A DNA stretch of 64,000 bases. Source: a phage. This document shows positions 1 through 64,000 of this stretch, one piece after another. The notes beneath the pieces were generated by a model, which saw nothing but the letters and a program-made list of their open reading frames with translations, searched no databases and was not told the DNA's origin. Both the position numbers and the translations under genes were made by a program. Numbering within the stretch: the first letter of the stretch is position 1; every line of letters begins with the position of its first letter. The stretch is from the sequence record PZ379176.1. The stretch is one strand, 5' to 3'.

Positions 1-145
1 TGGGTCGTCCGAATTTATTTCCCTTTTGAAACTTCCCATTGCTTGGGTTCATACCACGGCCTTCAAGTTCTTCCGTTACTCCGGGTAATCTTCCTGCAAT
101 CTCAGCTACCTGTGCAGGCGTGAGTTCTCCGTTTTCTCCAAACAT
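1..145 (-). CDS. hypothetical protein, N-terminal fragment (gene continues past left edge)
   Basis: Minus-strand ATG at 145..143 opens a frame running off position 1 (MFGENGELTPAQVAEIAGRL...); absent from ORF track because truncated. Confidence 0.35.
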   Translation of the reverse strand, partial: MFGENGELTPAQVAEIAGRLPGVTEELEGRGMNPSNGKFQKGNKFGRP

Positions 146-201
146 TTTATACTCCTTCTACATTATCAACAACACAAAAAGCCTCCCAAGGGAGGCAAAC
201 A

Positions 202-834
202 TTACTTACAATTACTGACGGACAGGTTAAACATCTTACCTAAAGTAACTATCTCACCCTCCCACGGAAGTTCTACACCCTTCTCTTCCTCTAAAAGAAT
301 AGAGCCGTCGACCAAAAATTTTTCGTAGTCTCGCAGTGCGTCGTCTACTAACTCACTCTTGTGAATCCACGTAATTGTTTCTGTACCATCTTCTTCGATT
401 CGAACATCACGATGCCATTCGTCTTTAGAGGTAATGTAATCATGGAGCATTTCATATTCAGCTTCTTCAATCATCTCAATCATTGCACGAGCATAGTCAG
501 GGAGGTGATCATGTTTAGTAGATTCGTATTCAACTACTTCCAGAGTAGATGGTTGTGTTTTAGTTTTAGAATTAGGGCGAGTAGTATGAATCAAATCTAA
601 CATGTTTTTGTTCTCCGTAATATTTGGTTTAAGAATACTTCCACTATACAAATCTTGTACAGCCAATCCTGAGATGTTTCCCATAGTTTCTAAATGTTGT
701 AAGCTACAGCCAGAACGACACAGCTGTGAATTGTAATCGTTAAGGTCCATTGCTTTAGTGTGGAAAGGAGAACCAGAAGGGAAACTACCTCCATAAACAC
801 CTTCCATGTTAACTGCGATTATTTGATTATTCAT
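202..834 (-). CDS. hypothetical protein (210 aa, acidic)
   Basis: ORF track; long open frame; no recognisable motif. Confidence 0.5.
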   Translation of the reverse strand: MNNQIIAVNMEGVYGGSFPSGSPFHTKAMDLNDYNSQLCRSGCSLQHLETMGNISGLAVQDLYSGSILKPNITENKNMLDLIHTTRPNSKTKTQPSTLEVVEYESTKHDHLPDYARAMIEMIEEAEYEMLHDYITSKDEWHRDVRIEEDGTETITWIHKSELVDDALRDYEKFLVDGSILLEEEKGVELPWEGEIVTLGKMFNLSVSNCK

Positions 835-1081
835 CTGTCTCTCCCTTGCTGTAATCTTTATACGTTTCTACTTTGTAAGTGCGGAATGCTCTGAAGAAGA
901 GCCAACCTAAGCTACTCACATCAATTGTAATATCGAAATCTGTTTCATCATCTAAATCAACAAGACGCCCTAGGCACGTAGCTTCCATCCCATCTTCAGA
1001 GTCACTGTTGATTACGAAAGCATATGTCTCCGTTCTGAACCGAGGCACTATCTCTGATAAAAAGTCTAATACTAAATTCAT
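827..1081 (-). CDS. hypothetical protein (84 aa)
   Basis: ORF track; overlaps start of upstream gene by 8 nt, suggesting coupling. Confidence 0.4.
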   Translation of the reverse strand: MNLVLDFLSEIVPRFRTETYAFVINSDSEDGMEATCLGRLVDLDDETDFDITIDVSSLGWLFFRAFRTYKVETYKDYSKGETDE

Positions 1082-2246
1082 AATACTTCTCCTCTGAATA
1101 AGAGTATAAAGGGCACATCATAAGACCTACCCGTAAAGGCCACCCCACATTAACACCCGTGAGAGTACCTGTATTCATTTTCGTAGTCTTCTTCAGAGAA
1201 GCTACCGTATTCATCTTCTGTCATACATCCCTCTGATAAAGTTAAGACATAAAGGGGACTTCACATTAAGGCACTATCATGTTAAGGCCATGTCATTAGT
1301 CATACTTGATACATCTTGCTATAGAGAAGCAGATGAATAAACAGAAGACTATTACTAACCAGAATACCCATTCCATCAAGGCCTATCCACCCACGTACTG
1401 AATCTCAACTTACCACATCCCTTACACTTCCATGTTGATAGGTACAAACCATGTATTCTTTCATCCCCGTAAGCTTTACGAAGAAGATAGTAATTGTGCT
1501 TACACTTCATCCGTCTAAATACTTTAATTAGATTCATTCCATCTCCACATACTTATATATAAGAGTTTAAAATTCTGATTTGACCGAGTGGGGCTAGCCG
1601 CTCGCCGCGCGTTTCCTAAAAAGGGGAGTCCTCATTTAAAAAAGGGTTATTGGCAATGCCTTTACACCTCCTTCCACGTTCCAGCGTTTCCCCGTGCCTA
1701 CTCCCCGTTATTCTTTCCCCGTGTATACCATCCTATTCATTAGCTACCCGTTTATTTAGTTCCCCTTTACTGAGTGAGAGAAAGGCTAGCACTGTATAAA
1801 CTAGTACAGGCACTACCATAAGAGGCTAATAATACCCATAAGTAATAGCCCACATCCCCCATAGTTTGAATGTAAATAGTTTCAATAGTAATGATTATGA
1901 GTGCAATAATGATATATGTATTAATTAAGTGGATGATTGTAATTCTTTTAATAATTGCTTTTATTCTTTTCTTTTTTCAGCGTGCCTTTGTGAGCGTAGC
2001 GAACGTCTTTGATGTTTGAGTTATACAATTATTTAAGTGGTATATTACTACCGCACTATCTGCCTATGTTTCCCCGTGGTCTGTTCTGCGGTTGTTGTAT
2101 CCCCGTTTGTCCTGATCTGTTGGTCTGTTACCCGTAGTGTTATAAAGTAACAATAAGAAGTAAGCTGATTCTCTGAGTATGGAAAGTTTAGTAAATTAAA
2201 TCCCTTTAGTTTTCAGTGAGTTATAGGAAAGTTAGAAAATAAATGG

Positions 2247-2274
2247 TTGACAGCCTTTTCCTTTATTATATAGT
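2247..2274 (+). promoter_or_regulatory. sigma70-like promoter (TTGACA-N16-TATAGT)
   Basis: TTGACA at 2247-2252 and TATAGT at 2269-2274, about 45 nt upstream of the first plus-strand gene. Confidence 0.6.
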
Positions 2275-2318
2275 TGCGATTGTAGTTTGTAGTTTTCATC
2301 AACCATAAGGAATATCAA

Positions 2319-3191
2319 ATGTCTAAAGTAGCGATTAACCACTTGAACAAAGCAAACGAAAGCCTTTCCTCTTTAGGCTTAACCGTTGGTAGTCCTGATG
2401 CGTGGATGGAAAACGAAAGTGCACGTAAAGGATTCAAAAACTCTGTAATGCTGGCTTGCTTGATCATTAACTCTACTGCGAACGCTTTACAGTGTGAAGA
2501 TGAAAGCACGTTCAAAGAGAACGGTTTTACCGATATGCAGGACGCTATTAATTGCTACATTCAAGCAAATTTAGATAGCTGGAATCAGAAGGATTGGCCT
2601 GAGTCATGCCGCGATGTGAAAGCTGAATTATCCCGCTTGTCTGTCATGGTTGAAGCATGGAATAAGAAAAACAAGAAACAGCCAATCAAGCCTACCGTTG
2701 CAAGTAAGATTATGAAGTCTGTTAATCTGGCAAGTTATGCACTGGTTGCAGCGATCGGTGTTAGTGCACTGGTCACATCTCTTTCTGATAAAGCTATCGC
2801 TAGTTCTACTCCTGCAACTGATGCCGCTAGTGTCTTCTCTAGTTCCATCAATAAGGGTTGGATGATTTGCAACGGTGCGGATAGTGATGGAAGTACTATT
2901 GTATTAAAAATGAAGTTTAGCAACGTAACTAATGATGGCGTTCTCTTTCAGTCTAAGACACTAGACAATCAGCCTAACAATGATCTAGTTCTCAAGCGCA
3001 CCGATAGTGACTCGGATATGGTTACATTTGGCACTGTACAACGTTACGAAGACGTTAAAGCTGTAACCAATCTAGTGAGTTATGGCCCGATCAATGAGTC
3101 GATGATTGCTACCACTGTTTACAATAACGCTAATAACGCTGTTTATACCGTTCACGTTAGTTTAGCCAACTGTATTAAGGCTAGTAAGTAA
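2319..3191 (+). CDS. hypothetical early protein with one internal hydrophobic helix
   Basis: ORF track; ATG preceded by AAGGAA; hydrophobic stretch LASYALVAAIGVSALVTSL. Confidence 0.6.
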   Translation: MSKVAINHLNKANESLSSLGLTVGSPDAWMENESARKGFKNSVMLACLIINSTANALQCEDESTFKENGFTDMQDAINCYIQANLDSWNQKDWPESCRDVKAELSRLSVMVEAWNKKNKKQPIKPTVASKIMKSVNLASYALVAAIGVSALVTSLSDKAIASSTPATDAASVFSSSINKGWMICNGADSDGSTIVLKMKFSNVTNDGVLFQSKTLDNQPNNDLVLKRTDSDSDMVTFGTVQRYEDVKAVTNLVSYGPINESMIATTVYNNANNAVYTVHVSLANCIKASK

Positions 3192-3216
3192 ATAACCTAT
3201 TTTCAGGAGTGTAAAA

Positions 3217-3483
3217 ATGGCTATCAAAGAAGTTAAGTTATCAAACGGCTTTTCTTGTTTTGTTGGTGGGCAATCTATCGAGTTTAATACACTTGATGGT
3301 CAGATAATCTTGCCTGTTATCACTTTTTGCAGGATGGAATATCAGCCTCTTAAAGATTGGCTAGCCTTTGCTGATTTCGAAATTACCCGCGATGATTTCA
3401 GATCAATCTATATTGACGGTGATTTGTCGCTGGCTAACCTGCTTAATCATGGTCTGATTGGGGATGATACCAATGGGAAATGA
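3217..3483 (+). CDS. hypothetical protein (88 aa)
   Basis: ORF track; SD-like AGGAG upstream. Confidence 0.5.
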   Translation: MAIKEVKLSNGFSCFVGGQSIEFNTLDGQIILPVITFCRMEYQPLKDWLAFADFEITRDDFRSIYIDGDLSLANLLNHGLIGDDTNGK

Positions 3484-3733
3484 AACTATTGCGTTAATTG
3501 ATACGCATAATTACGGTGGCGTTACATTGTCCTTTGATGAATCAGTCGACGCTGGTTATTTGTCTTTTCTTTCTAAAGGTGAGATACAAAACATACGCTT
3601 TCCTATTGTCTGTTTAGTGCAAGATTATCTAACTGTTGGGAAGTATTTAGCCCAACGCGGGATTCTCCTGTCGCTGGAAGAAGTGGAACAGATTAGCGTA
3701 GCATTTTTTGGCGAGAATAGCAACGATGAATAG
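3464..3733 (+). CDS. hypothetical protein
   Basis: ORF track frame; ATG at 3464 or 3473 overlapping previous stop. Confidence 0.45.
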   Translation: MIPMGNETIALIDTHNYGGVTLSFDESVDAGYLSFLSKGEIQNIRFPIVCLVQDYLTVGKYLAQRGILLSLEEVEQISVAFFGENSNDE

Positions 3734-3828
3734 TGATTATTTTTGGCGTTGCTTGTTTGGTGCGACCTTCCTGCTGTTCATTGCTGATATGCTGTATTCT
3801 TACATTCTCTAACTAAAGGTTTATTATC

Positions 3829-4194
3829 ATGGGTGTTATCAAGTTTGTAGTGAAAGTATTTGTAGGCTTCTTTCTGGTTGTTCTCCTGTTAGGTGTCCTG
3901 CTGTCATCTATGGGTAGCGTTAAGGCTGCAACATTCTCCCCTGATACGGTTGACGGTTTACAGTGTACCTATCTCGTAGAGAATTACGAAACTGGTAAAC
4001 AGTCACCTAAAGTTATTATTTTGCATGTAAATGATTTTGATCATGTGCAATCAGATAACAAAGCTATTCTGCTGGTAAATGAAACTACCGGTAAACAAAT
4101 CACGATAGATCACTTGATGCGCTCATCGTTGACGCTCTTTGATGAGTCCATGAATGAAATTGAGTCCGGTAATGGTCAATGTGTAAATCCATAG
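3829..4194 (+). CDS. predicted secreted or membrane protein (N-terminal hydrophobic signal-like segment)
   Basis: N-terminus MGVIKFVVKVFVGFFLVVLLLGVLLSSMGSVKA; SD AAAGG upstream. Confidence 0.55.
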   Translation: MGVIKFVVKVFVGFFLVVLLLGVLLSSMGSVKAATFSPDTVDGLQCTYLVENYETGKQSPKVIILHVNDFDHVQSDNKAILLVNETTGKQITIDHLMRSSLTLFDESMNEIESGNGQCVNP

Positions 4195-4470
4195 GCTTAA
4201 TCTTTCTCCTGTATTGTGCCGTAGTCATGCCTATGGTCATAATCTATCTGATGCTTTAAATCCTTCCTATAAGCCTCGCTATGAGGCTTTTTCTTTTCTA
4301 AGGTGATTGTATACCTTACTCCCTTTTAGCTCATTGTGATGCGTTATAGGCCGCTTGTTATCGCTTTACAAGCCTTTTCCTATGATGTATCACGTTCGCC
4401 CGCTCTTTTACCTTCCTATAGTGAAAAAGTTTAAAATATTTTGTTTTACCCTATTGCATCCCTCACTGAT

Positions 4471-4479
4471 TAATGTATA
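4471..4479 (+). promoter_or_regulatory. TAATGTATA motif (candidate phage-specific promoter element)
   Basis: Exact 9-mer also found upstream of genes at 36225, 42593 and on the minus strand at 52425-52433. Confidence 0.35.
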
Positions 4480-4579
4480 CTTCATTTCATCGGGTACGAT
4501 GTAAAACATACAAGGCAAGGAAACTTGCCCCGCTCTTTAAAAATCAGGCTAGAAAGTGAAAATATTCTTAAAAAGAGTA

Positions 4580-4608
4580 TTGACACCGAAAACAGCCTGA
4601 TATATAGT
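4580..4608 (+). promoter_or_regulatory. sigma70-like promoter (TTGACA-N17-TATAGT)
   Basis: Near-consensus -35 and -10 hexamers with 17-nt spacer, inside a 2-kb ORF-poor region. Confidence 0.6.
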
Positions 4609-5212
4609 GAGCATAGTCAGCGATGACTTAAAAAATCCCGCTCTTTAAAAATATGATTTGTCTTACGGGTGGCGGCGACGTCATTACTATAAGGCGCTCA
4701 GTTAATCGGTAGAATTGATTCCTGATTCATACGTGACGCAGGCGGACAATAAGCAATATCAATAAGCCTTATTTGTTCGATACTTTCAAAAGATTAATGC
4801 TTGAAAGCGCACTAGATTCCCTGAAAGACAAATCAGACTTATCATCTTGCCCTTTCGCATAGATTCACGCGAGATAAGGGAAAGGAATTAAAAGAAGATG
4901 ATAAAAAGAGTTGCAAACGTGGTTAAAGTAGTCCATACTAACCACAAGTTAGCAAAACATCGCTAACTAGTTCCCAAATCAACGTATCGCGGGAAAGGTG
5001 GCACATAGTGCAGCGATTAGTTCAGGTGTAGGCGGCCTGTTAATGAATCAGTAAGCCTTCAATGTGACAGTGATTAGCAGACACTTTAAAAGGCTAAACG
5101 CTCTTTAACAATATGAGTCATAAGTTAAGCCTCACCGCTTAATCTTCAATCAAATAAAGCTGATTGATATATCCTCCCAATAGCGGGAACGACGAAAAAG
5201 ATTAAAAAGCGG

Positions 5213-5241
5213 TTGACAGCGAAAACAACATGATTCATAAT
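5213..5241 (+). promoter_or_regulatory. sigma70-like promoter (TTGACA-N17-CATAAT)
   Basis: Near-consensus hexamers; spacer shares CGAAAAC with the 4580 promoter. Confidence 0.6.
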
Positions 5242-6162
5242 GAGCACTCACTAAGCAAATCATCGCTTCAGTGAAAAGCGTAACAACGGCTAACAGTTGC
5301 ATAGTGTGAGAAAGCACACTGATAGATTTACCGCTCTTTAATAATTTAAACATTCTCCTATATCGGTTGAATATGCTTGATGATAATAACCATCGGAAAG
5401 CATACCAGATAAAACGGCGTAAAACTCCCTAAATTATCAGGGTAAACAGTTTTACATTCCCTTACTGGAAACGTCACCATTGATAAACGGATTCATTGAG
5501 TACACGCAAAGACTTAAGCTAATCGCCCACGGTTAAGGGTAGCGGCGGTCATCGCTAACATGGTGCTACGGTGAAAGAAGTTAATCAGGGTAGGCAATCC
5601 CGACGAATTAACGCTCAATTGAGAGCGGCGGTGAATGGTTAAAAAGTGGCAAATTGCTATTTAACAATAAGGTTTAGTGTGAACGTTTACGATGTGAACG
5701 GCTTGAGATTCATCTTATGATGAAAGTACATAGTCGGTTTATGTAGTAAACTTGCCGAAAGATATAAAACGTCGGAACATTAGACGGTCAATGACTCTTT
5801 CGCAATAGTATCCCGTAGTGGGCGATGACTAGCGATTGAGAGTTGATATAAAAGGATAGGCGAGAGCGAAAGCAAAGTAAACGATATTGCCGACGGTTAC
5901 AATAACGTAACTAATTAGAGTCGGACGCACTGCCTTATTGTGATGATTGATCATCGCTATCAGGTCGGCTTCGTTTATAGCGACTAATTAAAGATACCAG
6001 ATGAAACATCACGGATAAGGGGGCGGCAAGGTTAACTCCTGATAAGACCGCCCCGCTTACCTATAACTACTTACAATGAGTGGTTATAGTTAAGTCAATA
6101 GTGACTTGAATTGCTCATAGAGAGCGGGGCAATAGCGCCCTTACAATTGAAAGGTGAATATT

Positions 6163-7062
6163 ATGGCTAAAATCTTTACTCTGGTTAACGAATCTGGTTT
6201 TAATGCTCTGGCTAACAATATCCGTAGCAATAATGCAGCGATCAAACAAGATGTTTCTAACTTCCTGTTAGGTCATTTGCAGCACTTTCGTAGCAACGGT
6301 AAGAAGTTAGATGTATTGCAGGCGGCGGTTGACTTCCTGTTAACCGAACGTTTCCGCGATATGGATGTTATTGCCACCGCGATCACTTTCTTAACTCCTA
6401 TCAAGTTTAACACTGATGCGTCAAATGGTCGTAAGAAGTGGATTAATCTGGAAGGTGAAGCGAAAGCTAAAGAAGATGCGAAAGAAGCGCAAATTAAAGC
6501 CAAAATGGAGCAAAACCGTGCCCGCTGGTCAAACGCTTTCGAAAACTTTGCATTAGGTCGTGCAATTGAAGTGGATAATCCTAACTTCTACAAAGGTTGC
6601 AATGACAACGTGGCGGCACACCTGCAAATTCCGGCGAAAAACAAGGAAGATTTTAATCAGGATATTTACGCTTTGGTTGAACGCTTGAATGCAATCCGTA
6701 TTGAAGCCAAATTACTGGCTGATGAGCGCAACGGCGCAACCAGCGATAACACTATCGCCCTGAGTGAAGAAGTTGGGAAGGTTAAAAAGTCCTTTGATTC
6801 ACTCATCAAGAAAATCACGGCCTCGACGGTAGCGATCTCGGATGATTATCTGATGAACGCATCAAGCAAGGAATTAGAATCACTCGATTCATACGCTGAT
6901 GAAATGGAAAAGACTGTTGCAGCTATGCAGGAGAAGTTAGAAAGTCTGCGCGGTCGTATCTCTTCAACGGTTGCTACCCGTACCGAACAAGCGGCGAAAG
7001 CAGAAGAGGAAGAAGTATTGCGTAAAGCGGCTGAAATTATGGCGGCACGTCAGGCGGCATAA
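6163..7062 (+). CDS. hypothetical protein, coiled-coil rich (about 300 aa)
   Basis: ORF track frame; ATG at 6163 with SD AAAGGTGA. Confidence 0.6.
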   Translation: MAKIFTLVNESGFNALANNIRSNNAAIKQDVSNFLLGHLQHFRSNGKKLDVLQAAVDFLLTERFRDMDVIATAITFLTPIKFNTDASNGRKKWINLEGEAKAKEDAKEAQIKAKMEQNRARWSNAFENFALGRAIEVDNPNFYKGCNDNVAAHLQIPAKNKEDFNQDIYALVERLNAIRIEAKLLADERNGATSDNTIALSEEVGKVKKSFDSLIKKITASTVAISDDYLMNASSKELESLDSYADEMEKTVAAMQEKLESLRGRISSTVATRTEQAAKAEEEEVLRKAAEIMAARQAA

Positions 7063-7085
7063 GTAAGACAATTTGAATAAACATA

Positions 7086-7119
7086 AGGCGCTATCTTAAC
7101 GGGTAGCGCCTTTTCTTTT
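7086..7119 (+). terminator. rho-independent terminator
   Basis: Stem AGGCGCTA/TAGCGCCT followed by TTTCTTTT. Confidence 0.6.
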
Positions 7120-7167
7120 ATCAGTGCATTGATTCAGTGCATTAATCAAAGAATTTAATCAAAGGTG

Positions 7168-7392
7168 ATGATCATGTTAATTACGCATACCACGATTTAT
7201 AGGAATCTTGTCAACGGTCAACATTACCGCCTATCTAAAAAGTATGGCGTTGAATGTAAATGTGTTATTACCGGTGAATGGTATCCGTCACCAATGAAGA
7301 TTGAAACGCTGGAACGTGAAGCGATCAGTTATATTATCACGCAAGAAACAACGTTAGGCCGTATCTTAAGAAAGCTGGGATTGAGAAAATGA
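7168..7392 (+). CDS. hypothetical small protein
   Basis: ORF track; SD AAAGGTGA. Confidence 0.4.
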   Translation: MIMLITHTTIYRNLVNGQHYRLSKKYGVECKCVITGEWYPSPMKIETLEREAISYIITQETTLGRILRKLGLRK

Positions 7393-7613
7393 TATTCAGT
7401 AGTAATTTTGGCAAGTGTCCTATTTGTGAGAAACATCGCAGCACGGGAAACCATCGCAAATGTAGTAAGATATTACAGCGCCAACGTGATAACAAACATT
7501 GGGATACTGTACACACTAACCAGCGTAAAGAAGAAGTTAGGAAAATGGCTGTTAAAGCGTCATTTGCTCAATCAACCCGTATTGAACACATTCAAAGGTA
7601 TCAAGCATCATGA
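7389..7613 (+). CDS. hypothetical small protein with Cys/His cluster
   Basis: ORF track; CPICEKH...C; ATGA overlap with previous gene. Confidence 0.4.
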   Translation: MIFSSNFGKCPICEKHRSTGNHRKCSKILQRQRDNKHWDTVHTNQRKEEVRKMAVKASFAQSTRIEHIQRYQAS

Positions 7614-7819
7614 TCACTAACATTTCAGAGTTTAAGAAAGCTCCCTCTCGTCTGTTAGGCCGTCGTGTAGTGTATCTTTATAGCAATAAAGGTAAATGTA
7701 CAACCGGACGAATTACAACGGTGAGTAGTGCCAATAAGAAACTACTAAAATTATGTGTAACTATGGATGACGGTACAATCCTTCTACGTAGTTGGAAATC
7801 GTTTAGTTTACTTGATTAA
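7610..7819 (+). CDS. hypothetical small protein
   Basis: ORF track; start overlaps previous stop. Confidence 0.4.
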   Translation: MITNISEFKKAPSRLLGRRVVYLYSNKGKCTTGRITTVSSANKKLLKLCVTMDDGTILLRSWKSFSLLD

Positions 7820-7888
7820 GTTATTTGTTCAAGCCTATCGACTTGATGGGCTTGCCCGATATAACTTATCACTGGAAGGAATAAGATT

Positions 7889-8332
7889 GTGGCTAAATCT
7901 AAAATCAGCATGAAGGGCGGGCGTTGTTTTGCTATCTCTGAACTAGAGAAAGAGAAACCGAAGGCAACTAATCACGTTAGTAAGCGTAGTTTAAAACGCC
8001 GTGCTGCAAAGGCTGAGGCTGAATCCCATGTTCCTTCCAGTGTGGCAAAACGTGTAGGCCATCGTGTCCATCGTGCTGATGCGTTGTTGTTAGCTGATCA
8101 TAAACGTTCTTTGTTACAGAGCGGGGGCGCTAAAACAGAAGAAGAGAAGAAGTTAGAAATCTTCTGTAATGGTCGCACCCGTGGTAAACAGAAGTTTAAG
8201 GGTAGCACGAAAGACCCTCAGGCATTCCCTAAGACAAGCCAGTGTGCACCTGATGTTTTCTACGCAGATAGTAAACACAAGTGGGGCGTTGAGAAATACA
8301 TTGACCCCATCAAAGAGGCAAGGGTTAAGTAG
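7889..8332 (+). CDS. hypothetical basic protein (147 aa)
   Basis: ORF track; Lys/Arg-rich; GTG start. Confidence 0.45.
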   Translation: MAKSKISMKGGRCFAISELEKEKPKATNHVSKRSLKRRAAKAEAESHVPSSVAKRVGHRVHRADALLLADHKRSLLQSGGAKTEEEKKLEIFCNGRTRGKQKFKGSTKDPQAFPKTSQCAPDVFYADSKHKWGVEKYIDPIKEARVK

Positions 8333-8413
8333 TAGGAATATAGCCCCCTCTTTTAGTACTATGACGCTCTTTCTGTAGCGTCGTGCCCTCTCCCCATTTG
8401 AAGCTTCTGCATA

Positions 8414-8435
8414 GCCGCCTTTGGGCGGCTTTTTG
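8414..8435 (+). terminator. rho-independent terminator
   Basis: GCCGCC-TTTG-GGCGGC then TTTTT. Confidence 0.6.
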
Positions 8436-8442
8436 CGTTACC

Positions 8443-8466
8443 GCCTCCTTAATTGGAGGCTTTTTT
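8443..8466 (+). terminator. rho-independent terminator (second of tandem pair)
   Basis: GCCTCC-ttaatt-GGAGGC then TTTTTT. Confidence 0.6.
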
Positions 8467-8492
8467 GTATCTATTATATAGGAAACCATGAA

Positions 8493-9305
8493 ATGAAAGC
8501 ATTTGCATTGTCAGCTATTCTAGTTTTATCTGCCATTAGTGCCCCATCCTTTGCTCATTCTGACAAATGCTCACACTCTAAACAGTGTGAAGTCCAGCAG
8601 GGGCCGAAAGGTGATAAAGGAGAACAGGGTATTCAAGGCGAACAAGGTCCGAAAGGTGACAAGGGTGATCGCGGAGAGCAGGGCTTAAAAGGTGATACTG
8701 GATCGGCTGGCATCAATGGTAAAGATGGCATCAATGGTAAAGATGGCATTGATGGTAAAGATGGCATTGATGGTAAAGATGGCATCAATGGTAAAGATGG
8801 CATCAATGGTAAAGATGGCATTGATGGTAAAGATGGCATTGATGGTAAAGATGGCGCTCAAGGTGAAAAAGGTGATTCTGGTGCAGATGGTAAGAAAGGC
8901 GAAACTGGCCTAACTGGTGCAGCAGGTTTGAATGGCGTTGACGGATTAAATGGCAAAAATGGTAAAGATGCAGATATGTCTGCCGTTAATGCTAACGCCA
9001 AATCTATCAAAGCTCTGGAACAATCCACCAACAAACGTTTTGCTTCTTTGCAAAAACAAGTAGACCGTAACCGTGATCATGCCTCTGCTGGTATTTCTGG
9101 CGTGGCTGCAATGGCTAACATCCCGCAAGTAAGTCAAGGATCTGCTTTCTCTGTTGGTGCTGGGGTAGGTGCTTACGATGGTGAATCTGCTCTTGCTATT
9201 GGTGTTAGTGCTCGTTTCAATGAAAACGTAGTAACTAAAGCATCAGTGGCAATGACTTCAGAGAGTGACGCTGTTCTGGGCGCTGGTGTAAGTTACGAGT
9301 GGTAA
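8493..9305 (+). CDS. secreted collagen-like repeat protein with YadA-like C-terminal anchor
   Basis: Signal-like N-terminus MKAFALSAILVLSAISAPSFA; long Gly-X-Y tract (GPKGDKGEQG...GINGKDGIDGKDG...); C-terminus ends GAGVSYEW, resembling trimeric-autotransporter anchors. Confidence 0.7.
   Translation: MKAFALSAILVLSAISAPSFAHSDKCSHSKQCEVQQGPKGDKGEQGIQGEQGPKGDKGDRGEQGLKGDTGSAGINGKDGINGKDGIDGKDGIDGKDGINGKDGINGKDGIDGKDGIDGKDGAQGEKGDSGADGKKGETGLTGAAGLNGVDGLNGKNGKDADMSAVNANAKSIKALEQSTNKRFASLQKQVDRNRDHASAGISGVAAMANIPQVSQGSAFSVGAGVGAYDGESALAIGVSARFNENVVTKASVAMTSESDAVLGAGVSYEW
8709..8852 (+). repeat. eight tandem 18-nt repeats (GGCAT[C/T][A/G]ATGGTAAAGAT) inside the collagen-like gene
   Basis: Direct reading: units alternate ATCAAT and ATTGAT in pairs, encoding GINGKD/GIDGKD. 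Confidence 0.9.
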
Positions 9306-9311
9306 GATAGT

Positions 9312-9338
9312 GCCTCTCCCGAAAGGGAGGGGTGTTTC
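9312..9338 (+). terminator. rho-independent terminator
   Basis: CCTCTCCC-gaaa-GGGAGGGG then TGTTTCT. Confidence 0.55.
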
Positions 9339-9415
9339 TATAAGCATCTTTTCGAGGGTGTTTATTGAAACAACAAAACAGGAGGTAGCAAGTTCTGATA
9401 ACAACGGCACAGCTA

Positions 9416-9805
9416 ATGTTGACATTGACTATTTATTATGAGGCAGGGAATCAGCCAACCGCATGTAAGGCTTTAGTTGCGGATACCGTGATAAATAGAA
9501 TGGCCCAACGAAAACTGACCGCTGAACAGGTGATAAGACAAAAGAACCAGTTTGAGTGGATTCCGGTACTATTAAAACAGGAGAAACCTTATAAACGTTA
9601 TGTAAAGCTGATTCGTGATAAAAATCCGATGACTAAGCAAGCCATTGGAGAAAGCGAGCGACTTGCTAAACGTGCCCTTAAGAAGAATTATGTTCCGCTG
9701 TACAGTGGGACTTACTTTCAGAGTAAGAGCGAAGGGGTGCCAAAATGGTATGCCAATCCTATGTATTGTGGTGATTTAGTGTTCGATAATAGCTCTAGGG
9801 AATAA
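9416..9805 (+). CDS. SleB/CwlJ-like cell-wall hydrolase domain protein
   Basis: Motif IYYEAGNQ...ACKALVADTVINRM...QFEW, as in the SleB-type hydrolase family; start uncertain. Confidence 0.5.
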   Translation: MLTLTIYYEAGNQPTACKALVADTVINRMAQRKLTAEQVIRQKNQFEWIPVLLKQEKPYKRYVKLIRDKNPMTKQAIGESERLAKRALKKNYVPLYSGTYFQSKSEGVPKWYANPMYCGDLVFDNSSRE

Positions 9806-10005
9806 TCACTAGTGCCAGATTTGACAAACTAAATTCCTTTATAAACCAACCACTTAGTAAATTTATTGAAAAAGATGGCAGTATTCTGGGACTATGGGTA
9901 ATGCTCTGTATATAGACCCTTTGAAAATTTCTTAGAAAATAAGTTTACTAAATATAACTTACTTAAATAATATTACTTTTAATCTCTGATAAAAGGGTAA
10001 ATAAT

Positions 10006-10302
10006 ATGACTTTAGAAGTATATAAATTCCTTTTTGTAAGCTGTTTAACTATCAGCGTTCTAGGATTTATTATTCTCAGAAACAAAGCAGCAAGCTGGGA
10101 GAGAATGTATAAATCCCTAGTTCGAGTGGATGAGATGTATAATGAGAAAGTTAAAGTAACACTTAACGATCTTATTATGCAAGTAGAGGACAGAAACAAG
10201 CGTCTTCAGAACCTCAACCACGAAGTGTTACGCCTTGCTCGTGCTAATGAAGACTTGCGAGTGGCTATTGCTAAACAGCAGGAGATTAACAATGAAGCAT
10301 GA
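10006..10302 (+). CDS. membrane-anchored coiled-coil protein
   Basis: N-terminal TM helix then heptad-like region. Confidence 0.5.
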   Translation: MTLEVYKFLFVSCLTISVLGFIILRNKAASWERMYKSLVRVDEMYNEKVKVTLNDLIMQVEDRNKRLQNLNHEVLRLARANEDLRVAIAKQQEINNEA

Positions 10303-10549
10303 TATTAATACAGCCCCTGTAGTCAAGCAACTGAAAGACCTGAAGGTGGGGAGTGTTTTTGAAACTGTTCCACCTAAAAATAAAATATATCTTACAGTAA
10401 AGCTAGATTCCTCAACCGTTTATTCAGCTAGTTGGAAGCCTGACGAAAGAGTAGTAGTAGATCTCACTTCGGATAGAATAACAATGTTGAGAAAAGATAC
10501 TGTTGTTCAGGTAGTTGATAATGCTCGACTTACCAATAAGGTGGATTAA
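10292..10549 (+). CDS. small paralog-family protein (member 1)
   Basis: About 80 aa; shared pattern L-x-x-L-K-x-G-[DS]-V-F with 11 other ORFs. Confidence 0.5.
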   Translation: MKHDINTAPVVKQLKDLKVGSVFETVPPKNKIYLTVKLDSSTVYSASWKPDERVVVDLTSDRITMLRKDTVVQVVDNARLTNKVD

Positions 10550-10551
10550 AG

Positions 10552-10788
10552 ATGAAAGTTAATATTAAATCCGATCGTACAATGCTTCGCTTAAATAACA
10601 TGAAGCCGGGCGTTCTATTTGAGCGTAAAGACTCTCTTTATATTAGAACCGACACACTATACGCAGATAACTATGTGAACTGTGTTGATGTGGTAACTGG
10701 AAAGCTCATGCCTTTTAAACGGGATGAAGTCTGCCAAGTACGTAGTGATCTTCACATAACCAACATAGAGGCTAAAGATGAAGATTGA
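10552..10788 (+). CDS. small paralog-family protein (member 2)
   Basis: Same family pattern; tightly packed. Confidence 0.5.
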   Translation: MKVNIKSDRTMLRLNNMKPGVLFERKDSLYIRTDTLYADNYVNCVDVVTGKLMPFKRDEVCQVRSDLHITNIEAKDED

Positions 10789-11029
10789 TCTTGAGATGAA
10801 AGCTAAAGAATTGTGTGTGGGTGATTTGAAACTTGGTGATGTATTCCAAGTTAAGGCAACATGTATTGATTATTACATGATCGTTCAGTTATATACACCA
10901 CATGTGTCAGAGACTGATCTTCGGAATGGTTGTGTAGTGCTCAGTTTAAGCACCAATCAAGTAATGAAGCTAGATTCAAACTTACCTGTTTCAGTTATCC
11001 ATGATGCAGTAATTACCAATCGGAAGTGA
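10778..11029 (+). CDS. small paralog-family protein (member 3)
   Basis: LKLGDVFQVK motif. Confidence 0.5.
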   Translation: MKIDLEMKAKELCVGDLKLGDVFQVKATCIDYYMIVQLYTPHVSETDLRNGCVVLSLSTNQVMKLDSNLPVSVIHDAVITNRK

Positions 11030-11244
11030 ATATGAACATTGAAAAGAAGGTTGTTGACGAGGCTGTTCAGTTACGATCTCTTGAAACACATGATGTATTT
11101 GTGTGGGGAGGCAGTCTGTTTCAGAAATCTGCTTATGCTGTAGAGGGCGGGGTTCGTTGTTTTAATATCTTCAACAATGAGATGCAAATCCTTCCTAACT
11201 TCGCTCATGTTAATAAACTTATCCACCTTTCTATATATCAATAA
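11026..11244 (+). CDS. small paralog-family protein (member 4)
   Basis: LETHDVFVWGG motif; ATGA overlap. Confidence 0.5.
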   Translation: MNMNIEKKVVDEAVQLRSLETHDVFVWGGSLFQKSAYAVEGGVRCFNIFNNEMQILPNFAHVNKLIHLSIYQ

Positions 11245-11254
11245 GGGCAATTAG

Positions 11255-11473
11255 ATGGAAATTAAAGTAGTTGATTATCCTAAATATGCAAATGCAGAGG
11301 ACGTTAAAGGTGGTGATGTTTTCTCTTATGATAAACGTTTCTGGCTGATGCTAGAAGATAAAACCCCTGATGGTTTGTGTAAGGCTGCTAACTTGAGCAG
11401 TGGTTCTGTTGAAGTCTTCGGTCTATCAACCACTGTTATGCCACGACCTGATCTGTGTTTATCCCAAAAGTAA
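11255..11473 (+). CDS. small paralog-family protein (member 5)
   Basis: VKGGDVFSYDKRFWL motif. Confidence 0.5.
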   Translation: MEIKVVDYPKYANAEDVKGGDVFSYDKRFWLMLEDKTPDGLCKAANLSSGSVEVFGLSTTVMPRPDLCLSQK

Positions 11474-11831
11474 CACCGACTTATAGCCCTTGTGTTTATC
11501 AGAGGGCTATGTGAGGGTGTTCCTCATTAACTTATTAATTCAGGCATATGCCACACCGCTAGGGAGAGCTTGCTCGAACATCCGGTGTTAGACTAAAACC
11601 TGTTAATTTTCGAAAGACTTTCCGATATGTAGGGGTACGTATTGGTTTGGGATTCAGGAGACTTCCTAGGGGTAGGAAGTCTTCACCAGTTGGAATAAGA
11701 GATAGCTCTAGAACCTGAACTCTTAGGCAGAGAAGGTCGGCAATGAGTACGCGGTCAGAATTAGCCTCCTGACTAGGGCTATCCCTTATATCAACTGGCA
11801 ATAATGCCTCCACTAACAAAGAGAGATAGGT

Positions 11832-11972
11832 ATGAAAGTATCAACCAAACGTATGAACCGCCCTGAACGTATGGATGCAGTAGCTAATGGTGCTCTGAAA
11901 CTGGAAGGCTTTTGGATTCATGCAATGTCAGCCATCCGTAACAAGCAAGGTAATTGGACGTATAACAGTTAA
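11832..11972 (+). CDS. hypothetical small protein (46 aa)
   Basis: ATG with SD-like GAGAGATAGG; followed by a terminator; below ORF-track size cut-off. Confidence 0.3.
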   Translation: MKVSTKRMNRPERMDAVANGALKLEGFWIHAMSAIRNKQGNWTYNS

Positions 11973-11984
11973 CAAATAAAGAGA

Positions 11985-12014
11985 GGCTGCCTTCGGGCGG
12001 CCTTTGTTGTTTTA
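11985..12014 (+). terminator. rho-independent terminator
   Basis: GGCTGCC-ttcg-GGCGGCC then TTTGTTGTTTT; same type as 41053. Confidence 0.6.
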
Positions 12015-12057
12015 ATTAAGGGACAACTCTTACTTAAACTAACAAGAGGAAGCTAAA

Positions 12058-12234
12058 ATGTCTAAGCAAACAATCAAACATACGCAATCTGGTTACTCTT
12101 ATGTCAACTCTCCTTGCTGCGGTGCTCGTATTAATCTGGTTAAGGAAGAGGTTCGTATCGTTCAGCGTGGCGCTACTGTTGTTCGTTCATGCTGTGTCTG
12201 TGGTAATGATATTTTTATCAAAGGTAAAGTATGA
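12058..12234 (+). CDS. small zinc-ribbon-like protein (58 aa)
   Basis: SD AAGAGGAAG; Cys pairs CC...CCVC; ATGA overlap with next gene. Confidence 0.4.
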   Translation: MSKQTIKHTQSGYSYVNSPCCGARINLVKEEVRIVQRGATVVRSCCVCGNDIFIKGKV

Positions 12235-12455
12235 TTATCGTTCGCTCTGAGCCTAAAGATAACACTTTTGGTAGCCTCCGTAATGGTGATGTGTTCTCTC
12301 TAGAGATAGATGGGGATACAAAACCTCCTTTATATATGAAGGTTATGCACAGACATGCTATCTGTATAAATAATCCTGAAACAAGATTTACGTTTGACAG
12401 AAGTTGTCCTGTCAAATTTTATCAAGCTACCCTAAACGTTAGGAGAGTAGGATGA
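12231..12455 (+). CDS. small paralog-family protein (member 6)
   Basis: LRNGDVFSLE motif. Confidence 0.5.
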   Translation: MIIVRSEPKDNTFGSLRNGDVFSLEIDGDTKPPLYMKVMHRHAICINNPETRFTFDRSCPVKFYQATLNVRRVG

Positions 12456-12703
12456 AAAACTTCCAAGCTGCACCAATAACTAAAGTGATTGCAGTTAATG
12501 ATGTGATGATGGCTGTTCCTCTGAACACTCGTTATATTGCAATTGACAAGATGGGATATGTATGGGCTTGGAAGATCAAGCCTAGTTATAACGCACTGTT
12601 TGATGAGTTTGTTTGTACTGGTACTTACAGTCCTACATTCTTGGGTTTGTTTAGTGAGTTTGATGGTCAGTATAAAATCATCACACTCCCTGCTTGTGCT
12701 TGA
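12452..12703 (+). CDS. small hypothetical protein (possible divergent family member)
   Basis: ORF track; ATGA overlap. Confidence 0.45.
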   Translation: MKNFQAAPITKVIAVNDVMMAVPLNTRYIAIDKMGYVWAWKIKPSYNALFDEFVCTGTYSPTFLGLFSEFDGQYKIITLPACA

Positions 12704-12710
12704 GGTTATT

Positions 12711-12875
12711 ATGTTCAAGTGGTTTAAACGTTTCTTCCATCTCCATGATTGGGAGACAATAAAAGAAGTTCGTTTACACATATATAATGAGATTGGTCAA
12801 ATAGAAGACACAGGTACTCGTTATATACTTCGATGTAAAACATGTGGTCATATCACCAAGCGAGATATGATCTAA
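12711..12875 (+). CDS. hypothetical small protein (54 aa) with C-terminal CxxC
   Basis: ATG at 12711 after GAGG; track ORF 12537 starts in an overlapped frame. Confidence 0.35.
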   Translation: MFKWFKRFFHLHDWETIKEVRLHIYNEIGQIEDTGTRYILRCKTCGHITKRDMI

Positions 12876-12883
12876 ATAATTCT

Positions 12884-12959
12884 GCGCTCTTAGCTCAATG
12901 GATAGAGCAGTAGCCTTCTAAGCTATTGGTTACAGGTTCGAGTCCTGTAGGGCGCACCA
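12884..12959 (+). tRNA. tRNA-Arg (anticodon UCU), CCA encoded
   Basis: Manual cloverleaf: acceptor GCGCTCT/AGGGCGC, D-arm GCTC/GAGC, anticodon loop CTTCTAA, T-arm ACAGG-TTCGAGT-CCTGT, discriminator A + CCA. Confidence 0.85.
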
Positions 12960-13053
12960 CATTTAGGGCTAGTATGGGTGCGGCACCAGAGTTAGTGTAT
13001 CCCTGTTGAGGCAAGTGCTTTTATAACAGTGGGAATTACTTTCTTAGTGAGCT

Positions 13054-13080
13054 TCTGGTTCGATTCCAGATAGTCCACCA
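13054..13080 (+). other. tRNA-like T-arm plus 3-prime acceptor-like sequence without a foldable 5-prime half
   Basis: TCTGG-TTCGATT-CCAGA then TAGTCCACCA; no matching acceptor, D or anticodon arm found upstream. Confidence 0.25.
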
Positions 13081-13099
13081 AATCTAATAGGAGGTAATT

Positions 13100-13399
13100 A
13101 TGAGTTGGGGTGGTGTAATATCCTTAATCTGTATCTTCCTTGTCTGCATAGCCCTTACAGGCTGCGTACAGAGCCGTCCTGATGGATGGTGTGCAGTAGC
13201 AGTGGAAGGTGTTTGTGTTTCTCGCTGGTATAAGGGTGAGAAGATTCCTTCTGGTGAAATTGATATGCGATGGAACGGAGCAACCTGTTCTAATGCTAAC
13301 CCTTCTATCAACGAAGAGAAGTCTACGCCAGACAATGTTGTGATTGATACAGCGTTGTGGTGTGGTGGCTCTGTAACAACAACCGGTAAGGAGTGGTGA
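13100..13399 (+). CDS. predicted lipoprotein
   Basis: SD AGGAGG; signal peptide ending in lipobox-like LTGC (MSWGGVISLICIFLVCIALTGCVQS). Confidence 0.6.
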   Translation: MSWGGVISLICIFLVCIALTGCVQSRPDGWCAVAVEGVCVSRWYKGEKIPSGEIDMRWNGATCSNANPSINEEKSTPDNVVIDTALWCGGSVTTTGKEW

Positions 13400-13400
13400 T

Positions 13401-13598
13401 ATGAATTACACATCCACAAAGGTGTTAATTGATTCAATTAATAGCTCCTCAGAAGCTGTACAGGAGCGTTTAATACAAGATGTTAGCAATGACATTAAGT
13501 TCTTTGTTAAGAGCCGCCTGTTAGGTTCTAAGGCTTATTACAGAGCTAAAGCAGAGCTTACAAAGAGGGTGTTTCTTTTACATGGTTTGGTATATTAA
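13401..13598 (+). CDS. hypothetical small protein
   Basis: ORF track; starts 2 nt after previous stop. Confidence 0.4.
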   Translation: MNYTSTKVLIDSINSSSEAVQERLIQDVSNDIKFFVKSRLLGSKAYYRAKAELTKRVFLLHGLVY

Positions 13599-13607
13599 GG
13601 AACTTAT

Positions 13608-13829
13608 ATGAAACTAGACTCTAAGCAGTCACTTAAAACCGTTGAGCTGTCCACGCTGCCAAACGGAAGTATTTTTGGTCATGATAAACACTTCTGGATT
13701 AAAACAGACATCATAGACGATGGATATATCACCTGTGTCAATCTTTGGAACGGTTCAGTGGATGGTTATCGCCCTAGCGCAAAGGTAGTCCCTCAGCCTG
13801 ATGCTAAGGCTGTAGGTTTAGTTTACTAA
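13608..13829 (+). CDS. small paralog-family protein (member 7)
   Basis: LPNGSIFGHDKHFWI motif. Confidence 0.5.
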   Translation: MKLDSKQSLKTVELSTLPNGSIFGHDKHFWIKTDIIDDGYITCVNLWNGSVDGYRPSAKVVPQPDAKAVGLVY

Positions 13830-13838
13830 GGAGTTCAT

Positions 13839-14012
13839 ATGAGCTGTTATGGTGGCGGTGAAGTGTGTGATGACGACGACATGGAATCCAATGGTACATG
13901 CCCTGACTGTGGGTGTGAGACATTTGATGGAGTGTCAGTATACCCTGCCTGTAGTTACTCACCAGTGATCTGTAAAACATGTGGAGATCAACCTTGTGAC
14001 CAGTCTTGTTAG
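13839..14012 (+). CDS. small Cys-rich protein (57 aa)
   Basis: SD AAGGAG; 11 Cys; below ORF-track cut-off. Confidence 0.35.
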   Translation: MSCYGGGEVCDDDDMESNGTCPDCGCETFDGVSVYPACSYSPVICKTCGDQPCDQSC

Positions 14013-14013
14013 T

Positions 14014-14238
14014 ATGTTAATAGCCTATCTGATAGGATCAGTAGTATCAGGTGTTCTGATTAAGATTATAGATGTTAAAGGTAATCAGTGTTTCAGAGGT
14101 TGGGATGGTGAGCCAGACCTCGGAAAGATAGCAGCTATGGTTTTCTTGTGGCCTATTATTGCTGTACTATTTATAGCACTCGTATCATGGGCTGCTCTTT
14201 GGGATTTCATCCTTCCTAACAAAAAGTATGAGGACTAA
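14014..14238 (+). CDS. small membrane protein (two hydrophobic helices)
   Basis: ORF track frame; ATG at 14014. Confidence 0.45.
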   Translation: MLIAYLIGSVVSGVLIKIIDVKGNQCFRGWDGEPDLGKIAAMVFLWPIIAVLFIALVSWAALWDFILPNKKYED

Positions 14239-14728
14239 TGACTGAAGAATTTTTAAAGTGGTTTGGTGATACCTTCAAAGAGTATCTATTCTCTCCAGAA
14301 GACTTTGAAGAACTGAAAACCTACACTTGGTTGGCTTGGAGAGATAGCCGACGAGAGATGAATAAGTAATATCGTGAAGGATTCTTACGAGAGTCCTTTG
14401 AGATAGGACTTCAGATCTCCTATCAAACTAACATTCATGTAACTAGCCCATAAGGGCGTTACCCTTTAATAACCCAGCCCACTAAGGGGGCGGGAGTTTA
14501 GTGCTGGATTAGCATAACGCTTATTCCTACAAAGGCAACCGATTGTTAGGTCTTACATGCAATATTAATTAATAGGATAAGGGAGGATTCGTCCCCTCCC
14601 CTATTCATAAACTATTAGGAGAGTACATTAGCTGATTAGCTGTGGAAGGTAGGCCGATATCTACAGCGTGGCCCAGAGCTAGTGTACTCCCCAATAACTT
14701 TAGGGTAAATGTGGAACAACCTTTTAAT

Positions 14729-14874
14729 TACAGGTATAGCTTATGGGACTCAGTAATGCAGAGTCTACGGTAAAGCAGTCGCCCGTGGTCGAATGACCGT
14801 ATGCCCATTGGATGCATTCCTTTGGTGATGGCTAGGGAGTCCGAGCGTAGGTTCGAATCCTACACCTGTAACCA
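14729..14874 (+). tRNA. tRNA-like element with canonical T-arm and ACCA end but about 70 nt of extra internal sequence
   Basis: T-arm GTAGG-TTCGAAT-CCTAC (14847-14863), 3-prime ACCTGTA+A+CCA; only complementary 5-prime strand TACAGGT is at 14729-14735; anticodon not resolved. Confidence 0.35.
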
Positions 14875-14902
14875 AATTGAATAATAGCTAATTGGAGGAT
14901 GT

Positions 14903-15214
14903 ATGAAAGCACGAAGAACTATATGGACTCCGATGCAGATTGAAAATCTTCGGAGACTAATCAAAGAGTACTCGGTTCAAGAAGTTGCTCAGATTATGAA
15001 TGTAACGGAGAATGCAGTTAACGCAGCTTGTACTAAATTCGGAATATCAAGAGCTTCAATCCGAGTTAAATGGTCTGAAGAAGAAGACCAGTTCCTTATC
15101 CGTAATGCTGGGTTCATGTCTATTCAGAGAATGGCTGACATGCTCGGTAGAAGTTATGCTGCTGTACAGAACAGAGCATGTATGCACCTTAACATTAGCC
15201 TCAAACTTAAATAG
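14903..15214 (+). CDS. DNA-binding protein with two helix-turn-helix-like repeats
   Basis: Two W-x-E-E-[LD] repeats each followed by HTH-like segment. Confidence 0.45.
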   Translation: MKARRTIWTPMQIENLRRLIKEYSVQEVAQIMNVTENAVNAACTKFGISRASIRVKWSEEEDQFLIRNAGFMSIQRMADMLGRSYAAVQNRACMHLNISLKLK

Positions 15215-15222
15215 GAATCAAT

Positions 15223-15477
15223 ATGAAAGTTAACGAATTGAACAAAACTATCAAGACTGTGAAACTCCACACTCTGAAGAAGGGCGATACCTTCCGGCTG
15301 GAAGAGAACGGTCCAATTCATATGGTCTGTACTGCGGCATCTACTAATTGGGTAGAAGTTGCACGAGATCGAGTCGTGTGTGTCAGACTGGAAGATGGAC
15401 ACTTAAGTGGCCCCGTTGAGGGCATCTCTGTTATTCCTGTTAAGGTTGAAGCTAACGTTATTAAGGATTCTAAATGA
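15223..15477 (+). CDS. small paralog-family protein (member 8)
   Basis: LKKGDTFRLEENG motif. Confidence 0.5.
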   Translation: MKVNELNKTIKTVKLHTLKKGDTFRLEENGPIHMVCTAASTNWVEVARDRVVCVRLEDGHLSGPVEGISVIPVKVEANVIKDSK

Positions 15478-15725
15478 AGATTACCCACAAGAAAGAAGAA
15501 GTGACCACGATTGATCTCAACTCCCTCCCCAGCGGAGCAGTGTTTAAATTCCCTGAGAGTGCTACTCTCTATGTTAAAGGGTCTGTGTCTGAAAGTCCTA
15601 ATGTAACCGTTAACTCTGATCGAACAATTACTCTTCGTCTATCCGATGGTAACGTAACAGCACCTTCTATCTGGTGCCGAGTTGTTCCTGTATCAGCAGA
15701 ACTTTTGGTGGATAATACGCAATGA
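15474..15725 (+). CDS. small paralog-family protein (member 9)
   Basis: LPSGAVFKFPE motif; ATGA overlap. Confidence 0.5.
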   Translation: MKITHKKEEVTTIDLNSLPSGAVFKFPESATLYVKGSVSESPNVTVNSDRTITLRLSDGNVTAPSIWCRVVPVSAELLVDNTQ

Positions 15726-15967
15726 AAATCATCCCAAAGAAAAAGGATAATACGGTACGATTGGAAACAATCATTCCCGGAAACCCTTTCGTGGTTCAGA
15801 ACGGAAGTGCCTCTCCTCAGTATTACATGAGGGTTGAAAATGCTTCTGGTAACATCCGTATAGCCAGTGGTTGGGTTCCTGTGGTAAACCTTTCCACAGG
15901 TGTGTTATCTGTTAAAGGTCTTGATGATCAGGTAGAAATGATTCGTATGTCAGTGGTTCAGGAGTAG
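15722..15967 (+). CDS. small paralog-family protein (member 10)
   Basis: IPGNPFVVQNG motif; overlap. Confidence 0.5.
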   Translation: MKIIPKKKDNTVRLETIIPGNPFVVQNGSASPQYYMRVENASGNIRIASGWVPVVNLSTGVLSVKGLDDQVEMIRMSVVQE

Positions 15968-16221
15968 TGCATATGAGCATTATTAACATTAAAGTTAAAG
16001 ACAAAGAGGAAAAAATCCTCCGCGTCAGAGATCTAAATATGTCAGATGTGTTCACTCTCCAAGAGTGCCAAAATCAAAAGGTTTATATGATGACAGCTAA
16101 AAGCAGGGGTTGTCAACCTGCTGGAGCTGTTAACCTAGGCACTGGAGAACTACGTGTCATCTCTGGTGATATGGTTGTTGGTGAGAAGTTTATTAAGGCT
16201 GAAATCATCTTAACTTCGTAG
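15967..16221 (+). CDS. small paralog-family protein (member 11)
   Basis: LNMSDVFTLQE motif. Confidence 0.5.
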   Translation: MHMSIINIKVKDKEEKILRVRDLNMSDVFTLQECQNQKVYMMTAKSRGCQPAGAVNLGTGELRVISGDMVVGEKFIKAEIILTS

Positions 16222-16453
16222 GGAAAACAAATGAGACGTAAAGCATATTCTTATGACGATATGATTAACCAGAAAGGCTTCGGTCAACGACAGCCTGACG
16301 GTTCAATTATCTGGTTCGTAAACGGACAGAAAAAGGTAGCTAAATAAGCCCTCTTCTCTCCTCCTTTTAGTACTATGACGCCTCTCTGTGGGCGGCCCGA
16401 TTTGCGTAGGGAATTCCCTCTACGCAGCCATAATTTTTTAAGGAATTTCCCCT

Positions 16454-16687
16454 ATGTCTAAAGTAAGCGCAATCGATGCAATCCGTCAACCGTTTCAGTT
16501 CCAATCCAAATCAACCCAAACCTTCAGCGAACCTAAGCAAATTCGCTTGGGTGGTACAGAGAAGACTGTGTTTGATCTGGCTAAAAACAAGAGCGTTACC
16601 GTAGTTGATGGTGGCACTCTGGTTAACGTTTCTCATCGCATCCGCACTGGCAAAACTGCCAAAGATCGTGCTAAGAAAGGTGAGTGA
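16454..16687 (+). CDS. hypothetical protein (77 aa)
   Basis: ORF track; follows hairpin and repeated 17-mer. Confidence 0.45.
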   Translation: MSKVSAIDAIRQPFQFQSKSTQTFSEPKQIRLGGTEKTVFDLAKNKSVTVVDGGTLVNVSHRIRTGKTAKDRAKKGE

Positions 16688-16902
16688 TGATAACACTTGT
16701 GTCTGTAGTTTACAGATTACACTATCGCCTAGATAAAGGAAAATCTTATAAATGCAAGAGTAAGACAGGGAATCTATGCTCTGTAGAGAACAACTCTGGT
16801 CAATGGGTGAATGTTCCTTGTTGCTGGTTCAGGAAAGATTTGACTAGCAAAGAGATTGACGAAATTCTTAGTGATGATTTTGTAAAATCAGGTGATTTTT
16901 AG
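16684..16902 (+). CDS. hypothetical small Cys-containing protein
   Basis: ORF track; ATGA overlap. Confidence 0.4.
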   Translation: MMITLVSVVYRLHYRLDKGKSYKCKSKTGNLCSVENNSGQWVNVPCCWFRKDLTSKEIDEILSDDFVKSGDF

Positions 16903-17137
16903 TTGTAGTAACGCCTATAGCCTTCTTCGGAGGGCTATGTGAGTTATTCTGACTCAACTAACCTAATCTTAATATATTTCCCGTATGGGGCCGATGCTAG
17001 GGAGAGGAACATTCCTCGAACATCCGTCGGATAGATATTTTAAGAGCAGGTTATCCACAGATATTGGGTAATATCTTTTTGTATTTAAAGCTTGACTCTT
17101 TTCGGAGAGTCCTTTTTTAAATTCAACGAGAGGAAAT

Positions 17138-17290
17138 ATGTCTAAATTAGATTTAAAACTGCTAGCAGCAGCGGTAGTGATTTGTGCACTAGCACTGGTA
17201 ACGCAGAGAACATCTGGATTTATTCAGTGTTTCTTTTCTGGGCAATCCACTTATCAGTGGGTTATTGACGAGTGTAAACAACAGGAGTAA
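17138..17290 (+). CDS. small membrane or secreted peptide (50 aa)
   Basis: SD GAGAGGAAA; hydrophobic N-terminus; below track cut-off. Confidence 0.3.
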   Translation: MSKLDLKLLAAAVVICALALVTQRTSGFIQCFFSGQSTYQWVIDECKQQE

Positions 17291-17292
17291 GT

Positions 17293-27045: not shown

Positions 27046-27238
27046 GAAAAGACAGGCTCTTCGGAGACTTGAAGCCAAGTATTTAATGTTACGGTGCAAA
27101 ATCAACCGACATGAACGTTTCGTTGAAGCTGCACAAACCAAAAACTTTGAATCATCAGTGGAGATGTTCAAGACCCAACTTTCTTTTTATAGGAAAGAAC
27201 AGGAACAAGTGTGGGATGAAATTCGTTCGTTCTACTAA
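27035..27238 (+). CDS. hypothetical small protein
   Basis: ORF track; start uncertain. Confidence 0.3.
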   Translation: MNLEKRQALRRLEAKYLMLRCKINRHERFVEAAQTKNFESSVEMFKTQLSFYRKEQEQVWDEIRSFY

Positions 27239-27264
27239 GCTCAAGGATTCCAAGGAGGAAGAGC

Positions 27265-29055
27265 ATGTCAAAGATCATTTTGGGAGACACAGGTTGTAAG
27301 GAATGTATCTCTCATGGTCGTGATAAAACCCACAACCACATGATTCTCTTCCGTAACGAAGAGACTGGTGAGGAGTGGGGAAGTTGTAACCGTTGTGGGA
27401 ATTACGAAGTGTTCGAAAAGGGCACTACACCTACTCCAAACGAGAAGAAAGAGTTATCCCCTGAAGAGTTGAGAGAAGTCTTAGATGATTGCTTAGAGCT
27501 TCCTCAGGGTGAACTTACTCGCCGTTTAATCCCTAAAGCTGTATCAGAGCGGTTTGAGTGTCGTATTGGCCTCAGTCAAACTGATGGTCAGACACCAGAC
27601 AGTTACTTCTTTCCTCGTGAACGTGATGGAAACATTGTCGGATATGAGGTTAAGCTGCTAGATAGTAAGAAGTTCTATTACGTCGGCAGTGTTAAAGAAG
27701 CAGATTTGTTCGGTATGGCACAAGCCCAACGTGGAGATGTGTACAACAAGAAGCTCTTCATTTTTGAAGACCCGCTATCCTGTATGTCAGGTTTCCATGT
27801 CCTTACAGCTTTTACAAATGCAACAAACATTAAACCAGCATGTGTTTCTTTACCGTTCGGTGCAGGTTCAATCTCTTCTGTGTTGTCTCGTAATCGAGAC
27901 TTCGTAAACGGTTTTGAGGAGGTTGTGCTCTGCATGGACAACGATGATGCAGGTGAGATAGCTTTAACAAAAGGTCGTTCTTTATTCCCTCATGTTAAGT
28001 TTGCTCGTATTCCTAAAGGAACTTTCCCATACAACGGTGTGGAGAAAGAGATTAAGGATGCGAATGACATGCTTCTGTCTGGTCGTGGTCAAGAGTTATT
28101 CAACATTCTCAAATATTCAGCAAAGCGGGAATCTCCTGCTGGTGCTGTAACAATCTTTGATTGCCTTGATGATGCTCTGAAGAAAGCGGAGTGGGGTATT
28201 CCCTATCCGTGGAAAACTCTTAATGAGATGACCTTCGGTATTCGATGGGGAGAGGTGGTAGCAATTGGTGGTGGAGTAGGGAGTGGTAAAACACTCATTG
28301 CTCACGAGCTGGTTGCTCATCTGTGCTTAGAGCATGGTTTTAATGGAGGTGGCTTCTTCTTGGAAGAGAAGGTAGGCATGTCTGTTAAGAACATCGCTGG
28401 TAAGTCAGCATCAATTCCTTTCCACCGACCTGATGTTGAATATGATGAGGAGGATTTGCGTAATGAAGCACTTCGTTATGCAGACAAATTCTTCTTGTAT
28501 GACAACTTCGGACAGAACGAATGGGAAGACATTAAACAGTGTATACGTTTCTGGGTAGTTGAAAACCAGTGTAAGTTTATCATCCTTGATAACATTACCG
28601 CTCTGGTGTCTCATTTAACTCCTTCAGAGATTAACACTGAAATCAGTAAGATTGCTTCCGAGCTTGCTGGTATGTGCAAAGAATTAGACTTTACCGCTTT
28701 CGTTCTATCTCACCTTAATGCTCCGGCAGGTGGTGCTCCTCATGAAGAAGGTGGACAGGTACGTGAAGTACAGTTCACTGGCTCTCGTTCTCTTATGCGT
28801 TGGTGTCAGTGTATCATTGGCTTTGAGCGTGACAAGCAAGCTGACGGCTTAGCTAAGAACCTCTCAGTCATTCGATTACTGAAAGAACGTAACTACGGTC
28901 AGACAGGTGTCTGTTATACTAAGTATATCAGTGAAACCGGTAGACTTGTAGAAAGGGAAGACTTTGAAGTTGATGAAGATAATCCATTCGTTTTAACTAA
29001 CGGAGAGGATGCAGCTTCTCTCGTCAACCAAGCAGATGGAGCTTCACCGTGGTAA
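27265..29055 (+). CDS. T7 gp4-type DNA primase-helicase
   Basis: N-terminal zinc ribbon CKEC...CNRCG, TOPRIM-like middle, Walker [10 protein letters not shown] and DnaB-like helicase motifs. Confidence 0.85.
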
Positions 29056-29606
29056 AGAAAAAGAAGAAAGTGTTTGCATTCGATATCGAGAGTAATGCAC
29101 TGTACGATGACATAACTAAAGTATGGTGTATTTATATCTTTGATGTTGAAACTGGTGAAAGGTGGGGCTATCGGCCTCACCAAATTGAAGATGGGATTCG
29201 TAAACTTACAGAAGCAGATGTACTAGTGGGTCATAATATTATTGACTTCGACTTACCTGCTCTGAAAAAGATGTATCCTTCTTTGATTAAATATAATTTT
29301 AACGTCTTTGACACTTTATGTCTTAGTCGATATCTTAAACCTGACCGTATTGGTGACAGTCCTGAGTATCCGAAAGGCGACCCTAGACGTGGCCCAAGAG
29401 GTCATGGTTTGAAGCAATGGGGTGAGTTCTTAGAGGAACTTAAAGGTGACTACGGTGAGCAAGAGGAAGCATGGGATGCTTTCACTGAAGATATGTTTAC
29501 TTATTGTGAACAGGACGTTAACTTAACTGTTAAGGTTTATCTTTTCTTGTGTGAACTCACGGGATTTGACCCTTACGACCCACCTTCATTATATTGGAAA
29601 ATGTAA
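29049..29606 (+). CDS. DNA polymerase 3-prime to 5-prime exonuclease domain (T7 gp5-like N-terminal part) as separate ORF
   Basis: [10 protein letters not shown] and YRPHQ...[17 protein letters not shown] parallel the T7 gp5 N-terminus; GTG start overlaps primase-helicase stop. Confidence 0.8.
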
Positions 29607-29607
29607 A

Positions 29608-30921
29608 ATGATTGTTATCCCGATTAACCAAATTGAAGATAAGGTTGCTCAACAACCTGATATCACTGTTGGTCGTCACTTCATTGAACAATTGATTAAC
29701 AACAACTTGATTCCAGATGGTATCTGTCCCATCATTACTGGTGGGGCTGTTCGTGATGCTGTCCTTAATAACATAGCTCCACATGACATTGATATCTTTA
29801 TTGTCAGAGGACAAACACCAAGAACTCAAAACACTTTCATCCCAACTGATCGTTGGCAAGAGCTTGGACGGGAGATTGAAAGTAATGTGAAGGAATGGCT
29901 AGAGTCACAAGATATTGAATATGCATCACTTCTTGCTGAAGCTACAAACGAATCCTATGCTGGGGGTTCTCAATTAACATTCACTGATATTATTGAGTTT
30001 CAGTGGAATGGGGTTCGTATCCAATTCATGTTTAATTATCCTACTTCTATTGAAGAGGTATTGGATAATTTTCCTATGATGTGCCGTGGTGCGATGACTC
30101 TTGACAACTTATTCATGACTTCTCACGGATATTTGGCTATGACTTCCCCTTGTCCAGTGGTTGTCTATAGTCGTGAAATCAGGTATGTTCACAAGAAGTG
30201 GCCTAACTCACAAGTGTTGAGATTTTCCTCTCCAGCAGTTGCGCATCAATACATGGCCCAAACTCGATATCTTCCCACACCTCAGCCAGTTAGTCATCTA
30301 GTCAATGGATTAGGTCAGGTTTCTCTTATTGAAGATACAACAAGTGCTCTATATTGTGTTAACCAAGACATGAGTCGATTCTTTGGAATCCCTTATGAAG
30401 AGATTCAGATTATGTCTAGTCTTCACGGTTCTGGTCAGATTCATGCGTATTGGTCTGAGGGGTTGACAAATTTAACGACTAACACGGGTGGTGATCTGCT
30501 TGGTCGAGAAGAGGAACCTAACCGACACAATGCAATTGAAGGGGTGTTTGTAGCCCCTGCAATGCGTCGAGCACAAGAGTCACGAAGAGAAAGCCCTACT
30601 CGTAGAACATCTTTTGAAGAAGCTCTTGGTATTACAAGTGATTCTATGGAGCGATGGATGGCTAGACCCTCTCGTGGTCGACCAAACGGCTTAACTGTTA
30701 GCGCACGTCAGTTCTCTGGTCAGGGTTTCGCTGTTGGTGATATCAACGCCCCTTCTCGTGTTATCTGGACTGATGAAGGTATGGAACAAGATTTGGGAGA
30801 TAGTCTCGCTGATCGCTTTATTGCTAACAACCCTGAAGTATTAGAACCTCAAACCCGTACAGTTCGGTTTGCCGATGAAGCGGGTCGTGGAATCTCTTTT
30901 GACATGGAAACAAATAACTAA
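29608..30921 (+). CDS. pol-beta superfamily nucleotidyltransferase (CCA-adding / poly(A) polymerase head-domain-like)
   Basis: ITGGAVRDAVL...HDIDIFIV matches GG-x-VRD and D-x-D head motifs. Confidence 0.55.
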   Translation: MIVIPINQIEDKVAQQPDITVGRHFIEQLINNNLIPDGICPIITGGAVRDAVLNNIAPHDIDIFIVRGQTPRTQNTFIPTDRWQELGREIESNVKEWLESQDIEYASLLAEATNESYAGGSQLTFTDIIEFQWNGVRIQFMFNYPTSIEEVLDNFPMMCRGAMTLDNLFMTSHGYLAMTSPCPVVVYSREIRYVHKKWPNSQVLRFSSPAVAHQYMAQTRYLPTPQPVSHLVNGLGQVSLIEDTTSALYCVNQDMSRFFGIPYEEIQIMSSLHGSGQIHAYWSEGLTNLTTNTGGDLLGREEEPNRHNAIEGVFVAPAMRRAQESRRESPTRRTSFEEALGITSDSMERWMARPSRGRPNGLTVSARQFSGQGFAVGDINAPSRVIWTDEGMEQDLGDSLADRFIANNPEVLEPQTRTVRFADEAGRGISFDMETNN

Positions 30922-30930
30922 GGAATAAGA

Positions 30931-31464
30931 ATGAGTTTACTAGGAAGTATTGAACTGCATGATGTAATTGACAATGGCTATCTGGATGCGGAGCATAAGT
31001 ATGTTAACGCTGCTAGTGTGGATATCCGTATTGGTGATACTATCCTTGTTGAAGAACAGGCTGATGGCATCGTTGATATTGATGCGAAAGAGAATCTTCA
31101 GTGGAAGGAAGTAAAGATTCCTGAAGAGGGTTTGGTTATCACTCCGGGTCAGTTCTTCTTGGCTCACTCTATGGAGGAGTTTAATCTTCCAGATAACATC
31201 TCAAGTCTGTTTGTTCTGCGTTCGTCTATGGCTCGTTGTGGTTTGAACCACCTTCACGCCGGTTGGGCAGATGCAGGATTTAATAGTAGTAAGCTGACAT
31301 TTGAATTCCATAACGTAACCAAGCACCACAGCTTACGAGTTCGTGCTGGTATGCGTGTTGGTCAGATGGTTATGTTTGAGCACTCTCATGCAGGGGAACA
31401 TTCCTACGCAGTGAAGGGTCGTTATAATAACTCTGAAGGTGTGGTTGCATCTAAAGGTGTGTAA
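30931..31464 (+). CDS. dcd: dCTP deaminase
   Basis: ASVDIRIGD and HAGWADAGF motifs typical of the dCTP deaminase/dUTPase fold. Confidence 0.7.
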   Translation: MSLLGSIELHDVIDNGYLDAEHKYVNAASVDIRIGDTILVEEQADGIVDIDAKENLQWKEVKIPEEGLVITPGQFFLAHSMEEFNLPDNISSLFVLRSSMARCGLNHLHAGWADAGFNSSKLTFEFHNVTKHHSLRVRAGMRVGQMVMFEHSHAGEHSYAVKGRYNNSEGVVASKGV

Positions 31465-31662
31465 ATGAAAAAGTGGATTGTTCGTGTACATGATAACACG
31501 ACTGGAGAGTTAGTAGCTGTAGATTTTGTTAAGACTCGAGAGCACGCACGTAGGGTCAAAAATCAATACAAGTCTACTTTTAGACTTAATAAGGTTACAC
31601 TAGGAAAAGCTATCGTGAATAGTGAAGGTGCTTTTTGTGTCAACAGTAAGGTTTATTACTAA
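31465..31662 (+). CDS. small protein, tandem paralog 1 of 3
   Basis: 65 aa ending in YY; similar to next two ORFs. Confidence 0.45.
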   Translation: MKKWIVRVHDNTTGELVAVDFVKTREHARRVKNQYKSTFRLNKVTLGKAIVNSEGAFCVNSKVYY

Positions 31663-31871
31663 TGAGACCAATCACTATGAGAAAATTCTGGTTAGCGAAG
31701 ATTAAGTGGGCATCAGGTGGTATGACTATGACTGCACTCCCTACTCGTCAACAAGCTCGAGATTTTAAAAAGACTATGCTTACTGGTGACGTGGTTAATA
31801 GTATCAGCATCCATAAGGCCAAGGAGTATTCTTCTGGTCGTGTTTATATCAGCGGAAAGGTACATTACTAA
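31662..31871 (+). CDS. small protein, tandem paralog 2 of 3
   Basis: 69 aa ending in HY; TAATG overlap. Confidence 0.45.
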   Translation: MRPITMRKFWLAKIKWASGGMTMTALPTRQQARDFKKTMLTGDVVNSISIHKAKEYSSGRVYISGKVHY

Positions 31872-32080
31872 TGAAAAAGATGTGGGCTATTCATGTTGTT
31901 TGGGATCTTGAGCAACACATGAGAAAAGATAACATCAAATTGTTTGACACTCGCAAAGAGGCTCGTATTGCTAAGAAACAGTTGAAGACTCTGGGCACAA
32001 TAGTAAAAAGCGCTGACATACATCGCTGGTATGAAGACCCTAACACTGGTTCTTTTATGTCTAAAGTAATTTACTACTGA
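31871..32080 (+). CDS. small protein, tandem paralog 3 of 3
   Basis: 69 aa ending in YY; TAATG overlap. Confidence 0.45.
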   Translation: MKKMWAIHVVWDLEQHMRKDNIKLFDTRKEARIAKKQLKTLGTIVKSADIHRWYEDPNTGSFMSKVIYY

Positions 32081-32152
32081 TTGGTAGTAGATATGATAAC
32101 TCTCAAATGTATATAGAGTACAATAAGAATTTGTATTTTACAGGAGAGAGTT

Positions 32153-32482
32153 ATGTTAGATTTGAGTAAAGTGGCCCCGCCCACTGAAGAGATTACAAAA
32201 TCCAAGGTGATGCAACAGTTTTATCATCGTGATATGCTTGGTCGCTTTATCAAGAATCGTGATGTTGTTGCTTGGTCTATTGGTAATCAGGGATATCTGT
32301 TGAAGGTTCTTCAGGTTACAGGTTCAACTGCTAAGCGAGTTAAGGTGTATGACCCTGAAATGGGGCGTTCTAAGTCAGTAGACCCACAGAACTGCATCGT
32401 AATTACCCAGCAGGTAATGGATAATATTGCACGTAACGTTGCTAACTCAGTTGAACTTGATGGAGAAAACCCAAATGCATAA
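32153..32482 (+). CDS. hypothetical protein (109 aa)
   Basis: ORF track; SD GGAGAGAG. Confidence 0.45.
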   Translation: MLDLSKVAPPTEEITKSKVMQQFYHRDMLGRFIKNRDVVAWSIGNQGYLLKVLQVTGSTAKRVKVYDPEMGRSKSVDPQNCIVITQQVMDNIARNVANSVELDGENPNA

Positions 32483-33038
32483 GAATGTTTTTGATTTACC
32501 TGAGATTGGTCGTGACAGCTATAGCATGTTAGACCGGTCCGACCTATCAATCTCTCGCCTTGAAACAATGCAAGGCATGATTAGTGGAAACAGCCTAGAA
32601 CACATCCTGAGCTGCTTACAAGCTAACATGGAACTCTTGCATATCAAAGCTAAAAACTACCACTGGAACGTCTCTGGTGCAGGATTTCAGGGTGTTCATG
32701 GTATGTTTGATGAGCTGGAAGATTACGCACGACAGGTAGGAGATCGTATTGCTGAACGTATGCGTTACCACTGTGTTAAAGTGGATGCTACAGCAGCTAA
32801 TTATCTTTCTCATGCTTGGTTCTCAGAGGGGAATGCTGATCTAGACATGGACGGTATGCTCTCTGATATGTGCATGACCTTGATGTGTATTATTGAGAAG
32901 ATGGATGAGTTTGATGGTGATTTAGCCTCCTACCCTGTCGATCAGAGTATGCTTCAAGAAATTAATGAAGGTCTTGGCAAGTATTGCTACTTCGTCAAGA
33001 GCAACATGTCCCATTCAAGTGGTGACGTGTCTTACTAA
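32460..33038 (+). CDS. Dps-like ferritin-superfamily protein
   Basis: LQANMELLHIKAKNYHWNVSGAGFQGVHGMFDELEDY...DRIAER matches the Dps core signature; start at 32460 or 32475. Confidence 0.6.
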   Translation: MEKTQMHKNVFDLPEIGRDSYSMLDRSDLSISRLETMQGMISGNSLEHILSCLQANMELLHIKAKNYHWNVSGAGFQGVHGMFDELEDYARQVGDRIAERMRYHCVKVDATAANYLSHAWFSEGNADLDMDGMLSDMCMTLMCIIEKMDEFDGDLASYPVDQSMLQEINEGLGKYCYFVKSNMSHSSGDVSY

Positions 33039-33098
33039 AACCTCCGCCCTGTCTCCTAACCCGAGGTGGGGCGAACTTATTTATAAGGATATAGATAT

Positions 33099-33278
33099 AT
33101 GTTATCAGCAATCGTATGGGGTATTTGGGCTATCTTTATCGGTGGTGGTATTTATTGGGCTTCTGGTAAGCTTATTGAAGAAACTCCTGATAAGAAAGGT
33201 GAGATTCAAACAGCATCAACCATCATGGTTATCGTAGCTGTTGTTATCCCATTCCTGCTTCACCTCCTGACTGCATAA
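33099..33278 (+). CDS. small membrane protein (59 aa, two hydrophobic segments)
   Basis: ATG after AAGGA; below track cut-off. Confidence 0.3.
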   Translation: MLSAIVWGIWAIFIGGGIYWASGKLIEETPDKKGEIQTASTIMVIVAVVIPFLLHLLTA

Positions 33279-33286
33279 GGATTTAC

Positions 33287-33562
33287 ATGTCTAAAGTAAT
33301 TAAGTTTTATAGTGATCAGTGTGCTCCATGTAAAGCAATGGCTCCTACCTTTGAGAAGGTTGTTAAGGAGTTTGATGTAGAAGTGGAAGAGATTAACATC
33401 CTTGAAGGTGATGGTCGTGAACAAGCTGTTAAGTATGGTGTACGAAGCATCCCTGCTTTTGTTGTGCCTGACCGTAACAGTGGTGCACACTACAGCCTCT
33501 CCGGTATGCAGACTGAAGCAAACCTGAAAGCATTTTTGGACACAGCCCTGAGAAATAAGTAA
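33287..33562 (+). CDS. thioredoxin-like protein
   Basis: Active site CAPCK and cis-Pro-like SIPAF in thioredoxin-fold spacing. Confidence 0.7.
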   Translation: MSKVIKFYSDQCAPCKAMAPTFEKVVKEFDVEVEEINILEGDGREQAVKYGVRSIPAFVVPDRNSGAHYSLSGMQTEANLKAFLDTALRNK

Positions 33563-33577
33563 TAAGGATATTCACGG

Positions 33578-34234
33578 ATGAATGAACAACTACAAGCAAC
33601 ATTAATCGAAGCTATGGGAAGTGATCGTAGCGTAGTAAACGCAGCTCGAGTTTCCTTTGGCGTAACCCGTGAAGGTGATTTAAATGAACGTGATGAACGT
33701 CTCATCAACTTCCTCGCAAGAGAGAAGCATGTTACCCCATTCCGACACCCGCAAGTCAGTTTCCGATGCAAAGCACCTATCGCAATTGCAAGACAGTTGG
33801 GCAAGCATCAGGTTGGATTCTCGTGGAACGAAATGTCCCGGCGGTATAAAGATGGAGCAGTTGAAGTCTTCATCCCTAAAGAGATTTTTGCGAGACCTTC
33901 GGACCTCCATGCAGGTTCAGGGATTCAACTCATCGACGGAGAGCGAGCTGAAGCATTAATGTTAATTAACGATGCATATGAAGCTTCTCTAGCAGCATAT
34001 GACAAGTTGATTGAGTTTATTGCACCAGAGCAAGCTCGATTTGTTCTTCCTCAGGGGATGATCACTGAGTGGGTGTGGACCGGTTCTTTGTATGGCTGGT
34101 TTGAGTTGTGTCGTCAGCGACTCTCCTCTCACGCTCAATATGAAGTTCGAGTGTTTGCTAAATCTGTAGACGAAGAGATGTCTAAGATCTACCCAATCTC
34201 GTGGGCAGCTCTGAAGAAAACATTGGAGATTTAA
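33578..34234 (+). CDS. thyX: ThyX-like flavin-dependent thymidylate synthase homolog with divergent signature
   Basis: FRHPQVSF...LGKHQVGFSWNEMSRRY resembles the ThyX RHR-x7-S-x-RY region but has KHQ where RHR is expected. Confidence 0.55.
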   Translation: MNEQLQATLIEAMGSDRSVVNAARVSFGVTREGDLNERDERLINFLAREKHVTPFRHPQVSFRCKAPIAIARQLGKHQVGFSWNEMSRRYKDGAVEVFIPKEIFARPSDLHAGSGIQLIDGERAEALMLINDAYEASLAAYDKLIEFIAPEQARFVLPQGMITEWVWTGSLYGWFELCRQRLSSHAQYEVRVFAKSVDEEMSKIYPISWAALKKTLEI

Positions 34235-34380
34235 TATTGGAAGAAGATGACGACGTGTTCTGTACCAAGTGCGGAATGACAGTGGATGATGCATATGACC
34301 CAAGTGTAGAAATTTGTCCATGTTGCGGGGTATGTGAGTATTGCTGTTCTCATAATCCAGAGGATTAGCAGGAATTTCTG

Positions 34381-34614
34381 ATGAAAATCAAACATATTAC
34401 AGATATTCAGGAGGCATTTAGGATGCTTCCTCGAAGAGAGAAGGATAAGATTAAAAAGCTTATTCAAGTTTATGGTCATACATCTAAAGATGATGTAGAC
34501 TATATGCCTTCTACTTTCGTAGAGTGTGGGATTGCTCGCGGTTTCACATTCGACCATAAAGTATTTCAGCAATTCGTTGACCACTGGAGAAAAGATGGAA
34601 AAGAAAGTCTGTAG
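34381..34614 (+). CDS. hypothetical small protein
   Basis: ORF track. Confidence 0.4.
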   Translation: MKIKHITDIQEAFRMLPRREKDKIKKLIQVYGHTSKDDVDYMPSTFVECGIARGFTFDHKVFQQFVDHWRKDGKESL

Positions 34615-34780
34615 CTTCTGTAAGAAAGAGAAACCTATCGCCAACTTCAAACCTAACCCTGTAACCGGTCTGACCCATGTCATGTGCCACTCTTGCAGGA
34701 TATATCTTGAAACAAAGCACACTATCAATAGGTTGCACTATTATCACCCAACAACATTCAAATTTAAGGTTGTGAAATGA
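34595..34780 (+). CDS. small zinc-ribbon-like protein
   Basis: CSFC...CHSC; ATG at 34595 in track frame. Confidence 0.4.
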   Translation: MEKKVCSFCKKEKPIANFKPNPVTGLTHVMCHSCRIYLETKHTINRLHYYHPTTFKFKVVK

Positions 34781-35100
34781 TTGACAGTAATACATTTAGG
34801 ACTTCAAATGGAAGTGAAATAAGTCCCGCTGAAGTAATCAATCGGCATAGAAGGCAATTGATCATCCATTCCTATTTGTATTACTGGTTGGATGACCCTA
34901 TCTGGTCTGATGATAAATGGCAACAAGTTGCTAATGATCTAGTGGAGCTGCAAGCTCTGTATCCAGAACCTACTGGAGTCTTTGACAACGAGTTTAAAGA
35001 TTGGGATGGTTCTACAGGTATGCATCTCCCACATAACGAAGCTGTTGCTTGTATGGCGACAGCTGTTTACAGACTTCATAAAGAGGTTAACGTCGCATGA
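34777..35100 (+). CDS. hypothetical protein (107 aa)
   Basis: ORF track; ATGA overlap. Confidence 0.45.
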   Translation: MIDSNTFRTSNGSEISPAEVINRHRRQLIIHSYLYYWLDDPIWSDDKWQQVANDLVELQALYPEPTGVFDNEFKDWDGSTGMHLPHNEAVACMATAVYRLHKEVNVA

Positions 35101-35297
35101 GCGTAGTTTATGTTCTAGAAAGATACGCTGAAGATCACAACAGTATTGTTGCCATATTTAAACATGCCCCGGATGTTGAGGACATTTTGAATGTGACTCA
35201 CTTAACTGATGTTGATAAAATCAAAGACCTCATCAGGAATGACAATGCCCACATAGGTGACTCTCTGTGGTCTCTTACTGAATGGACATTGTGGTGA
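35097..35297 (+). CDS. hypothetical small protein
   Basis: ORF track; overlap. Confidence 0.4.
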   Translation: MSVVYVLERYAEDHNSIVAIFKHAPDVEDILNVTHLTDVDKIKDLIRNDNAHIGDSLWSLTEWTLW

Positions 35298-35479
35298 AGT
35301 GCTCTAAATGTGAAGGAACAAACCTTCATTTAAGTAACAAGGTTATCAGAGAGCTTGCTAAAGGCTCTCCAACCAAAGGGAAGAACAAACGATTTACTAA
35401 CGTCAGGGTTTATACAGCAATCTGTAAAGACTGCTTAACTACTGAGTGTCATTACGAAGAAATTGGAGAGCGTAAATGA
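35282..35479 (+). CDS. small zinc-ribbon-like protein
   Basis: CSKCEG...CKDC. Confidence 0.4.
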   Translation: MDIVVKCSKCEGTNLHLSNKVIRELAKGSPTKGKNKRFTNVRVYTAICKDCLTTECHYEEIGERK

Positions 35480-36213
35480 GTCGTCGTCAATCACGGAAAG
35501 AATCACGGAAAGACCTTCGTCGGGAAGCACTTGTTACTCGTAAAGGTAAGCGAGAGTATGAAGAGGTGGTTTTAGCAAAGCCTGTAGTCCCTCAGAACCA
35601 GTTTCAGTCTGAGCTACTCAATGCTATTAAGACTAAACAAGTTGTGTTCACAGACGCTCCTGCGGGCTGTGGTAAGACCTTTGTAATCACTTCCACAGTT
35701 ATTGATGCACTGAAGAGCGGTAAGATTCAGAAGATCATTCTGAGTCGCCCTTCGGTTGGCATGGGCAACTCTCTTGGGTTACTTCCGGGAGGAATGCGTG
35801 AGAAGTTTGAACCATACCTGATGCCTATCATTGATGTTATTACTCAGCGATATGGTAAGGGATTCTATGAATGCCAAATCGGAAATGGTAACATTGAGTT
35901 TGTACCTCTGGAATATCTCCGTGGTCGTTCTTTCAATGATGCTATTGTTATTGTTGATGAGTTCCAGAACACAACTAAGGATGAAGCCTTCTCCATCATG
36001 ACTCGATTGGGAGAAACCTCTCAATTGTTCTGTATGGGTGATACAAACCAGCATGATATGCGTGGTCGCGAGAGTGGTCTAACTTGGGCTACTAACTTTA
36101 TTGATGAACACGATCTGTATGAGTTTGCTGAGATTGTAGATGGTGAATCAGATGATATTGTTCGTTCTGGTTTCTGTAAGGCGATTGTTAAAGCAATGGA
36201 AAAGAAAGCTTAA
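35476..36213 (+). CDS. phoH: PhoH-like P-loop ATPase
   Basis: Walker A APAGCGKTF and downstream IVDEFQN / MGDTNQ motifs. Confidence 0.75.
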   Translation: MSRRQSRKESRKDLRREALVTRKGKREYEEVVLAKPVVPQNQFQSELLNAIKTKQVVFTDAPAGCGKTFVITSTVIDALKSGKIQKIILSRPSVGMGNSLGLLPGGMREKFEPYLMPIIDVITQRYGKGFYECQIGNGNIEFVPLEYLRGRSFNDAIVIVDEFQNTTKDEAFSIMTRLGETSQLFCMGDTNQHDMRGRESGLTWATNFIDEHDLYEFAEIVDGESDDIVRSGFCKAIVKAMEKKA

Positions 36214-36224
36214 ACAGTAACTTA

Positions 36225-36233
36225 TAATGTATA
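36225..36233 (+). promoter_or_regulatory. TAATGTATA motif (candidate phage-specific promoter element)
   Basis: Exact 9-mer 37 nt upstream of ATG 36270. Confidence 0.4.
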
Positions 36234-36269
36234 CTCCTTAGTGTACACTGATATATTAAGGAGTTCTAA

Positions 36270-36584
36270 ATGGCAGATCATGTAGGAAAGAGAGATTATG
36301 CACAAGAAAGACGTACCGCAATTGCCCGTGGTGAAACAGGCGTTGGGAGCAAGAGCGGAGATGCTCAGCGCCACCGTGCACGTCGCATCGTTGAAAAGCG
36401 CGATGGAAAAGCTGCTGTCAGAGGTAAAGACGTTGGACACAAACGAGCTGTCAAGTCTGGAGGCTCTAATGCGTCAAGCAACTTACGTGTTGAATCAGTC
36501 AGCTCAAACCGTTCAAACGGCGGCAAAAGTGGTGATCGAGCTGGAAAAGCAGCTGGAGCACGCAAAGGAGCTTTAAGCTCATAA
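36270..36584 (+). CDS. basic low-complexity protein (Arg/Gly/Lys/Ser-rich)
   Basis: Strong SD TAAGGAG 8 nt upstream; AT-rich third positions; an alternative frame (36298-36576) is also open. Confidence 0.4.
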   Translation: MADHVGKRDYAQERRTAIARGETGVGSKSGDAQRHRARRIVEKRDGKAAVRGKDVGHKRAVKSGGSNASSNLRVESVSSNRSNGGKSGDRAGKAAGARKGALSS

Positions 36585-36594
36585 AGAGGTTATA

Positions 36595-36888
36595 GTGTCA
36601 GCAGAAACAAAAAGATGTACAATTCACACTTATTGTAAATTCTGTAAAGCAGAGGGTGTAAAAAGAGTTGCAACTTTAATGACCAAGTATTCTCCAAGTA
36701 GAGGATACAGGGACCACTATAAGCACTACTCTTGTAGTGATCACTCCTATCTATTAGAAGATACAGACCCGAATAGAACAAGGAGAGAGCATAACATTGA
36801 CCTGAGAGCTACTCTCAAGGAAATGAAAAATAACTCTCGAAACAACCATTACACTGAAGCTGACTATCAAACTTGGCTTCGTCTCTAG
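36595..36888 (+). CDS. hypothetical protein with Cys/His cluster
   Basis: ORF track; CTIHTYCKFC. Confidence 0.4.
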   Translation: MSAETKRCTIHTYCKFCKAEGVKRVATLMTKYSPSRGYRDHYKHYSCSDHSYLLEDTDPNRTRREHNIDLRATLKEMKNNSRNNHYTEADYQTWLRL

Positions 36889-36957
36889 AACAAAGGCTGC
36901 CTAATCAGGTGGCCTTTTCTTTTATATAAACCAAATTAAACTTCTTAGGTAATAAAT

Positions 36958-37212
36958 ATGTCTATTGTAAAAATCGTAAATATCATTGATGTAACTCGTA
37001 CCGGTAAAACTATCAGTTGGAAATTCACCAATAAGCATAGAGGTTCAGAGAACATCATTCGTTCTATGATTCAACAAAACCCAAATACAGCTCGCACTAA
37101 CGTACTCCTTCGAGGAGCTGATGGAAAATTTATCTCTTATAAGAATAAGAACGTAGAAAAATCTTTCCGTGTTGCAGTAGAAAATCTCATCCCATTCCCT
37201 AAAGGAGTTTAA
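36958..37212 (+). CDS. small protein, tandem paralog 1 of 2
   Basis: Shares GKFISYK...LIPFPKG with next ORF. Confidence 0.45.
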   Translation: MSIVKIVNIIDVTRTGKTISWKFTNKHRGSENIIRSMIQQNPNTARTNVLLRGADGKFISYKNKNVEKSFRVAVENLIPFPKGV

Positions 37213-37213
37213 T

Positions 37214-37498
37214 ATGAATAAGTTAGCTATGGTTCAAATTCGGGACACATACCCTAACCGCCCGGAGCAGAAACCGCGTACTTGGTCTTATCTGTTAGCT
37301 GAAAGTAAGACTATTGACAAATACGCTGTAGGGATTGATGCTATTCCAACTAGTATCACATTGCTCCCTCACAAAACAGCCAGAACCCATGTGATGTTAC
37401 GTGATAGCAAAGGTAAGTTTATCTCTTATCGTGATTCACGAATCAATAATGAGATTAAATCTGCTATGGAATTTTTGATGCCATTCCCAAGAGGTTGA
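37214..37498 (+). CDS. small protein, tandem paralog 2 of 2
   Basis: Shares GKFISYR...LMPFPRG with previous ORF. Confidence 0.45.
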   Translation: MNKLAMVQIRDTYPNRPEQKPRTWSYLLAESKTIDKYAVGIDAIPTSITLLPHKTARTHVMLRDSKGKFISYRDSRINNEIKSAMEFLMPFPRG

Positions 37499-37661
37499 GT
37501 GATGAAAGAATACATTTACGTAGGACAGCGCTGGTTCGGCGATGAATGGGAAGGCGGATACAGCGTTGTGAAAGCTTTTAAGTCGGAAGAAGATGCCAAG
37601 TCATGGGTCTTAAAAGACGATGTTGGCGAGAGAACTTACATTGAAGTAGAGGTGGAGTAGG

Positions 37662-38084
37662 ATGCCATTACCAGCTAGATATCCAAACCGTTTCTTAGTT
37701 CTCAAGTGGGATGATATCGAAATGAATCTCACTGAACATGAACTGGATTTGTTCCATGAATTATTATCAGAAATTCGCTCTGGTATTCCTGAACGTCAGT
37801 ATGTGGTTATCAGTGATAAACACCCTCAAGAGTTTGAAGAGGCTTGGGGTATGAAGCTGGCTTATATTCAGAGAGCTATTCAAGAAAGAGAAGAAGTTGC
37901 CAATCAGAGGGTTGTGGCTCATTTAGTACGAGAGCAACCTCGTGAAGCTAGGGCTAACCATGCACCACCTCCACCCCCTCCTTGGACAGTTGTCAACGGG
38001 ACGGTTAGGGCTTATAGTGATGAAGCTACCATGTTGAATGTAGTAGAAGATAACCAAGCCTTTACAGATTTACTTTACCAATAA
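37662..38084 (+). CDS. hypothetical protein (140 aa) with proline run
   Basis: ORF track; HAPPPPPPW. Confidence 0.45.
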   Translation: MPLPARYPNRFLVLKWDDIEMNLTEHELDLFHELLSEIRSGIPERQYVVISDKHPQEFEEAWGMKLAYIQRAIQEREEVANQRVVAHLVREQPREARANHAPPPPPPWTVVNGTVRAYSDEATMLNVVEDNQAFTDLLYQ

Positions 38085-38100
38085 TTTAAAGGAGTATAAA

Positions 38101-39944
38101 GTGAGCAACCCGGACGCTCTTCCATTTTTGACAGAGATGACTGTCGCTGATATAATCTCTAAGCAAGCAAAGCACGGAGTGAGTTTCAACCGAAGAAATG
38201 CTCGGTGGTATGTTCACCTCCTTAAAGAGATTATTGTTAATATTGACAGAGAGTTGATTCCTCTCTTACCTAAGATGAGATTAGATGGCTCTACTTACAT
38301 GAAGCCATTTAAGAAGTCTGGAGCTTTACAGAAGTGGCCTCAAGCCTATTGTGATAGGGTTGGGCTGAAAAGAGAAGATATTGGTGGAGCTTTCACCTGC
38401 GTCGAATACGTAGACTTTGACCCATCGAAAGATGCACGAGTTAAAGAAGCTCTTATGGATGAGGGTTTTCTTCCTCCAGAGTTTAACGTATCTAAGAAGC
38501 CTTGGAATACTTTCGAAATTAAGAAAGATATGCGAAAGTATGGAACATACCAAGCATGGTATACTGCTTGGATGCGAGGTAATGCTAAGCAAAAGCAGAC
38601 AGCCGAGATGGTTGACGCTGATATTAAGAAGTTCTTAGAAAAGCATTTCAGGTTTAAAACTAAGAACTATATGAAGGCTTACGTATTTGGTTTGGGATTA
38701 AACCCGAATCGCCGTAATCCTGTAACGTTTGATGAGATTAAGAAAGCACTAGCCACATCAAACAAGTGGCCTACAGCTCCTACAAACCTCGAGGAGACTC
38801 TTGAAGAAGGGTTAGGGGTGAGCTAGGGAGTGTCGGAAGTTTGCTTAAGAGACGCGTTGTAGCGGCTCACAGGCTAGGTCTTATCAGTGGACTCATAGCA
38901 AAGGAACGCGAAGATGGTAAACTTTCGGCAGAAGCTAACAGCTGCGCTACGCCGACTTTTCGATTCAAACATCGTATCGTGGTTAATATTCCCTCCCGTG
39001 GTCTGTTTGGTCACGAGTGTCGCAGTTTGTTTGAGTCTGACTATAACTCAGACAGTGATCACTCTCGTCCTTTCGTTATTACTAACGTTGTTCCTGATGG
39101 TTGTTATATACGAAAAGGTACTAACGTAATTTACGAGAAAGGTAAGCCGGGGAAGAAAGATAAACCTATAGGTGCTTACAAATATTACATACCCGCTGGT
39201 AAAGAAGTATTCTTAGGGTATGATGGTTCTGGACTTGAACTTCGTATGCTCGCTCACTACCTCATTAAAGAGTGTAGGGATATGCTTGCTGAGGCAATTG
39301 AAGAGAACAACCCAGCTAAGAAAGCTCTGGCAGAACGTGGTTTAGCTTCTGCTATTATGTATCGTGATATTCTCCTTGAAGGTGATATCCACTCCCACAA
39401 CCAGAAACTTGCTGGTCTTCCTACTCGTGACAACGCTAAGACGTTTATCTACGCATTCAACTATGGTGCTGGTGATGCTAAGCTTGGTTCAATTGTAGGT
39501 GGTGGGGCTGACGAAGGTTCAGTGATGCGAGCACGTTTCTTAGCAGAGAACCCATGTATTGCAATCCTCATTGATCGTATGACAGAGAAAGCTGCTCAAG
39601 GATACTTGATTGGAGTTGATGGTCGTAAGATTACAATGAGACGGGATGCCACTGGTAAGGTTATGGTTCATAAAGCCCTTAACACACTCCTGCAATGTGC
39701 TGGTGCTGTTGTTATGAAATATGCTATGATGTTCCTTAACAAGTGGATTGAGAAAGATAAGGTTCGTTGTGCTAAGGTAATTGATATGCACGATGAAGGT
39801 CAATTCTCAGTAAACCGTAATGATGTACAGAAACTCAAAGAGCACACCGAGCTTTGTGTTAAGAAAGCTGGCGAGTATCTGAATATGGAATGTCCTCTGG
39901 CATCTGATTGTCAGATTGGACTTAACTGGATGCATACACACTAA
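38101..39944 (+). CDS. DNA polymerase, polymerase domain (T7 gp5-like palm/fingers), interrupted by a frame break near 38805-38826
   Basis: SKQAKHGVSFN; EDGK...FRFKHRIVVNIPSRGLFGHECRSLF; DGSGLELRMLAHY; LPTRDNAKTFIYAFNYGAGDAKLG; MHDEGQF parallel T7 gp5; GTG start with SD AAAGGAG. Confidence 0.8.
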
Positions 39945-40008
39945 GGTGAGTGATGAAAGAAACCAATATCATCTACAGAACATTGAGATGTTTAGCTAAA
40001 GAGAGGGG

Positions 40009-40317
40009 ATGGAGGATTTCCTCCTCCAATATTATGAAATAGCTAAGACTGGAATTTATCCAAAATGGTTTAGTGAAGATCAAGGATTATGCTTCAACTT
40101 TCGCTGTTATAAGAGGTATTACTATTTCACAAAGCATTTAGATATTGACGACATGAAGAATATGTTTAATCAAGAAAAGTTTTTTGACCCAACATACCCA
40201 TTCGGATGTGATCAATATTTTAGAGATAGGGAAAACGGGGCACATCATAAGAATCCAAAACGACGTGCTTGGATTAAAGATACACTGAAAACTCTATATA
40301 ATATTGAGGTTGAGTGA
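40009..40317 (+). CDS. hypothetical protein (102 aa)
   Basis: ORF track. Confidence 0.4.
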   Translation: MEDFLLQYYEIAKTGIYPKWFSEDQGLCFNFRCYKRYYYFTKHLDIDDMKNMFNQEKFFDPTYPFGCDQYFRDRENGAHHKNPKRRAWIKDTLKTLYNIEVE

Positions 40318-40508
40318 TGAGTGTTCGTGGTTATTATGAATCTTGGGCCGTCTTCAGTGGTGGCTCCACTCTCGTAGCGTTAAATGGTCAACTGTGTATC
40401 TTTGAGACAGAGAACTTAGCAATAACCAAAGCAGCAGAGCTAGTTCGAAAGTTTCCAAACAAGACATTCACAGTTAAAATGATAGAAGTACCTGCATTGG
40501 TAGAGTGA
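40314..40508 (+). CDS. hypothetical small protein
   Basis: ORF track; ATGA overlap. Confidence 0.4.
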   Translation: MMSVRGYYESWAVFSGGSTLVALNGQLCIFETENLAITKAAELVRKFPNKTFTVKMIEVPALVE

Positions 40509-40691
40509 ATAAATAAGACGAATGAACTATTCTTATTGATTGGTTCGTAACAAGGAGATTGAAGTGGAAGAGATGCCATCGGATTGGTGTTATCGTCAGA
40601 GCGCCATCTGTAATGAACAAGGTCGTCTTGATGAGGCTGAGTTCTATCTAGAGCTAGCCGAACTGTGGAAAGAACGAGAGGAGAAAGAGTG

Positions 40692-40859
40692 ATGGAAGGT
40701 ATTTACCGTAAACCGCCTCCAAAATATAACATCCTTTATACTGATGCAACAGGCGAGTTTAGAAGTGTGTTAGTTTACACGGATGAAGAACGAAACCAAA
40801 TGGTTGCTGCTATTGAAGCCAATGGTGGTACAATCATGCGAATTTATAACATAACATAA
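40692..40859 (+). CDS. hypothetical small protein
   Basis: ATG at 40692 in track frame. Confidence 0.35.
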   Translation: MEGIYRKPPPKYNILYTDATGEFRSVLVYTDEERNQMVAAIEANGGTIMRIYNIT

Positions 40860-41052
40860 GGAATATCAATGACTGCTTCTGAATTAAAAGAAACCCTATC
40901 CACTGAAGAAGGTAAAGCTTTCTTCTTATCTCAAGTACACTCTATGGGTAAAGATGCCCTTCGCCAAGCAGTCGTTGAGCTTACTGGTGTAGTGATTGAC
41001 TTGAGTATTGAAAACGAAACACTTGAAGCTAAAGTGAACAGTTAAATAAGAA

Positions 41053-41076
41053 GCTGCCTTCGGGCGGCTTTTCTTG
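41053..41076 (+). terminator. rho-independent terminator
   Basis: GCTGCC-ttcg-GGCGGC then TTTTCTTG. Confidence 0.55.
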
Positions 41077-41484
41077 TCTAAAGGATTTGACATGAATATT
41101 GGTTTAGATTACGATGACACTTACACCTCAGATAAAAAGCTGTGGCGCTCTGTGGTGGCATTAATGCAAGAAAAGGGCTACGATGTACGCTTTGTAACTT
41201 ATCGCTTTGCAGAGCCTAATGGGTACGATAACCACGACATTAAGATTGATGCAGAGTGTTTGCAGATTCCTATTATCTTTTGTAATGGTGTGCAGAAGGA
41301 TGAGGTCTGTCGACAGCTAGGTTTCTTCGTCGATATCTGGATTGACGACTTCCCTGTTGGAATCCCCAAAAAGGACCACCTAGACGGTATGCTGAAGGGC
41401 GTAAGACTTAATGACCTTAGGGCAGCACCTCCTGTAGAAATAGCCGCTCCTGTGTACTCTGAAGAGCCTTTGGTGATTCGATGA
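41074..41484 (+). CDS. HAD-like hydrolase candidate
   Basis: N-terminal D-x-D-x-T (IGLDYDDTYT); otherwise unassigned. Confidence 0.35.
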   Translation: MSKGFDMNIGLDYDDTYTSDKKLWRSVVALMQEKGYDVRFVTYRFAEPNGYDNHDIKIDAECLQIPIIFCNGVQKDEVCRQLGFFVDIWIDDFPVGIPKKDHLDGMLKGVRLNDLRAAPPVEIAAPVYSEEPLVIR

Positions 41485-41644
41485 AGAAATATAGTGTATG
41501 GATTAACGAGGAAGAAGAAGGTTTTGATGAAGCTGGAGGGTGGGTGAATATCCTAAACACCGACGACATAGAAGAGGCCGAGAAGTGCGCCCTAAACTAC
41601 AACTCTGGGTATTATGAAAGAAATTGGGAATATGAGGAAGAAGT

Positions 41645-41866
41645 ATGATTTGGGTTCACACTTATAGAATTGGGAAGAAAGGGCTTACTACTATTCACAC
41701 ATCTGAAGATAGTGCTAAAGCATCTCAGGCTGTACTGAAAGGAAAGATCACACCTTATGTAGTCGCTGAAGAAAAGAAGAATCCTCCAGTTCTGGAATAC
41801 TTAGGAACAGGTAAACCTTACACAGCACTGGATGTTATTAACAACAAACAAGGAGATGTGGCATAA
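41645..41866 (+). CDS. hypothetical small protein
   Basis: ORF track. Confidence 0.35.
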   Translation: MIWVHTYRIGKKGLTTIHTSEDSAKASQAVLKGKITPYVVAEEKKNPPVLEYLGTGKPYTALDVINNKQGDVA

Positions 41867-41868
41867 AA

Positions 41869-42084
41869 ATGGAATACATTGATAAATACTCAAGTGAAGA
41901 TTCAACAAACGCTGAAGTTTTATTTATACTAAAAACAGACTGTCTTGAACATGGTCAACTTATCAATTTCATTGAGTTAGCAAAACTTAAAGAAGAGATA
42001 GATCAACTGTATAGCGATGAGCAGTCTCGTTTGTTATCACTGTCCCTTCTCGGAGATCTTACCTGTGATGGATGTACTATCTAA
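41869..42084 (+). CDS. hypothetical small protein
   Basis: ORF track. Confidence 0.35.
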   Translation: MEYIDKYSSEDSTNAEVLFILKTDCLEHGQLINFIELAKLKEEIDQLYSDEQSRLLSLSLLGDLTCDGCTI

Positions 42085-42244
42085 CTCTGAGAAAAAGAAG
42101 ATCTCAGTATTTAAAGAACCTGTAGTTTATAAAGACTCTATCAGAGATCAATATAATGAGATGTTAAAGAAACAAGCTGATTCTAATCTTCGTTATCAGA
42201 GGATAATAGAACAAACTAACTTTAAAGGTTTACTTGAATGGTAA
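42068..42244 (+). CDS. hypothetical small protein
   Basis: ATG at 42068 in track frame. Confidence 0.3.
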   Translation: MDVLSNSEKKKISVFKEPVVYKDSIRDQYNEMLKKQADSNLRYQRIIEQTNFKGLLEW

Positions 42245-42345
42245 CTTATATCCTTTACTTTTTAGCTTTCTTAGGAATAATCTTTTTATCTATTATTCTT
42301 GAATTTGGTTTAAGTAGGTTAGTTAATTATTTAGGTAATAAGTAA
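42238..42345 (+). CDS. 35-aa hydrophobic peptide (single TM helix)
   Basis: MVTYILYFLAFLGIIFLSIILEFGL...; ATGGTAA overlap with previous stop. Confidence 0.25.
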   Translation: MVTYILYFLAFLGIIFLSIILEFGLSRLVNYLGNK

Positions 42346-42592
42346 TTAATATTCTTTTAAATAGAGAATCAAAGTCCCTAGGAGTCCCTACAACCTAAAT
42401 CAAGGATTCCTTAATTCTCTATTTTTATCTCGCAGGTGGCTCCTGCCCTTCGGTACTTGCAAGGGATTCTGTGAATTGCCCAATATACAAGCCTGCAATA
42501 ACTTTATCAGCTATACAATATATACATTACTAGTGTGTTATATCTACTACCAAAGATACTTATATTATATAGTACTCTTATCGGTATAAGCG

Positions 42593-42601
42593 TAATGTAT
42601 A
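42593..42601 (+). promoter_or_regulatory. TAATGTATA motif (candidate phage-specific promoter element)
   Basis: Exact 9-mer 60 nt upstream of ATG 42661; inverted copy at 42521-42529. Confidence 0.4.
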
Positions 42602-42660
42602 CTATACATAACCGCTCAAAGAGAGCAACAATCTTTCAAATTAAATAAGGAAATTAAAAT

Positions 42661-43407
42661 ATGTCTATGATTCCAACTATCGCAACTGCTTCCCGTAAAT
42701 CCAACTACGATGTAATCCCTGATGGTGAATACGAAGCACGTATCGTTCGTGTAGTAGGTTTGGGTGTTCACAATCGTGACCCTTGGATTGACCCGAAGAC
42801 CAAAGCAGTAACTCCTAAGAATCCGGCTTTCCGTATGGATTTAGCTTTCGAGCTGATTGGTGTTGATGCTACTGGTAAAGATTCCGATGGTAAGGCATTA
42901 GAACCACGTCCAGCTTGCCAGTTCAAGAGCTATGATGTAAACCCACGAGCTAAGAACTCTGGTATTCTTGATCTTTGCAAAATGATTGACCCAAGTATTC
43001 AAGCACTGAAAGGTGATCTGTCTTGGTTCAAGGATGTTCTGTTAGGTCAGCCTGTTAACATTCTGGTTAACTCTTATACTAACAAATCTGGTGAAGTTAA
43101 AAACTCCATCAAGACCATTTCTCCAATCCCAACCAAATATCGTGCAGCAGTTGGTGAAGCTCGTAGTCCTCTGGTATTCTTCGAACCGTATGCTGAAACC
43201 GATGAGAACGTAGCATCCTATCAACTGATGTTCCCGTTCCAGCGCAACCTGCTTACTCAAGCTAATGACGCTAAGAACATGCCTCTGGCTGGTCGTGAAA
43301 TTACTCGTGCTTCTGAAACAGAGCAGAAAGAAGCTACTCCTTCAATCCCTACGATTGATAAAGAGCCTGCTTCTACTTACGAAGACGACAACGATAGCCC
43401 ATTCTAA
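42661..43407 (+). CDS. hypothetical abundant-type protein; possible ssDNA-binding protein
   Basis: Acidic C-terminal tail ending in Phe (EDDNDSPF), reminiscent of the T7 gp2.5 tail; core not recognisable by eye. Confidence 0.3.
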   Translation: MSMIPTIATASRKSNYDVIPDGEYEARIVRVVGLGVHNRDPWIDPKTKAVTPKNPAFRMDLAFELIGVDATGKDSDGKALEPRPACQFKSYDVNPRAKNSGILDLCKMIDPSIQALKGDLSWFKDVLLGQPVNILVNSYTNKSGEVKNSIKTISPIPTKYRAAVGEARSPLVFFEPYAETDENVASYQLMFPFQRNLLTQANDAKNMPLAGREITRASETEQKEATPSIPTIDKEPASTYEDDNDSPF

Positions 43408-43428
43408 TAACTCTCCTTGTTATAGCTT

Positions 43429-43452
43429 AGCCACCTCCGGGTGGCTTTTTTC
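43429..43452 (+). terminator. rho-independent terminator
   Basis: AGCCACC-tccg-GGTGGCT then TTTTTT. Confidence 0.55.
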
Positions 43453-43464
43453 GTTGGAGACAAC

Positions 43465-43815
43465 ATGCAAAACACATTAAGTGATAACTTAGGGTTTATC
43501 GTTTTCTCAGCTCTTGTATTCTTTGGTGGTATGAAGTTTAACGAATATCAAACAGACAGCAGTAATCTGGACAAAGAGAAGCACCAGCAAGAGTTAGAGA
43601 TTGAAAGAAGTAGAGCAGCTGATGAAGTTGCTCAGAGAGTTCTTACCGGTTTATCTAACTGGAAGAAGAACACGGAAACCGTTTATAAAGAGATGCATTA
43701 TGAGAAAACTAAACCAGTTTTTTATAATGTCTGCGCTAGTGATGAGTATGTCAGCTTGTTCAACGAGCGACAACAGCAGGCAATCAATGCCCTTACCAAC
43801 AAACCTAAAAGCTGA
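43465..43815 (+). CDS. i-spanin (Rz-like)
   Basis: N-terminal TM helix then coiled-coil; contains the start of an out-of-frame lipoprotein ORF. Confidence 0.55.
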   Translation: MQNTLSDNLGFIVFSALVFFGGMKFNEYQTDSSNLDKEKHQQELEIERSRAADEVAQRVLTGLSNWKKNTETVYKEMHYEKTKPVFYNVCASDEYVSLFNERQQQAINALTNKPKS

Positions 43816-43959
43816 ATGTAGGGTTGACCTGCCTCTTTTAGAAAGTGCTCAAGGAAAAGCATTAGCCACTACGTTGGAGTGGTATCAGGACCAGTACACA
43901 GAATGTGCTGCCAATCACAATGGATTGTTAGAAGCTCTGAAAGAGCGTGGAATAGAATA

Positions 43960-43960
<1 letters not shown>
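43700..43960 (+). CDS. o-spanin (Rz1-like lipoprotein), overlapping the Rz 3-prime end
   Basis: Signal peptide ending SAC then Pro-rich mature region; begins inside the Rz ORF in another frame. Confidence 0.55.
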
Positions 43961-45452
<1,492 letters not shown>

Positions 45453-45456
<4 letters not shown>

Positions 45457-45983
45457 ATAAGTTTAACCTTATGGAAGAAGAGATTGCTGATCTGTGTCAC
45501 AAATTAAGAGATAAGACCAGAACGATTTCTATGTTACGTGCAGTTATTGATAGCTATCGTAAATCTGTTGAAGAAATCTCTTCGTGTTCTGCTGATACAG
45601 AAATTCGGTATGCAATGAAAAGGTTGATAGTAAAGCCGCCAGTAGGTGAAGAGTATCCAATTTATTCCTCTGTTCCTGTAGTCAGTTTTAAGCCTACAAC
45701 TGAACAAACCAGCAAAAGAAGTCCAGCTTTAGACACTATGGTTGGGGGTGCACACTATAACCCTGAATCTAAAATCATTCAGCCTGTTGAGTTTTACCAT
45801 GCAAACCCTCAGTTGAACTTCCAACAAACCAATATGATCAAATACGCTTATCGACACAAAGATAAGAATAAGGTTCAGGATTTGTTGAAGGTTGTTCACT
45901 ACGCCCTTCTTGAGTGTGGGTTTGAATACCCTGAAGAGTATGATAACTTCCGCAATGAAATCCGTAAGCTGTTAGGAGAATAA
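45453..45983 (+). CDS. hypothetical protein (possible DUF3310-like C-terminus)
   Basis: GGAHYNPE...IKYAYRHKDKN...DLLKVVHYALL; from memory only. Confidence 0.3.
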
Positions 45984-45984
45984 T

Positions 45985-46803
45985 ATGGAAGACGTTAAGC
46001 TCCCTGAGGTAGCTATAGTGGATGCTGACGTTCTTCGATATGAAGTGGGTGCTCTTACTCAGGAGCATCCCTTTCTTGACACAGGACGTGTTCCAGTTGA
46101 TTATAATTTCATGATTGAACGACTTCAGTACAAGATTGATACAATTATAGCTCGCTCAGGATGTAGTAAGGTTGTGTTCTACTTCAGCGAAGGTGGTAAT
46201 TTCCGTTTCGATGTTGCTAAGCAGCAAGATTACAAAGCAAATAGACCTCCCGGAGAAAGACCTTTTCACTGGCAAAACGTTGGTGATTATATTAAAGGTA
46301 AGTATGAATACATAGATGTATTTGGGAGAGAGGCTGATGATGCACTAGCTGAAAGGCAACGTAGAGATAAGAATACTATCATCTGTACTAGAGACAAGGA
46401 TTTGTTGATAACTCCCGGATGGCATTATCGTTGGGCTTGTGGAGAAAGACAGAAAGAGGTTCCTCCTCACTACGTATCTGATTTAGTTTCATGGCAAAAT
46501 TTCTTCTATCAGATGCTGGTTGGAGATGGTACAGATAATATCCCCGGATGTGGAGAACGTAAAGAAGTTATGTGGGGTGGTAAGCTCCAGCTTCGACGTC
46601 AAGGAATAGGGAAGAAAGCAGCAGCTAAACTATTGGCTGGTGTTACAGATAAGTGGACCATGTATCATATAGTACGAATGGAATATTATAAGAAGTTCGA
46701 TACTGAAGATGAAGAGAAGATGCTTGAGAATGCTCGGCTGCTCTTTGTTGGTCAGACTCCGGAAGACCTGTTCGACTGGACATGGTTAGATAAATCTTGG
46801 TAA
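45985..46803 (+). CDS. 5-prime to 3-prime exonuclease / flap endonuclease (FEN-like)
   Basis: YKANR, EADDALA, TRDKDLL and GDGTDNIPG motifs. Confidence 0.7.
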   Translation: MEDVKLPEVAIVDADVLRYEVGALTQEHPFLDTGRVPVDYNFMIERLQYKIDTIIARSGCSKVVFYFSEGGNFRFDVAKQQDYKANRPPGERPFHWQNVGDYIKGKYEYIDVFGREADDALAERQRRDKNTIICTRDKDLLITPGWHYRWACGERQKEVPPHYVSDLVSWQNFFYQMLVGDGTDNIPGCGERKEVMWGGKLQLRRQGIGKKAAAKLLAGVTDKWTMYHIVRMEYYKKFDTEDEEKMLENARLLFVGQTPEDLFDWTWLDKSW

Positions 46804-46816
46804 TAAGGATATTATA

Positions 46817-46996
46817 ATGGGTAAATTTGATTATCGTTCATATGATGAAAACTCCTCCAACCGTGAATCTCGTAAAGACCAAAAGATTAAACATCAACTG
46901 TTTGATCAGAGAACTGGTCGTATTCCTCGTGAGGGTAAGGTGAGTCATCGTGTAAACAAACGAGTTTGGGAAGAAGCTGATTATGGCGAAGTCTGA
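46817..46996 (+). CDS. hypothetical small protein (59 aa)
   Basis: ATG after AAGGA; below track cut-off. Confidence 0.3.
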   Translation: MGKFDYRSYDENSSNRESRKDQKIKHQLFDQRTGRIPREGKVSHRVNKRVWEEADYGEV

Positions 46997-47384
46997 GAAG
47001 ACTCGCTGTAGTGGAATGTGGACTGAAGCTCGTTACAACTCTTTCATCAAGTCAGGGATTCGTTCTCTGACTAGAAAGTGGAAGCCTATGTTCGATGCAC
47101 TAGCAGACGCCAAGACAGAGCAGAAGATTAATCCAAAGACAGGAAGACTGGCAATGCACTTTAAGTGTGCCATGTGTGGTTCTGACCACCCTGTAAAGGA
47201 TATGGCTATTGACCACATAGAGCCTATAGTTCCCTTAGATCATGAAGCAACTTGGGATGAAATCATCTCTCGTGCTCTGTGTGAGAAAGAAGGTTTTCAG
47301 GTTCTGTGTAAAGACCCTTGTCATAAGATTAAAACAAAAGAAGAGAATGATGCAAGAAAACAATTCAAAAAAGGAAATGAGTGA
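46983..47384 (+). CDS. HNH endonuclease
   Basis: CAMCG...DHIEPI...H...CH..K arrangement. Confidence 0.65.
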   Translation: MAKSEKTRCSGMWTEARYNSFIKSGIRSLTRKWKPMFDALADAKTEQKINPKTGRLAMHFKCAMCGSDHPVKDMAIDHIEPIVPLDHEATWDEIISRALCEKEGFQVLCKDPCHKIKTKEENDARKQFKKGNE

Positions 47385-47604
47385 TGATCAAAAATCTACG
47401 CAACAAGTGCTTCGCTTTCGCTATCGCAATTGGAGAGGCGAGGTTGCTGACCGGTCCGTTATTCCACTCCGAACCTCCGTTGCTAGCTCCCGTTTTCATA
47501 ACGGTGGCAAACCTTGTTGGATTATGACAGCAATTGATGTAGAGAAAGATGAGATTCGAGAGTTCAAACTCTCTGACATTATTCAGTATTACGATTTAAT
47601 CTAG
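47377..47604 (+). CDS. hypothetical small protein
   Basis: ATG 47377 overlapping HNH stop; track frame. Confidence 0.35.
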   Translation: MSDDQKSTQQVLRFRYRNWRGEVADRSVIPLRTSVASSRFHNGGKPCWIMTAIDVEKDEIREFKLSDIIQYYDLI

Positions 47605-47931
47605 GAACTGACATGATCACACAATCAGATAAAAATAAACTCTTCGACTTAATCCACGACCTATTAGAAGCTCAGAGCTTTATCGACAATGCCGATACTT
47701 GGGAGATGGAAGCAGCTGGAAAAGCTTTTGATGAAAGTGAAGAGAAACTTACTAATTTTATAAACACAATCTAGGGGGGTTATATGAATGAAGAAGTTGT
47801 TATTCTTGGAAGTAAATCAGATTGGTTCTACGGAGGCATCTCAGGGTGCTTTGAAGATGAACGTCCAGACCTCTGAAGAAAATTGGGATGTATGACGAAT
47901 TTGATGGTTTTTAAAACTTAGAAACAAACAA

Positions 47932-47963
47932 AGCCCCTTCCTTTCGGTTGGGGCTTTTCTTTT
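47932..47963. terminator. bidirectional rho-independent terminator between convergent blocks
   Basis: AGCCCC...GGGGCT hairpin flanked by T-runs on both strands. Confidence 0.6.
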
Positions 47964-47964
47964 A

Positions 47965-50900
47965 TCACTCCTTAGGTCGAACTCTTACACGGAGTCTCGA
48001 TTGACGCTTACTGCGTTCAAGCTTCTCTGACAATGAGCCACGTTTAATCTTCGGCTTCCCTTCGTCATTAAACTTCTCCAAGAACTGCAAGTACTCAGTA
48101 CGATTCGTTGTCTTGTAAGAAGGAATCTTAATATCAGGGTTCTCTTCAATTACACGTCTCATCTTCGCTACATCATCCCTACCAAGCAACTTACTCTTAG
48201 CCTGTTCAGCTGTAGAACCAAAGATCTTCTCCAGTGCTCTGGATTTGTTACCACCTGCGGAAGAAGCACCAAGTTTAGCAATGGCAGAGTAATCATCAGC
48301 ACTAAACCAAGCTACCGGATTATCACCATACTTCTTCTTGTTTTCAGCAGCAGTCTGCAATGCACGTACAAAGCGACGGTTGTTACCAGCCTTATCTGCA
48401 CCATGAACCCTGTCTAAAACTTCAGCCACACTAGCCAACTCATCCAAGCTCTTCCCACTCAAGAAAGCTTTCTCTACTTTATCAGCAAAAACCTCTTCCT
48501 GTTGTTTAATGCTTTCCAAGATATCAGAATTTGCTTGAGATCTTTCATCATCAGGCAGAGCAGAACGAATCTTCTCCATCTCCAACTCTTCCTCTTGCAG
48601 TTTCTTAATATCAGAGTCAACCTTCTGAGCCTCCTCAATAGCCTTCCTAGTATCCGCATCCAAGTTATCAAGTTTACCTTCAGTATCTCCAGTAACCTTA
48701 ACAATCTCTTTCTCGATAGGAGTCATTGATTCGTACTTCTTAGCGAACTTCTCAACATCAGCCTCAATACGAGAGCGAGCATTCTGATGTTCAGTTGGAG
48801 TCATAGGCTTCTCGAGAAGTGCATAACGGTTATCCATATAGGAACCAGCAAACGCTTCAGCATCCTCTCTAGATATGCCCTTATCTTCCATAGTACGCAT
48901 CAGGCGGCGATGAATATCATCACGTTGACGTTGTACTGCCATAAGATCATTCTCACGCTCTTGGGCCGCTTTAAGCTCTTCACTGCGCTTAACTCTCTTG
49001 TCCACATCAAACTTGCGGTTCATCTCTTCCGCTTGCTCATACATCTTGTTCCACTTAGCCTGACGAGCATCTTCCTCTGCATCAGTTAAACGACGCTGAC
49101 GATCAAGGTAGTCTGACTCGGCGTTATGGATACGTTCAATGTAACTACGGAACTTCTCTGGAGGAACTGGAGAGTTCTTATCGTGGTGAGCAGCCAACTG
49201 TTTCAGTGTACGAGATTCCTGAGCCTCACGAACAGGTTTAGGTAAACCTTCCATCATCTTCTCAATCTCACTCTTCTGAGCTGCAATAGCCTCTAGAGTT
49301 TTACGTTCATTCTCAACAGCAGCTTTAGCATCCGAACGAGCCTGAGCCTTTTTCCTGAGTGTAGCAAGACGTTCTTCACGAGCCTGTAAATGCTTAGCAG
49401 CAGCTTCGTACTGAGAGTTCTTGTTAGCTTTGTTGAAGGCATTCACTTCTCTGTTATAGGTGTTAATAAACCCATCCCAAATATCCTTCATCTGACCAAC
49501 TTCCAAAGCCTCTTCCCTACCAGCCTTCTCTGAAGATTTAAACTTTCCATCTACAAAGTCATTCATCAATTTACGCATAGCGTCTTTCTGAGCAGGACGT
49601 AAAGGTTCTGCATCAATCAAAGTATCAATCTCAGACTGAAGCTCTTTCTTCTGGTCAACCAGCTTAGGAGCATTCTTGTTATCGAAAGCTTTATTCTCTT
49701 CTAGAGCTTGTTGGTACAGTCTATCAAACTCATCTTCACGCTGCTTCTGATACAACCTTTCAGCACGACGTTTCAGACTATCCAAGTTAGTTACGTTCCC
49801 ACCTAAACCTTTCTCTTCAGCACGTAATGCCTTAGTAGCAATGTCTTCTGGCAGACCACGTTCTTTAACCCATTCAGCAAAGTTAGTTCGTACAGTGTTG
49901 TTCTTAGCAGTAGCAATACCTTGCTGAGAAGCCAGCTGGTTACGAGCCATTTCTTCATGACGTTCAGTGTTGATAGCATTATCTTCCTGACGAATACGAC
50001 GCATCAGTTCCTTAGGATCACCTTTATAGGCCAAGAAGTTTTCAGCAGTAGCTTTAGCTTTAGCAGCCTTAGAGTACAGAGAACGAGCAAAACGTTCTGC
50101 ACGATCTTTAGTAGCCTGACGAGCAGCACTAGACATAGCAGCTAAACGTTCTACACCACTTGCCGGTTTAACGTCCTGTACAGCTTCCTTAGGAGCTTTA
50201 GGAGCACGAGCAGGTAATGGCTCAGCTTTGACTGTTGGTTCCTCTACGGTTGGTTCTGGAGCCTGTGCGGCCTCTTCTTGAGCACGTTGCTGTTCCATTG
50301 CACGACGCTCCTCTAGAGGGTTACGAGCAGGGAGAGGTTCAGCCTGTGGAGTTTGTTCGACCGGAGCTTCTTGAGCAGCCAATGCCTCTTCTTCAGCGCG
50401 ACGCTGTTCAGCCTGACGGATAGCGCGTCTTTGCGCAACTAAATCACGAGCTGTAAGAGGAGTTTCTTGAGGAGCAGAAGAAGGAAGATTTTCTTCCGTC
50501 ACAGTACTAGAAGAAGGCTCCCGAACCGGTTCGGTTTCCACGTCATTTTGCGTCTTAAATTTAATGTCATCAACAACTGGTTCTTCTTCCATTTTAGCAC
50601 GAGCTTCATCAGCAGTAGATTTAGCACGAGCAACTTCCAAATCACCACGAGCAAGAGAGCGGATAGCTTCGCTGTTAGATTCTTGTTGCTTAACACGTTG
50701 AGAGCGAGCACGCTGAGAAGAGAAGCGATTCAGAGCATACTTAGCAGCACCAAGAGTGTTCATTACCAGACTAGGTGAAGAAGCCTCACGGAATCCATCA
50801 TCAGTCAGGGAAGTCCAACCACGGTCTTGATTGCTCATGAACTTAGCTGTATTGTTCAGAGTGTAAGCATCTTGAATAGGATTAAAACCTTCAGGCATAC

Positions 50901-52386
50901 CTTTCAGTTTCTTCAACCCACCAATAGCTTTCTTCATCTCTGGAGAAACATTATCAGCCATCTTCTGTAGTTCAGCAGCTTTCTCTACAAAGTTGTTAAA
51001 GTCTTCACCATCACGAGCTTTGAATCGATTTGCTTCATTATAGAAAGTCTTGTAAGCATCAATGAAGTCACGGTCGGCTTGTGTACGATTCTTAATATCA
51101 ATCGGACTACCAGTAAAATCACCAGAAGCTCGGAGAGAGGTTAATTCACGGTCTAGATTATCTAGAACATCTGTAAGAGCTTTCGTGTTGTCTTTGGTGT
51201 AGTCAGCCATTGCATCCTTCATAGCAACAGCCTGCTTCTGGTTGTGCTCGTTATCAGCGAATGCTTTACCACGAGTCTTAGCAGGAGAAGCTAAAGGGTT
51301 GAGGCCCGGAATGTTGGAATGTTCTTTCTGAACGGAAGCAGCTTTCTCAGCACGAGCTTGGTCAGTATTAAGAATACGCTGAGCGGCAGGAGAATCTACA
51401 GCAACAGCATCTGTAATACGGAATCCATTCTCATCCAGAAGGTTCAGAGCAGAAGCAGCGTTAGCAGTTTCAGCTTTAGAGTAAGCTTCTTTCAATTCAT
51501 CAATATTCTTAGCACTACGAATCAGTTCATCATCAGCAGCAATATCGGTCTTCGCATACTCTGGAGTGTTCTTGAAGACAGCAGAATCCGGACGGCTAAT
51601 CAAACCATGAACCCCACCAACTGCACCACCGAATGCAGCACCCATAGCACCTTCTTCGATAGCACCCTCTAATACATTAGCAAAGGTTGTATCATCTCCA
51701 TGCTTGTTCTGAGCTTCAGCAGCACCTACAAGAGCACCACCTTTAGCACCAGCCACTGCGTTAGTAGCAACGTTCTGACCAATACGTCCAAGTGTGGACT
51801 CAGCTGTACCAACAGCGCCCGGAAGGATTCTCTGAGCCGCATAGTTAGCACCACCAACCAAGGCTGCATCTAGAATAGATTTATCTTCCCCCTCTTCAGG
51901 GGTTTGGTCTGCATATGCACGACCTGTCTCACGACCTGCGATGATAGCAGCAGCAGCCAATGGGTTAGCAACAGTCATACCAATATCACCAGCAACGCCA
52001 GCATACTGACCTACAGTTTTACCAATCCCATCCTCAATCTTATCCATACGTTCTTTCAGAAGATTCTGAGAGTTCTCTTGGATACGCTTACCATAACTAG
52101 TTTGTGCTCCAGCTAGATTCTCACCAATCTCAACTAAACCACCAATACCTTTAGCAGCACTAGCTGCAATATTTGCACCACCAGATTGAAGAGCATTTGA
52201 CACACCTTGAGCAAACTCACCTATAGCACCACGTTCTTCTTGTTGTGGTTGTGCTACTGGCTGTTCCTCAGGAATAGAGCCACCTGCTGCCTTATATTGT
52301 TCTCTCATTTGAGCTTGTTGCTCCGGAGAGGCATTCAGATACGCAGGAGCTTTGGAAGCTTCTTCCCACGGTTTAATGTTAGCCAT
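47965..52386 (-). CDS. large internal virion (core/ejection-type) protein, about 1470 aa
   Basis: Gly/Ala-rich hydrophobic N-terminal segments then long Ala/Glu/Lys/Arg coiled-coil; likely start ATG 52386 with SD AGGAG. Confidence 0.55.
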   Translation of the reverse strand: MANIKPWEEASKAPAYLNASPEQQAQMREQYKAAGGSIPEEQPVAQPQQEERGAIGEFAQGVSNALQSGGANIAASAAKGIGGLVEIGENLAGAQTSYGKRIQENSQNLLKERMDKIEDGIGKTVGQYAGVAGDIGMTVANPLAAAAIIAGRETGRAYADQTPEEGEDKSILDAALVGGANYAAQRILPGAVGTAESTLGRIGQNVATNAVAGAKGGALVGAAEAQNKHGDDTTFANVLEGAIEEGAMGAAFGGAVGGVHGLISRPDSAVFKNTPEYAKTDIAADDELIRSAKNIDELKEAYSKAETANAASALNLLDENGFRITDAVAVDSPAAQRILNTDQARAEKAASVQKEHSNIPGLNPLASPAKTRGKAFADNEHNQKQAVAMKDAMADYTKDNTKALTDVLDNLDRELTSLRASGDFTGSPIDIKNRTQADRDFIDAYKTFYNEANRFKARDGEDFNNFVEKAAELQKMADNVSPEMKKAIGGLKKLKGMPEGFNPIQDAYTLNNTAKFMSNQDRGWTSLTDDGFREASSPSLVMNTLGAAKYALNRFSSQRARSQRVKQQESNSEAIRSLARGDLEVARAKSTADEARAKMEEEPVVDDIKFKTQNDVETEPVREPSSSTVTEENLPSSAPQETPLTARDLVAQRRAIRQAEQRRAEEEALAAQEAPVEQTPQAEPLPARNPLEERRAMEQQRAQEEAAQAPEPTVEEPTVKAEPLPARAPKAPKEAVQDVKPASGVERLAAMSSAARQATKDRAERFARSLYSKAAKAKATAENFLAYKGDPKELMRRIRQEDNAINTERHEEMARNQLASQQGIATAKNNTVRTNFAEWVKERGLPEDIATKALRAEEKGLGGNVTNLDSLKRRAERLYQKQREDEFDRLYQQALEENKAFDNKNAPKLVDQKKELQSEIDTLIDAEPLRPAQKDAMRKLMNDFVDGKFKSSEKAGREEALEVGQMKDIWDGFINTYNREVNAFNKANKNSQYEAAAKHLQAREERLATLRKKAQARSDAKAAVENERKTLEAIAAQKSEIEKMMEGLPKPVREAQESRTLKQLAAHHDKNSPVPPEKFRSYIERIHNAESDYLDRQRRLTDAEEDARQAKWNKMYEQAEEMNRKFDVDKRVKRSEELKAAQERENDLMAVQRQRDDIHRRLMRTMEDKGISREDAEAFAGSYMDNRYALLEKPMTPTEHQNARSRIEADVEKFAKKYESMTPIEKEIVKVTGDTEGKLDNLDADTRKAIEEAQKVDSDIKKLQEEELEMEKIRSALPDDERSQANSDILESIKQQEEVFADKVEKAFLSGKSLDELASVAEVLDRVHGADKAGNNRRFVRALQTAAENKKKYGDNPVAWFSADDYSAIAKLGASSAGGNKSRALEKIFGSTAEQAKSKLLGRDDVAKMRRVIEENPDIKIPSYKTTNRTEYLQFLEKFNDEGKPKIKRGSLSEKLERSKRQSRLRVRVRPKE

Positions 52387-52424
52387 AACGTCTCCTTTTA
52401 TAAATAAAAATGTCCTACCCCCTA

Positions 52425-52433
52425 TATACATTA
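52425..52433 (-). promoter_or_regulatory. TAATGTATA motif on minus strand (candidate late promoter element)
   Basis: TATACATTA on plus strand, about 40 nt upstream of ATG 52386. Confidence 0.4.
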
Positions 52434-52453
52434 TAGAAGGCAGGACTTAGGTC

Positions 52454-54109
52454 TTATTGAGTGAACCAGCTCGTATCTTCAACAGCTGATAGAGCACCAT
52501 TAAGCTTAGGATTGGTTGCTGCACCACCAACCGCTTCTTCTGCTTGTTCAGAGAAAACACCTAGAGGGTCATAGAAACCACCAGAAGGGATTGCACGGTT
52601 GACCAATGCAGTAGCTCTCTTCTTATCCATACCAGAACCAATGTAAGCTTCAATCGTAGCTCTCTTAGCATCAGCAACACCTTTCATTGCAGAGGTATGA
52701 CCAACGTTAGCTTGCTTACGAGCATAAGCAAGAGCAGAATCAGTAGGACGCCATCCAGACTTCAGTGCAAACTTGTTGCCAACACGAACGAAGATTGACG
52801 GGTCTTCTGCAAAGTGCCCCAAGTCTTCTTCGGTAAGAGAACGAGTAGCACCGATTTCAGCCCTTGCGGAGTTCATGATAGCTTGCATGTAAGCAGAACG
52901 AGCTGTCTGATAGTCTTTATCCTTAACAGCCTTATCAGCCAAATCCAAGTCTTTATTAGACTGGTTAAACAGGCCACCTTTCTCTGCCCACTGCTTAGCA
53001 ACCGTACCTTCAGCTGTATTCTGAGCAAGACGAACTTCTTTCGGGTTAAAGTTAAAACTCTGAGCAGCTTGTTCAGCACGTTCAGCCTTGACTTGATCAC
53101 GATACCCAATCAACTCTTTCTGACGTTCAAAGTTCATATTAGCCCTTTCTTCAGCAGCACGACGAGTTTCCTCAGCACGCTCACGCATAGTCTGCTCTTG
53201 AATCTGTTGACGTCTATCCCATTCAGCATTTTGTCGTTCTTCACGAGCAGCATACAGCGCTTCTTTCTGAGCAGGGTCTACAGCTCTCATCTTCAGTAGA
53301 GACGGGTCTCCGTTAGCAATAGCAGCTGCAATCGAGTCTTGAGAGAAGCCTTGTTCAATCAGAGCATCACGGTTAGCTTCCAGTTGCTTCTTAGTCTCAT
53401 CTTGATTAGCCATTCCCTGACCAATCTGGAAAGCTTCAATAGGAGACTTACCTGACATAATGGAAAGACCTACACCCATCAAACCTGTGTAGAAACTGGA
53501 GTTTTGGTAGAATGGTTCTTTCTGTAGTTTGTTCCAAGCTTCCGAAGGGTCTTTAGCTTTCGCAACTTGCAAGATATCGTTGTTAACACGTTCCTGATCT
53601 TTAGCACGAGTAGCAGCAGCCATTCCATCACCAGTGTCTTGTCCTTGAGCAAGAGTATTAATCACACCCTGTGCCTGTTCCACCTGAGAAGGAGTAAACT
53701 CCATAGGACCAGCTTCTAGTGGTTTAGGAGGAGGTGTTACCGGAAGAGGGCCACTAGGCATAAGCCCAGCATCCTGTAAACCTTGATCAGTGGATAGGTT
53801 AGGATTAGCTGATACAGGGGCCGGTGCTCCAATATCAATACCCTGAAGACTGGTAGGAGTTCCTTGATTCTGCTGTTCCATAAGACGTTGCTGGAATCCC
53901 GGATTAACCATAGCATTCTGATCTTCCTCTGCCTGAGAGACAAGACCCGCAAGAGATGAAGGTACAGCAGGACGTTGATACATAGAAATATCTGCTGTCT
54001 GAGTAGGTCTAGCCATATAAGGAGAGGCCGAAGCCGCTCCCGGATTAACACCATAGAAAGTATTTCTCGGGTCACGACTTCTGACCTGAGCGTAAGTTGT
54101 CTGTTGCAT
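52454..54109 (-). CDS. internal virion protein (551 aa)
   Basis: ORF track; Pro/Gln-rich N-part, charged helical centre. Confidence 0.5.
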   Translation of the reverse strand: MQQTTYAQVRSRDPRNTFYGVNPGAASASPYMARPTQTADISMYQRPAVPSSLAGLVSQAEEDQNAMVNPGFQQRLMEQQNQGTPTSLQGIDIGAPAPVSANPNLSTDQGLQDAGLMPSGPLPVTPPPKPLEAGPMEFTPSQVEQAQGVINTLAQGQDTGDGMAAATRAKDQERVNNDILQVAKAKDPSEAWNKLQKEPFYQNSSFYTGLMGVGLSIMSGKSPIEAFQIGQGMANQDETKKQLEANRDALIEQGFSQDSIAAAIANGDPSLLKMRAVDPAQKEALYAAREERQNAEWDRRQQIQEQTMRERAEETRRAAEERANMNFERQKELIGYRDQVKAERAEQAAQSFNFNPKEVRLAQNTAEGTVAKQWAEKGGLFNQSNKDLDLADKAVKDKDYQTARSAYMQAIMNSARAEIGATRSLTEEDLGHFAEDPSIFVRVGNKFALKSGWRPTDSALAYARKQANVGHTSAMKGVADAKRATIEAYIGSGMDKKRATALVNRAIPSGGFYDPLGVFSEQAEEAVGGAATNPKLNGALSAVEDTSWFTQ

Positions 54110-54122
54110 ATTTATCTCCTAA

Positions 54123-55091
54123 TTAAGTACTAGCCAACCCACCGATTACACCCCCAGCTAATGCACCCCAAGGTCCAAAGGAAGAGCCACCTGCTGCACC
54201 ACTCATAGCTCCACCAAGGAAACCACCTTTGCCACCAGATGTTTTAGTAGTTGTAGTTTGTCCGAGAGCACCGTTAAGTACACCTGCTGCACCGAGTTGG
54301 TTATTGATATCTTGCCATCCCCAATTAGCTGCGTTCTGAGCATTCTGGTAGGCATTATCATATTCATTCTGTTGTTGCTGTTGTTGCTGCAACCCTGCAT
54401 TCCATTGATTCATTATTTGCTGTTGAGACAAATTAGCACCCTGCTGACCTAGGTTAGAAAGGTTAGAACCAATATTAGAAAGACCAGAGAGAGCAGCTGC
54501 CTGATTCTGTCTATTACCAGAGAGGATGCTTTCAGCTTGGCTGATAGCCGAGTTATATGCACTATTGGTAATATCTGTTGCTTGCCCTTGCATCTGATTC
54601 AGAGCATCACCTTGGGCAAAAGATTTAGCCATACGAGCACCTGAACCCTGCTGACCAGCATACTGTTGAGCTAACTGAGGAAGAGCATTACGTGCCAAGT
54701 TCTGTTGAACCTGTTCATTATTAGCTGTAATGGCTGCTTGCACAGCGTCATCATCATACAGTTGACCAGCGAGAGCACCAATCTGTTCTCCAGTAATCCC
54801 ACCTTGTCCAGAGAGGCTCTGATAGCCTTTATAGGCATTATCCAGATACCCTAACCCTTGACCTGCTGCATCCATGTATTGCTGTGAGAGAGTGCCCAAA
54901 GCGCCAGATTGTGCTAGGTTATTAAGTGCCTCTGTCTGATTGTTATTAAACCCTACATTGTCACGATAGACATAATCCCCTGAACTAGTATTACCAATCT
55001 GTTGGTTAAGCTGGTCAATATACTGTTGAATGTATTCAGGGCGAATCATTTGGGAAGTAGTTTTACTACCCCCGCCTCCGAAAAGTCCCAT
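54123..55091 (-). CDS. Gln/Asn/Gly-rich low-complexity virion protein (paralog 1)
   Basis: Q/N-rich with QQQQQQQ run and Gly-rich C-terminus; resembles adjacent ORF. Confidence 0.5.
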   Translation of the reverse strand: MGLFGGGGSKTTSQMIRPEYIQQYIDQLNQQIGNTSSGDYVYRDNVGFNNNQTEALNNLAQSGALGTLSQQYMDAAGQGLGYLDNAYKGYQSLSGQGGITGEQIGALAGQLYDDDAVQAAITANNEQVQQNLARNALPQLAQQYAGQQGSGARMAKSFAQGDALNQMQGQATDITNSAYNSAISQAESILSGNRQNQAAALSGLSNIGSNLSNLGQQGANLSQQQIMNQWNAGLQQQQQQQNEYDNAYQNAQNAANWGWQDINNQLGAAGVLNGALGQTTTTKTSGGKGGFLGGAMSGAAGGSSFGPWGALAGGVIGGLAST

Positions 55092-55103
55092 ATCAAATCT
55101 CCT

Positions 55104-56156
55104 TTAGTTTGCTCCAAATGCCCCTAAGACACCACCTAAGATATTACTACCTGCTGTGGATAACCAGTTAGACTGACCTCTCTGTTGAGAAAGATTAGAA
55201 CCACCAATCATAGGACCAGCCATTCCAGATTGCCCACCTGAGTTGTTATAGGAACTCCAAGCATTCTGAGTCTGTTGATTAGGAGAGAAAGCACCCATAC
55301 GACCTGCAATACCTAATCCAGTGATACCAGCACCTAGGAGCTGTTGTCCAGTATTAACCCCCGGAGCAGCATTCTTAATCGTGTACCCAGCCATTGGGCT
55401 TACACTATTTAATACATTAAGTTGGTTGTTAAGCTGATTCCACCCATACTGTTGAGAGCCAATAGCGTTCTGCCAATTAATATCAGCTTGAGCTTGGGCT
55501 TGTTGCTGTTGTAGATTACCAGCCATGAGTTGATTCTGGATAGCTTGTTGAGTTGCCTGAACACCTTGAGCACCAAGATTGAGATTCTGTCCAGCCAATC
55601 CTGACTGAGCACCAAGTAAGCCCCTCTGGAAGTTTTGGTCTTGTTGAAGAGCACTGATTCCCATATTCTTGCCACTGATAGTACGAGCTAAGTTTGTATT
55701 AGCACTGTTCAGAGCAGCACCTTGAGCAGCAGCTCTACGGAGAGAGCCTGAATCAGAACCATTTCCGAGGGATACATTGGAAGCTGCCTTACTAGTCGCT
55801 TGAGCAAGAGCTGAGTTATTCAATCCTTTACTAAAGTTATTAACACCATCAGCAGTTAGACCACCACCATTGACAATATTCTGATACTGCTGTGCAAGAG
55901 AATTTAATTGGTCCAACCCTTGCTGTGTACGAGGCGTGTACATATCAGCCAATTGCTTCTGAGTAGTAGAAGCTGCTAAGTTGTTCAGAGCACCCTGTTG
56001 GTTGCCATTAAACCCAGCCAGTTGTTGGGAGATGAATCCCGGATCGTTGTTCTGCATATTCTGAGCATTAGCAACAATCTGCTTCAGCAGGGCATCAACC
56101 TGAGAGGAAGGGGCCACTGTGGTTTTGCTAGAAGCTGATTTTCCAAATAAAGACAT
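55104..56156 (-). CDS. Gln/Asn/Gly-rich low-complexity virion protein (paralog 2)
   Basis: Similar composition and Gly-rich C-terminus. Confidence 0.5.
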   Translation of the reverse strand: MSLFGKSASSKTTVAPSSQVDALLKQIVANAQNMQNNDPGFISQQLAGFNGNQQGALNNLAASTTQKQLADMYTPRTQQGLDQLNSLAQQYQNIVNGGGLTADGVNNFSKGLNNSALAQATSKAASNVSLGNGSDSGSLRRAAAQGAALNSANTNLARTISGKNMGISALQQDQNFQRGLLGAQSGLAGQNLNLGAQGVQATQQAIQNQLMAGNLQQQQAQAQADINWQNAIGSQQYGWNQLNNQLNVLNSVSPMAGYTIKNAAPGVNTGQQLLGAGITGLGIAGRMGAFSPNQQTQNAWSSYNNSGGQSGMAGPMIGGSNLSQQRGQSNWLSTAGSNILGGVLGAFGAN

Positions 56157-56175
56157 AAGTCCTCCTTAAAGATTA

Positions 56176-56958
56176 TTACTTTACACCAATGCTAGCCAAA
56201 CGTCTGAGCACTGCTTGTGTTTGTGGACTGTACTGAGAACCTGCTGCATGTGGTGCACTTGCCCTCTGAACTGTTTGAGAAGTCGGAGGTTTACCAGCAA
56301 GCATAGCAGCTACACCTAATACTGCATTACCAAAGTTCTGTTGAGGCTTCTGATCTTCCCCTTCCTGCACTTCATCAGAGTAAAACTCTACTGGATTTCC
56401 TCCTAAAGCACCTGTCTTAGAAGCAGTAATGTCTGCCTGAGTTGGAGCTTGTGCGGCTTTCTCTCTATCTAACAAGTCAGGACTAAACTGATTGACTGGT
56501 TGAACAGCTTGCAAAGCTCCAACAGGGTTAGCAATCTGAGAAGCTGCATCACCATAGAAAGGAAGAAAGTGTTTATTGTTCATGGAGTCAAGAGCTTGTG
56601 GAGTAAATCCCTTTTTACCAGCGAACATTTGCTTAGCACCACCGATACCTTCTGAGTAACCAACCATTGCTTTCTTAACATCACCATTAAAAGCCTTTAA
56701 GTTATCTCGAATATAACGAGCACCCATATCAATATTCTTTGCTGGGTCAAGTCTGTCTTCTAGTTTGTAGCCGTAGTCTTTAGCCAACCCTTTACTGATC
56801 TGCATTAAACCTACAGGACCAGTTCCAGAAGCCACTGTAGGACGACCACTAGACTCCCTTTGGATTACAGCATGAATCAAAGCAGCAGGAATCCCATACT
56901 TCTTTGAAGCCTGTTGAACCATTGGGTCTAGTTCTTCAATACCCATCTTAATTGCCAT
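56176..56958 (-). CDS. soluble lytic transglycosylase (SLT) domain protein
   Basis: IHAVIQRESSGRP...GLMQISKGLAKDYGY matches the SLT catalytic-Glu region. Confidence 0.7.
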   Translation of the reverse strand: MAIKMGIEELDPMVQQASKKYGIPAALIHAVIQRESSGRPTVASGTGPVGLMQISKGLAKDYGYKLEDRLDPAKNIDMGARYIRDNLKAFNGDVKKAMVGYSEGIGGAKQMFAGKKGFTPQALDSMNNKHFLPFYGDAASQIANPVGALQAVQPVNQFSPDLLDREKAAQAPTQADITASKTGALGGNPVEFYSDEVQEGEDQKPQQNFGNAVLGVAAMLAGKPPTSQTVQRASAPHAAGSQYSPQTQAVLRRLASIGVK

Positions 56959-56970
56959 AATATCTCCTTG

Positions 56971-58002
56971 TTATAGTCCAGCAAAAACCTTAGCTGCATT
57001 TATTACAGGAACTGATAAATTAACTACAGTATCAGCTCCTAGGTCGTAATTTTGATCCCACTGAAACAGATATCTTCCATAGCCAGTTCCTATGCTAGAG
57101 CCACTCATTGTGTGAGATCTCATTTGCTGATATCTCCACCCACTACCTCGACCTTTTATTGCACCTATTCCAGAAGTAAGAGGTATCATAGGATATGCCA
57201 TACCAGTGTTGCCCCCTCCCGAACCAATAAAATTGTCTACAGTGAAAGGTGTTCTATTAGTAGAGAAGACACATTGAGTTGTCCCAGGAGAATATATGTT
57301 TAACCCACCATTATGCTCAGGAACACCAGCTCCGTTACAGAACACAGCGACTCTAACAAAGACAGAACCACCTTCGTTAGTGTTACCATTGACATAAGGC
57401 CTATTCTGATAGACTCGAATAACCCTATCATCAGATGTGTAAGATAAACCGATCCCTCCATCAGACCAATTAGCAAACACAACAGCATTGGTCATATTGA
57501 ACCCACCAATATTTGGTATCTGAAGGGAGTTGTTTATGGTCCCCTGCCAAGCCCAAATACATTGACCAACAACCCCACTATCAGAGATTGAGAAATAATC
57601 TGCTGTATTTGAGAAAGTGATTCCATAGTTTCTGTCAGCTCTAGGCCATATTTGGTATACGTTGAACCCACAGTCAAATAGTGGGTTACTACCGGGATTC
57701 TGGTTCAGAGTCACCCTAAAAGATGAGTTATTTTCTACATAGATGTTATTTACACAATAAACATCAGGGACTAAGTTAGGAGGGACTTCCCATTGCCAGC
57801 ATAGAGAACCAGTAGGAACAATAACTATCTGACCGCTACCATCCCATCCACTAATAGGGAAAGATCTCCCTGCTCCGTTAAAGTTAAAACTCCCTCTTAT
57901 ACTATTTTTGAACTGAGGGAAAGTGCTTCCACTGTCTATAAAAAGAGGGGCTGGTGTAGCTGGTCCCGGCCCTACTGGTTGTGTCCAAATTCCATATGCC
58001 AT
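56971..58002 (-). CDS. virion structural protein (343 aa)
   Basis: ORF track; Gly/Asn/Ser-rich; position in late block. Confidence 0.5.
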   Translation of the reverse strand: MAYGIWTQPVGPGPATPAPLFIDSGSTFPQFKNSIRGSFNFNGAGRSFPISGWDGSGQIVIVPTGSLCWQWEVPPNLVPDVYCVNNIYVENNSSFRVTLNQNPGSNPLFDCGFNVYQIWPRADRNYGITFSNTADYFSISDSGVVGQCIWAWQGTINNSLQIPNIGGFNMTNAVVFANWSDGGIGLSYTSDDRVIRVYQNRPYVNGNTNEGGSVFVRVAVFCNGAGVPEHNGGLNIYSPGTTQCVFSTNRTPFTVDNFIGSGGGNTGMAYPMIPLTSGIGAIKGRGSGWRYQQMRSHTMSGSSIGTGYGRYLFQWDQNYDLGADTVVNLSVPVINAAKVFAGL

Positions 58003-58003
58003 A

Positions 58004-59038
58004 TCACCAACTCCCTATCCTAATTCTCAGAGCACCACTTCCATCGTAGAAGTCTATCCTGTTTCCATTCATCCACAACTGTGCCCCACCTGTACCACCC
58101 ATAACAAAATCACCACCAACAGTAAGTCTCCAGTTAGAACCCCACATAGAACCAGCAGTAATCTTATCCGCTGATAAGTTCTGAATCTGAGCATTGGAGA
58201 TAGATACGTTATCAATCTGTGCCCATTGGATTCTAGCGTTAGCAATCTGGGCTGTTGTGATGTTGACGTTCTTTATGTCAGCGAATTCCATCCTAGCTCT
58301 ACCACCCTCAAACACAAAAGGTGTGTTACCAGAGTTGCCATCACCAACAATAAACTTGTTAGCTGTTACTTGGAATTGACTGTTTGTTCCGTTGTTAGTT
58401 AACTTGACCCCAGCATATCTTCCGTTTACTGTAGAGTTAACTCCCCATGTAGCTTCATACTCAGAAAGCTTCATATACTGAGAGAGGCTTCCGTTAATAT
58501 TTTGAATCTCTGTCTGAACTAAAGCAATCTCTTGACCTTGGTCGTTGACAATACCTTCTACCGTTTGAATCTTAGTTGTGTTACCCTCAATACTTGTTTT
58601 AAAGCCAGATACAGTGCTTTCTAATTTTACAGGAGGTTGAACAGAATTATCCCAAATATCTTCAGTGGAGAGATTCCCCATCTGTGTTTGGATATCGGCA
58701 ATAGCTGTCTCTATCTCTGTAGTAATTCTATTCTCAAGCTCATCAAATTGTAAGTTCATCGCATGAAGAGCTTTGATACGAACATCAATCTCATCGTGAA
58801 TCTCATCAATAGCTTGGAACATTTGGTTAGTAGCTGTGCTGACTTTCTGTAGCTCGTCATATACGGCTACGTTATATGTTTCTGTGTCCTGTACATTATT
58901 GAGAAACCCAACGTTGTACGGGAGTGTGGTGTTATTACGACCAGTGTTCTTACGAAAACCACCTGCACCCATAAGTTCCTCCAAAACAATAAAAGGGGCA
59001 CGAAGCCCCTTGTTGTTATCTCCGTCCGCCAACAGCAA
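58004..59038 (-). CDS. tail fibre or host-specificity-like protein (344 aa)
   Basis: Coiled-coil N-part then repetitive Asn/Gly/Thr-rich C-part. Confidence 0.45.
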   Translation of the reverse strand: MLLADGDNNKGLRAPFIVLEELMGAGGFRKNTGRNNTTLPYNVGFLNNVQDTETYNVAVYDELQKVSTATNQMFQAIDEIHDEIDVRIKALHAMNLQFDELENRITTEIETAIADIQTQMGNLSTEDIWDNSVQPPVKLESTVSGFKTSIEGNTTKIQTVEGIVNDQGQEIALVQTEIQNINGSLSQYMKLSEYEATWGVNSTVNGRYAGVKLTNNGTNSQFQVTANKFIVGDGNSGNTPFVFEGGRARMEFADIKNVNITTAQIANARIQWAQIDNVSISNAQIQNLSADKITAGSMWGSNWRLTVGGDFVMGGTGGAQLWMNGNRIDFYDGSGALRIRIGSW

Positions 59039-61835
59039 ACTCTATCGTTAACCCATTGATAGCAGCATTACTGTTAACATCATTATCTATAACATTATAG
59101 AAAAGGTATGGATGGTTCAGTCTCACTGAGACATGCCTGTCAACACCAATCGTATAAGTCTTAGACGTGTGTGGGTGTCCATATTCATTTGAGAATTGAC
59201 TACCTCCAGCTTCAAAGGTATAAGTACCTGAGCCAGTTGTCTGAGGACGGAATCTGTTAATATGCTTCTGATTCCACTCATTCGTCACATTATCAAAATC
59301 TATACCAGTCCTCTCCAATCTCATCTCCAGAGGTTTCTCTATAACAGTATCATTTAGCCTGTCATAGAAATAATCAAGAGCCCCTACATCCACTTGATAG
59401 AATCCCCTCAAGAACGAGCCTACTATCGTAACCCTCTGCCTAAAGTTTGTTGCATCCTTTCTCCAAACAAGTTCTTTGATAGATGGGTCATCCCAAGTGA
59501 TCTCTTGGAAGTCAGACCAGATTGGACCTCTCTCTAAAACAGGAGGGTCAACCAGACCGATACACTGAGCATAAGGGATAGTACGGAAAGACCAAGTATC
59601 AAACTCATAATTCCATACAGCAGCTTTAGTACAAGCGAAGCTTTCTTTCGGCTCTCCCGGACCTACATAGAGAACCCAAACTTCTTTCTTATCCTGATGC
59701 AAGTGTACTCGAGTTGCTAGAGGGTTAACCAGACACACCTCGTTAATCAGCATGTTCTTGACACGGTTAGATGCAATTGACTTCTTGGTTGCACCATTGT
59801 GTAAGATTACATCGTTCTGAGTAACTACGAAGTGACTGCCTTCTACTTCAACCACACACTCAGGAGCAAGGATACCAGAGTCGTTAAAGAGCTTCTTGAA
59901 CATTAGAGGTTGGTACGTGTTATTAGTCGGAGAACCAATATACGTTTCAAACTCTGTATAAACAAACAAGTAATCTTTAAGAGGTAGGATATCAATCAAG
60001 CTGCCGTTAGAGTCAGCTAAATCAATGTAACCAGCATATCCGTTCTCTAGAGCCTGAGTCTGCCCTACAATGTTAGAAGCCAAGTCCGAAGACACAACTC
60101 TATCATAGGCAAAGTCATCCCACAGTGTAGGAGCTTTGTTCTCGTTGGCAAAGTTAGACCAACGAAGACGAAGTGGATAGTTAGTGGTAACACCAGAAGC
60201 ATTAGCCTCTCTCATATTCAGAGCAAAAAGACGGTTGTTAAAAGATCTCACTCTTTCACATTTCCAGTTAAACTTCTTGACTGAAGGGTTTCCATCATTA
60301 TCAACAACTGTTTGCTCACCCCATCCCGGAAGGTCTACAAAGTATTCTGATTCGAATTCTTTTACCTGAGGAGTTTCATAGTGAGTTGTAGCAACTGCAC
60401 AGTTAGAGATAACAGCGTGATACCAAGGGTAGTCATCAAAAGCATCGTAATCCTTCTGAGTCATTTGGCTGACAGTACATGTTACAGTAATCTCCCCTTT
60501 ACGAAGAGCAACCAGTTTGATAGATTTACCAGTAACTGAAGTTGTAGAAACATAACCAGTCTTATCAACAGACCACTGATAAGAATAATCACCTTCTGGG
60601 GAAGCTGTAGCTGTAATAACTATTTCCTCACCAACATCAAGAGAAGCGCTGACAACATCTAAGGTTACGGATGACAAAGGAGTTGCGAACAAAGAAGCTC
60701 TTGCAAAACCCTCAATATCATTTACGTTAGAATAGTCGTAAAAGCTGTTACCTTCGTACATACCAGATGTGTCAATACCAGACATAGGCTCAGCAAAATA
60801 AACCGTCTCTTCACTTTCAGAAGGAGTTACTACTTCTTCCTCTTGTGATTCAATTGGTTCTGATGCAGGTGCAGCAAATGCCATAGCACTTGTTCTCATC
60901 GCCCTTCCAGCTAAATCTACTCGTACAGTACAGACAGCAACCCTATTACCTTCTTCAGTGGTAGCTGTAATCTCAGTAAACCCAGCGAGTAGAGCGTTGA
61001 CCGTCCCTTGTGTACTGGTCCCTGATACTGTTGCAATATTTGGATTAGAAGAGGTCCAAGTAATGTTTTGATTAGGGGCGTTAGCGGGAGAAAGGGTAGC
61101 AGTTAAGATGTATTGAGAACCTCTACTAACTATCACATCTGACTGACTTAAAGTGATACTGTCAATCTGAGGAATGGAAACAACCTCACAAGAAGCAGTC
61201 TTCGTTCCATTATCAGCAGTGATTGTTACATTGCCCTCACCATTAGCAGTAATAACAGCAGTTAGGGAATTAGCGTTAGGGGTTACGGATACAATAGAAG
61301 CATTATTGCTGGACCAAGTTACAGGGGTTTTACCAGTAACAGCTGTAAGAGTGGTAGTCCCTCCTTTACGGATAGTAACAGCATCTTGACTCAAGAAGAT
61401 GCCTGAATCGCCATCTATAATGTTAACAGCAATCTGAGCCACTACAGAATCATCAGCAGTAGATATGGTTACTACAAGATTACCCTCTCTCTCAAAAGAT
61501 GTTAGAGTAGCAAGTTTAGAATCACTAGGGTCTACTGTAACACTCCCATAGGTTGAATTACTAACCTCCCAAACAAGATCGGTATTGTTAGCATCAGCAG
61601 GAAGAAGAGAAACTTCTAGATTCTTAGTCTGATTGAAGTTCATTGAGATAGTTGATTCTTTAGGAACGATTTGAGAAACGACTGGATAAATCTTAATTGA
61701 GGCAGAAGCCTTTTTAGTGACTGTAGCAACCTTACGGCTAATATCAGTCAAGCTTTCATCTGTCAGTTTATATAACTTCTTATCTGTACCTACAATAAGA
61801 AAGCTATTACCTGCGCTATAATAATCGAAAGGCAT
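59016..61835 (-). CDS. large structural protein with about four Ig-like (Big_2-type) domains
   Basis: Repeated about 80-aa units of Ig-like type; large C-terminal beta-rich region. Confidence 0.55.
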   Translation of the reverse strand: MPFDYYSAGNSFLIVGTDKKLYKLTDESLTDISRKVATVTKKASASIKIYPVVSQIVPKESTISMNFNQTKNLEVSLLPADANNTDLVWEVSNSTYGSVTVDPSDSKLATLTSFEREGNLVVTISTADDSVVAQIAVNIIDGDSGIFLSQDAVTIRKGGTTTLTAVTGKTPVTWSSNNASIVSVTPNANSLTAVITANGEGNVTITADNGTKTASCEVVSIPQIDSITLSQSDVIVSRGSQYILTATLSPANAPNQNITWTSSNPNIATVSGTSTQGTVNALLAGFTEITATTEEGNRVAVCTVRVDLAGRAMRTSAMAFAAPASEPIESQEEEVVTPSESEETVYFAEPMSGIDTSGMYEGNSFYDYSNVNDIEGFARASLFATPLSSVTLDVVSASLDVGEEIVITATASPEGDYSYQWSVDKTGYVSTTSVTGKSIKLVALRKGEITVTCTVSQMTQKDYDAFDDYPWYHAVISNCAVATTHYETPQVKEFESEYFVDLPGWGEQTVVDNDGNPSVKKFNWKCERVRSFNNRLFALNMREANASGVTTNYPLRLRWSNFANENKAPTLWDDFAYDRVVSSDLASNIVGQTQALENGYAGYIDLADSNGSLIDILPLKDYLFVYTEFETYIGSPTNNTYQPLMFKKLFNDSGILAPECVVEVEGSHFVVTQNDVILHNGATKKSIASNRVKNMLINEVCLVNPLATRVHLHQDKKEVWVLYVGPGEPKESFACTKAAVWNYEFDTWSFRTIPYAQCIGLVDPPVLERGPIWSDFQEITWDDPSIKELVWRKDATNFRQRVTIVGSFLRGFYQVDVGALDYFYDRLNDTVIEKPLEMRLERTGIDFDNVTNEWNQKHINRFRPQTTGSGTYTFEAGGSQFSNEYGHPHTSKTYTIGVDRHVSVRLNHPYLFYNVIDNDVNSNAAINGLTIEFAVGGRR

Positions 61836-61873
61836 AGAAACGAAAGACAGAGGGGTTAAATCCTTATCTTCAT

Positions 61874-62032
61874 CTACATAAGAAAGAGGGGCATTGCCCC
61901 CGTCTTAAATACTCTCTGCTCAACAAATCGAGCATTTATAGCATTAGTGAAAGCATTAGGAGCTAAGTCTGTCGGAGCCTGATCAGCGATAACGCCTACA
62001 GCACCTAACGACTTTATTGGATACAGCGCCAT
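61874..62032 (-). CDS. hypothetical small protein (52 aa)
   Basis: ATG with AGGAGG SD between tail-fibre and Ig-domain genes; below track cut-off. Confidence 0.25.
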   Translation of the reverse strand: MALYPIKSLGAVGVIADQAPTDLAPNAFTNAINARFVEQRVFKTGAMPLFLM

Positions 62033-62041
62033 AATTCCTCC

Positions 62042-62845
62042 TTAGCTAATACGTCTCCAAATGTGAGCCGCTCTGAATGGTGGCAAAGTATTAATAGGTT
62101 GACGAGAGATATCATCACGACCAAGACTTACACTACCAGAGATTGTATGAGTGTGAGTATCATTATCAGTTCTCTGACTATATCCACCACCCGGACTATA
62201 CCAGTTTGGCGAGCTGTTATGACCACTAGCATCTCCACGACCAAATACCATATTGTGACTGTGAGTATTACTGGATAGAGAGAAGCTGGAGCCATTAACT
62301 GTCATCAAAGGTACGTTCTCAGTTCGAATAGTATTGAAGACACGACCACCAGTACCACCTGCTTGGAACTCAACTCTCTGAGCATTAGGAACAGAGCCAT
62401 CGGGGTTTACTACACCAGTACCCATAATGACACCAGTCACTTTAGCCCAAGAACCAAATCCTAAGGAGATAGAATCACCGGGGTTAATGTCTTCTTCAGT
62501 GATATAGTAAGAACCAATTCGATAGAGCTTATTCTCCATCCAGTTCTTCATGAACGCTTCCATCTGACCTTTAGTAACAACATCCTTGTCACCAGTCCCC
62601 GGAGTGACGTTCTTAATCATTAGACCACCAACATCCATTGCATCGCCAGTAAACTTAAGCTTCTCTGACATAATCTTAAAGGTGTCAGAATCTATATCAA
62701 CTGGCTCTGTAACATTGGGGAATGTGTTCTGTAGTGTTTGTTTAATGAGGCGGATTTGAGCCGCCCCTTCGTAGATGTAATCTCTATCTCTAGGATAGAG
62801 TGGGTTTAAATCGGTAATAACTACCGCATTAGTTTCGATAGCCAA
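62042..62845 (-). CDS. tail fibre protein (collar-domain type)
   Basis: MIKNVTPGTGDKDVVTKGQ and C-terminal PPFRAAHIWRRI. Confidence 0.6.
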   Translation of the reverse strand: MAIETNAVVITDLNPLYPRDRDYIYEGAAQIRLIKQTLQNTFPNVTEPVDIDSDTFKIMSEKLKFTGDAMDVGGLMIKNVTPGTGDKDVVTKGQMEAFMKNWMENKLYRIGSYYITEEDINPGDSISLGFGSWAKVTGVIMGTGVVNPDGSVPNAQRVEFQAGGTGGRVFNTIRTENVPLMTVNGSSFSLSSNTHSHNMVFGRGDASGHNSSPNWYSPGGGYSQRTDNDTHTHTISGSVSLGRDDISRQPINTLPPFRAAHIWRRIS

Positions 62846-62857
62846 ACGGCACCTCCA

Positions 62858-63349
62858 TTAATATTTACCTTCGGTATAAAGATTAGCTTCTGCAACTCTT
62901 CTGTTATGAAGACCCTGACTTCTCTGCTTCTCTCCCTTGACCGTTATTTTATCCCAACGAAGAAATTCGGAATAAACATCCCCCTTAACATCTCCATTGA
63001 TTACTTTCCTTAACTTAGATGTGCTCAAAGCACCACTGCCAACGTTGAAGTTGAAAGAAGTGAGTGCATCAAACTCATGAACTAGCAAAGGAACCTTTAT
63101 GTTCTTCTGAGTAGCACGAACAGAGTCTTGTGTGTCTCTATCTAGCAGAGCTAGACAATCCTCTATAGAATACGTTAATCCTTGTCTAACCGGATAACCA
63201 TTCATATCACGCGTAGCCCCTACACATATAGTCCAGATACCTGCGGAATCTTTATAAGCCTTGGTTCTCATACCCTCATGCTTCATGATGAATTCCATTC
63301 CAGCTGGGCTTAAGTTTAGTTGTACAGGTGGCAATGCGGCGTTATCCAT
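62858..63349 (-). CDS. GH24 (T4-lysozyme-like) lysozyme
   Basis: E-x8-D-x5-T triad in HEGMRTKAYKDSAGIWTICVG; no signal sequence. Confidence 0.75.
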   Translation of the reverse strand: MDNAALPPVQLNLSPAGMEFIMKHEGMRTKAYKDSAGIWTICVGATRDMNGYPVRQGLTYSIEDCLALLDRDTQDSVRATQKNIKVPLLVHEFDALTSFNFNVGSGALSTSKLRKVINGDVKGDVYSEFLRWDKITVKGEKQRSQGLHNRRVAEANLYTEGKY

Positions 63350-63378
63350 TTCTAACCTCCTTTTGTGGTCCCTTTAAA

Positions 63379-63597
63379 TTAAGGTAGTATCTTTCTCAGA
63401 GCGTTAGATTCAGCATCAGGACAAATAACAACTAGATTATTTTGAATGGTTCGCTGCTTACATTGAGAACTAAGTTTCTCTACTGGAGCAGGTGCTGTAA
63501 CTAATGGATGAACTGCGCTTACAGGGATTGCAGTAGATACCACGACTCCTGCACCTAAACAAACTAAACCATATACAGCTTGTTTCATCATTTTCAT
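63379..63597 (-). CDS. small membrane-anchored or secreted protein (72 aa), possibly lysis-associated
   Basis: Single N-terminal hydrophobic segment; immediately upstream of lysozyme. Confidence 0.4.
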   Translation of the reverse strand: MKMMKQAVYGLVCLGAGVVVSTAIPVSAVHPLVTAPAPVEKLSSQCKQRTIQNNLVVICPDAESNALRKILP

Positions 63598-63661
63598 TTG
63601 AGTGTCTCCTATAAATTAACCTCTTGGGATATATTAGTTTCATTACCTATTCACTAGTTTA

Positions 63662-63686
63662 ACTTCTAAAAGCCCCCGAAGGGGCA
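63662..63686 (-). terminator. rho-independent terminator (minus strand)
   Basis: GCCCC-ttcg-GGGGGC then TTTT on minus strand, after the stop at 63692. Confidence 0.5.
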
Positions 63687-63691
63687 ATCCT

Positions 63692-64000
63692 TTACTTAGC
63701 AGCCAGTTGAGCTTCTAACTCTTCTACACGCTTCAGCAAATTCTGAACAACCTGCATAGTGTCAAGTAGCATAGGAGTTGTGTCTAACTCTTTCTGCTCT
63801 TTCATAGAATCGCCGTTTCCAGTTCCGGGATACTTACGAGTCTTGACATACAGAGGTTCTACCGTCTCTGCCTGCTGTGCAATGATACCACGACGAGATC
63901 GATTCTTCTCATCATCGTTGTAAACAAAGGATTTGAACTTCAGTCCTTTTATTACTTCAATAGCTCTTTCTGCATCAATATCAACAATGTTATGTTTCAG
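63692..64000 (-). CDS. tail fibre / tailspike C-terminal intramolecular chaperone (peptidase S74-type) domain, partial
   Basis: Minus-strand translation ...DIDAERAIEVIKGLKFKSFVYNDDEKNRSRRGIIAQQAETVEPLYV...LKRVEELEAQLAAK* matches the endosialidase-chaperone pattern; open to window edge. Confidence 0.6.
   Translation of the reverse strand: MKHNIVDIDAERAIEVIKGLKFKSFVYNDDEKNRSRRGIIAQQAETVEPLYVKTRKYPGTGNGDSMKEQKELDTTPMLLDTMQVVQNLLKRVEELEAQLAAK

What the first reader, a model, noticed from the sequence alone, without database searches (positions are those of the whole stretch)
29049..39944. T7-type DNA polymerase encoded as separate exonuclease and polymerase genes about 8.5 kb apart
ORF 29049-29606 covers only the 3-prime to 5-prime exonuclease domain ([10 protein letters not shown]..., [14 protein letters not shown]) and stops at the exo-pol boundary. 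ORF 38101 resumes at the equivalent of the T7 gp5 segment just after the exo domain (SKQAKHGVSFN). Between them lie about 15 unrelated genes (NTase, dcd, Dps-like, thioredoxin, ThyX-like, PhoH). The exo gene start overlaps the primase-helicase stop, implying co-translation of helicase and proofreading subunit. This points to a two-subunit polymerase rather than an intein or intron arrangement.
Basis: partly seen in the sequence, partly recalled or inferred. Interest (0 to 1): 0.65.

Follow-up and report, generated by a model that had tools for sequence, protein, structure and literature searches.

The report
Known split phage DNA polymerase
This E. coli phage of the phiEco32/SU10 (Kuravirus) group encodes its T7-like DNA polymerase and the matching proofreading exonuclease as two separate genes 8.5 kb apart; the split is real and conserved, but it has already been described and annotated for this phage group.

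Summary
The window is a Kuravirus-like (phiEco32/SU10) coliphage. ORF 29049-29606 (185 aa) is a complete DEDDy 3'-5' exonuclease whose only solved relatives are the N-terminal domain of T7 gp5. The gene at 38101-39944 is an exonuclease-less T7-type family A polymerase. Joined end to end, the two are collinear with single-chain relatives (45-48% identity) and with T7 gp5. The break maps to the domain boundary, between gp5 residues 208 and 209. All catalytic residues are conserved.

The split is ancient. It is shared with LUZ24-like Pseudomonas phages and with many metagenomic relatives, and the exonuclease always lies next to the primase-helicase.

It is not new. RefSeq calls the small gene "DNA polymerase exonuclease subunit", and papers from 2012 and 2023 describe the separation for LUZ24-like, phiEco32 and all Kuravirus-like phages.

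- In this window the polymerase gene is broken into two ORFs by a one-base deletion in a G5 run at 38815. None of 93 related records has it, so it is probably a sequencing error.
- About 24 genes lie between the two parts, not 15.
- By homology to phiEco32/SU10, the exonuclease belongs to the early gene class and the polymerase to the middle class.

Physical assembly of the two proteins has not been tested.

The parts
27265..29055 (+). Primase-helicase of the T7 gp4 type (596 aa). Its stop codon overlaps the exonuclease start.
   Evidence: Pfam DnaB_C (E 1e-10) and a weak Toprim_2 match. Annotated 'DNA primase/helicase' in Bas90 and SU10. The same helicase-exonuclease adjacency and overlap occur in LUZ24 gp24/gp25 and in a relative at 54% identity.
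29049..29606 (+). Stand-alone 3'-5' proofreading exonuclease (185 aa, DEDDy type), homologous to the N-terminal domain of T7 gp5.
   Evidence: PF01612 above its cutoff. The only PDB matches are T7 gp5 residues 3-178; identity to gp5 residues 5-196 is 33%. D12/E14/N63/D68/Y152/D156 align with gp5 D5/E7/N60/D65/Y170/D174. These residues are invariant or nearly so in 42 stand-alone homologs. Annotated 'DNA polymerase exonuclease subunit'.
38101..39944 (+). Exonuclease-less T7-type family A DNA polymerase gene. It is 614 aa in relatives but is interrupted by a frameshift in this window, which gives ORFs 38101-38826 and 38841-39944.
   Evidence: PF00476 on the C-terminal ORF. The repaired protein matches T7 gp5 at E 1e-32, against 1.5e-6 for Klenow. 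Motif A D375/E380, motif B R443/K447/Y451, motif C H564/D565/E566 and the C-terminal His614 align with gp5 D475/E480/R518/K522/Y526/H653/D654/E655/H704. The AF2 model of P0066, the intact 98%-identical homolog, has pLDDT 90.5, and its top 27 PDB fold matches are all T7 gp5.
38815..38818 (+). GGGG run where every relative has GGGGG. This 1-nt deletion frameshifts the polymerase gene and is most likely a homopolymer sequencing or assembly error.
   Evidence: Alignment with Bas90 and SU10. All 93 matching phage records span one more base than the query. Two further one-base deletions lie at or next to short A or G runs at 33037 and 40006, both outside coding sequence. The truncated 241-aa product is not on record in public assemblies.
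45985..46803 (+). Candidate separately encoded 5'-3' exonuclease (FEN, in the role of T7 gp6).
   Evidence: PF02739 and PF01367 match below their gathering cutoffs. The YF01 paper reports a separately encoded 5'-3' exonuclease in all Kuravirus-like phages (PMC9965538).
33287..33562 (+). Phage thioredoxin (91 aa), lying between the exonuclease and polymerase genes. It is a candidate processivity factor; this is inference only.
   Evidence: PF00085 at E 2e-13. The polymerase keeps a segment of ~52 aa in the position of the gp5 thioredoxin-binding loop. The hypothesis is published for phage Privateer (PMC7881722).
32070..32120 (+). Middle-class promoter (AATGTATA motif at 32106) that marks the early/middle boundary between the exonuclease and the polymerase. 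A second copy of the motif is at 36226.
   Evidence: The sequence is identical to the SU10 middle promoter 'ttggtagtagatatgataactctcaaatgtatatagagtac', which lies between CDS68 and CDS69. SU10 early genes are CDS69-125 and middle genes CDS25-68; the exonuclease is gp075 and the polymerase gp051.

Best explanation
A T7 gp5-type family A replicative polymerase has undergone an ancient gene fission at the boundary between its exonuclease and polymerase domains.

Shown here:
- The N-terminal DEDDy proofreading domain is now an independent 185-aa protein. Its gene sits directly after the primase-helicase gene and overlaps it by 7 nt.
- The thumb, palm and fingers form a separate 614-aa protein encoded 8.5 kb downstream. 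The space between has been filled with about 24 genes, mainly for nucleotide metabolism.
- Both proteins keep every catalytic residue.
- They are inherited together across Kuravirus-like, LUZ24-like and many uncultured phages.

Inferred:
- The two proteins reassemble non-covalently into a gp5-like holoenzyme. The primer 3' end would then shuttle between the polymerase and exonuclease sites, within a T7-like replisome that also holds the gp4-like primase-helicase, a separate 5'-3' exonuclease and possibly the phage thioredoxin.

The extra break inside the polymerase gene in this window is a private one-base homopolymer deletion. It is most likely a sequencing error and not part of the biology.
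For: - Homology of the exonuclease to the gp5 N-terminal domain only.
- An exhaustive search finds 2,766 homologs. Of the best 150, 82 are longer than 540 aa and 36 are at most 260 aa; the long proteins listed match the exonuclease with their N-terminal ~160-180 residues, as fused PolA proteins would.
- Exonuclease plus polymerase, joined, are collinear with the fused relatives P0175, P0180 and P0181 (48, 46 and 45% identity) and with gp5 (32%). The break maps to gp5 208/209.
- The catalytic residues of both activities are conserved.
- The polymerase fold model matches T7 gp5 best.
- In 65 word-index homologs down to 34% identity, every exonuclease is stand-alone.
- The polymerase homologs listed down to ~35% identity lack an exonuclease domain; the first fused ones appear at about 43% identity over about two-thirds of the query.
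- Exonuclease and polymerase identities to the window fall in parallel in what appear to be the same contigs, paired by equal longest-contig length.
- Helicase-exonuclease adjacency is conserved in LUZ24, in a ~100-kb phage and in a relative at 34% identity.
- A fused relative has the order primase/helicase, ligase, fused polymerase. That fits a fission that left the exonuclease beside the helicase.
- There is a single PolA per genome.
- Published statements of the split: PMC3517423 and PMC9965538.
Against: - No experiment or complex prediction here shows that the two proteins bind each other.
- By homology to phiEco32/SU10, the exonuclease lies in the early gene block and the polymerase in the middle block, separated by a middle promoter and candidate terminators. 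Synthesis of the two is therefore not obviously matched in amount.
- The exonuclease is translationally coupled to the helicase, not to the polymerase.
- The polymerase gene as it stands in this window is frameshifted. If that is real, this particular genome would lack an intact polymerase.
Confidence: 0.8

Rival explanations
1. The small protein is an autonomous exonuclease that is not a stable polymerase subunit. It could work in trans, or bound to the primase-helicase with which it is co-expressed. Its role could be editing in trans, processing of primers or recombination intermediates, or degradation of host DNA for nucleotide salvage.
For: - Start/stop overlap with the helicase, conserved in distant lineages.
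- Early-class position, against middle-class for the polymerase.
- It is followed by nucleotide-metabolism genes: a nucleotidyltransferase, dCTP deaminase and ThyX.
Against: - Its closest homologs outside the stand-alone family are the covalently attached proofreading domains of PolA enzymes.
- The polymerase has no other editing domain.
Confidence: 0.13
2. The two parts are exons or exteins of one gene, joined after transcription or translation by an intron, trans-splicing or a split intein.
For: Introns with homing endonucleases do occur in this polymerase family. Bas94 has a joined CDS with a nested endonuclease VII gene. LUZ24 has gp34, gp35 and gp36, and PMC3517423 reports an intron there. 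In both cases the insertion is inside the polymerase domain, near motif B.
Against: - About 24 intact genes, promoters and terminators lie between the parts.
- Each part has its own start codon and Shine-Dalgarno sequence.
- Both ends carry extra residues that do not align with the fused relatives, rather than residues that continue the fused sequence across the break.
- No intein or Hint family hit on either part; Pfam gives only the exonuclease/RNase-H-fold families and PolA.
Confidence: 0.01
3. The frameshift at 38815 is genuine. This phage would then make the polymerase in two further pieces, or restore the frame by programmed slippage on the G run.
For: The sequence as given has two ORFs, 38101-38826 and 38841-39944. 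G runs can support slippage.
Against: - All 93 related records have G5 and a single ORF.
- The second ORF has no convincing start (TTG) within a conserved helix region.
- The window also shows other one-base deletions at or next to short base runs, relative to Bas90.
- The truncated product is absent from public assemblies.
Confidence: 0.06

Closest known systems
Kuravirus-like phages (phiEco32, SU10, YF01, Bas90; Gordonclarkvirinae): 'DNA polymerase exonuclease subunit' plus 'DNA polymerase'
   Same: This is the same locus. It shares 96-98.6% DNA identity over 27000-40000, with identical gene order and annotation. The separation of the polymerase from the 3'-5' and 5'-3' exonucleases is stated for the whole group (PMC9965538).
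   Different: Only the private 1-nt deletion that breaks the polymerase ORF in this window.
LUZ24-like Pseudomonas phages (Bruynoghevirus): gp25 exonuclease subunit plus 'DNA polymerase part II'
   Same: The exonuclease is homologous (~33% identity) and the polymerase is 39% identical over 99% of its length. The exonuclease start also overlaps the primase/helicase stop. The upstream synteny is the same: amidoligase, GATase, RimK, GGCT, helicase, exonuclease. The split is noted in PMC3517423.
   Different: The gap is only ~2.3 kb with 8 small genes, against 8.5 kb. The LUZ24 polymerase is additionally interrupted by an intron with an endonuclease VII gene. It lacks the Kuravirus insertion after motif A.
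T7 gp5 DNA polymerase
   Same: It is the best sequence and fold match for both parts. All exonuclease and polymerase catalytic residues, the motif B tyrosine (Y526) and the C-terminal histidine are conserved. The replisome partners are also of the T7 type: a gp4-type primase-helicase and a separate 5'-3' exonuclease.
   Different: - gp5 is one 704-aa chain.
- The Kuravirus polymerase has lineage-specific insertions at pol residues 144-208, 217-240, 323-366 and 392-420.
- The segment in the position of the thioredoxin-binding loop is shorter.
- The phage carries its own thioredoxin.
Fused metagenomic relatives (P0175, P0180, P0181; ~610 aa)
   Same: 45-48% identity to the joined exonuclease plus polymerase, with full collinearity. 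Gene order is helicase, ligase, polymerase.
   Different: They are single polypeptides and lack the Kuravirus insertions.

Membership tests
DEDDy 3'-5' exonuclease of family A polymerases (PF01612) | Profile match above the curated threshold | tested here: met
   34.7 bits against a cutoff of 23.6
DEDDy 3'-5' exonuclease of family A polymerases (PF01612) | Exo I DxE, Exo II Nx(2-4)D and Exo III Yx3D catalytic residues | tested here: met
   D12/E14, N63/D68 and Y152/D156 align with gp5 D5/E7, N60/D65 and Y170/D174. They are invariant or more than 90% conserved in 42 stand-alone homologs.
DEDDy 3'-5' exonuclease of family A polymerases (PF01612) | 3'-5' exonuclease activity on mismatched primer ends | not testable with these tools
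   Needs a biochemical assay
Family A DNA polymerase, T7 gp5 type | Motifs A (DxxxLE), B (RxxxKxxxFxxxYG) and C (HDE) | tested here: met
   D375/E380, R443/K447/Y451 and H564/D565/E566 align with gp5 D475/E480, R518/K522/Y526 and H653/D654/E655. PF00476 at E 2e-23.
Family A DNA polymerase, T7 gp5 type | Thumb, palm and fingers fold closest to gp5 | tested here: met
   AF2 pLDDT 90.5. The top 27 Foldseek PDB hits are all T7 gp5 (E 3e-25), against 3e-15 for Bst and Klenow.
Family A DNA polymerase, T7 gp5 type | Proofreading domain covalently attached at the N-terminus | tested here: not met
   The polymerase starts at the equivalent of gp5 residue 209. The exonuclease is a separate gene 8.5 kb upstream.
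Family A DNA polymerase, T7 gp5 type | Thioredoxin-binding loop in the thumb, with thioredoxin-dependent processivity | tested here: inconclusive
   A shorter segment (~52 aa against 76 aa) occupies the same position, and a phage thioredoxin is present. Binding has not been tested.
Kuravirus / LUZ24-type split polymerase (published arrangement) | Stand-alone exonuclease directly downstream of the primase-helicase, with an exonuclease-less polymerase further downstream and a single PolA per genome | tested here: met
   PMC9965538 and PMC3517423
Intein- or intron-split gene | Splicing elements at the junction, and no independent translation signals | tested here: not met
   Each part has its own SD and start codon. 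About 24 genes lie between them. There are no intein domain hits.

The most novel reading that the evidence does not exclude
The proofreading subunit is not docked on the polymerase. Instead it is delivered by the primase-helicase, with which it is translationally coupled and expressed early. The polymerase, expressed in the middle phase, would be clamped by the phage's own thioredoxin. That would be a T7-like replisome with a rearranged architecture, in which fidelity could be tuned independently of polymerisation.
Probability: 0.1. Interest if true: 0.6.

Novelty: already known. Interest (0 to 1): 0.2.

Why it matters
Separately encoded proofreading and polymerase subunits in a T7-like replisome are a natural test of how editing in trans works. 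They could also be useful in enzyme engineering, as a source of an exonuclease-free polymerase with a proofreader that can be added back.

The arrangement itself is already in the literature and in RefSeq annotation for this phage group, so the finding adds no new biology. What this check adds in practice:
- the exact mapping of the split point onto T7 gp5;
- the observation that the two genes fall in different temporal classes;
- a probable sequencing error that breaks the polymerase gene in this record.

Tried and rejected
- A second polymerase in the window was searched for with tblastn, using gp5, the repaired polymerase and the exonuclease as queries. Nothing was found.
- Programmed frameshifting at the G run was rejected, because all 93 relatives are in frame.
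- Exact-product look-ups of the truncated 241-aa ORF, with either V or M as first residue, found nothing.
- The phiEco32 genome paper (PMC2587145) is not held. The statement that phiEco32 was reported as split therefore rests on the citation in PMC3517423.
- Literature searches for biochemical work on the split enzyme found none in the held library. One search failed on syntax.
- A structure prediction of the joined exonuclease plus polymerase was considered but not run. The tool models only single chains, and an alignment of fused homologs would bias the result towards a gp5-like assembly.
- The consensus promoter inside the polymerase ORF could not be separated from coding constraint, because the relatives are nearly identical there.
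Full report
**Identity of the window.** Region 27000-40000 is 98.6% identical to Escherichia phage FS2B, 98.1% to SkaterBoy_Bas90 and 96.7% to vB_EcoP_SU10. In all, 123 phage records match, almost all of them E. coli, Shigella or Salmonella phages of the phiEco32/SU10 type (Kuravirus, Gordonclarkvirinae). In Bas90 and in the RefSeq record of SU10, the ORF that corresponds to 29049-29606 is annotated 'DNA polymerase exonuclease subunit'. The gene that corresponds to 38101-39944 is annotated 'DNA polymerase', a single CDS of 1,845 nt.

**The exonuclease.**
- ORF 29049-29606 (185 aa) passes Pfam PF01612.
- Its only matches among solved structures are T7 gp5 residues 3-178 (E 1e-11). BLASTP against gp5 gives 33% identity over gp5 residues 5-196.
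- D12/E14 (Exo I), N63/D68 (Exo II) and Y152/D156 (Exo III) align with gp5 D5/E7, N60/D65 and Y170/D174.
- In 42 stand-alone homologs (31-80% identity), D12, E14, H62, N63, D68 and D156 are invariant, and Y152 is more than 90% conserved.

This is a catalytically intact proofreading domain of the gp5 type, not an unrelated DnaQ.

**The polymerase.**
- Pfam finds PF00476 only in the C-terminal ORF.
- With the frame repaired, the 614-aa protein matches T7 gp5 at E 1e-32, against 1.5e-6 for Klenow.
- An AF2 model of the 98%-identical intact homolog P0066 has mean pLDDT 90.5.
- The top 27 PDB fold matches of that model are all T7 gp5.
- Motif A D375/E380, motif B R443/K447/Y451, motif C H564/D565/E566 and the C-terminal His614 align with gp5 D475/E480, R518/K522/Y526, H653/D654/E655 and H704.

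**The split point.** I joined the exonuclease and the polymerase end to end and aligned the result with T7 gp5 and with fused single-chain relatives.
- The joined sequence is collinear with P0175, P0180 and P0181 (48, 46 and 45% identity) and with gp5 (32%).
- The exonuclease ends, and the polymerase begins, between gp5 residues 208 and 209 and between P0175 residues 158 and 159. This is the linker between the two domains.
- Relative to all the aligned proteins, the Kuravirus polymerase has private insertions at pol residues 144-208, 217-240, 323-366 and 392-420.

**The window's polymerase gene is frameshifted.** The window has GGGG at 38815-38818 where Bas90 and SU10 have GGGGG.
- This yields two ORFs in different frames, 38101-38826 and 38841-39944.
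- All 93 phage records that match 38715-38915 span one more base than the query, and none is 100% identical.
- Relative to Bas90, the window also has one-base deletions at or next to short A or G runs at 33037 and 40006. Both lie outside coding sequence.
- The truncated product is not on record in public assemblies.

I conclude that this is most probably a homopolymer sequencing error, or otherwise a private mutation. It is not part of the split architecture.

**How old and how widespread the split is.**
- A word-indexed search found 65 exonuclease homologs down to 34% identity. All are stand-alone proteins of 101-247 aa.
- The exhaustive profile-free search found 2,766 homologs. Of the best 150, 36 are at most 260 aa and 82 are longer than 540 aa. 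The long proteins listed match the exonuclease with their N-terminal ~160-180 residues, which makes them fused PolA proteins.
- Polymerase homologs of 540-615 aa without an exonuclease domain extend down to ~35% identity. They include LUZ24-like 'DNA polymerase part II' at 39% identity over 99% of the query. Fused relatives first appear at about 43% identity over two-thirds of the query.
- In LUZ24, the exonuclease (gp25) overlaps the primase/helicase (gp24) just as it does here, and the polymerase lies 2.3 kb downstream. The upstream genes, amidoligase, GATase, RimK and GGCT, are the same as at window 21271-27045.
- In a ~100-kb metagenomic phage whose exonuclease is 54% identical, the order is again helicase, exonuclease, dcd, ferritin, thioredoxin, ThyX. 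There the polymerase is more than 10 kb away.
- At 34% identity the exonuclease is still stand-alone and near the helicase.
- In the fused relative P0181 the order is primase/helicase, ligase, fused polymerase.

The simplest history is a fission at the domain boundary. It left the exonuclease beside the helicase, and different amounts of DNA were later inserted between the two halves in different lineages.

**No other polymerase.** tblastn with gp5, the repaired polymerase and the exonuclease finds nothing else in the 64-kb window. Kuravirus records each have one place that matches the polymerase C-terminus.

**Expression context.**
- The helicase stop and the exonuclease start overlap (GTGGTAA), with a GGAG 7 nt upstream. 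The exonuclease stop is followed one base later by the ATG of the nucleotidyltransferase gene. Helicase, exonuclease and nucleotidyltransferase are tightly packed, so translational coupling is likely.
- The polymerase has its own AAAGGAG Shine-Dalgarno sequence.
- The SU10 paper, by homology to the experimentally mapped phiEco32, assigns CDS69-125 to the early class and CDS25-68 to the middle class (PMC4281155).
- The SU10 middle promoter between CDS68 and CDS69 has a sequence identical to window ~32070-32120, which contains the AATGTATA motif at 32106. Further copies of the motif at 36226 and 42594 match the other two reported middle promoters.
- The exonuclease (gp075) therefore lies in the early block with the helicase. 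The polymerase (gp051) lies in the middle block with the thioredoxin, the Dps-like protein, ThyX and PhoH.
- Candidate intrinsic terminators also lie between the two genes, at 33045 and 36892.

This is compatible with a two-subunit enzyme, but the two parts are not co-regulated in any simple way.

**What is already known.**
- PMC3517423 (2012) says that in all LUZ24-group phages the polymerase and the proofreading 3'-exonuclease are separate genes. It adds that a similar organisation was reported for phiEco32, citing Savalia et al. 2008.
- PMC9965538 (2023) says that YF01 encodes a DNA polymerase and separately encoded 5'-3' and 3'-5' exonuclease subunits. It says this separation is common to all members of the Kuravirus-like group and to 7-11, Privateer, Vp_R1 and BUCT695.
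- PMC7881722 proposes that the phage thioredoxin acts as a processivity factor for the T7-like polymerase.
- I found no biochemical study of the split enzyme in the held library.

**Verdict.** The arrangement is already known and annotated, so the interest is low. What remains open is whether the two proteins form a gp5-like complex, which I think most likely, or whether the exonuclease works through the helicase or in trans.

Noticed in passing
window 38128-38156 (+): A perfect sigma-70 consensus promoter (TTGACA, 17 nt, TATAAT, with an extended -10 TG; 12 of 12 matches) lies inside codons 10-19 of the polymerase ORF. It is the only perfect consensus in the 64-kb window on either strand. It is identical in Bas90, SU10 and Bas94, and it is not in the SU10 promoter table. 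Its function is unknown, and the relatives are too similar there to separate it from coding constraint.
   Followed up: partly
L010:1877-4427 (Bas94); L009:8827-11133 (LUZ24); P0079, P0164: In some Kuravirus-like relatives, and in LUZ24, the polymerase gene is additionally interrupted just after motif B (…RDNAKTFIYAFN|). Bas94 has a joined CDS with a nested endonuclease VII gene, which indicates an intron with a homing endonuclease. This explains the ~450-aa 'polymerase' proteins that cover 72-74% of the query. The window has no such interruption.
   Followed up: partly
window 33287-33562 (+), and pol residues ~58-110: A phage-encoded thioredoxin lies between the exonuclease and polymerase genes. 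The polymerase, like its fused relatives, keeps a ~52-aa segment where T7 gp5 has its thioredoxin-binding loop, whereas P0187 lacks that segment. This fits the published hypothesis of thioredoxin as a processivity factor.
   Followed up: partly
window 33037 and 40006: Two more one-base deletions relative to Bas90, at or next to short A or G runs and both outside coding sequence. They suggest systematic under-calling of homopolymer lengths in this assembly.
   Followed up: partly
window 34777-35100 (+): A 107-aa ORF consists of only the NAD+-binding Ia domain of a DNA ligase (PF22745, E 3e-35). Relatives annotate it 'DNA ligase'. It is too short to be a ligase, so it may modulate the host LigA.
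   Followed up: no
window 21271-29606 and L009:1-6483: The block amidoligase, glutamine amidotransferase, RimK-like, gamma-glutamyl cyclotransferase, primase/helicase, exonuclease is syntenic between this phage and LUZ24. The whole early replication module therefore has a common origin.
   Followed up: partly
window 38530-39360 (pol residues 144-208, 217-240, 323-366, 392-420): Kuravirus-specific insertions in the thumb and around motif A, absent from the fused relatives and from T7 gp5. The AF2 model predicts them to be structured, apart from a dip in confidence near residues 231-240, and mostly helical or beta-hairpin. Their function is unknown.
   Followed up: partly
window 28920-29052 (helicase C-terminus): The primase-helicase ends in an acidic tail with a C-terminal aromatic residue (…[32 protein letters not shown]). 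From my own knowledge, this resembles the acidic, Phe-terminated tail of T7 gp4 that binds gp5.
   Followed up: no
window 43879-45067 (+): A macro-domain protein (PF01661) lies next to the phage sigma factor, the homolog of phiEco32 gp36 (weak Sigma70_r2 match).
   Followed up: no

Follow-up and report, generated by a model that had tools for sequence, protein, structure and literature searches.

A predicted Pol-β-superfamily nucleotidyltransferase with a divergent class-II-type head and a lysine-free tail in the replication gene block of Kuravirus phages

A conserved gene between replication and nucleotide-metabolism genes

The stretch of phage DNA analyzed here (sequence record PZ379176.1; 64,000 nucleotides, hereafter the window) comes from a Kuravirus of the subfamily Gordonclarkvirinae, i.e., a phiEco32-like prolate podophage of E. 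coli, and is 99.8% identical over the gene under study to ES17, Shigella phage ShigP1, and phage myPSH1131. This gene is an intact open reading frame of 437 aa on the plus strand, running from an ATG at position 29608 to a stop codon at 30919-30921. A longer frame opening with a GTG at 29551 runs into the upstream gene and was rejected as the start, since every member of the family begins with MI.IP at the position of the ATG at 29608. The gene and its neighbors are:

27265..29055, plus strand: primase/helicase, the first gene of a conserved block (Pfam DnaB_C)
29049..29606, plus strand: DNA polymerase 3'-5' exonuclease subunit, the upstream neighbor (Pfam DNA_pol_A_exo1, E = 2e-8)
29608..30921, plus strand: the whole nucleotidyltransferase (NTase) gene, 437 aa plus stop, ortholog of ES17 gp073, phiEco32 gp73, and SU10 CDS74
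30931..31464, plus strand: dCTP deaminase (dcd), the downstream neighbor (Pfam DCD, E = 3.6e-34)

The stop codon of the exonuclease gene lies one base ahead of the ATG of the NTase, and a ThyX gene is found close to dcd. The block primase/helicase–exonuclease–NTase–dcd, preceded by a gene coding for a gamma-glutamyl-cyclotransferase-like protein, recurs in every locus inspected with full flanks (the window, ES17, KBNP1711, ECBP2, and two metagenomic contigs of 82-88 kb), and its exonuclease–NTase–dcd core is present in eight additional Kuravirus records. A scan of the region from 26 to 33 kb for promoters and terminators returned no more sites than shuffled sequence did. The adjacency to replication genes may merely reflect shared middle-gene expression in compact genomes.

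An exhaustive HMMER search recovered 42 clusters at E-values up to 1e-3 among 1.84 billion representatives, of which about a dozen, the weakest, are other minimal NTases lying outside the family. In the phage collection the family is represented by 98 records, all of them Escherichia/Shigella Gordonclarkvirinae except for three named only 'phage'. Thus delimited, the family is tiny, confined to Gordonclarkvirinae-like phages, and strictly syntenic. It was known and annotated before (as 'nucleotidyltransferase', phrog_12715; SU10 CDS74, 2014) but is uncharacterized; the phrog_12715 profile (positions 1-457) matches the protein over its full length of residues 1-437 (E = 7.6e-244). In the 2014 description of the SU10 genome the product is called a class II CCA-adding enzyme NTase domain, and one peptide of the protein is reported from mass spectrometry of SU10 preparations (PMC4281155); several GenBank records carry the same label. 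Many of the orthologs are tagged PF26128 in a precomputed Pfam table, a tag that is absent from the Pfam scans run here. A literature search found no paper assigning a function to the Gordonclarkvirinae NTase or to the head-only phage NTases considered below.

The NTase head and its relation to class II enzymes

The folded part of the protein comprises the following features, with conservation given for 28 family representatives (clusters with less than 50% mutual identity):

29608..30252, plus strand: NTase 'head' domain, aa 1-215, the portion conserved family-wide
29740..29793, plus strand: motif A, G45-G46-A-V-R49-D50 ... D60-I-D62 (helix-turn and metal-binding carboxylates), invariant in 28/28
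29986..29988, plus strand: D127, candidate third catalytic carboxylate, on the strand 125-133; D or E in 28/28, its placement in the active site being suggested by fold topology
30172..30198, plus strand: helix R189-E190-x-x-Y193-x-x-K196-K197, a family signature and, from its conservation in the 28 representatives, a candidate nucleotide/phosphate contact
30253..30474, plus strand: helical subdomain, aa 216-289, with the motifs DMSRFFGIP (254-262) and YWSEGL (281-286); pLDDT 74-94, dN/dS 0.19

An AlphaFold model of the whole protein built from a shallow alignment is confident in its N-terminal part, with pLDDT dropping below 50 for residues 283-437. A second model (AF2) of aa 1-300, for which the HMMER search supplied a diverse alignment of ~25 divergent family clusters, reaches a pLDDT of 87.2 and a pTM of 0.84 and keeps its confidence to about residue 289. 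The models depict a single globule spanning aa 1 to ~289, in which the NTase head is joined to a small family-specific helical subdomain, whose DMSRFFGIP and YWSEGL motifs reappear in distant family members. The nearest solved structures are the heads of CCA-adding enzymes and poly(A) polymerases, at an identity to the class II heads of only 13-17%, and a Foldseek search of the PDB ranks them in the same way. In sequence searches of the PDB, the single protein yielded only a chance match to viral VP7, and the family profile matched a CCA-adding enzyme over motif A alone (E = 0.002).

Motif A is the sole stretch that aligns to CCA-adding enzymes by sequence, and its key residues, viz., G45, G46, R49, D50, D60, and D62, are invariant across the representatives. 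Positions 99, 127, and 190 are acidic throughout, with 127 and 190 being D or E, and Y117, Q139, P156, Y193, and K197 are likewise invariant. The signature of the Pol-β superfamily takes the form hG[GS]-x(9-13)-Dh[DE]h together with a third acidic residue on the sheet. This is the pattern seen here, with a spacing of 13 residues from G46 to D60, the invariant pair D60 and D62, and D/E at position 127. Among nine Kuravirus orthologs the head has a dN/dS of 0.105, the helical subdomain 0.19, and the tail 0.40, with purifying selection acting on the NTase core. The head carries a net charge of -10 (pI 4.9); an argument from this acidity against nucleic-acid binding was dropped, and we treat the feature as non-discriminating because E. 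coli Cca is equally acidic in its head and neck. The signature and the models identify the gene product as a predicted Pol-β-superfamily nucleotidyltransferase, with a core that appears to be a divergent version of the class-II-type head. Its catalytic apparatus looks intact, suggesting that the enzyme is probably active, and we offer D60, D62, D127, Y193, and K197 as its candidate active-site set.

Class II CCA-adding enzymes are defined by the motifs A to E together with body and tail domains for holding the tRNA. Their motif B (RRD) mediates ribose recognition, and motif D (EDxxR) provides the amino-acid template for CTP and ATP. Neither RRD nor [ED]DxxR occurs in the folded region of any of the 28 representatives: the stretch that by eye seems to correspond to RRD reads D-N-F-P156, with an invariant proline, and R-[DE]-x-x-Y-x-x-K-K stands in place of motif D. 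The AlphaFold models are devoid of the neck, body, and tail domains of CCA-adding enzymes. The match to the Pfam model PolyA_pol (PF01743), at 18.8 bits, falls below its gathering cut-off of 23, and other family members score 13.5-21.5 bits or fail to match. An NCBIfam scan for the CCA and PcnB models (pcnB, PRK11623) gave no match at E-values up to 1. Alignment of the family profile to E. coli Cca with hhalign covers motif A only, at 12.7% probability, and motifs B to E cannot, therefore, be mapped by alignment. Given the absence of motifs B and D, of the body and tail domains, and of NCBIfam matches, we file the protein neither as a CCA-adding enzyme nor as a poly(A) polymerase; on its predicted fold and motifs it is no genuine CCA-adding enzyme, and the CCA-adding label is unwarranted.

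The first-pass annotation, which had placed the gene between a polymerase exonuclease gene and dcd (as the Pfam matches on both flanks bear out), had also noticed the GG-x-VRD and D-x-D head motifs at the N-terminus, which are present as GGAVRD at aa 45-50 and D60-x-D62. The structure prediction that it called for returned the NTase head fold for aa 1-215 and no CCA-enzyme body or tail domain, in agreement with its view that the usual body and tail domains are missing. Its estimate of roughly 350 non-canonical residues following the N-terminal motifs, however, was too large: aa 1-215 belong to the head, aa 216-289 are part of the same globule, and only about residues 290-437 are predicted to be unstructured.

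The comparison with known systems places the protein closest to, and yet apart from, the class II tRNA NTases and bacterial poly(A) polymerases (T. maritima 3h37, E. coli PAP 3aql, B. stearothermophilus 1miv). It shares with them motif A (GGxVRD...DxD) and, presumably, the two-metal nucleotidyl-transfer chemistry, whereas their neck, body, and tail domains give way here to a helical subdomain of 74 residues and a disordered tail. The stand-alone 'CCA-adding enzyme head domain' of S. pneumoniae (NP_344798.1; PDB 2la3) is bacterial, gives a weaker match, and has no tail. The MenT/AbiEii toxins, MNT antitoxins, and CD-NTases have structural scores clearly below those of the class II heads, and, in distinction to them, the phage gene has no toxin-antitoxin or effector partner nearby. 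PADLOC models for defense NTases likewise gave no match at E-values up to 1 when searched with the full protein, the core, and two relatives.

The weak outer matches of the family search and the structural matches in BFVD are stand-alone heads of 170-230 aa that belong to PHROG 1614. The relationship is seen in several ways: phrog_1614 matches the NTase core (E = 1.6e-7, residues 35-155), its members weakly match phrog_12715 in the reverse direction, and the BFVD matches to head-only phage NTases reach an E-value of 2e-8. These uncharacterized proteins of PHROGs 1614 and 10174 (e.g., phi92 gp158 and LKD16 ORF16) have the same core of ~200 aa, with GG.(V/P)RD, DxDxF, a Q.M strand, an F(D/P)...C motif, and a basic helix in common; in the phrog_1614 minimal NTases the basic motif resembles that of the Y193/K196-K197 helix. 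They differ in their length of 170-230 aa, their normal lysine content (3.3-10.9%), and the lack of both the helical subdomain and the tail, while the Gordonclarkvirinae family constitutes a separate PHROG (12715) with invariant P156, Y117, and Y193. In four of the five other lineages sampled, the head-only NTase gene adjoins a replisome gene: the phrog_1614 member directly follows the DNA polymerase in phi92, lies between the helicase and the ligase in LKD16, occurs near the primase/helicase with one HNH gene in-between in Curvibacter phage P26059A, and overlaps the end of the 5'-3' exonuclease gene in Vibrio phage 1.235.O. The neighbors in ICP1, the fifth lineage, are uninformative.

Lysine scarcity and the variable C-terminal tail

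The protein contains only 4 lysines next to 31 arginines. At the window median of 6.2% about 27 lysines would be expected (P = 2.4e-8), and its K/(K+R) ratio is the lowest among the 54 ORFs of the window. Two of the four lysines are K196 and K197 of the signature helix, of which K197 is invariant and K196 is retained as lysine in 21/28 representatives; past residue 197 there are none. This composition extends to all 25 family clusters, which are lysine-poor throughout (0.4-3.1% K) and have, past residue 215, 0-2 lysines against 3-26 arginines. The scarcity could reflect the avoidance of lysine-directed modification, translation under tRNA-Lys depletion, or arginine-based interactions of the tail. 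The model of transfer to nucleic-acid 3' ends that we set out below leaves this lysine desert unaccounted for.

The C-terminal third is organized as follows:

30475..30918, plus strand: predicted intrinsically disordered tail, aa 290-437 (~148 residues), with pLDDT <50; Arg-rich and lysine-free
30730..30792, plus strand: tail indel hot spot, aa 375-395, from the alignment of nine Kuravirus orthologs
30802..30903, plus strand: conserved island near the end of the tail, aa 399-432 (SLADRFIANNPEVLEPQTRTVRFADEAGRGISFD), a candidate docking motif

Between residues 291 and 437 there are 18 arginines and no lysine. At the indel hot spot the Kuravirus orthologs carry the unit 'INAPSRVIWTDEGMEQD', the alternative 'LDIPSHGELAETVSR', or both, and every tail indel among the nine orthologs is in frame; together with the dN/dS of 0.40 this pattern indicates that the tail is real coding sequence. 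No tandem repeats or overlapping ORFs were found in the tail region. The island at aa 399-432 is near-identical in 8/9 Kuravirus orthologs, and a weak echo of it, 'A+EAGR-I.F', is discernible in two other genera, which suggests that it may serve in docking. The tail sequence is otherwise Kuravirus-specific and the tail length varies across the family: the proteins of Nieuwekanaalvirus (426 aa) and Suseptimavirus (482 aa) align well only over their first ~215-260 residues, with diverged tails, and the more distant members (274-321 aa) end soon after the helical subdomain.

Two further features of the C-terminal region were considered. The segment 'QFSGQGF' was inspected as a possible β-clamp-type motif and set aside, as by eye it does not match QL[SD]LF. 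A C-terminal aromatic residue, a feature of the T7 gp4 and gp2.5 tails, is enriched in the family (7/25, P = 8.5e-4); we keep it out of the mechanism because the Kuravirus protein itself is without such a residue.

Candidate activities of the enzyme

We propose, at roughly even odds (a probability of about 0.5), that the protein is catalytically active and adds nucleotides to nucleic-acid 3' ends as an untemplated terminal nucleotidyltransferase, deriving its specificity from the helical subdomain and, in Kuravirus, also from docking by the tail. By two-metal chemistry it would transfer an NMP from a (d)NTP onto a nucleic-acid 3'-OH without a template. RNA would be the likelier acceptor, being the substrate of all close structural neighbors; next in line would be an end of DNA or of a primer at the replication fork, made a real alternative by the synteny and by the missing ribose-sensing motif. 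In an enzyme lacking the tRNA-binding body and tail domains, the choice of substrate would come from the helical subdomain of aa 216-289. The Kuravirus tail, with its ~148 Arg-rich and lysine-free residues, would contribute too, its conserved islands docking a partner, which could be one of the replication proteins of the phage or a factor of the host. The first-pass annotation had left room for nucleotidyl-transfer roles other than tRNA repair, which we judge apt, and several such roles deserve to be weighed.

The enzyme might instead nucleotidylate a protein or a small molecule, for instance by AMPylating a host or defense protein or by producing or using up a signaling nucleotide, and thereby function in host takeover or anti-defense. 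There is precedent for such chemistry in the MNT antitoxins, which AMPylate HEPN toxins, and the absence of a recognizable nucleic-acid-binding domain would fit it; more speculatively, a protein purged of lysine and equipped with a disordered docking tail would be suited to avoiding self-modification. We nevertheless consider this role fairly unlikely, given the failure of the PADLOC defense NTase models to match, the lack of any candidate target or partner encoded by the adjacent genes, and a genomic context of replication and nucleotide metabolism rather than of early host-takeover genes.

A second alternative has the enzyme act on phage DNA or its precursors in an unrecognized covalent DNA modification or end-protection pathway, which would explain why the Gordonclarkvirinae withstand restriction-modification (RM). 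The authors of the BASEL study noted the restriction resistance of these phages in the absence of any known modification and singled out the conserved dcd and NTase locus as a possible reason (PMC11990801). The window contains 9 EcoRI, 27 EcoRV, 7 EcoKI, and 95 EcoP1 sites; since the sites of the tested enzymes thus occur in it, site avoidance alone cannot explain the resistance. The strict synteny with replication genes also speaks for an action on DNA, and the loss of the ribose-sensing RRD would be compatible with the use of dNTPs. On the other hand, we know of no Pol-β-type NTase in any characterized phage DNA modification pathway, and the ThyX gene near dcd fits an ordinary supply of dTTP better than uracil-containing (dU) DNA. 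Moreover, the window has no PstI, SacI, NcoI, or BamHI site and a single CCWGG, and such strong avoidance of many palindromes suggests that the DNA is not generally protected. With the nearest structural neighbors acting on RNA as well, we regard an action on phage DNA as unlikely. A more specific version strikes us as a long shot: the enzyme, tethered to the replisome, would act on the ends of DNA or of primers, or else on the pool of dNTPs, and would be the missing component of RM resistance, and the lysine desert would have arisen in adaptation to this chemistry or to a counter-measure of the host.

The role that the database labels imply is that of a true tRNA 3'-end (CCA) adding or repair enzyme, which would allow host or phage tRNAs to go on being charged during infection, e.g., when their 3' ends are damaged by host nucleases or toxins. 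Beyond the class II label in the SU10 paper (PMC4281155) and in several GenBank records, this is favored by the CCA-adding enzymes among the closest solved structures, by the near-perfect motif A (GGAVRD...PHDIDI), and by the full-length CCA-adding enzymes of jumbo phages, which have been interpreted as tRNA repair enzymes (PMC7824862). The first-pass annotation, too, had thought tRNA 3'-end repair possible, in view of phage tRNA and tRNA-like genes, but this was overstated: ARAGORN and Rfam together find a single tRNA in the window, Arg-TCT (12884-12959), whose gene already encodes its 3' CCA. The host has a Cca gene of its own, and neither an RNA ligase nor a Pnkp that might act as a partner is annotated in the close relative ES17. 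Added to the loss of RRD and EDxxR in the fold of 28/28 representatives, the want of body and tail domains, the sub-threshold Pfam score, the blank NCBIfam CCA/PcnB scan, and the hhalign result of 12.7% over motif A alone, these observations make tRNA end repair improbable.

A protein without catalytic function, serving as a scaffold or persisting as a relic with a junk tail, as its very low sequence similarity to characterized enzymes and its disordered, indel-rich tail might suggest, is very hard to reconcile with a catalytic motif invariant across 28 clusters at <50% identity, dN/dS values of 0.105 in the head and 0.40 in a tail whose indels are all in frame, the presence of the gene in all 98 matching Gordonclarkvirinae records, and the SU10 peptide detected by mass spectrometry (PMC4281155).

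The preferred reading, transfer to nucleic-acid 3' ends, comes with domain limits, set here at aa 1-289 for the core and aa 290-437 for the predicted disordered tail, and the conserved lysine desert acts as a constraint for any functional model. In a phage group that is used in therapy studies and is included in the BASEL collection, the NTase gene belongs to the core set and is strictly syntenic; lytic phages commonly encode head-only CCA-enzyme-like NTases, none with an assigned function. Action on phage DNA or at the replisome would make the family far more interesting. Such a role, if true, would be a new one for the CCA-enzyme-like head domain and would probably extend to the head-only NTases encoded beside replisome genes in other phage lineages.

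C-termini and divergence in the replication block

The primase/helicase (window 27265-29055) ends in ...SPW, as do its counterparts in three loci sharing the primase/helicase, exonuclease, nucleotidyltransferase (NTase) and dcd block (L002, L003, and L009), with ...LPF in a fourth (L008). This C-terminal aromatic residue recalls that of T7 gp4, which contacts the DNA polymerase. In the NTase family, F or W is the last residue in 7 of the 25 clusters (P = 8.5e-4); the Kuravirus NTase is without a terminal F/W. Many NTase orthologues carry the Pfam label PF26128.2 in a precomputed table, and this model was not returned when the same proteins were scanned directly with Pfam. Across nine Kuravirus orthologues, dS is lower in the disordered NTase tail (30475-30918; 0.295) than in the head (29608-30252; 0.47), and at the protein level the tail changes faster than the head. 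The lower dS of the tail could reflect either recombination or nucleotide-level constraint.

The exonuclease subunit (29049-29606) is encoded separately from the polymerase, at a distance of ~8.5 kb. The polymerase-domain gene (38101-39944) comprises two ORFs (38101-38826 and 38841-39944), and its counterpart gp048 in the close relative ES17 is a single ORF of 614 aa; the split arises because of a 1-nt deletion relative to gp048 in a G run near 38814, which may either stem from misassembly or represent a genuine frameshift.

tRNA, restriction sites, and a probable ferritin-like protein

Two features of the window are considered here:
12884-12959, tRNA-Arg (anticodon TCT), the sole tRNA gene
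32427-33038, ferritin-like ORF (Pfam Ferritin-like domain, E = 2.9e-7)

The 3' CCA of the tRNA-Arg gene is genomically encoded, and no further tRNA or tRNA-like elements were detected in the window at Rfam thresholds. Orthologues of the ferritin-like ORF are labelled 'integrase' (ES17) or 'DNA binding protein' (KBNP1711, ECBP2); the product is more plausibly a Dps/ferritin-like protein than an integrase.

Sites are unevenly distributed across restriction enzymes: the whole window contains 9 EcoRI, 27 EcoRV, 27 HindIII, and 134 GATC sites and a single CCWGG. Sites for PstI, SacI, NcoI, and BamHI are absent, as are several further GC-rich palindromes (4-13 expected for each). The median observed/expected ratio over the whole window is 0.78 for 6-bp palindromes versus 0.99 for all hexamers.

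Lysine-poor ORFs and the early region

Besides the NTase, further lysine-poor, arginine-biased ORFs occur in the window, with a K/(K+R) of 0.14-0.29 versus the typical ~0.55:
56971-58002 (-), lysine-poor ORF
24927-25382, lysine-poor ORF
37662-38084, lysine-poor ORF
21271-22374, lysine-poor ORF
18877-19848, lysine-poor ORF

One of these belongs to the opposite-strand block, and several are genes of the early region, for which the ES17 annotation includes a COOH-NH2 ligase and an aminotransferase. The features concerned lie upstream of the NTase:
17667-27045, conserved early cluster
24927-26119, disrupted homologue of ES17 gp080 (remaining ORFs 24927-25382 and 25409-26119)

ES17 gp080 is 401 aa long, and in the window its homologue is interrupted near 25253 and again near 25357 by small indels; an early gene of the gp080 region was labelled an ATP-grasp enzyme in the SU10 paper (PMC4281155). 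The ES17 counterpart of the cluster is further annotated with a gamma-glutamyl cyclotransferase, confirmed in the window by Pfam GGACT at 26626-27045. The early cluster as a whole resembles a system for small-molecule or peptide ligation.

Follow-up and report, generated by a model that had tools for sequence, protein, structure and literature searches.

The dCTP deaminase and ThyX genes of a Kuravirus genome

We analyzed a 64,000-nucleotide stretch of phage DNA (sequence record PZ379176.1), referred to here in its entirety as the window. On its + strand, it carries a gene for a dCTP deaminase (Dcd, 30931..31464, 177 amino acids) and, 2 kb downstream, a gene for a flavin-dependent thymidylate synthase (ThyX, 33578..34234, 218 amino acids). 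The phage of the record is a Kuravirus, a phiEco32-like coliphage with a genome G+C content of about 42%, and shares 97-99% nucleotide identity with phiEco32, EK5 and their relatives, in which a dCTP deaminase and a thymidylate synthase are annotated. The two window proteins are orthologues of phiEco32 gp72 (dCTP deaminase) and gp64 (thymidylate synthase). The 3.3-kb region is 97.3% identical in DNA to that of phiEco32 with the gene order unchanged, and the amino acid differences (five in ThyX and two in Dcd) amount to nothing substantial in either gene; outside these genes, the window differs from phiEco32. The pN/pS ratios against phiEco32 (0.035 for Dcd and 0.12 for ThyX) indicate purifying selection on both genes. 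A large amidoligase and glutamine amidotransferase cluster lies near the two genes.

The Dcd open reading frame is intact and includes the segments AASVDIRIGD and HAGWADAGF. The protein matches PF22769 (DCD; E=3.6e-34, 118.5 bits for a cut-off of 27) and TIGR02274 (dCTP_deam; 107.6 bits for a cut-off of 92.8), and its top solved relatives are the enzymes of B. halodurans (4xjc, 6e-15) and M. tuberculosis (2qxx, 6e-14). In a global alignment with E. coli Dcd, RSSMAR pairs with RSSLAR and TFEFHN with VLEFYN, and equivalents of E. coli R110, S111, R115, D128 and E138 are all found. The segments containing RSSMAR and TFEFHN also align to both of these solved relatives, from B. halodurans and from M. 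tuberculosis. The family matches and the catalytic-residue equivalents point to a homotrimeric dCTP deaminase of the dUTPase superfamily.

Whether the product of such an enzyme is dUTP or dUMP depends on its type. The B. halodurans and M. tuberculosis relatives, which we take to be bifunctional dCTP deaminase-dUTPases that form dUMP without accumulating dUTP, score 55-59 bits to the window Dcd compared with 36 bits for E. coli Dcd. They also have in common with the window protein an AG(W/F)xDxGF segment, where E. coli Dcd reads AHRIDPGW. However, the bifunctional DCD-DUT of M. jannaschii scores 33.6 bits, no better than E. coli Dcd, so that sequence alone leaves the choice between a mono- and a bifunctional Dcd undecided; we know of no sequence rule that separates the two types.

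ThyX likewise belongs to its family, scoring 150.1 bits to PF02511 (Thy1; E=8.5e-44, cut-off 24.8) and 127.3 bits to the thyX equivalog TIGR02170 (cut-off 87.9), with phmmer E-values of 2e-31 against the ThyX of T. thermophilus and 6e-25 against that of T. maritima. Its AF2 model (pLDDT 95.6, pTM 0.89) matches TM0449 structures containing FAD and dUMP in a Foldseek comparison (TM 0.79-0.82, E about 3e-18), and the predicted fold of the window protein is that of ThyX. Compared with T. maritima TM0449 and T. thermophilus ThyX (6j61), it has the same Pfam and TIGRFAM family and the same fold at an identity of about 33%. For both Dcd and ThyX, the family matches reflect strong homology rather than chance. 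A first, sequence-only reading of this DNA had placed a dCTP deaminase (from ASVDIRIGD and HAGWADAGF) and a ThyX-like protein within 3 kb of each other, and both identities hold, with scores above the curated family cut-offs.

Replaced and retained residues in the ThyX active site

The ThyX motif has been defined as R-H-R-X7-8-S (Myllykallio 2002, as cited in PMC2826268), and an earlier phylogenetic study discarded sequences that were more than two residues off this motif. In canonical ThyX, a homotetramer with bound FAD, the RHR residues bind the phosphates and the ribityl of FAD, and the first Arg also contacts the isoalloxazine and dUMP. R78 and R80 are counted among the hydrogen-bond donors to dUMP, and mutagenesis of M. 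tuberculosis ThyX is reported to show that the motif is required for activity.

The window protein departs from this definition. Nucleotides 33803-33847 encode KHQVGFSWNEMSRRY. Its motif, K76-H77-Q78-X8-S87, preserves the His, the Ser and the spacing class, and both Arg are substituted. In the phmmer alignment to the solved T. maritima and T. thermophilus enzymes, 'arqlgKHQvgfswnemsrry' stands opposite 'arqwfRHRia-synelsgry', the window ThyX having one additional residue ahead of the Ser (eight residues from KHQ to Ser compared with seven). A mere displacement of RHR is ruled out, as the protein contains no other RHR and the alignment columns are unambiguous. The sequence-only reading was thus correct in noting KHQ where canonical ThyX has RHR: the K76-H77-Q78 codons (33803..33811, + strand) fall in the columns of T. 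maritima R78-H79-R80, and the motif is replaced rather than displaced. The other, nucleotide-binding half of the motif, described by the same reading as S-x-N-E-x-S-R-R-Y, is retained as S82-W-N-E-M-S87-R-R89-Y90 (33821..33847, + strand), matching T. maritima N85, E86, S88, R90 and Y91.

Beyond the motif, the dUMP-binding and catalytic positions are kept. T. maritima H53, R74, Q75, E86, S88, R90, Y91, R147 and R174 correspond to H51, R72, Q73, E85, S87, R89, Y90, R154 and R181 of the window protein. All nine are invariant in 119 close relatives; among 126 distant representatives, each is found in 110-126, the lowest count (110) being that of R74. Across 245 subfamily sequences, the N, E, S, R and Y of the motif are invariant or nearly so. 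Conversely, T. maritima position 80 varies freely (Q, K, T, H or V), and G89 has become Arg in 235 of the 245, hence the SRRY of the window protein. The window ThyX further differs from T. maritima in having Arg for E58 and Ser, Tyr and Glu for N163, R165 and N169, respectively. The loss of the third Arg is probably offset by basic residues elsewhere in the active site, namely an Arg at each of two T. maritima positions, 89 and either 58 or 169. The residues changed in the KHQ type serve chiefly to bind the phosphates and the ribityl of FAD, with some contact to dUMP, and do not read the base.

Since two Arg of the triad that binds the flavin phosphates are gone, the protein might have lost flavin binding and persist as a non-catalytic dUMP-binding or regulatory protein. 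We consider this exceedingly improbable. The catalytic residues are strictly conserved over a deep subfamily, the predicted fold is intact and the gene is under purifying selection; in bacteria, the relatives sit in a housekeeping chromosomal context. In addition, Lys preserves the positive charge of the first position, and Arg has been gained at 89 and at 58 or 169.

Distribution of the KHQ-type subfamily

Comparison of protein sequences shows that KHQ is not confined to this phage but is the hallmark of a large ThyX subfamily carried mostly by phages. KHQ is found in all 120 of the 120 nearest protein clusters, and the third Arg is kept in only 2 of the 126 nearest full-length representatives at 50% identity. 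The subfamily pattern consists of Lys or Arg at the first RHR position, a retained His and a lost third Arg. Locus searches based on a 12-sequence alignment identified KHQ-type loci in at least 598 viral contigs; with 47 loci, they are rare in cellular genomes. The phages concerned are unrelated to each other and include Kuravirus, 7-11-like phages, Chaseviridae-type Erwinia, Escherichia and Pectobacterium phages, roseophages including SIO1, and Vibrio and Rheinheimera phages. Some subfamily representatives carry inteins.

In bacteria, KHQ-type ThyX genes are found in conserved housekeeping synteny in four lineages: Nitrospinaceae (HlyD-ThyX-IspH-MlaA, four species), Poribacteria, SAR202/Dehalococcoidia (E2-ThyX) and Spirochaetia (SDR-ThyX-DHODH). 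Such conservation argues for a general role in the cell, of which thymidylate synthesis is the simplest candidate. Among 80 viral KHQ-type loci, none has ThyA within 10 kb, and Dcd, Trx or Dps are found beside ThyX in one 7-11-like contig only. The Dcd-ThyX order is preserved in the 7-11-like contig L049. The linkage of the two genes is therefore lineage-specific and not a property of the whole subfamily. Liu and Yang are said to have described, in 2004, 'distinctive ThyX motifs' in cyanobacteria. Exact KHQV/WNExSRR patterns were found in a single 'Prochlorococcus' contig, itself phage-like in appearance, which speaks against those motifs being the KHQ variant.

The interest of the subfamily is modest: RHR, by which ThyX has been defined and filtered, is systematically missing from a large phage-dominated group that keeps every nucleotide-contacting residue. 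For specialists, the group could serve as a natural experiment on the binding of flavin and dUMP, and on the reach of ThyX inhibitors directed against the canonical site.

Probable thymidylate supply and the unlikely alternatives of uracil DNA and base modification

We think it likely that Dcd and ThyX form the ordinary dTMP supply route of a phiEco32-like (Kuravirus) coliphage. Dcd would convert dCTP to a deoxyuridine nucleotide, either dUTP, to be hydrolysed by the host Dut, or, should it be of the bifunctional type, dUMP directly. ThyX would then convert dUMP to dTMP using methylene-tetrahydrofolate, its bound flavin and NADPH, so that the phage DNA would contain ordinary thymine. Such a route would move the host nucleotide pool from C towards T, suiting the AT-richer phage genome, and would be routine phage nucleotide metabolism; dozens of Kuravirus genomes already carry annotations of this kind.

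The residue comparisons suggest that the KHQ-type ThyX most likely still makes ordinary dTMP. Of the two interpretations offered by the sequence-only reading, normal dTMP supply is supported by the retention of the aligned dUMP-contacting and catalytic residues and by the spread of KHQ through phages and bacterial housekeeping synteny. The other, a pyrimidine-modifying enzyme with altered specificity, received no positive support, the changed residues not being those that read the base. The role of RHR in binding FAD and dUMP in canonical enzymes, and the need for the motif in the M. tuberculosis enzyme, weaken the dTMP interpretation; our literature search turned up no KHQ-type ThyX that had been assayed.

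A comparable strategy has been described for PBCV-1, an AT-rich virus of a GC-rich host in which ThyX A674R and a deaminase supply dTMP (PMC10142491). In both cases, a virus whose G+C content lies below that of its host brings a deaminase and a ThyX of its own, raising the dTTP supply, although the two ThyX proteins are only distantly similar (E=2e-7). The PBCV-1 ThyX presumably has the canonical RHR, and we take this virus to use a dCMP deaminase together with its own dUTPase.

The same deaminase has been given another role. The BASEL paper offered, as speculation on the Gordonclarkvirinae, DNA with uracil in place of thymine, as in PBS1, with the dCTP deaminase as key enzyme. The presence of a bona fide Dcd is consistent with this proposal, as is the fact that neither a Dut homologue nor any separate dUTPase was detected in the window. 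Conversely, 2 kb downstream of Dcd the phage encodes a conserved ThyX, under purifying selection, whose active site is intact. This argues against the proposal, as one would expect a phage with uracil DNA to shut dTMP synthesis down rather than encode it. No Ugi-like function was identified in a non-exhaustive search, and the best solved relatives of Dcd are bifunctional enzymes that form dUMP and do not accumulate dUTP. We therefore regard uracil DNA as very unlikely in this phage.

The Gordonclarkvirinae reportedly show a remarkable resistance to restriction-modification (RM) systems by a mechanism that is not known, and DNA modification has been speculated upon. In the window, EcoRV, EcoKI and EcoP1 sites are as frequent as expected, which together with the resistance points to some protective feature; no anti-restriction enzyme emerged when the neighbouring ORFs and those of the early region were scanned against PHROG and Pfam. 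Many type II palindromes are, on the other hand, strongly avoided: CCWGG is observed once for about 94 expected occurrences, and there are zero sites for BamHI, PstI, KpnI, SacI, NcoI and SphI. This avoidance suggests that the DNA can be cleaved at such sites.

One conceivable alternative is for the ThyX-like protein to act on dCMP, giving 5-methyl- or hydroxymethyl-dCMP, or on UMP in the manner of PolB. The canonical motif is altered, and the protein has a weaker yet significant similarity (1e-15) to chain 4p5a, which we take to be the UMP/dUMP methylase PolB. True thymidylate synthases nevertheless match far better, by the phmmer values given above, and R174, R90 and S88 are invariant, R174 of T. 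maritima ThyX presumably being the residue that reads uracil N3/O4. Furthermore, the near-total avoidance of CCWGG suggests unmodified cytosines open to EcoRII-type cleavage. An altered nucleotide specificity of the KHQ-type ThyX is thus not supported, and we give activity on these substrates hardly any credence.

The ThyA-type phage dUMP and dCMP hydroxymethylases resemble ThyX in using methylene-tetrahydrofolate to add one carbon to C5 of a pyrimidine nucleotide. However, their fold is unrelated to that of ThyX, and no ThyA homologue was found in the window by tblastn with an E. coli ThyA query. Thymidine hypermodification pathways known so far begin with a ThyA-type hydroxymethylase and not with ThyX. 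The gene set of such pathways, a hydroxymethylase with downstream kinase and transferase genes, is absent by tblastn and from the approximately 28 window ORFs scanned, none of which has a Pfam or PHROG match to a hypermodification enzyme such as 5-hmdU DNA kinase or thymine pyrophosphorylase. The literature on ThyX in hypermodification and on Kuravirus DNA composition or digests gave nothing decisive.

A modification role for the KHQ-type ThyX is accordingly of low probability. It would require altered chemistry on dUMP itself, in which the intermediate passes to water, giving 5-hydroxymethyl-dUMP, or to another nucleophile, the resulting modified base conferring RM resistance. Such chemistry is compatible with the exocyclic methylene intermediate of the ThyX mechanism, the altered flavin- and dUMP-binding motif, the nearby amidoligase and glutamine amidotransferase cluster, the undepleted EcoRV, EcoKI and EcoP1 sites and the unexplained resistance of the Gordonclarkvirinae; we consider it very unlikely all the same. 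More specifically, it is decidedly unlikely that the KHQ-type ThyX of the Gordonclarkvirinae channels the one-carbon unit carried by its flavin, or else the exocyclic methylene intermediate, into a non-methyl C5 group on dUMP. If true, it would be the first ThyX-fold enzyme to initiate phage DNA base modification and would account for the RM resistance of these phages. Against altered chemistry stand the spread of KHQ across many phages that are not related, its place in the housekeeping synteny of bacteria, the retention of all dUMP-contacting and catalytic residues including H53, the lack of hypermodification enzyme matches in the scanned ORFs and the strong avoidance of type II palindromes such as CCWGG. 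Moreover, phiEco32 DNA itself has been restriction-profiled and subcloned, its termini having been mapped in this way.

ThyX with KHQ in place of RHR

Over the 3.3-kb region holding the dCTP deaminase (Dcd) and flavin-dependent thymidylate synthase (ThyX) genes, DNA identity with Escherichia phages EK5, FS2B, SU10 and phiEco32 (Kuravirus, Gordonclarkvirinae) is 97-99%, and in these phages the same two genes are annotated as dCTP deaminase and thymidylate synthase ThyX. The pair is already annotated in public genomes. The ThyX gene (33578-34234, +) encodes a 218-aa protein that scores 150 bits for PF02511 and 127.3 bits for the TIGR02170 thyX equivalog (cut-off 87.9). Positions 33803-33847 translate to KHQVGFSWNEMSRRY. 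When the protein is aligned by phmmer with T. maritima and T. thermophilus ThyX of known structure, K76-H77-Q78 fall where T. maritima has R78-H79-R80, and the phage protein has one additional residue ahead of the conserved Ser. The motif has therefore been replaced and not displaced. The sequence-only reading, a ThyX-like protein with KHQ for RHR, holds in this alignment, and the simple displacement of RHR that it had weighed is contradicted by it. The AF2 model of the protein (pLDDT 95.6) superposes on TM0449-FAD-dUMP structures with TM 0.79-0.82, and comparison with phiEco32 gives a pN/pS of 0.12 (from small counts), indicating purifying selection.

A review of solved structures describes hydrogen bonds from the RHR residues to three parts of FAD (AMP phosphate, ribityl and FMN phosphate), with the first Arg also touching the isoalloxazine and dUMP. 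Another paper names R78 and R80 as dUMP hydrogen-bonding residues, and mutagenesis of the M. tuberculosis ThyX showed that the motif is needed for activity. Because RHR binds FAD and dUMP and is needed in the M. tuberculosis enzyme, the KHQ substitution is not trivial.

A large, mostly viral ThyX subfamily

KHQ with identical spacing was found in all 120 of the nearest 90%-identity clusters, reaching down to 54% identity. When 1.84 billion cluster representatives were searched exhaustively with HMMER, 6929 proteins matched at E<=1e-3, 355 of them with E<=1e-30. Among the 126 representatives that are full-length within the best 150 of these matches, 60 carry KHQ and the others K/R - H/S - Q/K/T/H/V and similar combinations; RHR and KHR occur once each, and the 8-residue spacing is kept in 108. 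Mutually unrelated phages encode a KHQ-type ThyX, among them Kuravirus, Salmonella 7-11-like, Vibrio and Rheinheimera phages, roseophages CRP and SIO1, and Erwinia, Escherichia, Pectobacterium and Yersinia phages of about 53 kb. Two motif patterns matched at least 600 stretches in IMG/VR, at least 598 of them encoding a relative; the same patterns matched only 47 prokaryotic loci (185,579 species, one genome each). The KHQ variant is the hallmark of a large, mostly viral ThyX subfamily, and it is the systematic lack of the canonical RHR signature in this subfamily that is less well known. We found no activity assay of a KHQ-type ThyX in the literature. Some genes of the subfamily apparently carry an intein within the ThyX motif (P0122 and P0135; other long representatives, e.g., P0189, P0234 and P0241); these proteins of 350-640 aa show two matched stretches, with ...VVHN on one side of the boundary and SWNE(R/M)S.RY on the other.

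The phage ThyX has the same residue at each position aligned with T. maritima H53, R74, Q75, E86, S88, R90, Y91, R147 and R174. All nine are invariant across 119 close relatives and kept in 110-126 of the 126 distant representatives (minimum R74, 110). Within the motif, position one is basic (K or R in 244/245), and position three varies freely across subfamily sequences, as if its role had been lost. Alongside the loss of the third Arg there are three gains of positive charge: Arg replaces T. maritima G89 in 235 of 245 sequences (giving SRRY), and position 58 or 169 is basic, exactly one of the two in 208/246 sequences, a pattern confounded by phylogeny. We infer only that these gains may compensate for the missing R80.

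Most cellular matches lie on short MAG contigs or are prophage-like. One single-cell contig, 'Prochlorococcus sp. AG-402-I21' (L035, 772-3326), pairs a KHQ-type ThyX, nearest to those of roseophages CRP-5 and SIO1, with a T4 gp32-like single-strand-binding protein (2427-3326), and the contig is probably phage DNA and not cyanobacterial chromosome. In MAGs of four bacterial lineages, ThyX lies amid housekeeping genes with synteny conserved between species: HlyD-ThyX-IspH-MlaA in four Nitrospinaceae species (L020/L026/L039/L047; flank identity 80-93%); an enolase-superfamily gene, ThyX and an aminotransferase in Poribacteria (L015/L016/L018); a 2-oxoacid dehydrogenase E2 gene followed by ThyX in SAR202/Dehalococcoidia (L009/L010/L007/L014/L023); and SDR-ThyX-dihydroorotate dehydrogenase in Spirochaetia (L004/L005; flank identity about 50%). 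Judged by gene order, ThyX in these lineages is a stable chromosomal gene, as would be expected of the cell's own thymidylate synthase.

Probable thymidylate supply and possible DNA modification

The 177-aa product of 30931-31464 (+) contains the peptides from which a dCTP deaminase had been proposed, an assignment upheld by a PF22769 match (E=3.6e-34) and by a score of 107.6 bits for the TIGR02274 equivalog (cut-off 92.8). In comparison with the E. coli sequence, it retains equivalents of E. coli R110, S111, R115, D128 and E138 and a C-terminal lid. Among solved enzymes, it scores highest against those of B. halodurans (59 bits) and M. tuberculosis (55 bits), both bifunctional and dUMP-forming, and 36 against E. 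coli Dcd; since the score against the M. jannaschii enzyme, also bifunctional, is just 34 bits, the product may be either dUTP or dUMP. Neither a Dut nor a ThyA homologue was found in the window by BLAST. Most probably, Dcd converts surplus dCTP to dUTP or dUMP, with host Dut finishing the step if required, and ThyX then forms dTMP, raising dTTP in a phage whose genome has about 42% G+C against about 51% in its host. PMC10142491 describes the same supply logic for PBCV-1. The Dcd-then-ThyX order recurs in a 7-11-like viral contig (L049); this linkage, found at 1 of 80 KHQ-type ThyX loci, is not general for the subfamily.

The BASEL paper reports restriction-modification (RM) resistance of Gordonclarkvirinae, speculates on dU-DNA from Dcd and a neighbouring nucleotidyltransferase, and suspects a DNA-modification role for the latter. 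The presence of an intact ThyX under selection, 2 kb downstream of Dcd, speaks against dU-DNA. The nucleotidyltransferase (29551-30921, 456 aa), directly upstream of Dcd, matches PF01743 weakly (E=0.0023) and belongs to PHROG 12715, named just 'nucleotidyltransferase'. Its GGAVRD...DIDIF motif is characteristic of the head domain in class II CCA-adding enzymes and in poly(A) polymerases, and tRNA repair or RNA tailing seems at least as likely as DNA modification. A tRNA-Arg is present in phiEco32.

Across 1-64000, CCWGG occurs once versus about 94 expected, GATC 134 times versus about 301 and AflII sites 7 times versus 34; BamHI, PstI, KpnI, SacI, NcoI, SphI and EcoO109 sites are absent. Such strong avoidance of many type II palindromes suggests selection by enzymes able to cut the phage DNA. 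It does not account for the reported resistance to the enzymes tested in the BASEL paper, because EcoRV (27), EcoKI (7) and EcoP1 (95) sites occur about as often as expected. The same holds for the frequencies of HpaI, DraI, CCGG and GCGC sites. Known thymidine hypermodification begins with a ThyA-type hydroxymethylase, and none is present in the window. Between the two roles first considered for this ThyX, we favour ordinary dTMP supply over altered specificity; a modification role, or one in RM resistance, is possible but unsupported.

Neighbouring genes and genome context

The phiEco32 genome aligns collinearly with the window (G+C about 0.39-0.47 per 2 kb) across the early and replication region. 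Three window genes seem frameshifted or truncated against phiEco32: the DNA polymerase (38101-39944; 241 + 367 aa in two frames versus a single 614-aa ORF), a RimK-like ligase (24927-26119; 151 + 236 versus 397 aa) and a GlmS-like amidotransferase (about 22400-24436; late ORF start, 547 versus 676 aa). Because a frameshift hits the essential polymerase, indel errors in the source assembly are suggested. Unlike these three, Dcd and ThyX are full length. A counterpart of phiEco32 gp34 (a dNMP kinase or Walker-A ATPase, 297 aa) is absent in the window, where the BLAST alignment breaks and a 178-aa ORF with a DUF3310 domain (45462-45983) fills the slot.

A phiEco32-type amidoligase cluster (17667-27045) comprises a COOH-NH2 ligase (19841-20647), Amidoligase_2 (21271-22374), the glutamine amidotransferase/GlmS-like gene (22793-24436), the split RimK-like gene, a gamma-glutamyl cyclotransferase (26626-27045) and several ORFs without assigned function. 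Just upstream of ThyX lie a Dps/ferritin-like gene (32427-33038; PF00210, E=3e-7) and, at a distance of 16 bp, a thioredoxin gene with a CAPC active site (33287-33562), an adjacency not kept at other KHQ-type loci. No ribonucleotide reductase that could partner the thioredoxin is annotated in phiEco32 over the stretch that aligns collinearly with most of the window. Downstream, 34777-35100 encodes only the N-terminal Ia (NAD+-binding) domain of an NAD-dependent DNA ligase (107 aa; PF22745, E=2.7e-35), annotated 'DNA ligase' in phiEco32 yet without an adenylation domain. Between Dcd and ThyX, three tandem small ORFs of 65, 69 and 69 aa (31465-32080) are paralogues with 22-27% identity and common M-K-W...TR..AR..K...Y residues. 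The ORFs at 36958-37212 and 37214-37498 likewise appear paralogous by eye.

Follow-up and report, generated by a model that had tools for sequence, protein, structure and literature searches.

A Dps-family mini-ferritin with a conserved ferroxidase centre in the replication gene cluster of phiEco32-like phages

The phage protein analysed here, the orthologue of gp67 of phage phiEco32 and referred to below as gp67, is almost certainly a member of the Dps family of mini-ferritins; it carries the complete set of inter-subunit ferroxidase residues, its gene is under strong purifying selection, and it probably serves to sequester iron and to detoxify peroxide while the phage replicates its DNA. The gene lies in a stretch of 64,000 nucleotides (sequence record PZ379176.1; hereafter, the window), which derives from a Kuravirus (phiEco32-like podophage; Gordonclarkvirinae). 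The question that it raises is why a mini-ferritin with an intact catalytic site has been retained throughout a lineage of lytic enterobacterial podophages with prolate heads. Three features sharpen this question, i.e. the position of the gene as the second one after a phage sigma factor motif, its coupling to gene 68, and the acidity of a protein that carries a "DNA-binding" label.

The identification as Dps is correct and already known. RefSeq has called phiEco32 gp67 a "DNA binding protein" since 2008 and notes it as a "member of the Dps family", and two papers, on phages SU10 and Privateer, already discuss the gene and describe its conservation in all prolate C3 podophages. Specifically, the SU10 paper counts CDS67, with its Dps domain, and CDS68 in the small set of genes shared by all five C3 podophages whose sequences were then available. 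What the present analysis adds is the conservation of the catalytic residues across five phage genera with a low dN/dS, the marked acidity of the Kuravirus protein and its want of a Lys-rich tail, the overlap with the conserved basic gene 68, and the position of the two genes behind a phage sigma factor motif. The searchable literature contained no report in which a phage Dps was examined by biochemistry or genetics. Separately, many GenBank records name this gene "integrase"; this label is wrong and could unjustifiably exclude these strictly lytic phages from therapy panels.

Results

Boundaries of the gene and identity of the window

The 6 kb around the gene are 93–98% identical to the best records listed of the ~100 matching phiEco32-like coliphage records. 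An earlier reading of the window from the sequence alone had placed a Dps-like ferritin at 32460–33038. The open reading frame and its end stand: the peptide LHIKAKNYHWNVSGAGFQGVHGMFDELEDY...DRIAER lies within a plus-strand frame that terminates at 33038, with the TAA stop codon at 33036–33038. The start does not, and is moved downstream. The ATG at 32460 is in frame and lies 15 nt upstream of the ATG at 32475, and the latter is the likelier start because a GGAG is located 9 nt upstream of it, because it overlaps the stop codon of the upstream frame (ATGCATAA), because the equivalent Met is the start in 13 of 15 homologues, and because the RefSeq annotation of phiEco32 uses the equivalent start and gives a product of 187 residues. 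From this start, the gene codes for 187 amino acids followed by the stop codon, corresponding to 21.2 kDa (Table 1). Minus-strand frames beneath the gene reach at most 85 residues and none of them has support. Neither Rfam nor ARAGORN detected an RNA element within or close to the gene; their sole result was a tRNA-Arg at 12884–12959.

Table 1 Features at the gene 67 locus, in coordinates of the window
Feature	Position	Strand	Basis
Sigma-70-like promoter TTTACT-N16-TATGAT with internal palindrome TACTAC-N6-GTAGTA	32070..32097	+	Consensus scan
AAATGTATA, candidate gp36 sigma factor element (consensus tAATGTAtA)	32105..32113	+	40 nt upstream of gp68 start
gp68 (phrog_10984), 109 aa, basic, upstream partner	32153..32482	+	ORF; phiEco32 annotation; adjacency in relatives
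Dps-family mini-ferritin CDS, phiEco32 gp67 orthologue	32475..33038	+	ORF and start context; Pfam, PHROG and PDB matches; AF2 model
Lineage-specific N-terminal extension, ~40 aa, acidic/neutral, fast-evolving	32475..32594	+	Profile, pLDDT, charge, dN
Inter-subunit ferroxidase residues H63, W64, H75, D79, D90, E94 (helices A, B)	32661..32756	+	Residue conservation
Terminator-like hairpin (suggestive), 11 bp stem, 7 nt loop, weak T tract	33045..33073	+	7 nt after Dps stop

gp67 is a Dps protein by profile and predicted fold

The HMM search that the earlier reading had proposed gave 31 bits for the ferritin-like family PF00210 of Pfam, above its gathering score of 24.5 (E 2.8e-7), and PHROG 3636 matched over the full length of the profile (E 3.9e-55). 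Among PDB sequences, the best 55 phmmer matches are all of the Dps type (top E 2.4e-9). We also searched PDB with a family profile built from 15 relatives and obtained 50 sequences at E ≤ 1e-5, all of them Dps, headed by Bacillus anthracis Dlp-2 (5.9e-15), with matches spanning profile positions ~40–178. When the family was searched by profile against 1.84 billion representative proteins, 3391 proteins were matched at E ≤ 1e-3, and only seven clusters at E ≤ 1e-30, below which the matches drop to generic Dps. All nine ordinary long matches that were checked carry PF00210; the tenth match checked (P0032; 1156 residues with 20 matched stretches) was rejected as a repeat or low-complexity artefact.

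The AF2 model of gp67 has a mean pLDDT of 80.8 and exceeds 85 across most of the core. Helices are predicted at residues 41–65, 72–98, 107–112 (the short BC helix), 125–150 and 154–177, and the predicted topology is that of Dps, i.e. a four-helix bundle with a short helix in the BC loop; a fifth, C-terminal (E) helix is not present in the model. Foldseek agrees with this, as its best 50 matches in PDB comprise only Dps proteins (TM-score on the target, 0.8–0.9). Classical 24-mer ferritins or bacterioferritins account for none of the 50 PDB profile matches, and the two PDB matches named bacterioferritin are a "putative" entry (3KWO) and a Dps–bacterioferritin fusion (5XGO). A 24-mer ferritin or bacterioferritin was ruled out based on the all-Dps PDB matches together with the model lacking an E helix. 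We conclude that the identification of gp67 as a Dps-like ferritin is supported by its sequence and profile matches, by the predicted fold and by the conserved residues.

By tblastn, the Dps gene was detected in 137 of 50,697 phage records (E ≤ 1e-5). These matches include 98 near-full-length copies with at least 80% identity in Kuravirus, Suseptimavirus and relatives, and the reading frame is intact in ~98 of ~100 Kuravirus/Suseptimavirus-type records. A second tier at 30–45% identity comprises Moazamivirus (7-11, SE131), Privateervirus, Cronobacter phages and Lahexavirus, followed by a few distant matches in cyanophages and Streptomyces phages. Thus, the suggestion that Dps homologues are uncommon in phages is right for phages overall but not for this lineage, in which Dps is a core gene. 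Recent capture from the host was rejected based on the ~18% identity to E. coli Dps (here and below, the sequence that we take to be that of E. coli Dps) and the score with the enterobacterial Dps equivalog model of NCBIfam, NF006975, which reached 34.5 bits against a cut-off of 114 with only residues 57–101 aligned; because of the latter score, orthology (equivalog status) to enterobacterial Dps was rejected as well. The gp67 family is a small, old, phage-specific branch of Dps.

The ferroxidase residues are complete and conserved

The six ferroxidase residues of gp67 (Table 1) are spaced exactly like H51, W52, H63, D67, D78 and E82 of E. coli Dps. All six are invariant across 15 close relatives and are identical in Suseptimavirus SU7, Privateer, 7-11, Aeromonas phage LAh_9 and E. 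coli Dps; K60 shares this identity across the five phage genera and E. coli Dps. In an alignment of 19 sequences including cellular Dps, H63, H75, D90 and E94 are invariant. The sequence-only reading had claimed a ferroxidase centre and had named loss of conservation of its residues as one observation that would count against this claim; instead, the complete residue set is present and all of it is conserved across the five genera. Compared with SU7, dN/dS is 0.055 for the whole gene and 0.037 for the core, with synonymous sites being saturated. The gene is, therefore, under strong purifying selection.

Gene 67 is coupled to gene 68 downstream of two promoter-like elements

The stop codon of gene 68 overlaps the start of the Dps gene by 8 nt. 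The gp68 family adjoins Dps in Kuravirus, Suseptimavirus, Privateer, LAh_9 and a metagenomic contig (L015) in which the Dps protein is only 33% identical; in phage 7-11, the gp68 homologue is located 1.3 kb upstream of Dps. The gp68 proteins are basic, with a pI of 8.8–9.7. The AF2 model of gp68 has a mean pLDDT of 46.9, Pfam gave no match to the protein, and its profile found only weak matches to beta-propeller blades in PDB (Tako8, 2.7e-5, with no significant stretch). Similarly, the PADLOC defence models gave no meaningful match for Dps, gp68 or gp66.

The gap of 72 nt upstream of gene 68 holds two promoter-like elements (Table 1), and the block with both elements is conserved in SU7 despite the saturated synonymous sites. 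AAATGTATA at 32105–32113 is the only exact copy of this 9-mer in the window; with one mismatch allowed, there are 28 matches compared to 24 expected, i.e. no enrichment, and the sigma-70 scan overall found two sites compared to nine expected by chance, i.e. fewer. Because the scans of the whole window are not enriched, the assignment of the promoters rests on their position, on the conservation in SU7 and on published mapping. For the last of these we rely on the literature: the published phiEco32 list has a gp36 element upstream of gene 68, consistent with the experimentally detected phage-specific promoters, and the motif at 32105–32113 corresponds to the published P68 site. According to the SU10 paper, the middle cluster starts with CDS68, which is preceded by promoters of both types, and the sigma-70 promoter among them has good −35 and −10 elements.

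Downstream of the Dps gene, the hairpin at 33045–33073 has a free energy of −15.9 kcal/mol and is only marginally more stable than shuffled sequence (z −1.4). Its stem is identical in SU7 while the loop differs. At most, these features are suggestive of a terminator.

Discussion

A proposed function in iron and peroxide detoxification

Our working hypothesis is that gp67 sequesters iron and detoxifies peroxide while phage DNA is being replicated, and we consider this function probable. By analogy with characterised Dps proteins, we infer that twelve gp67 subunits would form a hollow shell with 23 symmetry, in which each two-fold interface would hold two ferroxidase sites, each composed of H63, H75 and D79 from one subunit and D90 and E94 from its partner, with W64 adjoining. 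These sites would oxidise Fe2+, with H2O2 as the preferred oxidant, and the resulting Fe3+ would be stored inside the shell. With both Fenton reactants removed, less hydroxyl radical would arise near the replicating phage DNA. The benefit to the phage would be that replicating DNA as well as thiol- and radical-dependent nucleotide enzymes are spared iron-catalysed oxidative damage.

Expression from the sigma-70-like site and the gp36 element would place gp67 and gp68 together as the first genes of the middle cluster, and gp67 would still be produced once the phage has silenced the transcription by which the host would otherwise induce its dps. In phiEco32, gp79 inhibits sigma-70 transcription, and induction of the host dps gene should accordingly fail. 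This rationale is incomplete, since the Dps gene is also kept by phage 7-11, which reportedly leaves host transcription running. We note that E. coli already has a Dps of its own and that an added value of the phage copy is assumed.

The N-terminal extension, charge and DNA binding

At the N-terminus, the proteins of Kuravirus and Suseptimavirus are extended by ~40–45 residues that have no counterpart in any PDB Dps, with profile matches beginning at position ~35–45. The extension has a pLDDT below 62, with a low-confidence helix predicted at residues 18–37, and evolves about five times faster than the core (dN 0.33 compared to 0.065), while a helix motif, S-x-x-R-L-E/D-x-M, is conserved within it. 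The N-terminal 45 residues have a net charge of −3 and a single Lys. The homologues of Privateer, 7-11 and LAh_9 lack the extension and have short basic tails instead; in the Privateer and 7-11 homologues, these short N-termini are rich in Arg (MARDMIRSRPSLRR and MLGARPKRP). The entire gp67 protein, which contains five Cys and fifteen Met, has a pI of 4.71 and a net charge of −14.8 per subunit, and ranks among the most acidic 4% of 143 representative Dps sequences.

DNA binding is established for some Dps proteins, and E. coli Dps condenses DNA by means of a Lys-rich N-terminal tail. A flexible Lys/Arg-rich tail of this type was not found at the N- or C-terminus of gp67, the latter reading SHSSGDVSY. 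Consequently, the "DNA-binding-shell signature" that the sequence-only reading had also claimed could not be recognised in a protein with a pI of 4.7 and an acidic N-terminus with one Lys, and, as far as the sequence tells, DNA binding by way of a basic tail is improbable for Kuravirus gp67. Because the protein is very acidic and without a Lys-rich tail, we regard the label "DNA binding protein" as doubtful for Kuravirus gp67. The Arg-rich N-termini of the Privateer and 7-11 homologues, on the other hand, imply that DNA binding may differ between members of this phage clade.

These observations bear on the possibility that gp67 is a DNA-binding or DNA-compacting protein that coats phage or host DNA and protects it against nucleases, restriction enzymes or radicals. 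Besides the label in the records and the Arg-rich relatives, such a role would be in line with the basic nature of the co-translated partner gp68 and with the report that Gordonclarkvirinae are unusually resistant to restriction-modification by a mechanism that is not known. We consider it unlikely, given a charge of about −15 per subunit and of −3 with one Lys in the N-terminal 45 residues; moreover, a middle gene product would come too late to shield the incoming DNA from restriction, and a purely structural role would not need such strict conservation of catalytic residues.

Gene neighbourhood and a possible role in iron supply

In every lineage examined, the Dps gene is located within the cluster for replication and nucleotide metabolism, with dCTP deaminase, thioredoxin, ThyX and PhoH as shared neighbours. 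In Lahexavirus, the oxygen-sensitive anaerobic reductase NrdD/NrdG is encoded nearby, and in Privateer and LAh_9 a stand-alone ATP-cone protein is encoded directly downstream of Dps. This constant location inside a nucleotide-metabolism module would also fit a protein that stores iron for, or delivers it to, iron-dependent enzymes of dNTP supply, or one that disturbs the iron regulation of the host; the adjacency to NrdD/NrdG, a reductase that needs an Fe-S activase, and the ATP-cone protein directly after Dps point in the same direction. However, no iron-dependent enzyme is annotated among genes 55–75 of phiEco32, and ThyX is a flavoenzyme. The Dps proteins characterised so far serve mainly in detoxification and have small cores, which also counts against a role in iron supply. 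We view such a role as improbable.

Detection in particles and a possible association with the capsid

Detection of the protein is taken from published work. In SU10, Dps was identified by mass spectrometry with six peptides and 35.8% coverage in a sample that was PEG-precipitated with no gradient and that also contained DNA polymerase and thioredoxin. In Privateer, the homologue was detected by mass spectrometry of whole particles that had passed through both step and equilibrium gradients of CsCl, a finding on which the authors comment. Co-purification with CsCl-banded virions is not what a purely cytoplasmic enzyme predicts.

The presence of the Privateer homologue in CsCl-gradient particles, for which all data are from Privateer, raises the possibility that gp67 is associated with the virion, carried inside the prolate capsid of C3 podophages or on its surface, and not solely cytoplasmic. 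The Dps gene is core to the prolate C3 lineage, and among predicted viral structures from uncultured phages there are Dps-fold domains fused to prohead proteases, so that a capsid-linked Dps is not absurd. Nevertheless, the gene belongs to the middle (replication) cluster and not to the late structural cluster; the SU10 detection comes from material in which DNA polymerase and thioredoxin were likewise precipitated; and the SU10 cryo-EM paper names gp20–24 as head-internal ejection proteins, with no mention of Dps in its main text or in the supplements searched. On general grounds, dense, iron-loaded ferritin-like shells could also band together with phage in CsCl. We therefore give virion association little chance. 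With even less confidence, we speculate that gp67, perhaps together with gp68, is in physical contact with the genome or the prolate capsid of the phage, where it would either shield the DNA as a complex or be cargo that is packaged or attached to the capsid. If so, the association might contribute to the resistance of Gordonclarkvirinae to restriction-modification, and the acidic N-terminal helix of gp67 would be a targeting or partner-binding segment.

Finally, that gp67 is a decaying or non-functional ferritin-like relic, as its score far below the cut-off of the NCBIfam Dps equivalog models (34.5 compared to 114) might suggest, is hardly credible and is effectively refuted by a dN/dS of ~0.05, the catalytic residues kept in five genera, ~98 intact reading frames and the detection by mass spectrometry.

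Comparison with known Dps proteins

The protein considered here and phiEco32 gp67 (phi32_67, YP_001671812.1; PHROG 3636) are products of the same gene, with 99.5% amino acid identity and a single substitution, S152 here and T in phiEco32, and the neighbours are the same, with gp68 upstream and gp66, thioredoxin and ThyX downstream. Outside this lineage, Dps of Lactobacillus myophages (LP65, Semele), of the gut 'Gratiaviridae' and of Synechococcus phage S-SRM01 are also phage-borne and have the ferritin-like Dps fold; however, they are at most 28% identical to gp67 or similar only at the level of fold, belong to unrelated lineages and have no gp68 partner. Dps genes in other phages have been interpreted in the literature as a defence against oxidative stress.

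The structurally characterised bacterial proteins B. anthracis Dlp-2 (1JIG), B. subtilis MrgA (2CHP), M. smegmatis Dps2 (2Z90/4M35) and L. innocua Dps (1QGH) have in common with the phage protein the four-helix bundle with a BC helix as well as the ferroxidase ligands, i.e. H, H and D together with D and E, and the adjoining Trp. They are 22–27% identical to gp67 over ~140 residues, with TM-scores on the target of 0.8–0.9. Compared to them, gp67 alone has the extra N-terminal segment of ~40 residues, predicted to form a helix, and is much more acidic. E. coli Dps, at ~18% identity, has the same catalytic residues and overall fold as gp67 but differs from it by its Lys-rich N-terminal tail.

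Genes and repeats around the Dps gene

The Dps gene has a recurrent upstream partner: members of the gp68 family, which are 88-117 aa in length, overlap or abut it in several phage genera and in one metagenomic contig (L015), and gp68 of the window shows 100% identity to that of phiEco32. A gp68 profile gave only weak matches in the PDB, to beta-propeller blades, and the AF2 model of the protein (pLDDT 47) was of too low confidence for use. Upstream of gp68 lie three tandem paralogous small genes, all of which match phrog_4939.

Two repeats are present in the promoter region. SU7, a Suseptimavirus relative, keeps the whole block of palindrome and inverted repeat, although synonymous divergence is saturated; this block may act as an operator, or it may form a regulatory structure in RNA.

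Gordonclarkvirinae are reported to be remarkably resistant to restriction-modification systems, with no modification pathway or inhibitor known in them, and dCTP deaminase and nucleotidyltransferase genes are suspected by the authors to be behind this resistance (PMC11990801). Both genes are found in the window just upstream of the Dps region. Over the 64 kb window, Rfam and ARAGORN gave no match besides a single tRNA gene.

Features in the window, and genes that follow Dps in the Privateer and LAh_9 loci
Feature	Position	Size	Identity or family	Remark
Three tandem paralogous small genes	window 31465-32080	65, 69, 69 aa	phiEco32 gp71, gp70, gp69	
Perfect palindrome	window 32072-32089		TACTAC-N6-GTAGTA	between -35 and -10 of sigma-70-like promoter
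Second inverted repeat	window 32099-32119		ACTCT...AGAGT	flanks gp36 (phage sigma factor) promoter element on both sides
gp68	window 32153-32482		phrog_10984	basic protein
tRNA-Arg(TCT) gene	window 12884-12959			Rfam / ARAGORN
Stand-alone ATP-cone protein	L003 (Privateer) 5398-5694		PF03477	directly downstream of Dps gene
Stand-alone ATP-cone protein	L005 (LAh_9) 5429-5701		PF03477	directly downstream of Dps gene

Naming in deposited records

In many GenBank records (for example, those of IME267, ES17, DE5, CHD5UKE1, EcoN5, IMEP8, 172-1, and MLP3), the counterpart of the Dps gene (window 32475-33038) is named "integrase", while no integrase features were found in the protein that it encodes. 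This mislabel could cause strictly lytic phages that are candidates for therapy to be flagged as temperate by mistake.

Dps in other proteins and genera

Outside the window, a Dps-like fold region lies inside three BFVD predicted viral structures (A0A6J7XDU5, A0A6J7WPK9, and A0A6J7WIS1; 333-763 aa) labelled "prohead protease", and these models hint at a capsid-targeted ferritin-like cargo in some phages. Predicted viral structures also place Dps domains in other uncultured-phage proteins of 290-680 aa. Distant Dps relatives include one protein with two Dps domains (P0096, 777 aa) and one Dps-DUF6321 fusion (P0131, 406 aa); P0032 (1156 aa, 20 matched stretches) was rejected as a repeat or low-complexity artefact.

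The gene 3' of Dps differs between genera. In the Privateer and LAh_9 loci, which represent two distant genera, it encodes an ATP-cone protein of 90-98 aa, whereas in Kuravirus the same position is held by the 59-aa membrane protein gp66 (phrog_9296).

What the first reader, a model, noticed from the sequence alone, without database searches (positions are those of the whole stretch)
33287..33562. Phage thioredoxin alongside a T7-type polymerase: candidate self-supplied processivity factor
T7 DNA polymerase uses host thioredoxin as its processivity subunit. This genome has a T7-type polymerase and its own 91-aa thioredoxin (CAPCK) in the replication gene region, with no ribonucleotide reductase visible in the window. 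The thioredoxin may have been recruited as a dedicated polymerase partner.
Basis: inference. Interest (0 to 1): 0.45.

Follow-up and report, generated by a model that had tools for sequence, protein, structure and literature searches.

The report
Kuravirus phage thioredoxin, function unproven
The window comes from a phiEco32/SU10-type coliphage that encodes a small thioredoxin and a T7-type DNA polymerase but no ribonucleotide reductase; the idea that the thioredoxin clamps the polymerase is already published, and comparison with related phages fits a redox enzyme of the nucleotide-supply genes better.

Summary
ORF 33287-33562 (+) encodes a 91-aa thioredoxin: Pfam E 2e-13, motif CAPC, cis-proline kept, AF2 pLDDT 93, TM 0.80 to E. 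coli TrxA. It lacks TrxA's first ~21 residues. The window is a Kuravirus (phiEco32/SU10-like). Its split family-A polymerase is closest to T7 gp5, and neither the window nor the complete SU10 genome has a ribonucleotide reductase.

Corban and Ramsey (2021) proposed it for this phage group, and it remains untested.

My tests cut both ways. The polymerase has a thumb insert where T7 has its thioredoxin-binding domain, and its C-terminal half aligns with T7 323-333. But the same insert is equally conserved in relatives with no thioredoxin (Vibrio phage Vp_R1, LUZ24-like phages). The thioredoxin sits beside dCTP deaminase, a Dps-like protein and ThyX, and near RNR genes in larger relatives. Its redox residues are invariant in 57 homologs. 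In cyanophage Syn5, a similar truncated phage thioredoxin proved redox-active, and structure prediction placed the host's thioredoxin, not the phage's, on the polymerase.

Most likely it is a redox-active reductant supporting dNTP supply or redox protection (about 0.45). A processivity role is not excluded (about 0.2). This is a known gene with an open function and modest interest.

The parts
33287..33562 (+). Phage thioredoxin, 91 aa, active-site CAPC (residues 12-15), cis-Pro at residue 56. It lacks the N-terminal strand and helix of bacterial TrxA.
32475..33038 (+). Dps-like (ferritin-fold) protein, 187 aa, homolog of SU10 gp067. It is the thioredoxin's conserved neighbour in C3-type phages.
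   Evidence: Pfam Ferritin E 2.9e-7. NCBIfam Dps hits lie below cut-off. PHROG 3636 E 3.7e-55. Synteny.
33099..33278 (+). 59-aa hydrophobic ORF (two predicted transmembrane stretches) between the Dps-like gene and the thioredoxin gene. Function unknown.
   Evidence: sequence. PHROG 9296 E 3.6e-34. Annotated as a hypothetical protein in SU10.
33578..34234 (+). Flavin-dependent thymidylate synthase ThyX. It starts 15 nt after the thioredoxin stop codon.
   Evidence: Pfam Thy1 E 8.5e-44. Sequence.
30931..31464 (+). dCTP deaminase.
   Evidence: Pfam DCD E 3.6e-34.
29049..29606 (+). Separate 3'-5' exonuclease subunit of the split family-A polymerase.
   Evidence: Pfam DNA_pol_A_exo1 E 2e-8. SU10 annotation.
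27265..29055 (+). T7 gp4-like primase/helicase.
   Evidence: Pfam DnaB_C and Toprim_2.
38101..39944 (+). Polymerase subunit of the T7-type family-A DNA polymerase (614 aa in relatives). Here it reads as two ORFs because of a 1-nt deletion near 38814.
38257..38415 (+). Codes for polymerase residues 53-105, the thumb insert at the position of T7 gp5's thioredoxin-binding domain. It aligns with T7 283-333; residue T99 aligns with T7 T327.
   Evidence: MAFFT and hhalign. The AF2 model shows it ordered (strand 59-66, helix 78-87, strand 98-104; pLDDT about 88-92).
33045..33073 (+). Terminator-like GC-rich hairpin between the Dps-like gene and the 59-aa ORF and thioredoxin gene.
   Evidence: Consensus scan only. 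Sequence.

Best explanation
The gene encodes a redox-active mini-thioredoxin of a phage-specific lineage. It is made with the middle (replication and nucleotide-metabolism) genes.

Inferred mechanism: host thioredoxin reductase (TrxB) and NADPH keep it reduced, and it passes electrons to disulfide-dependent enzymes that limit phage DNA synthesis. In a Kuravirus, which has no RNR of its own, the most likely client is the host class Ia ribonucleotide reductase NrdAB. That enzyme feeds the phage's own dCTP deaminase, ThyX and dNMP kinase route to dTTP. A secondary role in peroxide or disulfide-stress protection alongside the neighbouring Dps-like protein is possible.

Shown here: the fold, the intact CxPC / cis-Pro / Gly active-site set, its invariance in the family, the gene neighbourhood, and the lack of co-inheritance with the polymerase. 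Inferred: redox activity, recycling by TrxB, and the identity of the clients. A parallel contact with the polymerase thumb is not excluded.
For: 1. It is a thioredoxin in sequence and predicted fold.
2. In 57 short phage thioredoxins, down to about 28% identity, the only invariant positions are C12, P14, C15, the cis-Pro P56 and G73. K16, P20 and R53 are nearly invariant. This is the catalytic set of thioredoxins.
3. The neighbourhood is conserved among the thioredoxin-encoding C3-type phages. The gene sits within about 2 kb of dCTP deaminase, the Dps-like gene and, where present, ThyX. This holds for Kuravirus, Salmonella phage 7-11, Proteus phage Privateer, which also has NrdA/NrdB and an NrdD-like gene, and metagenomic relatives L009 (ferritin-Trx-ThyX plus NrdD/NrdG), L010 and L014.
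4. Relatives that lack this thioredoxin can carry another small redoxin in a nucleotide-metabolism setting. L096 has a glutaredoxin directly upstream of NrdA/NrdB. L095 has a 70-aa CGPC mini-redoxin shortly downstream of the dUTPase/DCD gene.
5. LUZ24-like phages share the replication backbone but lack the whole nucleotide-metabolism block and also lack thioredoxin.
6. SU10 proteomics detected the thioredoxin at 52.8% coverage and the Dps-like protein at 35.8%, against 6.7% for the polymerase (PMC4281155). This is a weak hint that the thioredoxin is far more abundant than the polymerase.
7. Precedent in Syn5: the phage thioredoxin is also N-terminally truncated, is redox-active and raises genome replication. 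AlphaFold3 places the host thioredoxins, not the phage one, on the polymerase (bioRxiv 10.1101/2025.10.05.680603).
Against: - Kuravirus has no RNR. The usual phage client is missing, and the host already supplies TrxA and Grx1 for NrdAB, so the benefit of an extra thioredoxin is assumed rather than shown.
- RNR-bearing relatives can lack thioredoxin. Vp_R1 lacks it genome-wide, and L097 lacks it within 10 kb upstream of the polymerase. The link to dNTP genes is therefore not strict either.
- The protein deviates from canonical TrxA. E. coli D26 is Lys here, K57 is Glu, and W28 and W31 are replaced. It scores below NCBIfam's thioredoxin equivalog cut-off, 49 against 96.8 bits.
- No activity or interaction was measured.
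- Conserved cysteines do not exclude a structural role. From my recollection of Huber et al. 1986, Cys mutants of TrxA still stimulate T7 polymerase but bind more weakly.
Confidence: 0.45

Rival explanations
1. Self-supplied processivity factor. The phage thioredoxin binds the thumb insert of the split T7-type polymerase, as E. coli TrxA binds T7 gp5 residues 258-333, and locks the enzyme onto primer-template. This would make replication independent of host TrxA. It could act alone or alongside a redox role.
For: - The polymerase is T7-type by sequence, profile and fold.
- It has an insert that Klenow lacks, at the same place as T7's thioredoxin-binding domain. Residues 95-105 (GGAFTCVEYVD) align with T7 323-333 (GAPYTPVEHVV), and T99 aligns with T7 T327.
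- GGPFT and the following F-D are nearly invariant in 85 polymerases of the clade.
- The four other sequenced C3 phages compared in the SU10 paper have both genes (PMC4281155; PMC7881722).
- The gene lies between the two polymerase subunits, within the replication block.
- G92 (G73 here), R73 and the cis-Pro loop of TrxA are kept.
- No RNR is present to explain the gene otherwise.
Against: - The insert is just as conserved in phages with no thioredoxin. Identity of SU10 residues 53-105 is 47% to Vp_R1, 55% to L097 and 53% to L096, against 38% to P0047, whose 75,653-bp contig appears to carry the thioredoxin P0153 (inferred from matching contig lengths). There is no sign of co-evolution with a phage partner.
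- Vp_R1 genome-wide and LUZ24-like phages lack thioredoxin.
- The insert is about 25 residues shorter than T7's. Its N-terminal half does not align, and it is predicted as an ordered mini-domain rather than a loop that folds on binding.
- The clade has a further 110-residue basic helical thumb insert (pI 9.9) that could itself grip DNA.
- TrxA W31 is not conserved here. From my recollection it is an interface residue.
- Of 80 IMG/VR loci with T7-type polymerases, only 2 had a thioredoxin gene within the fetched flank (up to 10 kb).
- In Syn5 the authors judged the phage thioredoxin unlikely to be the clamp.
- E. coli already offers abundant TrxA.
Confidence: 0.2
2. Antioxidant pair with the Dps-like protein. 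The thioredoxin and the ferritin-fold Dps homolog together protect replicating phage DNA and iron- or flavin-dependent enzymes from peroxide and disulfide stress during infection. One possible source of such stress is the NADPH-oxidase side reaction of ThyX. The thioredoxin would feed host peroxiredoxins or methionine sulfoxide reductases.
For: - The thioredoxin and the Dps-like gene stay within about 2 kb of each other in Kuravirus, 7-11, Privateer, L009 and L010.
- The SU10 paper lists thioredoxin, the Dps-like protein and gp68 among the few middle genes shared by all five C3 phages.
- Both were abundant in SU10 proteomics.
- A phage thioredoxin was predicted to contact host MsrA in another system (PMC13291599).
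Against: - L097 and Vp_R1 keep a Dps-like gene without thioredoxin. For Vp_R1 this rests on its annotation alone ('starvation-inducible transcriptional regulator', gp105); I did not test homology.
- No peroxiredoxin or Msr gene is in the phage.
- No known biochemical link exists between Dps and thioredoxin.
- The idea rests on gene proximity alone.
Confidence: 0.15
3. Leftover of a lost RNR module. An ancestor had RNR plus thioredoxin, as Privateer or L009 have now. Kuravirus lost the RNR and carries the thioredoxin as a nearly neutral passenger.
For: Larger relatives combine the thioredoxin with NrdAB or NrdDG. Kuravirus genomes are smaller and lack RNR.
Against: - The gene matches at 95% identity or more in 74 phage records and is found in 124 in all.
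- The active site is invariant down to about 28% identity.
- The protein is expressed.
- It is retained in 7-11-like phages, which show no RNR in the sequence examined.
Confidence: 0.05

Closest known systems
E. coli thioredoxin 1 (TrxA), as in PDB 2TRX and 1T7P chain B
   Same: Thioredoxin fold (TM 0.80, about 2 A). 34% identity. C-x-P-C active site followed by Lys. Cis-Pro loop R-x-I-P. Gly equivalent to G92.
   Different: It lacks residues 1-21 (strand 1, helix 1). The motif is CAPC instead of CGPC. D26 becomes Lys and K57 becomes Glu (an apparent charge swap). W28 becomes Tyr and W31 becomes Gln. It scores below the NCBIfam thioredoxin equivalog cut-off. The closest cellular sequences found are only about 26-41% identical, consistent with a phage-specific lineage.
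N-terminally truncated phage thioredoxins, for example cyanophage Syn5 Trx (Tahan, Shitrit and Lindell, bioRxiv 10.1101/2025.10.05.680603)
   Same: Phage-encoded, missing about 20 N-terminal residues, CxPC conserved, located in the replication gene cluster of a phage with a T7-type polymerase. The same two hypotheses were debated: RNR reductant or processivity factor.
   Different: Syn5 encodes its own RNR; Kuravirus does not. Syn5's polymerase is a single chain with a T7-like binding domain, whereas here the polymerase is split and its insert is shorter. No experiments exist for the Kuravirus protein.
T7 gp5 - E. coli TrxA processivity complex
   Same: T7-type family-A polymerase. A thumb insert at the same position, with the motif around T7 T327 conserved. 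A gp4-like primase/helicase is present.
   Different: In T7 the thioredoxin is the host's, and the polymerase is one chain with its exonuclease. T7's binding domain is 76 residues (258-333; PMC3556154), against about 53 here. No binding is shown here, and relatives with the same insert have no phage thioredoxin.
Thioredoxin of C3-morphotype podophages (phiEco32 'thiol-disulfide isomerase and thioredoxin', SU10 gp65, Privateer gp070)
   Same: The same gene: 98.9% identical to the phiEco32 and SU10 proteins, in the same position. It has been annotated since the phiEco32 genome was deposited. The processivity hypothesis was stated in PMC7881722.
   Different: Nothing material. This window is another isolate of the same genus.

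Membership tests
Thioredoxin family (Pfam PF00085) | Score above the Pfam gathering threshold | tested here: met
   50.6 bits against a cut-off of 23.5, E 2.1e-13.
Thioredoxin family (Pfam PF00085) | Thioredoxin fold (central sheet flanked by helices) | tested here: met
   AF2 pLDDT 92.9, topology b-a-b-a-b-b-a. Foldseek top hits are E. coli TrxA, TM 0.80.
Thioredoxin family (Pfam PF00085) | C-x-x-C active site at the N-terminus of helix 2, plus a cis-proline loop | tested here: met
   CAPC at residues 12-15 and I55-P56. C12, P14, C15 and P56 are invariant in 57 homologs.
Canonical bacterial TrxA (NCBIfam TIGR01068 equivalog) | Equivalog score cut-off; full five-stranded fold with N-terminal strand 1 and helix 1; WCGPC; buried Asp26 | tested here: not met
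   49.2 bits against a cut-off of 96.8. Residues 1-21 are absent. The motif is QCAPC, and D26 is Lys.
Canonical bacterial TrxA (NCBIfam TIGR01068 equivalog) | Disulfide reductase activity recycled by thioredoxin reductase | not testable with these tools
   Needs an insulin or DTNB assay with TrxB and NADPH.
T7-type polymerase-thioredoxin processivity complex | Family-A polymerase of the T7 gp5 lineage | tested here: met
   phmmer 1.2e-32. hhalign E 8.5e-57. Foldseek E 3.6e-26.
T7-type polymerase-thioredoxin processivity complex | Thioredoxin-binding domain: an insert at the thumb tip between helices H and H1, homologous to T7 258-333 | tested here: inconclusive
   An insert is present at that position (residues 53-105). 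Its C-terminal part aligns with T7 323-333 with high confidence. The N-terminal half is not alignable and is about 25 residues shorter.
T7-type polymerase-thioredoxin processivity complex | Physical 1:1 binding of thioredoxin to the polymerase, with a gain in processivity | not testable with these tools
No multimer predictor is available here.
T7-type polymerase-thioredoxin processivity complex | If the partner is dedicated: co-inheritance of the phage thioredoxin with this polymerase type and insert | tested here: not met
   Vp_R1 (whole genome) and the LUZ24-like phages phiIBB-PAA2 and L017 have the polymerase and insert but no thioredoxin. Insert conservation is independent of thioredoxin presence.
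Phage redoxin serving a phage RNR (T4 NrdC type, Syn5 Trx) | Phage-encoded ribonucleotide reductase in the same genome | tested here: not met
   No NrdA/B/D/G, Grx or ATP-cone homolog in the window or in SU10. RNR genes are present in the relatives Privateer and L009.

The most novel reading that the evidence does not exclude
The Kuravirus thioredoxin is a dedicated, phage-encoded processivity subunit. It docks on the shortened thioredoxin-binding-domain homolog of a split T7-type replicase, giving a replisome independent of host TrxA. It may at the same time keep its redox activity to drive host NrdAB. Relatives without the gene (Vp_R1, LUZ24-like) would then use host thioredoxin on the same insert.
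Probability: 0.17. Interest if true: 0.55.

Novelty: already known. Interest (0 to 1): 0.28.

Why it matters
If the phage thioredoxin really were the polymerase clamp, it would be the first virus-encoded thioredoxin processivity factor. It would show that the T7 solution has been internalised by a phage, and it could yield a compact two- or three-protein processive polymerase for biotechnology.

If it is a redox enzyme, as the comparison suggests, the more interesting question is why a coliphage without RNR needs its own thioredoxin beside a Dps homolog and ThyX. That points to redox capacity, or host RNR reduction, being limiting during infection.

Either way the gene and the hypothesis are already in the literature. 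What is missing is a simple experiment.

Tried and rejected
1. AF2 of a thioredoxin-linker-polymerase fusion, to probe docking. In any case the tool returns no PAE or coordinates.
2. IMG/VR scan with the polymerase profile. It returned mostly marine T7-like polymerases. It was useful only to show that a thioredoxin gene near a T7-type polymerase is rare, 2 of 80 loci.
3. Scan of 185,579 reference genomes for the phage thioredoxin motif. It found only ordinary bacterial thioredoxins at about 26-41% identity, and no prophage or Trx-Dps operon lead.
4. Literature searches for a Kuravirus dependence on trxA and for the T7 interface residues (T327). Nothing was held. The statements about T327/Cys32 proximity and about W31 and G74/G92 in the interface therefore rest on my memory of Richardson and Holmgren laboratory papers.
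5. I considered that the Dps-like protein might be a minimal RNR R2-like subunit, given the stand-alone ATP-cone genes next to it in relatives. I rejected this: it matches Dps models and is too short for R2.
6. I considered ThyX as a thioredoxin client because the genes are 15 nt apart. No known chemistry supports this, and the adjacency is not conserved in 7-11 or Privateer.

Full report
**What the window is.** Region 30000-38000 matches about 100 phage records. The best are Escherichia phage FS2B (98.6%) and SkaterBoy_Bas90, MN03 and SU10 at about 96-98%. All are Kuravirus (Gordonclarkvirinae), the phiEco32/SU10 group of C3-morphotype podophages. The window's + strand is the reverse of the SU10 record. 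The roughly 13 kb of genome outside the window corresponds to SU10's terminase-to-endolysin block.

**The observation.** ORF 33287-33562 (+) starts at ATG with AAGGA 8 nt upstream, ends in TAA TAA, and encodes 91 aa.
- It matches Pfam Thioredoxin at E 2.1e-13 (50.6 bits, cut-off 23.5) and PHROG 22.
- Its best solved relatives are bacterial thioredoxins, including E. coli TrxA from the T7 polymerase complex.
- It is 34% identical to E. coli TrxA but begins at TrxA residue 22, so the first strand and helix are missing.
- The active site is CAPC, followed by Lys. The R-x-I-P cis-proline loop and the Gly equivalent to G92 are kept.
- AF2 gives pLDDT 92.9 with a four-stranded b-a-b-a-b-b-a fold. 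Foldseek's top hits are E. coli TrxA at TM 0.80.
- It stays below NCBIfam's thioredoxin equivalog cut-off, 49 against 96.8 bits.

**The polymerase.** It is split into two subunits.
- A 185-aa 3'-5' exonuclease subunit lies at 29049-29606, directly after a gp4-like primase/helicase (27265-29055).
- The polymerase subunit lies at 38101-39944.
- In this window the polymerase subunit reads as 241 + 367 aa because one G is missing from a G run near 38814. Otherwise the protein is identical to SU10's 614-aa protein.
- All 12 top-listed relatives carry the extra base.
- A second single-base deletion breaks the ATP-grasp gene at 25360. These are probably sequencing errors.
- The polymerase is T7-type. 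phmmer against PDB gives T7 gp5 1.2e-32 and Klenow 1.5e-6. hhalign gives probability 100 and E 8.5e-57 over T7 206-704. The AF2 model (pLDDT 91.9) matches T7 gp5 at E 3.6e-26, against about 1e-16 for Bst/Pol I.

**No RNR.** Searches with NrdA, NrdB, NrdD, NrdG, Grx and ATP-cone seeds found nothing in the window or in the whole SU10 genome. The SU10 annotation agrees.

**Is there a thioredoxin-binding domain?** T7's domain is residues 258-333 (as cited in PMC3556154).
- Alignment of 23 clade polymerases with T7 gp5 and Klenow shows an insert that Klenow lacks at the same place.
- In the MAFFT alignment, SU10 residues 53-105 correspond to T7 283-333, and T99 aligns with T7 T327.
- hhalign is confident for the stretch GGAFTCVEYVDFDPS / GAPYTPVEHVVFNPS. 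It is not confident for the N-terminal half, which is about 25 residues shorter.
- GGPFT and the following F-D are invariant or nearly so in 85 polymerases.
- In the AF2 model the insert is an ordered mini-domain: strand 59-66, helix 78-87, strand 98-104.
- The clade has three further inserts. One is a 110-residue basic (pI 9.9) helical insert in the thumb.
- A thioredoxin contact is therefore conceivable, but the element is not a close copy of T7's.

**Does the thioredoxin travel with the polymerase?** It does not.
- The closest polymerase relatives outside the C3 phages are the 'DNA polymerase part II' proteins of LUZ24-like Pseudomonas phages, about 40% identical, with the same insert.
- The complete genome of phiIBB-PAA2 has the same amidoligase / primase-helicase / exonuclease / polymerase backbone but no thioredoxin (best HMM E 2.6). 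It also has no dCTP deaminase, ThyX, Dps or RNR. The LUZ24-like locus L017 shows the same absence in the sequence fetched.
- Vibrio phage Vp_R1 (Grimontviridae, 112 kb) has the polymerase with the insert, plus NrdAB and ThyX. It has no thioredoxin anywhere in its genome.
- A 119-kb contig (L097) has DCD, NrdD/NrdG, ferritin and ATP-cone genes, but no thioredoxin within 10 kb upstream of its 601-aa polymerase.
- Identity of the insert between SU10 and these thioredoxin-less phages is 47-55%. That is no lower than the 38% to P0047, whose contig appears, from matching contig lengths, to carry a thioredoxin. There is no trace of co-evolution with a phage partner.
- In the phage database, 243 records hold a near full-length polymerase of this clade, but only 124 hold this thioredoxin.
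- Of 80 IMG/VR loci with T7-type polymerases, two had a thioredoxin gene within the fetched flank.

**What the thioredoxin does travel with.**
- In this window the order is dCTP deaminase (30931), small ORFs, Dps-like (32475-33038), 59-aa membrane ORF, thioredoxin, ThyX 15 nt downstream, then PhoH.
- In 7-11 and the metagenomic L010 and L014, the order is DCD, PhoH, Trx, ThyX; a ferritin-like gene follows in 7-11 and L010, and a stand-alone ATP-cone gene in L010 and L014.
- In Privateer the order is exonuclease, DCD, Trx, a hypothetical gene, Dps and an NrdD-like gene, with NrdA/NrdB about 6 kb upstream.
- In L009 the order is ferritin, Trx, ThyX, followed by NrdD and NrdG.
- L096 has no thioredoxin but has a glutaredoxin directly upstream of NrdA/NrdB.
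- L095 has a 70-aa CGPC mini-redoxin shortly downstream of its dUTPase/DCD gene.
- A 180-kb contig carries a related thioredoxin between a DCD/dUTPase gene and a 720-aa PolA, with ThyX further on.
- The gene therefore belongs to the nucleotide-supply and redox block inserted between the two polymerase subunits, not to the polymerase itself.

**State of the active site.** In 57 short phage thioredoxins, down to about 28% identity, only C12, P14, C15, P56 and G73 are invariant. K16, P20 and R53 are nearly so. The family differs from TrxA at the buried D26 (Lys here), at K57 (Glu), and at W28 and W31. The closest cellular sequences found are only about 26-41% identical, so this looks like a phage lineage.

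**Literature.**
- The SU10 paper lists the thioredoxin, the Dps-like protein and gp68 among the middle genes common to all five C3 phages. It detected the thioredoxin by mass spectrometry at 52.8% coverage, against 6.7% for the polymerase (PMC4281155).
- Privateer also has four RNR genes.
[quoted passage not shown] - AlphaFold3 puts the host thioredoxins, not the phage one, on the polymerase's binding domain.
  - They favour RNR reduction.
- I found no paper on Kuravirus growth on trxA hosts.

**Verdict.** The gene is a known, annotated thioredoxin of the phiEco32 group, and the hypothesis attached to it is already in print.
- The evidence gathered here makes a dedicated polymerase partner the less likely reading, about 0.2.
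- A redox-active reductant serving dNTP supply, probably through host NrdAB, with possible redox protection alongside Dps, is the more likely reading, about 0.45.
- The absence of any phage RNR keeps the question open.
- The step from 'redox-competent thioredoxin in the nucleotide block' to 'reduces host NrdAB' is inference.

Noticed in passing
window 38810-38816 (polymerase ORFs 38101-38826 and 38841-39944): One G is missing from a G run compared with SU10, and all 12 top-listed relatives carry it. The deletion splits the polymerase gene into 241-aa and 367-aa ORFs. It is probably a homopolymer sequencing error rather than a real pseudogene.
   Followed up: yes
window 25360 (ORFs 24927-25382 and 25409-26119): A second single-base deletion relative to SU10 splits the RimK-like ATP-grasp gene (SU10 gp082). 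There is also a 9-nt in-frame deletion near 25826. This supports the view that the assembly carries indel errors.
   Followed up: partly
window 29049-29606 and 38101-39944: The exonuclease and polymerase parts of the family-A replicase are separate genes 8.5 kb apart, with the nucleotide-metabolism block inserted between them. LUZ24-like phages have the same split with only about 2 kb between the two genes.
   Followed up: partly
window 38482-38811 (polymerase residues 128-237); also residues 312-370 and 388-425: The clade's polymerase has three further inserts that T7 gp5 and Klenow lack. One is a 110-residue basic (pI 9.9) helical insert in the thumb; it could be an intrinsic DNA-gripping element. 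The others are a palm insert and a fingers insert.
   Followed up: partly
window 38128-38156 (+): A perfect sigma-70 consensus (TTGACA, 17 nt, TATAAT, with extended TG) lies inside the 5' end of the polymerase ORF. Its function is unknown.
   Followed up: no
window 31465-32080 (+): Three tandem small ORFs (65, 69 and 69 aa) are paralogs. They are 22-27% identical and share W...TR..AR..K and a C-terminal Y. Function unknown.
   Followed up: partly
window 33099-33278 (+): A 59-aa ORF with two hydrophobic stretches is wedged between the Dps-like gene and the thioredoxin gene. It belongs to PHROG 9296, of unknown function.
   Followed up: no
window 33287-33562 (residues K6 and E35): In this phage thioredoxin family the buried Asp26 of E. 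coli TrxA is Lys, and its partner Lys57 is Glu. This is an apparent charge swap of the buried pair that tunes thioredoxin catalysis.
   Followed up: partly
window 19841-27045 (+): A cluster of COOH-NH2 ligase (19841-20647), amidoligase (21271-22374), glutamine amidotransferase (22793-24436), ATP-grasp, and gamma-glutamyl cyclotransferase (26626-27045). It is shared with LUZ24-like phages, Vp_R1 and Privateer. Its product is unknown.
   Followed up: partly
window 34201-35479 (+): A run of small ORFs follows ThyX. Several carry paired CxxC motifs that look like zinc ribbons, for example 34201-34368, 34526-34780 and 35282-35479.
   Followed up: no
L010 12487-12759, L014 3589-3879, L097 5817-6080, L006 13034-13330: Stand-alone ATP-cone proteins of about 90 aa sit near the ferritin-like gene and/or ThyX in several relatives; in Privateer the one at L006 13034-13330 is annotated 'ribonucleotide reductase'. 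Kuravirus has none.
   Followed up: partly
L098 47945-49916 (Vibrio phage Vp_R1): The Vp_R1 polymerase reading frame stops within its C-terminal catalytic motif (MHKQLCI* where relatives read MHDEGQ), and an HNH endonuclease gene follows. This suggests a mobile-element interruption of the gene.
   Followed up: no

Follow-up and report, generated by a model that had tools for sequence, protein, structure and literature searches.

The interruption of the DNA polymerase gene in this phage sequence very probably results from a homopolymer under-call in the sequencing or assembly of this record. The window analysed here, the whole stretch of 64,000 nt, is that of a phiEco32-like (Kuravirus) E. coli podophage, and its family A polymerase gene is read in two pieces (Table 1). 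The frame break is plainly present in the sequence itself, with no statistical signal involved. It is no real biological feature, and what it interrupts is the family A polymerase already known from phiEco32-type phages.

By comparison with related sequences, we infer that the base was lost in the record, rather than in the phage DNA. In nature this phiEco32-like (Kuravirus) phage would have an intact, ordinary family A DNA polymerase gene. One G of a run of five appears to have been dropped from the sequence as deposited or assembled, a loss that would shift the frame at codon 240 and thereby produce the apparent pair of ORFs. The real phage most likely has all five G's, from which normal translation would yield a single 614-aa polymerase of ~69 kDa. 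The reading as an error follows from the fact that four G's at this site were seen in no related sequence.

Table 1. Coordinates of the polymerase gene, its two reading frames and the other interrupted genes of the window
Feature	Position	Strand	Description
Family A DNA polymerase gene	38101..39944	+	Orthologue of phiEco32 phi32_53 and Bas90_0046; 1844 nt vs 1845 nt in relatives
5' piece, ORF1	38101..38826	+	GTG start; ...EEGLGVS, then TAG at 38824-38826; 241 aa
3' piece, ORF2, -1 frame	38805..39944	+	Stop at 39942-39944; 367-aa product
GGGG run, putative missing-base site	38815..38818	+	GGGGG in every related sequence compared
GFAT-like aminotransferase (Bas90_0080 homologue)	24242	+	A6 to A5 vs Bas90 and DE5; frame shifts ~80 codons before the end
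ATP-grasp / 'S6 glutaminyl transferase' gene (Bas90_0077 homologue)	25361	+	CCCCTCTCT to CCCCCTCT; 1-nt deletion mid-protein
1005-aa tail protein (Bas90_0013 homologue)	61898	-	C6 to C5 (coding-strand G6 to G5), ~codon 46

The polymerase gene and its relatives

An earlier note on this DNA had described an ORF that ends at a stop codon and a continuation that is open in the -1 frame from 38805, and re-reading the window bore out these coordinates. The nearest 5' stop in the -1 frame is the TGA at 38802-38804, and the earliest in-frame start codon of the 3' piece is a TTG at 38841. The two frames overlap at 38805-38826, and the break falls at codon 239/240 of the repaired polymerase. Codons 1-239 of the first ORF are those of the relatives' polymerase, followed by an out-of-frame V, an S and the TAG. 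The 3' piece is homologous to codons 240-614 of the relatives, beginning at 38817.

A megablast search with positions 37600-40100 matched 120 phage records with identities of up to 98%, and most of these belong to Escherichia phages of the phiEco32 group (Kuravirus, Gordonclarkvirinae). In phiEco32 itself (NC_010324.1) the corresponding gene, phi32_53, is a single CDS of 1845 nt and 614 aa, annotated as 'DNA polymerase, lacks 5'-3' and 3'-5' exonuclease domains', and Bas90 likewise has one 1845-nt CDS. A Kuravirus orthologue is expected to be a single syntenic CDS of about 1845 nt, which the window lacks as deposited and gains when one G is restored. The restored ORF has no internal stop, encodes 614 aa and contains no exonuclease domains. 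The second ORF matches the Pfam family DNA_pol_A (PF00476) at 83.1 bits (cut-off 34.3; E = 2.4e-23), and the first ORF by itself has no Pfam match.

The nearest known system is the group formed by phiEco32 gp53 (YP_001671798.1) and its orthologues Bas90_0046, SU10 CDS51 and YF01 gp49. These are exonuclease-less family A polymerases, like that of the window, and they occupy the same genomic place, 3' of PhoH and a set of small ORFs. The DNA is 96-98% identical, and the repaired protein is identical at 613 of 614 residues. The group has G5 and one ORF whereas the window has one G fewer and two ORFs; nothing else of consequence differs. All members of the phiEco32 group have one polymerase, with the exonucleases encoded separately (PMC9965538), and mass spectrometry has detected the SU10 polymerase as a product of 69.1 kDa (PMC4281155).

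The 140-aa ORF that lies just 5' of the polymerase gene carries a difference of its own. At 37957-37976 a 9-nt in-frame insertion, judged against phiEco32, EcK-vB and one IMG/VR contig, lengthens a proline run (PPPPPP).

The earlier note had also pointed out that both sides of the break parallel consecutive segments of T7 gp5, and this is confirmed by a collinear alignment. The repaired 614-aa product aligns with T7 gp5 (1skr) at E = 1.2e-32, with residues 63-135 matching T7 295-363, 269-337 matching 410-481, 370-390 matching 470-490 and 421-614 matching 496-704. The break lies between the first two of these segments, 5' of motif A. The N-terminal segments are individually weak, at ~9 bits each.

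Motifs A (D..SxxE), B (RxxxKxxxFxxxYG) and C (HDE) are represented by GYDGSGLELR, RDNAKTFIYAFNYG and MHDEGQ, each aligned to the corresponding T7 motif. Thus the thumb, palm and fingers of the T7 gene 5 DNA polymerase (PDB 1skr, 1t7p, 6n7w) are collinearly similar to the window polymerase, and all three motifs are conserved between them: A (YDGSGLELR in the window vs DASGLELR in T7), B (PTRDNAKTFIYAFNYGAG) and C (HDE). The window polymerase differs from T7 gp5 in that it is without the N-terminal 3'-5' exonuclease domain, and the alignment is strong only in the C-terminal ~200 residues.

Both halves of the gene show purifying selection, each in its own frame, as would be expected if the break were an error. 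Over the 612 codons compared, the repaired gene differs from that of phiEco32 by 37 nucleotides and a single amino acid. In codons 1-238 there are no amino acid differences, with 21 nucleotide differences from phiEco32 and 11 from Bas90. On the 3' side of the break there is one amino acid difference in 374 codons, with 16 nucleotide differences from phiEco32 and 13 from Bas90. No decay is seen in the part that is out of frame, as would be expected of an artefact or of a change that happened extremely recently.

The guanine run at the junction

The MAFFT alignment of the gene with those of phiEco32 and Bas90 contains exactly one gap column, and it lies within the G-run. The window reads TTA-GGGG-TGAGC at the junction, vs TTA-GGGGG-TGA in both references. 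We sought a compensating second indel in the gene alignment and found none. The note had placed the frame change near TTAGGGGTG (38812-38820), and the G-run lies within this stretch.

The note had called for a comparison with homologous phages, and this comparison yields G5 and an uninterrupted frame in the relatives. A 44-mer query carrying the G4 junction matched 94 phage records, none of them (0/94) at 99% identity or above; among the matches listed, each spans one base more than the aligned part of the query, i.e. 45 bases for the full 44. The corresponding 45-mer, repaired to G5, is identical at 100% to 49 records. IMG/VR was scanned with a pattern that accepted G4 as well as G5; the three contigs obtained each carry the 35-nt (G5) version, and their alignment agrees. 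A further contig from NCBI (GCA_001292545.1, CYGL01002143.1), which was reached via the neighbouring 140-aa protein, also has G5 at the site.

This NCBI contig is a 4-kb phiEco32-like fragment that has frame problems of its own. Owing to 1-nt indels, its PhoH is called as two pieces and its polymerase as three.

The same region was compared at the protein level with a tblastn query of 132 repaired residues around the junction. There are 137 records with one place that covers at least 80% of this query, and among the matches listed every one is a single uninterrupted piece. Full-length matches reach down to 47-52% identity, in phages of Proteus, Cronobacter, Aeromonas and Salmonella. Neither of the truncated products, of 241 and 367 aa, has an exact entry in an index of 153 billion genes.

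An error of this type should appear as a one-base indel in a mononucleotide run that is unique to the record, and the change from G5 to G4 is exactly that. The earlier note had left the choice between a homopolymer indel and translation by -1 frameshifting. The first of these is strongly supported, with G4 in this record vs G5 everywhere compared, and the second is not, with no heptamer, structure or conservation to be found.

Other single-base differences in the window and in sister records

If the record has lost one base in a conserved gene, then indels of the same kind may be expected to break other conserved genes in it, and this was found. We aligned the whole window to Bas90, and its left 25 kb also to DE5. 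There are three further isolated 1-nt deletions within conserved genes, where the relatives' protein carries on in another frame of the window (Table 1). Searches with short queries located these alleles among related records. At 24242, A6 is found in 64 of 69 records and A5 is common to EcK-vB, EcM-vB1, EcP-vB and two others. At 25361 the gene is intact in 30/31 records, and the allele of the window is common to EcM-vB1 only. The site at 61898 is intact in all but one of 96 records (95/96), and here the allele is common to EcK-vB only.

The named records that carry the window's alleles, i.e. EcK-vB, EcM-vB1 and EcP-vB, all come from one sewage study. All three lack the G4 state in their polymerase gene. 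We looked in detail at only one of these records, EcK-vB (PV591327.1). Its long ORFs contain at least 10 isolated 1-nt deletions within 38 kb, just 26 features are annotated, and the record has the look of an assembly that was not polished. The comparison between records used stop-to-stop ORFs of at least 100 codons and is noisy, owing to antisense ORFs and divergent ends, so these counts are for rough use only. The same comparison found no isolated frameshift in the annotated genes of the segments taken from DE5 (23 kb) and phiEco32 (9 kb).

We also asked whether it is Bas90 that deviates at the four sites. This was rejected, as the large majority of records side with Bas90 at all four.

Run lengths differ by one nucleotide between genes as well, at 4293, 14598, 33037, 5200, 17081 and 3217. 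Most of these differences are losses in the window, although they are unpolarised, with one or two relatives compared. The difference at 33037, which lies at a stop codon, is common to phiEco32 and EcK-vB and is harmless. Single-base deletions that break four conserved genes within 64 kb, among them the gene of a large virion protein, are characteristic of an error-prone assembly that has not been polished, rather than of a viable phage.

Some other features of the window are recorded here for completeness. Positions 4300-6150 comprise ~1.8 kb without an ORF of at least 70 aa, a region that is unannotated in Bas90 and DE5 too and that has no Rfam match. It contains two sigma-70-like promoters with 11/12 matches, at 4580-4608 and 5213-5241 on the plus strand, while the total count of promoter-like sequences is not above that of shuffles. 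At 8708-8855 there is an 18-nt tandem repeat of 8.2 copies with 95% match and the consensus TGGCATCAATGGTAAAGA, which sits within the homologue of the Bas90_0117 'tail protein'; a 9-nt in-frame insertion relative to Bas90 is found at 8679. A single tRNA gene is located at 12884-12956 on the plus strand (Rfam RF00005, 72.4 bits), and the syntenic gene of Bas90 is annotated as tRNA-Arg.

Real deletion, split enzyme or recoding

Could the four G's be real? They are present in the sequence as given, and some sequencing platforms seldom miscall homopolymers as short as a G5 that is read as G4, which counts against an under-call. We nevertheless consider it unlikely that the deletion is real in the phage or in a large fraction of its population, either as a very recent and possibly defective variant or as two polypeptides that assemble. 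The scarcity of amino acid changes 3' of the break would be compatible with a very recent event. That said, the G4 allele is in no other sequence compared, and no relative is split at the site, down to the ~47% identity reached by tblastn. Furthermore, a viable phage would need to tolerate three more frameshifts, one of them at about codon 46 of the 1005-aa tail protein.

A split enzyme would consist of a ~27-kDa and a ~41-kDa polypeptide, with the 3' piece re-initiated at the TTG at 38841 after the TAG that ends the first ORF. A Shine-Dalgarno-like GGGAG at 38827-38831, 9 nt before this TTG, could permit the 3' piece to be translated separately, which again counts against an under-call. However, the bases from GGGAG to TTG are identical in the relatives, where they encode LGSVGSLL. 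As the same bases merely encode part of the protein there, they have not been selected as a start site and the motif is incidental.

The LUZ24/PaP3-like Pseudomonas phages were examined as a possible precedent, since their family A polymerase is spread over more than one gene and their part II is homologous to the window gene. Here the split parts a small part I from the polymerase, and the 545-aa part II reads straight through the point where the window is broken. The tblastn matches to part II begin 11 residues past the break, but its annotated start is 212-213 codons upstream: part II starts at position 1865 in one locus (L009) and 1862 in the other (L010), and the aligned junction region begins at 2501. 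The division between part I and part II is thus located elsewhere, and we rejected it as a precedent. Among the relatives and LUZ24-like loci compared, none provides a natural precedent for a polymerase divided at this point.

It is highly improbable that G4 is correct and that the phage is viable with its sole family A polymerase interrupted at codon 240, whether by means of two associating polypeptides, the second started at TTG 38841, or of non-canonical -1 frameshifting at A-GGG-G. If true, a replicative polymerase would have been split or recoded spontaneously at a point where none of its natural relatives is divided.

Programmed recoding appears less probable still, to the point of being barely credible. 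Here G4 would be correct and the full-length polymerase would be made by -1 ribosomal frameshifting within 38805-38826 or by transcriptional slippage on the G-run. The polymerase gene is presumably important, and a -1 shift anywhere in 38817-38823 would restore the relatives' protein exactly or nearly (...EEGLGGELGS...); the junction peptide of the fused, full-length product would be LGGELGSVGSLLK. An overlapping ORF pair that is fused by a -1 shift is also known from E. coli and phage genes such as dnaX and the tail chaperone genes G/GT. Unlike these systems, the window lacks a slippery heptamer, a stimulatory structure and conservation of the break, and the relatives encode the fusion in one frame. 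The zero-frame codons of the overlap are GAA GAA GGG TTA GGG GTG AGC TAG, and no heptamer of the form X XXY YYZ occurs in 38805-38826. Because the base before the GGG codon is an A, a tRNA-Gly that slipped back by one base would mispair.

Nor does the RNA downstream stand out. The 82 nt at 38819-38900 have a minimum free energy of -22.6 kcal/mol, vs -22.0 +/- 3.05 for shuffled sequences (z = -0.20). The frame break is common to 0 of the 94 records, and the junction is uninterrupted in the relatives. These have the same flanking bases and need no frameshift, so there is nothing here that could be selected as a recoding signal. Programmed -1 frameshifting was accordingly rejected. Transcriptional slippage normally takes place on long A/T runs, for which four G's are far too short, and it was also rejected as the run is just 4 G and the fusion is directly encoded in the relatives.

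The homopolymer under-call, which we prefer, has practical consequences for the annotation of this phage. Either the record should be corrected or the gene marked as frameshifted, which would avoid its annotation as two proteins or as a case of recoding. The broken genes at 24242, 25361 and 61898 need the same treatment. Were the four G's true, it would be of moderate interest that a replicative polymerase is made from a template that is split or shifted. As an under-call the finding is biologically minor, since the gene is already well known.
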